A stretch of DNA of 15,170 nt from Octopus sinensis (lineage: Eukaryota): contig NW_021825555.1 of the NCBI RefSeq assembly GCF_006345805.1, positions 1 to 15,170 on the forward strand, written 5' to 3'. The position numbers and the translations under genes are program-made. Shown piece by piece: positions 1 through 15,170 of this stretch (its first letter is position 1; every line of letters starts with the position of its first letter). The notes below the pieces were generated by a model, which was not told the origin of the DNA, made no database searches, and saw nothing but the letters and a program-made list of their open reading frames with translations.

Positions 1-48
1 CGCTACGCATTTCGCCCGGCGTGCTAACGTTTCTGCCAGCTCGCCGCC
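1..48 (-). mobile_element. SINE family A, 5' head (truncated by window edge)
   Basis: Reverse complement GGCGGCGAGCTGGCAGAAACGTTAGCACGCCGGGCGAAATGCGTAGCG matches the heads at 305 and 14050. Confidence 0.85.
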
Positions 49-304
49 CTAAGCAAATACCTGCCGAACGGCAACCAGTCGCCTAGAGCAGGCATTGTAC
101 AATAATATTATCGTTCAACACAGCCACTGGCCCCTTTTAGGTTGAAGAAAAGTTTTGATAATATAGATTAGAAGGACAAGAACTTACTAAGATTGTGAGC
201 AGTATCGTTTAGTATTAGTCTTTTTATACTAAGTTTTCTTAAGATTTTTTCAAAATCATTAACTATATTTTTTAAACACCCTCTCCCAGGGCTCAACTCA
301 CAAA

Positions 305-532
305 GGCGGCGAGCTGGCAGAAACGTTAGCACGCCGGGCGAAATGCTTAGCGGTATTTCGTCTGCGTTACATTGTGAGTTCAAATTCCGCCGAGGTCGAC
401 TTTGCCTTTCATCCTTTCGGGTCGAATAAATTAAGTACCAGTTACGCACGGGGTCGATGTATCGACTTAATACCTATGTCTGTCCTTGTTTGTCCCCTCT
501 ATGTTTAGTCCCTTGTGGGTAATAAAGAAATA
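305..532 (+). mobile_element. tRNA-derived SINE family A, full-length copy
   Basis: A-box-like TGGCAGAAACG and B-box GAGTTCAAATTCC. Central GCCTTTCATCCTTTCGGGTCGA..AAGTACCAG domain and A-rich end AATAAAGAAATA. Near-identical copies at 10477-10691 and 14050-15005. Confidence 0.85.
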
Positions 533-1222
533 GGTATTGTTTCCATCTTCAAGTCCCACATCCTGCTTATTTCAATTTCTAGGCCTTTATACTAGGCAAG
601 TTTATCATATCCTTGGCAGGTATATTTTTGTCAGGTGGCAATTGTGATTTCTATAACTAAGCCGGTCTTGTTTTTGGTGCCTTTAACAATAATATCAAGG
701 TGGTTGGCTTTAATTTTGAGGTCAGTATCTCTCTATATATTAACGGCAAAATGTCTATCTGTGTGTGTGTCCTTTATACAAATCCACAATTTTTCAGTTA
801 GAGGGCTCGCACTTTCTATGGTCTTTCAAAACCGTCCAAGGGTGGTCGTGCACATCGTTACATTTCCCCAGTCACCCCACAAAGCCATTAAAAAATCAAT
901 ATAAGTGACATTTTTGTGAATTTTCTATCCAAAACCCAATCAAAATGCCCGAAACTTGATACGCCAATTGAATGCCAGCTAGCTGTATGTGATTGGTGGG
1001 AGATTTGGACTGTACTCGCGTGTATGCGCGCACGCACGCAGCTGTATATGCATGCACTAGCACTATGACCCGGCGTATCGGGTCATAGTGCTAGTGTACT
1101 ATAAAGTCCCAAAGGATGATAATGTTTCTTCCATCTATTGTTTTAGGTTGGTGTTAATGCCAGCTTCTTGCATATTCAGCAACGTGGCTTTTGCACAAAT
1201 TCCAGTGAATGTACTAATCGCC
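533..1222 (-). pseudogene. Decayed R4/Dong-type non-LTR retrotransposon, restriction-like endonuclease (RLE) fragment, copy 1, interrupted by a Helitron
   Basis: Manual minus-strand translation after removing 728-1094: YIHWNLCKSH..W..HQPKTIDGRNIIILWDFIVH|TDLKIKANHLDIIVKGTKNKTGLVIEITI..DKLA*YKGLEIEISRMWDLKMETIP. This fits the R4-clade pattern IHW.LCK..W..H.P..ILWDF...TD..I.A.RPDI..KY..L..EI.RMW. Contains stops and frameshifts. Confidence 0.8.
728..1094 (+). mobile_element. Non-autonomous Helitron (367 bp)
   Basis: Begins TC (728), ends CTAG (1094), and has a 3' hairpin (1056-1095). It sits between host A727 and T1095 with no TSD. Excision restores the in-frame RLE codons F-I-V-H-T-D on the minus strand. 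Confidence 0.9.
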
Positions 1223-1230
1223 TTTGTTTT

Positions 1231-1445
1231 AATTCTTTTCTACTCTAGGCACAAGGCTAAAAATTTGGGGGGTGGGGGCAGTCGATTAGGTCGACCCCAA
1301 TATGCAACTGGTACTTCGTTTATCTACCCCTAAAGGATGAAAGGTAACGTCAACCTCGGCGGAATTTGAACTCAGAACATAAAAACAGACGAACTACCGC
1401 TAAGTATTTCGCCCGTCGTGCTAACATTTCTACCAGCTCGCCGAC
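1231..1445 (-). mobile_element. SINE family A, diverged subfamily with alternative 3' tail
   Basis: Reverse complement has the family-A head (CGGCGAGCTGGTAGAAATGTTAGCACG), B-box GAGTTCAAATTCC and central domain. The tail is different (..GCCTTGTGCCTAGAGTAGAAAAG). Confidence 0.8.
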
Positions 1446-1451
1446 TTGAAA

Positions 1452-1512
1452 TAACCTTTTCTACTCTAGGCACAAGGCCTGAAATTTTTGGGGAGGTAGG
1501 GGCCAGTCAATT
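1452..1512 (-). mobile_element. Isolated 3' tail of the same SINE subfamily
   Basis: CTTTTCTACTCTAGGCACAAGGC repeats 1235-1257 in the same orientation. Confidence 0.7.
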
Positions 1513-1694
1513 GTTTTAATTAAACAAGTTGCACTTAAGTGTCAACCACAGACGCTAAGTGACAAGTTTTCGTATCTAAACATACAAACAGCTGAGGTGA
1601 CATGCAATTGAAAAAAAAACCCTGAAGCCTGACGGGGGTTATAAAACAAGAATTTTTATAAAACCGTAATGAAACTGAATGACTGAGGTTGTAT

Positions 1695-2560
1695 TTACAT
1701 GGAGAGGAATTTACGTAAAATATGAGAGGTACCCATAAACATGATCTGCAATTCACTTATTTTGAGGCTGTCAGGAATTTGGTCTCCATATAAATTCTCT
1801 CCTTTCGCTTTCAGGCCAAATGCCCCAATAACTTTAGGTAATGTTGCTATTTTGTGATGCCACATTCTTCTGATTCCTATCCCCGTGTCCTTATATTTGC
1901 TTAATTTCTCAAGCGTTTTCAGTGATGTGTTTCTGTCAGCTGGGGCTGCAAAATCCTTCAAAAGACAAAACTTGGATCTTTTCGGTTTGAACGGCAGTTT
2001 TTCTAGCTGTGTCATATGAAATTGTCACCCATAATTATGACCCTAGTATCGATCTGTTGCATTTCAATCTGTTTTAGGGTTAGTTAGGGTTAGGGGGAAG
2101 GGTATCTTTTTTTCTTCAGAAATGTAAATAAACCCAATCTGTTTCTTAAGCGAGGGACATATTCATACGGCACAGAATGTTTTCACCTCAATAGACGGTC
2201 ATTGATTGGTTGAAATTGCAGAAATTGAAGAAAAAAACAACAAATATCTTACAAACTATAGAAATTTCTCAAAAAAGCCAAGAGAAAAAGATGTTTTATA
2301 AACACATTCTACCAGAATACGAAGTTTAAAATTTTTTAGTTACCTAGAAATTATGTTAAAAACTGCCGTTCAAACCGAAAAGATCCCAAAACTTTTTCAA
2401 CACGAATTTTCACAATCAATATCTGGTCGGTTAGCCTGGATTTTCCAATTAATCAGGATGGTAACTTTAGCATTCTAGACAACTTGTGGTGGTTTACGTT
2501 CCCACCATTTCTCTATATGAGGTAAGTTGTACGTACGGAATACTGACCGGAATATGTACT
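1695..2560 (-). pseudogene. Decayed R4/Dong-type RLE fragment, copy 2, interrupted by a MITE; probable 3' UTR to about 1515
   Basis: Minus-strand translation YIFRSVFRTYNLPHIEKWWERKPPQVV*NAKVTIL..IQANRPDI.. then, across the MITE, KFCLLKDFAAPADRNTSLKTLEKLSKYKDTGIGIRRMWHHKIATLPKVIGAFG..GTSHILRKFLSM*. Shows RPD, D and EK..KY RLE motifs and the C-terminus. Confidence 0.85.
1974..2386. mobile_element. MITE / non-autonomous DNA transposon, 413 bp
   Basis: Perfect 29-bp TIRs GGATCTTTTCGGTTTGAACGGCAGTTTTT (1974-2002, 2358-2386). 8-bp TSD CAAAACTT (1966-1973, 2387-2394). No transposase. Confidence 0.93.
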
Positions 2561-2564
2561 GAAT

Positions 2565-2790
2565 GTGAAGGCGCACAGCTTAGAGGGTAGGGCATTCGAC
2601 TCGCGTTCGTAAGGTCGTGAGTTCAATTCCCGGCGACGCGTTGTGTCCTTGAACAAGACACTTTATTTCACGTCTCCCCAGTTCACTCAACCGGCAAAAT
2701 TGAGTAGTACCTGTATTTCTAAGGACCAGCCTTGTCACATTTTGTGTCACGCTGAATCTCCCTAAGAAATACCTTTCCGTTACTCGTTCA
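2565..2790 (+). mobile_element. tRNA-derived SINE (family C); 3' boundary approximate
   Basis: Degenerate A-box, B-box GAGTTCAATTCCC (2619-2631), then TGTGTCCTTGAACAAGACACTT resembling CORE/V-type central domains. Head is related to 7706-7938. Confidence 0.7.
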
Positions 2791-3045
2791 GAAGCAATCC
2801 CTTTTTACTGATGCTCAATCGGGATCTCCCAAAGAAATAACCAACGCACATCATAAATGTATGCGTGTGAGTGTATATACGCTGGAGCATGCGCAGTGTC
2901 GCCCTGTGTTTATTCATTTCTCAAACAATTCCTCTCTCTCATGTAATAACCAATTTCTTGTTTAAGCTTATTCCTGAAACATCTCTCGCCTACCTTCTGT
3001 CTCTCCTCACCGGTAACTTACCCTTTCTGTTCACCGATTCTCCCG

Positions 3046-3054
3046 CTCTCTCTT

Positions 3055-3103
<49 letters not shown>

Positions 3104-3660
3104 TCTATGTATACAAACATATAGTTGTGTGTATATGTAATACATACAAACACGTTTCTCTCTCCACACACATGCATATATATATATACATACATACACA
3201 TATATATATACACACACACATAAATATATACACATATATATATACATACATGTATATATATATTTATATATACACACACAAACTTTAATACTTTATATAT
3301 ATATATACACACACATACATGTGTATATATATACACACACAAACTTTTATACTTTATATATATATATATTATATATATATATATACACATGTGTATATAT
3401 ACACACACACAAACAACTTTTATACTTTATATATATATGTATATATATGTTTATACACACACACATTCGTACATATTCATATACTTATGTATATAAGTAT
3501 AAAAGTATTGAATATTTATAGTTGGTACACAAATGCACAAATTAGGTCTACATCGAACTGATAAAGAAATACATACACACACACACACATATATATGTAT
3601 ATACACACAATTAATCACAGACACATATATACACACACACATATAAACAGCTCTAATATA
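3046..3660. repeat. Compound (TC)n/(CA)n/(TA)n microsatellite region with an embedded higher-order repeat
   Basis: Direct reading. The spacer CACACAAACTTT(A/T)ATACTTTATAT recurs three times between 3273 and 3434. Confidence 0.9.
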
Positions 3661-3842
3661 TACTGAGACATGTTTGTACAAATCGATACGTCTATATCTA
3701 TGTTCTCCGTTGTTTTGATCTCCATGAAAAGACGAAAGACTCAGTTTTTCAGCCATTAGTATTTATACACACAGACACACGCGTATACGTGTATATATAT
3801 GCCTATTTTCAATTCTGCGCGTCCGTTTCTTCCTGAATCGAG

Positions 3843-4350
3843 TGTATATATATATATATATATACAAATATACATATATATATATATATATACACGTATA
3901 CATACATACATATATATATACATACATATACATGCATATATATATACATATACATACATATATATATACATATACATGCATATATATATACATATACATA
4001 CACACATATATATACATGCATGTATATATACATACACACACATATATATATACATACATATATATATACATACACACATATATATATACATACATGTATA
4101 TATACATACACACACAATATACATGCATATACATACACATATATATATACAAACATACATATATATACATATACACACACATATATATATACATATATAT
4201 ACATATATATACATATACACACACATATATATATACATATATATACATATATATACATATATACTACATATACATACATACTATATATATCTATATCTAT
4301 CTATGTATCTATATATATATTATCTATATCTATCTATCTATCTATCTATC

Positions 4351-4408
<58 letters not shown>
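3843..4408. repeat. Long compound (TA)n/(TACA)n/(TATC)n microsatellite
   Basis: Direct reading. Confidence 0.95.
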
Positions 4409-4410
<2 letters not shown>

Positions 4411-4411
<1 letters not shown>

Positions 4412-4592
4412 TTTATTTTAAGCAGCAGAAAATTCAACAACATCTGTTACTCTGAGTTTCTCGTTGCCGAGAAACTCAGAGTAACAGATTTTGTTGAATT
4501 TTCTGCTGCTTAAAATAAAGCATATTACTCTACCACTGGTATTTGAGTACTCTTTTTTCCACCTTGTTTCACATTTATGTGTTTACTCCGGT
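4411..4592. repeat. Foldback (53-bp arms) of a probable Penelope-like terminal repeat, flanked by (TA)n
   Basis: 4411-4463 and 4468-4520 are inverted repeats, 52/53 identical, with loop TTGC. Each arm carries GAAACTCAGAGT, also present in the hammerhead at 8827-8889. Confidence 0.8.
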
Positions 4593-4977
4593 ATATATAT
4601 ATATATATATATATATATACCACACAACACACGAGTGTTCATGGGTTTGTCTTTCTCAATAGGACTGTATAGTCTGTGCCATTCTCTATAGATATATATC
4701 TCATCTACTTCTCGTCAATGCTATCCTCTCTCTCTCTCTCTCCCCCCACCCGACTTCTCATGTTTAATATACATACACACGTATGCAGATGCATAGTCAT
4801 ACGGCTGGCCGCTAGCGTACAAGTCTGTCCATCACTTGCTTCTGCGTCTAGCATATCTATCAATTTATCTCGTCGTTTGTGTCTCTCAACCTACTTAGAA
4901 TTATCACGAGATTATCACGAACTTTAATGATACAGGACTATTTTCACAATGCTGAACACAGGAAGTAGCATGCCGTT

Positions 4978-4980
<3 letters not shown>

Positions 4981-5028
<48 letters not shown>

Positions 5029-5585
5029 CACACATATATATATACATATATACACATATATATATACATAAATATATATACGTATATATAAACATATATA
5101 TATACATAAATATATATACATATATATACACATATATATATTCACCATATATAATATCAATATACATATATATAGTACATATATATAGTACATAATATAC
5201 ATAATACATATATACATATATATATATATACATATGCATATATATAATATACATATATACATATATATTATATATATATATATAATACATATATACATAT
5301 AATACATATATATATACACATATACAATATACATATACATATATACATATACATATATACATATACATATATATATAAATACATATATATATACATATAA
5401 CTACATATATATATATACATATAATACATATATATTATACATATAAATACATATATATATATACATATAAATACATATATATATATATATACATATAAAT
5501 ACATATATATATAAATACATATATATATACATATAATACACATATATATATACATATAAATACATATATATATGTATATATAAAT
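4981..5585. repeat. Compound (TA)n/(CA)n microsatellite
   Basis: Direct reading. Confidence 0.95.
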
Positions 5586-5734
5586 ACAGATTTGAAAACC
5601 CCACTCGATTGGGAGAAAGCGCTAATCCGAATGATATGATCTGAATGATATGATATGATATATGTAAAAAATGTAATATATAAATAAATATCTACAAATA
5701 TGAACCATCTGATCTGATTACCTCATTTTTTCTA

Positions 5735-6004
5735 ATAAATACATATATATATGTATATAAATACACATATATATATATACATATACATACATATATATAT
5801 ATATATATATACATATAAATACACACATATATATATACATATAAATACACATATATATATATACATATACATATATATATATACATATAAATACACATAT
5901 ATATATATACATATAAATACACACATATATATATACATATAAATACATATATATATGCATATAAATACATATATATATGCATATATATATACATATATAT
6001 ATAT
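5735..6004. repeat. Compound (TA)n microsatellite with recurring ATAAATACA(CA)TATAT units
   Basis: Direct reading. Confidence 0.95.
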
Positions 6005-6328
6005 GGTGTATGAGAGGCATTGGAGTCAAGAAGACCCAAAGGTGTCAGGTAACGTTGAGTAATTGCTATGGACAGGCCATAGTGAAGTTCCAGGTTCGAT
6101 AATGATACAATGAGGAGTCCAACGTGGGTCGTGTATTAGCATGCATATATATAATAATTAACATCATTGGAACTCACACACAAGGTACAGGAAACTTATA
6201 TTTACACCATTCTGCTTAAATAATGGAACTGCAAATACAATATCGTTAGGTATCTCAATTCTATTTTCATTCCTTCACTTCCCTCTGTTTTTCGTATCTT
6301 CTCTATAATAATTATTACTGAAACATTT

Positions 6329-6375
6329 TCTCTGATGAAGGGATATATAAAATTATCACGGAAACAGCTGTAAGA
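6329..6375 (+). ncRNA. Minimal type I hammerhead ribozyme (stem II degenerate)
   Basis: TCT-CTGATGA-[AGGGATA..TATCACG]-GAAA-CAGCTG-TA-AGA. Canonical core, palindromic stem III, GUA cleavage triplet and 3-bp stem I. Lies about 200 bp upstream of a Penelope-like RT on the same strand. Confidence 0.7.
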
Positions 6376-6579
6376 CCTCTTTATAAATGTTCTGATAACT
6401 ATTCACAGCCTTGCATTTCTTAAAATCTCATTTTTTAAAATCTCAGCGTGAAAGAGGTGCCAGAATGCTCTACTTTACGACTCTCCTACGAATAGAGGGC
6501 GGAGAAAAAAATGTCTGGATGGATGGATGGAACAGTAGGTTTGTATCTAAAGGAGTATATCTGATAAGTAATACTCTAG

Positions 6580-7210
6580 TTCGAAAACATAAGCGGTAAG
6601 AATAATAATACCTCGTTTATTCAGTTTGACATAGAGAATTATCACACGTTTAACTTATCCATATTGTTCAATAGGGCAATTAGTATAGCAAGAAAGGTTT
6701 CGGATATAACAGAGGATATAATAAACACCATACTGTTAGCTTAGAAGAAACAAATTTCTTTCCAGAAGGGATTATTTTTATAGACAGTCCAGGGCTGATG
6801 AGTTCAATGTTACTCAAAAAAATTCCGAACATAGTAAGCGGAATCTATAGAGATGACGGTCTCTTAACAATTTCAGGATTTCCCCAATCCGATCTGGGGA
6901 AACTTAGAAAACATCTCTACGCTTTATTCGAGAACTCCAATCTCTATATCTTTCTAAGAAGTGCAGCAAAAGGATGTAACATTAGATATCGACTCAGGAC
7001 TATATTATTCATTCAATAAATCCAACGAAATATTACATTACATTCACAGACAGTCATGCCATCCCAGGTATGTTATTGACTTAATTAGGAATATTTGGAT
7101 TAGGGTTTTCAACCTCTCCGTTAATGAACGAATTTTCTACAATAAGTCGGAATGCTATAATGAAACTCGTAAGAGAGCGGGTTACACTGATAGAATTAAG
7201 TTCACACTAA
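6580..7210 (+). pseudogene. Penelope-like element (Neptune-type) reverse transcriptase fragment
   Basis: FIQFDIEN (6616-6639), GIYRDDGL (YRDD at 6846-6857) and DVTLDIDSGLY..YIHRQSCHP..IRVFNLSVNERIF..Y...KRAGY, all characteristic of PLE RT/thumb. Stops, frameshifts and an internal deletion. Confidence 0.85.
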
Positions 7211-7565
7211 GTTTAAACTGGCCCTGAAGGGTTGCGGAGCTACGGAAAACAATACGGGTGCATGTAGCAGAAGTTCACGTAGCGCCTGCTTATCCAGCCT
7301 GGTCAACCCTGGGACCTTTGACTGACCCCAACGAATCATGCAGGGCACGAACTCATTCCAGCAGTAACTCGTCTCCTACAGGAAATGCGTTTAACCCGGA
7401 CAAGAGGATATTGAGAGAACTGGGTGGCCTGGTCACAAATCTACGACCATAGAAAGGTGGAGTGTAGAATATACTACTGAGACCTAACTTTAGTTATTTG
7501 TCGCATTTTCCAGCACGCGCACGTGCGTGTGTGTGTGTGTTTAAGTACGTGTGAGTGTAGTAACA

Positions 7566-7693
7566 TCCCTTGCCTGAGCCTTGTGGAGCTTTAGGTGTTT
7601 TCGTTCAATAAACACTCACAACGCCCAGTCTAGGAATCGAAACCGCGATCCTACGACTGCGAGTCCGCTGCCCTAACCACTGGGCCATTGCGC
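7566..7693 (-). mobile_element. tRNA-derived SINE 5' portion (family D)
   Basis: Reverse complement GCGCAATGGCCCAGTGGTTAGGGCAGCGGACTCGCAGTCGTAGGATCGCGGTTTCGATTCC has an A-box and a B-box-like motif followed by non-tRNA body. Confidence 0.7.
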
Positions 7694-7705
7694 ATATATA
7701 TTAAT

Positions 7706-7938
7706 GTTTCCTTCTCGAGCCATGCCAGATCAGAAGGACTGGTCACCCTGTTTTCATGGCGTATGAATTCCCCATCTGGACGGGACGCCGGTCCTTCGCA
7801 GCGTTACTCAGTGGACTGGAGCAACATGAAGTGAAGTGTTTTGCTCAAGAAGACAATGCGTTGCCCAGTCAAGGAATTGAAACCACAATCTTACGGTTCT
7901 GGGTCTAACACCATAACCACTAAGCCACGCGCCTCCAC
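7706..7938 (-). mobile_element. tRNA-derived SINE with CORE/V-like central domain
   Basis: Reverse complement GTGGAGGCGCGTGGCTTAGTGGTT (A-box), GGTTTCAATTCC (B-box-like), CTTGAGCAAAACACTT, then GCGTCCCGTCCAG..GGCTCGAGAAGG tail. Confidence 0.7.
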
Positions 7939-8149
7939 TACACACACACATATATACTTACAAACATAGGTATGTGTGAGTGGATCTGTGTATCATTTCA
8001 GTAAGTTATTATCTATCGCTTTATCGCGTGGGTTTTTCTTCCATCATCAACCTCACCCCCAAATGCAACCTACCCCCGCCATCCACACCGCATCACCAAA
8101 CTTTTTCCTGTAACACTTCATTAAGTTTTCCTTTGATGACTATCCAAAC

Positions 8150-8188
<39 letters not shown>
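8150..8188. repeat. (TAA)n microsatellite
   Basis: Direct reading. Confidence 0.95.
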
Positions 8189-8189
<1 letters not shown>

Positions 8190-8727
8190 TACCGAACACA
8201 AAAGCAAAAAAACGAACGTATAAAAGGTTAAAAAAATAGAAGGAAAAAAATACACGAAGAAAAATTTCGTCTGCCTACTGGGAGTGAACCGGGACTGATG
8301 CCCTTCCAAAAATAAGCAAAACAGCACTTCCGTGGCCCCAGTTGCCCACGCCCCTTTATAACGAAAACCCTTTACGATCAAATTGATAAGAAAGTTTTTA
8401 TGATTTTGTAGCGTTTAATATAAGTAACGCAATGTAAACCGGCGTGTCCTCTTGCCAAAGTTTCATCTCTCTTTCACACGTGTGTGTGTGTAGGAGTGTA
8501 TATATATGTACGTACGCATATGTATATAAAGCATATATCTCTTGTAGTATATATCTTGAATCTCTTTAATAATCTCATAATAATGACTTTTATTCCTACC
8601 TCAGTTCATCTAATTGTATATATCTGTCGTTACCTTTCATAAAAAACCTTTACTTTTTTTTTATTTACAATGTGCATTTTCGTTGATTTTTCTTACTTTT
8701 TCCCATATATATATATATATATATATA

Positions 8728-9700
8728 TTGATAAAACGGTAAGATAACAAAAGAAAGAAAGAGACCTCAATATTATGTAAATAGAGGAAATTTATCTATA
8801 CAATATGTTACATTACTCGGTAGTCAAGATAAAACTCTGAGTTTCAGATGCCGAAGTGGAAATCCACAACACCATCTCTTCGGTTATCTGGCTATTTGAA
8901 AACGTTATGAAAAAATACCGTTAAAAATGAAGGGAAATTACTCTGTTATAACTCTGCTTTGCCTGCGTACTTATACATCGCTCGCATTTTTCGTCATAAA
9001 AATTATATAAAAATACATAAAAATATAAAAATATATAAAATCTTCTTGGGACATAACACAGAAAGCATGTTCTATCCGTTTTCTTTAGGGGACCAAAAAC
9101 GTAACAGAATTTAGTCACATGTGGGCATGATCCGAAACTCTGTCCTTGTATTTAGACATGTGGTAGGGTCTAAGCTGCTTTTCCAGATAAGCCATCTCTC
9201 CATGTCGCATAAACCGCACCTTCCGCTGCCGTTAGTATAGGGCTTACATCTGGCCAAAATCTTCCATTGTATGTTATAATCGACACCTTTATCTCTTAAA
9301 GACCAAATATGATTGGATAATTGTGTCGCTTTTCTTTTGTTCCAGTGCCTAAAGCTCAAAGTGTGGTTATTGAACCTGGCCTTGAAATTACCCTCTGTCA
9401 GGCCCACGTATTTCTTCGTCGAAACGGTGTCTTTAGTGTTATATATTTGTTTTTACGGTAGCTTCATATATGATGGTCTTGGACATGCAAGCTCCATTTA
9501 GCGGGCACAATTCTTTATTCCTGCATGAACAGCTGTTTTCTTTCTTGTGTTTTTTGTATGTTATGATTGATTATGTTTTTAAAATTGGTAGTTGAACTAA
9601 AACTAATTTTTAAATTGTGTCTATTGAAGAGTTTCCTATAAGCATGGTTAACTGGAAAATGTCTATCTATCAGTGCTAGGAAATAACCAATTGTTAGACG
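8728..9700 (-). mobile_element. Penelope-like element (Neptune-type) 3' part: linker, Cys-rich motif, GIY-YIG endonuclease (9111-9700) and 3' terminal region with hammerhead
   Basis: [101 protein letters not shown]. Frameshifted. The downstream non-coding part ends at (TA)n 8706-8727. Confidence 0.88.
8827..8889 (-). ncRNA. Type I hammerhead-like fold with variant core
   Basis: Reverse complement AGATAA-CCGAAGA-GATG..CATC-T-GAAA-CTCAGAG-TT-TTATCT. Perfect 6-bp stem I, stem II and short stem III. Deviations: U4C, an extra U before GAAA, and a GUU triplet. Lies in the 3' region of the PLE. Confidence 0.6.
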
Positions 9701-9756
9701 GTGGTAATTGCTCTGTACAATGCAATAACGTGCGTATATATATACACGTATATATG

Positions 9757-9788
<32 letters not shown>

Positions 9789-10049
9789 GTGTGTGTGTGC
9801 GAGCGTGTGTGTGTGTGCAATTTGAGAACTTTCAGAACGAGTGGCCAGGAAACTATGTTGGTCCCAGGGAGAACGTTTATCTTCAGCAGTGAGACCATTG
9901 CTCTCAGCTACGGCCGCTCAGCGGAACTCTAAGCAAACGATACTACATCAAAAAGTTTACTTCGAAAGAGGCGGTTGAGCAACCGGGAGGGCTTCAAAGG
10001 ATTACGACTTTATTTCCTGGGGTGAAGACGGGAAAGATAGGCAGTGACA

Positions 10050-10395
10050 CGTATAGAAAGGTTCCGAAGGGGCCGGTACCAAACTTTTGGCATCGAAAAT
10101 TATACAAACCCCTACACAGGACCCTACTTCACATTTCCAAAGGTCAGTTGCTGCAATAAACTGTGTTTCAAAGGTTTCTGGGCTATTTAATATCTGGCTG
10201 GAAAAACCTAGGGATCTACATTGAGTGGGGTTAGATGTTTTCAAGAAGAATCTTGACCTTCTGCTGTCCGTGATCGCAGATAAGCCTATATCAGGGCAAG
10301 ATATTCGAATGAGGGCAACAATACTAAAATCTCTCGTACATCAAAAGGCAAACACATGAGAACTGGCGTGGAAAATGGCGGTGCCCCAACATAGT
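10050..10395 (+). pseudogene. CR1-type LINE ORF2 C-terminus and 3' end (may extend upstream to about 9820)
   Basis: KVPKGPVPNF/GIENYTNP..CNKLCFKG..LFNI..RDLH*VGLDVFKKNLDLLLSVIADKP..RMRA..SLVHQ, stop at 10357-10359. Resembles the FK..LD..L..(I/V)PD.P end of CR1 ORF2. Confidence 0.65.
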
Positions 10396-10476
10396 CGCAT
10401 ACATTCATACACACACGCACGCATGCACATACACACACACACACACATACACATACACATACACACACACATATAT

Positions 10477-10686
10477 AAACGTTAGCACGCCGGGCGAAAT
10501 GCGTAGCCGTATTTCGTCTGTCGTTACGTTCCGGGTTCAAATTCCGTCGAGGTCGACTTTGCCTTTCATCCTTTCGGGGTCGATAAATTAAGTACCAGTT
10601 ACGCACTGGGGTCGATGTAATCGACTTAATCCCTTTGTTTGTCCTTGTCTGTCCCCTCTGTGTTTAGCCCCTTGTGGGTAGTAAAG

Positions 10687-10691
<5 letters not shown>
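10477..10691 (+). mobile_element. SINE family A, slightly 5'-truncated, between microsatellites
   Basis: High identity to 305-532 and 14050-14274. Confidence 0.88.
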
Positions 10692-10720
<29 letters not shown>

Positions 10721-10726
<6 letters not shown>

Positions 10727-10830
10727 ATCGACCAGACTATCAGATGTTGCTACACATCGCTGGTCACAGTGCGCTTCGCATTGTTTTAGCCTTCAAATGA
10801 CGCCACCCCGCTGGCTAAGCGAGCAGGCCA
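10721..10830. repeat. Probable interspersed-repeat fragment embedded in (TA)n
   Basis: A 110-bp GC-richer island with sharp (TA)n borders on both sides. It resembles an octopus repeat I recall, but there is no second copy in the window. Confidence 0.35.
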
Positions 10831-10914
10831 CTATATATATATATATATATATATATAAATACTGTATTATATGTGTGCGTATGTCTAAACGCACACATGA
10901 CACAGTCAGAGATG

Positions 10915-10950
<36 letters not shown>

Positions 10951-11623
10951 CGGGGGGGAGGATAAAAAGGGAAGAGGATCAGGGGGGAGCTCAATTGATT
11001 ACATCCTGAGTTTAATCATCTTTTATATGGCAAAAAAAGCAATATATAACACACACACACACACGGTTTAGAGAGGGAAAGAATAAAGGCAGTAAGAGAG
11101 GCACGAGGAAAACGGGGGAGCATAGAAGGAGGAGAGGGCGGAGGAGGAGCAAGAGAGAGGAAGGAAACAGTAATTTCTCAGAGCGTGGAAAACAGAAACG
11201 TTTGGTGACGGCCGTCATTACTGTTGCTAATTCTTCACCTTTTTTTCCTCGTTTGCATCGCCAACGACGACGCCATTATAGAATTTACTTGTTGCTCTTC
11301 TTGATTTTTTAGTTACTTCTCTTCTCTTCTATAGTCATCGTCGTTGTCGTCGACAACACAGGCGTTTACGTTTACGGGTGAATGCAGCTTAGATACGCTC
11401 AGGGTACGTGGATGCGCGCGCGAGAGAGAGAGGACAAGCAAGGGAGAGAGAGAGTGTGGGGGGGAGACAGACAGATAGAGAGGGAGAGAGTGATGGATAC
11501 ATGCACCCGTTTTTGTTAACTTTTGAGTACAAAATGCCATAATGCTACGCCCGACAGATTCTAGAGTGCATTCGCTGGTACTGGTGAATATATGTATATA
11601 TAGCGTATATATATATAGCGTGT

Positions 11624-11674
<51 letters not shown>

Positions 11675-11678
<4 letters not shown>

Positions 11679-11841
11679 AAGTTAATCCAAACAAGAAAAC
11701 ACAGAAATAAACAGCAACGCGAGGACGTGGAACAATTAAAGTATTATTTGACGCTCAGGAAAGAAGGGAAGGAGGGTTTAACGTTTCGAGCGGAGCTCTT
11801 CGTCGGAACCAAGGAGAGGAAAGATCCCAAGAAGGGAAGAC
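11675..11841 (-). mobile_element. About 165-bp hammerhead-bearing mini-element embedded in (TA)n (PLE terminal repeat or retrozyme-like monomer)
   Basis: Complex sequence bounded by (TA)n on both sides and containing the hammerhead fold at 11775-11810. Confidence 0.55.
11775..11810 (-). ncRNA. Minimal type I hammerhead-like fold with variant core
   Basis: Reverse complement GGTT-CCGACGA-A-GAGC-TCC-GCTC-GAAA-CGT-TA-AACC. 4-bp stem I, 4-bp stem II, palindromic AACGTT at stem III. U4C variant plus a one-base insertion after A9. Confidence 0.65.
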
Positions 11842-11874
<33 letters not shown>

Positions 11875-12340
11875 ATATATTATATATACATATACATATA
11901 TATATATATGTGTGTGTGTGTGCTCGTAGGAAAAACATGAAGAGTATAACCTGGATTCATATATATATAATATATATATATCACACACACGAGGATGTAT
12001 GACGTTTTCATTGATAGAAAGTTATAAAAGTGGCCCAAGGGCCCGGAATTCCATGCGTGACACTTAACAGCCTTTCCTAAGTGCTATGCACAAATATGTT
12101 GCCTCTAGATTCGCTTTGGTAATATTCTATCGATTTAAAAATTCTATAAATATTTATTTGTTACAGCAAACATACAAACTTGTCAACTGTACCAATTCTT
12201 CCGTAAATAAAAAAAAAACATAAAAATAAATAAACAAAAAATAAAAATGAACAACGTTCACGAATTTTCGAGTCTTATTGCGGTCTCATCAGAGGTTTGT
12301 GCATTACTTGACCAACCCAGAAAAACGATCAGTCAATATA

Positions 12341-12735
12341 CTCTCTTTACTCTTTTACTTGTTTCAGTCATTTGACTGCGGCCATGCTGGAGCACCGACT
12401 TTAGTCGAGCAAATCGACCCCGGGACTTATTCTTTGTAAGCCCAGTACTTATTCTATCGGTCTTTTTTGCCGAACCGCTAAGTGACGGGGACGTAAACAC
12501 ACCAGCATCGGTTGTCAAGCAATGCTAGGGGGACAAACACACACACACACATATATATATATACATATATACGACAGGCTTCTTTCAGTTTCCGTCTACC
12601 AAATCCACTCAGAAGGCATTGGTCGGCCCGGGGCTATAGCAGAAGACACTTTCCCAAGATGCCACGCAGTGGGACTGAACCCGGAACCATGTGGTTGGTT
12701 AGCAAGCTACTTACCACACAGCCACTCCTGCGCCT
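12341..12735 (-). mobile_element. tRNA-derived SINE family B, full length, with internal (TA)/(TG) microsatellite
   Basis: Reverse complement starts AGGCGCAGGAGTGGCTGTGTGGTAAG (A-box), then GGGTTCAGTCCC (B-box) and CTTGGGAAAGTGTCTT. Ends GAAACAAGTAAAAGAGTAAAGAGAG. The 3' half is repeated at 13030. Confidence 0.8.
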
Positions 12736-13029
12736 TATATGTTTATATATACATATCAAATCCAGAAGCCTCAGAGAATTGGCGCTACTAATCTGTATAC
12801 TATAAGTAACACTTTAGTTAATACCAGAAATATAGACATCTTCACCTTTATTTACTATGTAAGAAGAGAATAACACCTCTTAAATCCTCAAGTATATCCA
12901 CAGTTGTAACTGTAGATATATTTAAGGCTTGTTTTTCACGCTGTTTGTATACACACATATCTATGATACACACATATCTATCTAATTGATATATATATAT
13001 ATATATATTATTATATATAATAATATATA

Positions 13030-13200
13030 CTCTTTACTCTCCTTTTACTTGTTTCAGTCATTTGATGTGGCCACGCTGAACACCGCCTTTTAGTCAAGCA
13101 AATCGACCCCAGGACTTATTCTGCTGGACCGCTAAGTTACGGGGACATAAACACACCAGCATCGGTTGTCAAGCGATGTTGGGTGAACATACACACACAT

Positions 13201-13233
<33 letters not shown>

Positions 13234-13235
13234 CG
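13030..13235 (-). mobile_element. SINE family B, 3' half with internal deletion
   Basis: Aligns to 12343-12573. Lacks the segment between the two ACTTATTCT motifs and part of the following sequence. Confidence 0.8.
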
Positions 13236-13249
13236 CCTATATATATATA

Positions 13250-13350
13250 CGAGGAGATACTCAAAAGTAACCGAAAACGTTCTCTGTGTGACAAACCTGT
13301 TGTAGTTCAGGCTTCCTCCGCTAGAAGCCACTTGATGCGTCCCCCAGGCA
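13250..13350 (+). mobile_element. Possible single end of a Tc1/mariner element
   Basis: TA|CGAGGAGATACTCAAAAGT resembles mariner TIR starts (TA-CGAGGG...AAAAGT). No partner TIR seen. Confidence 0.35.
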
Positions 13351-13430
13351 TCATATACACATACATATATACAAACTCATATACAAGACTTGGACAAAAT
13401 TATGCTAACACCAACAAAACTGTGAGGACG

Positions 13431-13432
<2 letters not shown>

Positions 13433-13495
<63 letters not shown>
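13433..13495. repeat. (GA)n microsatellite
   Basis: Direct reading. Confidence 0.95.
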
Positions 13496-13499
<4 letters not shown>

Positions 13500-13717
13500 C
13501 AGAGAGAACGAACAAATTCAGAAACTACGACGTACAAGTGCTTTGCTTTTCAGTGAGAAGTTGTGACGTTCATGCGTTCTTCTCAAGATGTGAGACAGAG
13601 AAAGGATTTGAAACCGGTTGCTCTTAGTTCAAGCCAAGGTTTTTCGAGTCCAGAATCAAAGTAGGTTCCTTCAGTGCACGACTTTTCTTGCACCAAGACA
13701 CCCGACGGCGCCCACCG

Positions 13718-13819
13718 ATGGTGATGATGATGATGACGACGACGATGGCGATTATGATAATGATATCCAAAATGATATTTATAATACTAATAAGCGATAA
13801 GGATGAGAGCGATAATAAC

Positions 13820-13851
<32 letters not shown>

Positions 13852-13925
13852 TAATAATAATAATAATAATAATGATAATAATGTAGTTTAATGACGTTAA
13901 TGATAATGGCGATAAAGTGATAATG
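13718..13925. repeat. (GAT)/(GAC)/(AAT)n trinucleotide low-complexity tract
   Basis: Direct reading. Purest (AAT)n at 13813-13881. Confidence 0.9.
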
Positions 13926-14049
13926 TTACTGGAGATAGATAATATCTTGAAGTTACGCAGTAAGAATTGGTGTTAATTTTCCTGATGGGAAAGGAAATGG
14001 ATAGGAGGAGGTTGGTGGTGGTAGTGCCGATGGTGGTGGTGGTGTTGAA

Positions 14050-15005
14050 GGCGGCGAGCTGGCAGAAACGTTAGCACGCCGGGCGAAATGCGTAGCCGTA
14101 TTTCGTCTACCGTTACGTTCTGAGTTCAAATTCCGCCGAGGTCGATTTTTACCTTTCATCCTTTCGGGGGTCGATAAATTAAGTACCAGTTACGCACTGA
14201 GGTCGATGTAATCGACTTAATCCCTTTGTCCTTGTTTGTCCCCTCTGTGTTTACTAGTGGGTAGTAAAGAAATAGGTATTTCGTCTACCTTTACGTTCTG
14301 AGTTCAAATTTCCGCCGAGGTCGACTTTGGCTTTCAATCCTTTCGGGGTCGATATTAAGTACGAGTTACGCACTGAGGTCGATGTAATCGACTTACTCCC
14401 TTTGTCTGTCCTTGTTTGTCCCCTCTGTGTTTTTAGCCCCTAGCGGGTAGTAAGAAATAGGTATTTCGTCTACCTTTACGTTCTGAGTTCAAATTCCGCC
14501 GAGGTCGACTTTGCCTTTCATCCTTTCGGGGTCGATAAATTAAGTACGAGTTACGCACTGAGGTCGATGTAATCGACTTAATCCCTTTGTCCTTGTTTGT
14601 CCCCTCTGTGTTTTAGCCTCTAGTGGTTAGTAAGAAATAGGTATTTCGTCTACCTTTACGTTCTGAGTTCAAATTCCGCCGAGGTCGACTTTGCTTTCAT
14701 CCTTTCGGGGGTCGATAAATGGAGTACCAGTTACGGCACTGAGGTCGATGTAATCGACTTAATCCTTTGTCTGTCCTTGTTTGTCCTCTCTGTGTTTAGC
14801 CCTTGTGGGTAGTAAAGAAACTGGTATTTCGTCTGCCGCTACGTTCTGAGTTCAAATTCCGCCGAGGTCGACTTTGCCTTTCATCCTTTCGGGGGTCGAT
14901 AAATTAAGTACCAGTTACGCCTGGGGTCGATGTAATTGACTTAATCCGTTTGTCTGTCTTGTTTTTCCCCTCTATATTTAGCCCCTTTGTGGGCAGTAAA
15001 GAAAT
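14050..15005 (+). mobile_element. SINE family A tandem array: one complete head plus five units of about 180 bp
   Basis: Units start at about 14097, 14275, 14460, 14640 and 14823. Only the first is preceded by the A-box head (14050-14096). Confidence 0.92.
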
Positions 15006-15131
15006 GGATGGTGGTGTTTTAATGGTAGTGACGGTGGTGGTGATGATGATGGTGGAGATAGTAGTGGCAGCAGTAGTAGTGATGGGTGGTAGTAGTAGTA
15101 GTATAGTAGTAGTAGTAGTAATGGGTGGTGT
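15006..15131. repeat. (GGT)/(GTA)/(GAT) trinucleotide low-complexity tract
   Basis: Direct reading. A similar tract lies on the left of the array (14003-14046). Confidence 0.85.
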
Positions 15132-15170
15132 CATTGTTATTTAACGCCAAAGAGACCTGATTGAGTGGCC

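What the first reader, a model, noticed from the sequence alone, without database searches (positions are those of the whole stretch)
8827..11810. Recurrent non-canonical CCGANGA hammerhead core in two unrelated elements
Seen: two folds with entirely different stems (8827-8889 and 11775-11810) both have C in place of the conserved U4 (CCGAAGA, CCGACGA). The change creates a CpG, the opposite of the usual decay direction. Known: the canonical core is CUGANGA. Inference: a lineage-specific class of variant hammerheads that standard motif searches would miss. I cannot confirm whether it has been described.
Basis: partly seen in the sequence, partly recalled or inferred. Interest (0 to 1): 0.72.

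Follow-up and report, generated by a model that had tools for sequence, protein, structure and literature searches.

The report
C4 hammerheads fixed in Penelope retroelements
Two unrelated jumping-gene families in this animal genome carry, as their majority form in thousands of copies, a hammerhead-shaped RNA motif with a C where the self-cutting core normally has a U, a change that likely weakens cutting without stopping the elements from spreading, although cutting itself is untested.

Summary
Both motifs are real, lie on the minus strand and exceed chance. They are the 3' pseudo-LTR hammerheads of two Penelope-like retroelement (PLE) families: a Hydra-clade copy (8705-9685) and a 160-nt Neptune-type 3' stub (11680-11842). 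C4 is the family state, not decay: 2,489 of 4,634 and 84 of the first 100 of 5,023 genomic matches. It sits in intact 708-aa elements. Older relatives have U4, so C4 arose separately in each. A third, retrozyme-like repeat also has C4 (97 of 100). The rest of the motif stays conserved after the change. Against a new class: it is one substitution with no compensating change; U4C is a known natural viroid variant with low in vitro activity; a CYGANGA descriptor is in print; U4 is still the commoner core here; and insertions show no excess of ends at the cut site. Best reading: a weakened, tolerated ribozyme. I found no paper reporting C4 as a PLE family state, but could not read the likeliest one (Lunse et al.). 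The scan noted other core variants in octopus PLEs, and no look-alike of these two sequences.

The parts
8705..8728 (.). (TA)n tract at the 3' end of element 1, the usual Hydra-clade insertion target
   Evidence: Craig et al. section 11
8723..9685 (-). Element 1: 5'-truncated copy of a Hydra-clade Penelope-like element
   Evidence: 97.8-98.2% identical to intact element L321; same span matched by close copies
9111..9452 (-). GIY-YIG endonuclease end of the element 1 ORF, with a frameshifted last stretch in this copy
   Evidence: Pfam PF01541 E=5e-4, 20.7 bits, below the cut-off 22.6; compared with the intact ORF
8827..8889 (-). Type I hammerhead motif 1: helix I 8889-8884 with 8832-8827; core CCGAAGA 8883-8877 (C4 = 8882); 13-position helix II with three mismatches; unpaired U 8846; GAA 8845-8843; near-palindromic helix III 8842-8834; predicted cut after GUU, between 8833 and 8832
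   Evidence: the cut site is predicted from the known motif
11680..11842 (-). Element 2: 5'-truncated 3' stub of a Neptune-type Penelope-like element, between TA tracts
   Evidence: 97.8% identical to L003/L189; fixed 3' end followed by (TA)n in close copies; RT and GIY-YIG coding sequence about 4 kb upstream in 4 of 9 long fetches
11776..11810 (-). Minimal type I hammerhead motif 2: core CCGACGA 11806-11800 (C4 = 11805); extra A 11799; helix II 11798-11795 with 11791-11788; GAA 11787-11785; ACGU palindrome 11784-11781; predicted cut between 11780 and 11779; helix I damaged at 11809 in this copy

Best explanation
The two motifs are the 3' hammerheads of two unrelated Penelope-like retroelement families in which C4 is the majority core state, and C4 is likely a separately arisen, tolerated change that weakens self-cleavage without stopping retrotransposition. 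Shown: C4 is inherited from master elements and sits in intact, young copies. Inferred: it arose by an ordinary U-to-C transition in each master. These hammerheads are predicted to cut only as dimers or with protein help. New copies carry the uncut motif because reverse transcription starts downstream of it, so a slow ribozyme costs little and may help keep the template whole. The rest of the fold stays under selection, which points to residual cutting or to a structural role. The two window copies are truncated passengers, and copy 2 is predicted to be further crippled by its helix I change.
For: Family state: 2,489 of 4,634 matches in lineage 1; 84 of the first 100 of 5,023 in family 2, with 798 of 5,023 CUGANGA. 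Intact pLTR-708 aa ORF-pLTR element with C4 at both ends, and C4 in 10 of 10 long copies. C4 copies are younger: mean pairwise difference 6.1% (16 copies) against 17.0% for U4 (10 copies) in lineage 1; divergence 2.9-6.1% against 7.7% in family 2. A sister Hydra family and 34 of 34 rows in Craig File S2 have CUGA. Constraint: across five subfamilies 2 of 35 motif columns vary against 65 of 178 flank columns (p=1e-4; p=0.02 on the 20 columns that the relaxed patterns left free). Third C4 family with a canonical-looking fold. Literature: U4C lowers activity in vitro yet allows viroid infectivity (PMC3088659); catalytic hammerhead mutants do not affect PLE insertion in vitro and the ribozyme needs protein (PMC11167929).
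Against: No cleavage data exist for these RNAs. Copy 5' ends do not pile up at the cut: 1 of 30 long copies starts within 2 nt of it and 13 of 30 run through an intact upstream hammerhead; about 25 junctions at the cut against about 30 at a control offset (counted by eye). In one C4 branch helix I has an uncompensated mismatch. Deep mutational scanning found low activity for changes in CUGA other than the C3-G8 swap (PMC9901934 text). The family 2 tree does not resolve the root (C4 needs 5-7 changes), so U4-to-C4 polarity there rests on divergence and mixed diagnostic columns. The flanks are low-complexity and may mutate faster, which inflates the constraint test. Covariation in lineage 1 is weak (5 pairs against 2.3 shuffled, among related sequences).
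Confidence: 0.58

Rival explanations
1. Dead relic: C4 abolishes cutting, the elements do not need it, and C4 spread by hitchhiking with successful masters. The motif is kept for another reason (protein binding, promoter or RNA structure) or has simply had little time to decay.
For: No excess of 5' ends at the cut site. A larger related family has U in place of A6 in 99 of 100 matches (14,792 in all), which suggests loose catalytic demands. Hammerhead mutants do not block PLE insertion in vitro. Naiads spread without canonical hammerheads. An uncompensated helix I mismatch occurs in one C4 branch.
Against: The catalytic positions other than 4 and helix II stay fixed while flanks diverge by up to about 26% between subfamilies. 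The same position changed three times, and to the one base known to keep some activity in nature.
Confidence: 0.25
2. Selected attenuation: C4 was favoured repeatedly because a slower ribozyme preserves more full-length template, so C4 masters outcompeted U4 masters.
For: C4 marks the youngest subfamilies in both lineages and arose in three unrelated repeats. C4-G5 is a CpG whose decay restores U4 in single copies (L093, L069), yet no later U4 master is evident in lineage 1 or the youngest family 2 branches.
Against: Most other families seen here keep U4 and some are young and intact (L331-L334; 12,940 against 9,372 matches). Subfamily turnover fixes neutral changes readily. U-to-C is the commonest kind of change, so recurrence can reflect tolerance alone.
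Confidence: 0.12
3. Compensated, fully active variant class: some shared feature rescues C4 to normal rates.
For: Element 1 has a long helix II and extended helix I that could make tertiary contacts. The third family has a 6-bp helix I with a distal extension and a GUC site. In family 2, C4 removes one pair from a competing rod fold (0.5 kcal/mol).
Against: The three families share no second change. U4 and C4 copies of family 2 are otherwise identical across the motif.
Confidence: 0.05

Closest known systems
Minimal type I hammerheads (min-HHR) of metazoan Penelope-like elements (Cervera and De la Pena 2014, PMC4209133; read parts 1-2 of 4 of the text, supplement part 2 of 3 and search passages)
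   Same: Type I topology in the pLTR, extra base between 9 and 10.1, G10.1-C11.1, palindromic 15.2-16.2, dispersed truncated copies (element 2 fits exactly).
   Different: Their consensus is CUGANGAH; the core variant they report is U3-A8. No C4 core in the alignment rows that I saw.
Hydra-clade PLEs and their hammerheads (Craig et al. 2021, PMC8557442; read passages, section 11, supplement part 2 with File S2)
   Same: RWK, DKT, CxCX5C, CxxC and CxH motifs, short single ORF, (TA)n target, ACUC-N-GAGU helix III.
   Different: 34 of 34 listed cores are CUGA. Element 1 has C4, a much longer helix II and an unpaired pyrimidine before GAA. Their octopus Hydra-1_oBim motif is a different sequence.
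U4C viroid hammerhead (Ambros and Flores 1998; not read, seen only as cited in Perreault et al. 2011, PMC3088659, passages and section 8)
   Same: Same substitution, natural, reported to lower activity in vitro and keep enough in vivo.
   Different: There it is a variant of a viroid RNA; here it is the majority state of multi-thousand-copy DNA families in an animal.
Poseidon PAc hammerhead (PMC11167929; read passages and part 2 of the main text)
   Same: PLE hammerhead, no RNA or insertion ends at the cut site.
   Different: Its core variants were engineered; it was shown to be protein-assisted. Nothing comparable was tested here.
Non-LTR retrozymes (PMC7229834, passages; bioRxiv 10.64898/2026.07.22.740005, part 1 of 5)
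   Same: The third C4 family is non-coding in the stretch seen, has a 363-nt cut-to-cut unit and occurs in tandem.
   Different: Mostly dispersed or inverted copies; circular RNA not shown; C4 core.

Membership tests
Type I hammerhead ribozyme | Three helices in type I order around the core | tested here: met
   Descriptor hits against 1 in 200 shuffles; 87% of cells paired across 24 relatives. Helix I of window copy 2 is damaged.
Type I hammerhead ribozyme | Consensus core CUGANGA, GAAA, UH | tested here: not met
   U4 is C in both; the other core positions match. U4C is a documented natural exception.
Type I hammerhead ribozyme | Site-specific self-cleavage | not testable with these tools
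   Only contigs were available.
Type I hammerhead ribozyme | Rfam hammerhead model match | tested here: inconclusive
   No hammerhead hit for the window, but none for U4 relatives either.
PLE minimal hammerhead | Location in the pLTR of an RT plus GIY-YIG element | tested here: met
   Both pLTRs of L321; RT and endonuclease upstream of family 2 stubs in 4 of 9 long fetches.
PLE minimal hammerhead | Short palindromic helix III (dimer type) | tested here: met
   ACGU in element 2; ACUC-A-GAGU in element 1. Dimer activity itself was not tested.
Hydra-clade PLE (element 1) | RWK, DKT, CxCX5C linker, CxxC and CxH around the conserved E and N | tested here: met
   RWK 37, DKT 114, CSCRNKELC 557, CGLC 660, CPH 691 in the 708-aa ORF (criteria).
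Hydra-clade PLE (element 1) | Placement in an RT phylogeny with named Hydra elements | not tested
   No tree with reference proteins was built.
Neptune or Nematis PLE (element 2) | CX2-5CxxC linker before a C-terminal GIY-YIG domain, and (TA)n target | tested here: met
   CSRSRCNTC precedes the GIY-YIG domain in L189, L190, L191, L194; PF01541 E=0.006, below cut-off.
Neptune or Nematis PLE (element 2) | Which of the two clades (needs an RT phylogeny) | not tested
   'Neptune-type' rests on motifs and recall; no intact ORF was recovered.
Non-LTR retrozyme (third C4 family) | Short non-coding tandem unit between hammerheads, expressed as circular RNA | tested here: inconclusive
   One 363-nt tandem locus (L375/L376) among 16 fetched stretches; expression not testable.

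The most novel reading that the evidence does not exclude
C4 is a convergently selected 'slow' setting of the hammerhead: at least three unrelated mobile elements in one animal genome independently fixed the one core change that keeps weak activity, because too much cutting destroys the template. With the U6 family and other core variants, this genome would be a natural series for reading how retroelements tune ribozyme speed.
Probability: 0.2. Interest if true: 0.68.

Novelty: new variant of a known kind. Interest (0 to 1): 0.45.

Why it matters
Why PLEs keep hammerheads is open: the ribozymes are weak in vitro and were dispensable in the one in vitro insertion assay that I read. Here matched natural U4 and C4 versions of the same element exist, with intact ORFs for one family, so activity and its effect on transposition can be compared directly. 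In practice, strict CUGANGA scans undercount hammerheads in this genome: 9,372 C4 against 12,940 U4 matches for one motif layout.

Tried and rejected
Rfam: no hammerhead hit for C4 or U4 copies, so it does not test the C4 question. RNA evidence: no RNA holder listed, contigs only; they show presence in coded runs and cannot show ends. Copy-level decay as the source of C4: rejected. A spike of 5' ends at the cut site: not found; this does not show absence of cutting. A conformational switch in element 1 (core CCGAAG is complementary to CUUCGG in helix II): predicted occupancy at most 0.03 in 7 of 8 C4 copies, rejected as a switch; it may point to templated mutation, untested. Trees: included non-homologous flanks or TA tails and disagree (2 against 2-3 changes); one search left the root unresolved. 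A random 600-kb survey was too sparse (24 hits, many chance). A family first seen with C4 (GGCUG helix II) is U4-dominated. Pfam did not recognise the RT fragments. Lunse et al. (PMC5785218) and Ambros and Flores (PMC147498) are not held; I saw only citations and a review's summary. Seven paper searches gave no report of C4 as a PLE family state. Figures and bioRxiv supplements were not visible and may bear on novelty.

Full report
Observation. Both motifs are on the minus strand at the stated coordinates, with cores CCGAAGA (8883-8877) and CCGACGA (11806-11800). A descriptor with position 4 left open found only these two in the window, against 1 hit in 200 shuffles. Rfam lists no hammerhead in the window (150 of 152 matches shown), but it also misses U4 relatives. 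Folding energies are ordinary. The window lies in G000, a 2.72-Gb genome. Earlier AI notes on this genome call it an octopus, which fits repeats that I recall; I did not test this.

Element 1. Positions 8705-9685 are a 5'-truncated copy of a young repeat; the best 30 copies are about 99% identical over the query. Longer copies encode RT and a GIY-YIG endonuclease. L321 is intact: pLTR, 708-aa ORF, pLTR, with C4 in both hammerheads. L322 and L324 also have 708-aa ORFs, and 10 of 10 long copies carry C4. The protein has RWK, DKT, CxCX5C, CxxC and CxH, the Hydra-clade marks of Craig et al.. A pattern with the core left open gave 4,634 matches; 2,489 have CCGANGA, and by eye 53 of the first 100 are C4 and 47 U4. 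The U4 copies belong mostly to older subfamilies: mean pairwise difference 17.0% (10 copies) against 6.1% for C4 (16 copies; four rows with indels or foreign flanks left out). One tree puts 20 C4 copies and one U4 copy in a clade (100/99); a second, noisier tree needs 2-3 changes. A sister Hydra family, 44% identical in protein, has CUGAUGA, as do in CUGA form all 34 rows of Craig File S2. So U4 is ancestral here. The motif also has an unpaired pyrimidine before GAA, shared with U4 relatives.

Element 2. Positions 11680-11842 are a stub with a fixed 3' end and TA flanks. RT and GIY-YIG coding sequence, with a CX4CxxC linker, lies about 4 kb upstream across a CA-rich tract in 4 of 9 long fetches: a Neptune-type PLE by motif. 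Its RT is 22% identical to that of element 1 over 170 aa. The motif with an open core has 5,023 matches: 84 of the first 100 are C4, 16 U4, 3 have the opposite-strand CpG change A5; 798 are CUGANGA. U4 exceeds what CpG decay would give (16 against 3, p=0.004) and forms its own subfamily. When copies are picked by flanks alone (8,150 matches), 15 of 30 are C4, 14 U4 and 1 A4. The U4 subfamily is older (7.7% from its majority, 24 rows) than the four C4 groups (2.9-6.1%, 42 rows), and 7 of 9 outgroup copies are U4 (groups drawn by me from the tree, 66 of 81 ingroup rows). The tree does not fix the root and diagnostic columns are mixed, so U4-to-C4 is likely, not shown. The window copy has a private helix I change that raises the cost of the hammerhead fold from about 3 to 9.6 kcal/mol.

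Recurrence. For one layout, the genome has 9,372 C4 and 12,940 U4 matches, with controls of 54 and 53; nearly all of the first 100 C4 matches are family 2. A wider pattern showed a third family (349 matches, control 47): 222 matches, 97 of the first 100 with C4. It has a 6-bp helix I, a GUC site, no PLE ORF within 1.5 kb upstream in 16 stretches and a 363-nt tandem unit in one locus, like a retrozyme. A relative of family 2 keeps U4 but has U in place of A6 in 99 of the first 100 of 14,792 matches, with position 7 free. C4 is thus one of several core departures here.

Constraint and activity. Across the five family 2 subfamilies, 2 of 35 motif columns change against 65 of 178 flank columns (p=1e-4, or 0.02 for the 20 columns that the relaxed patterns left free). 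Ascertainment and low-complexity flanks weaken this, but the flank-anchored list showed no subfamily that had lost the motif. In lineage 1, 87% of cells pair; covariation is weak and several pairs were fixed by the search pattern. No second change is shared by the three C4 families. There is no genomic trace of cutting: 1 of 30 long copies starts within 2 nt of the cut and 13 of 30 read through an intact upstream motif; about 25 of 76 matches are true junctions at the cut against about 30 of 34 at a control offset. Public runs were contigs only.

Mechanism. Shown: C4 is inherited from masters, is younger than U4 in lineage 1 and probably in family 2, and occurs in intact elements. From the literature: PLE minimal hammerheads cut weakly and as dimers; one needs protein, and its catalytic mutants still insert in vitro; U4C lowers activity in vitro but sustains a viroid (as cited there); a mutational scan reports low activity for CUGA changes. 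Inferred: C4 slows cutting, and that is tolerated because copies are made from templates whose 3' motif is uncut.

Novelty. The elements and the hammerhead type are known, U4C is known, and CYGANGA has been used as a descriptor (PMC13481778, passages). Seven searches found no report of C4 as the majority state of PLE families; Lunse et al. could not be read. Sequence look-ups in the scan's notes found nothing; word look-ups found other octopus core variants and none for C4. Other papers seen as passages only: PMC6765202, PMC7461866, PMC3907566, PMC4191386, PMC6155905. Verdict: real, recurrent three times, a new variant of a known kind; interest 0.45.

Noticed in passing
G000 genome-wide, e.g. 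L121, L004; A relative of family 2 has core CUGUNGA (U for the conserved A6) in 99 of the first 100 of 14,792 matches, with position 7 free. It is larger than either C4 family.
   Followed up: partly
L365-L380 (e.g. L375:1486-1550); Third C4 family (CCGAUGA, 222 matches), canonical-looking type I fold with a GUC site, 363-nt cut-to-cut unit, retrozyme-like. Several copies lie beside another repeat with a weak zinc-knuckle match.
   Followed up: partly
window 6332-6375 (+): A third hammerhead-like motif with canonical CUGAUGA, an ACAGCUGU palindrome and a decayed helix II (seen by eye).
   Followed up: no
window 4411-4619: The long perfect hairpin is a pair of inverted ends of another Hydra family, 98-99% identical to L331, truncated inside its hammerhead. 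L331-L334 have intact 705-712-aa ORFs and a U4 hammerhead with a very short helix II.
   Followed up: partly
window 6684-7224 (+): Decayed RT-like frames (YRDD motif) of a probable further PLE; no Pfam match.
   Followed up: no
window 8851-8883 (-): In the youngest subfamily the core CCGAAG became perfectly complementary to CUUCGG in helix II through successive changes; possibly templated mutation. Predicted pairing is rare.
   Followed up: partly
L189, L190, L191, L194: Family 2 carries about 4 kb of CA-rich repeats between its ORF and its 3' hammerhead.
   Followed up: no
L187: Three tandem copies of the element 1 pLTR, about 519 nt apart, ahead of the ORF: a natural setting for dimer formation.
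   Followed up: no
window 14098-15005, 10474-10660, 352-492: A SINE-like repeat, with five tandem 180-bp units at the window's end.
   Followed up: no
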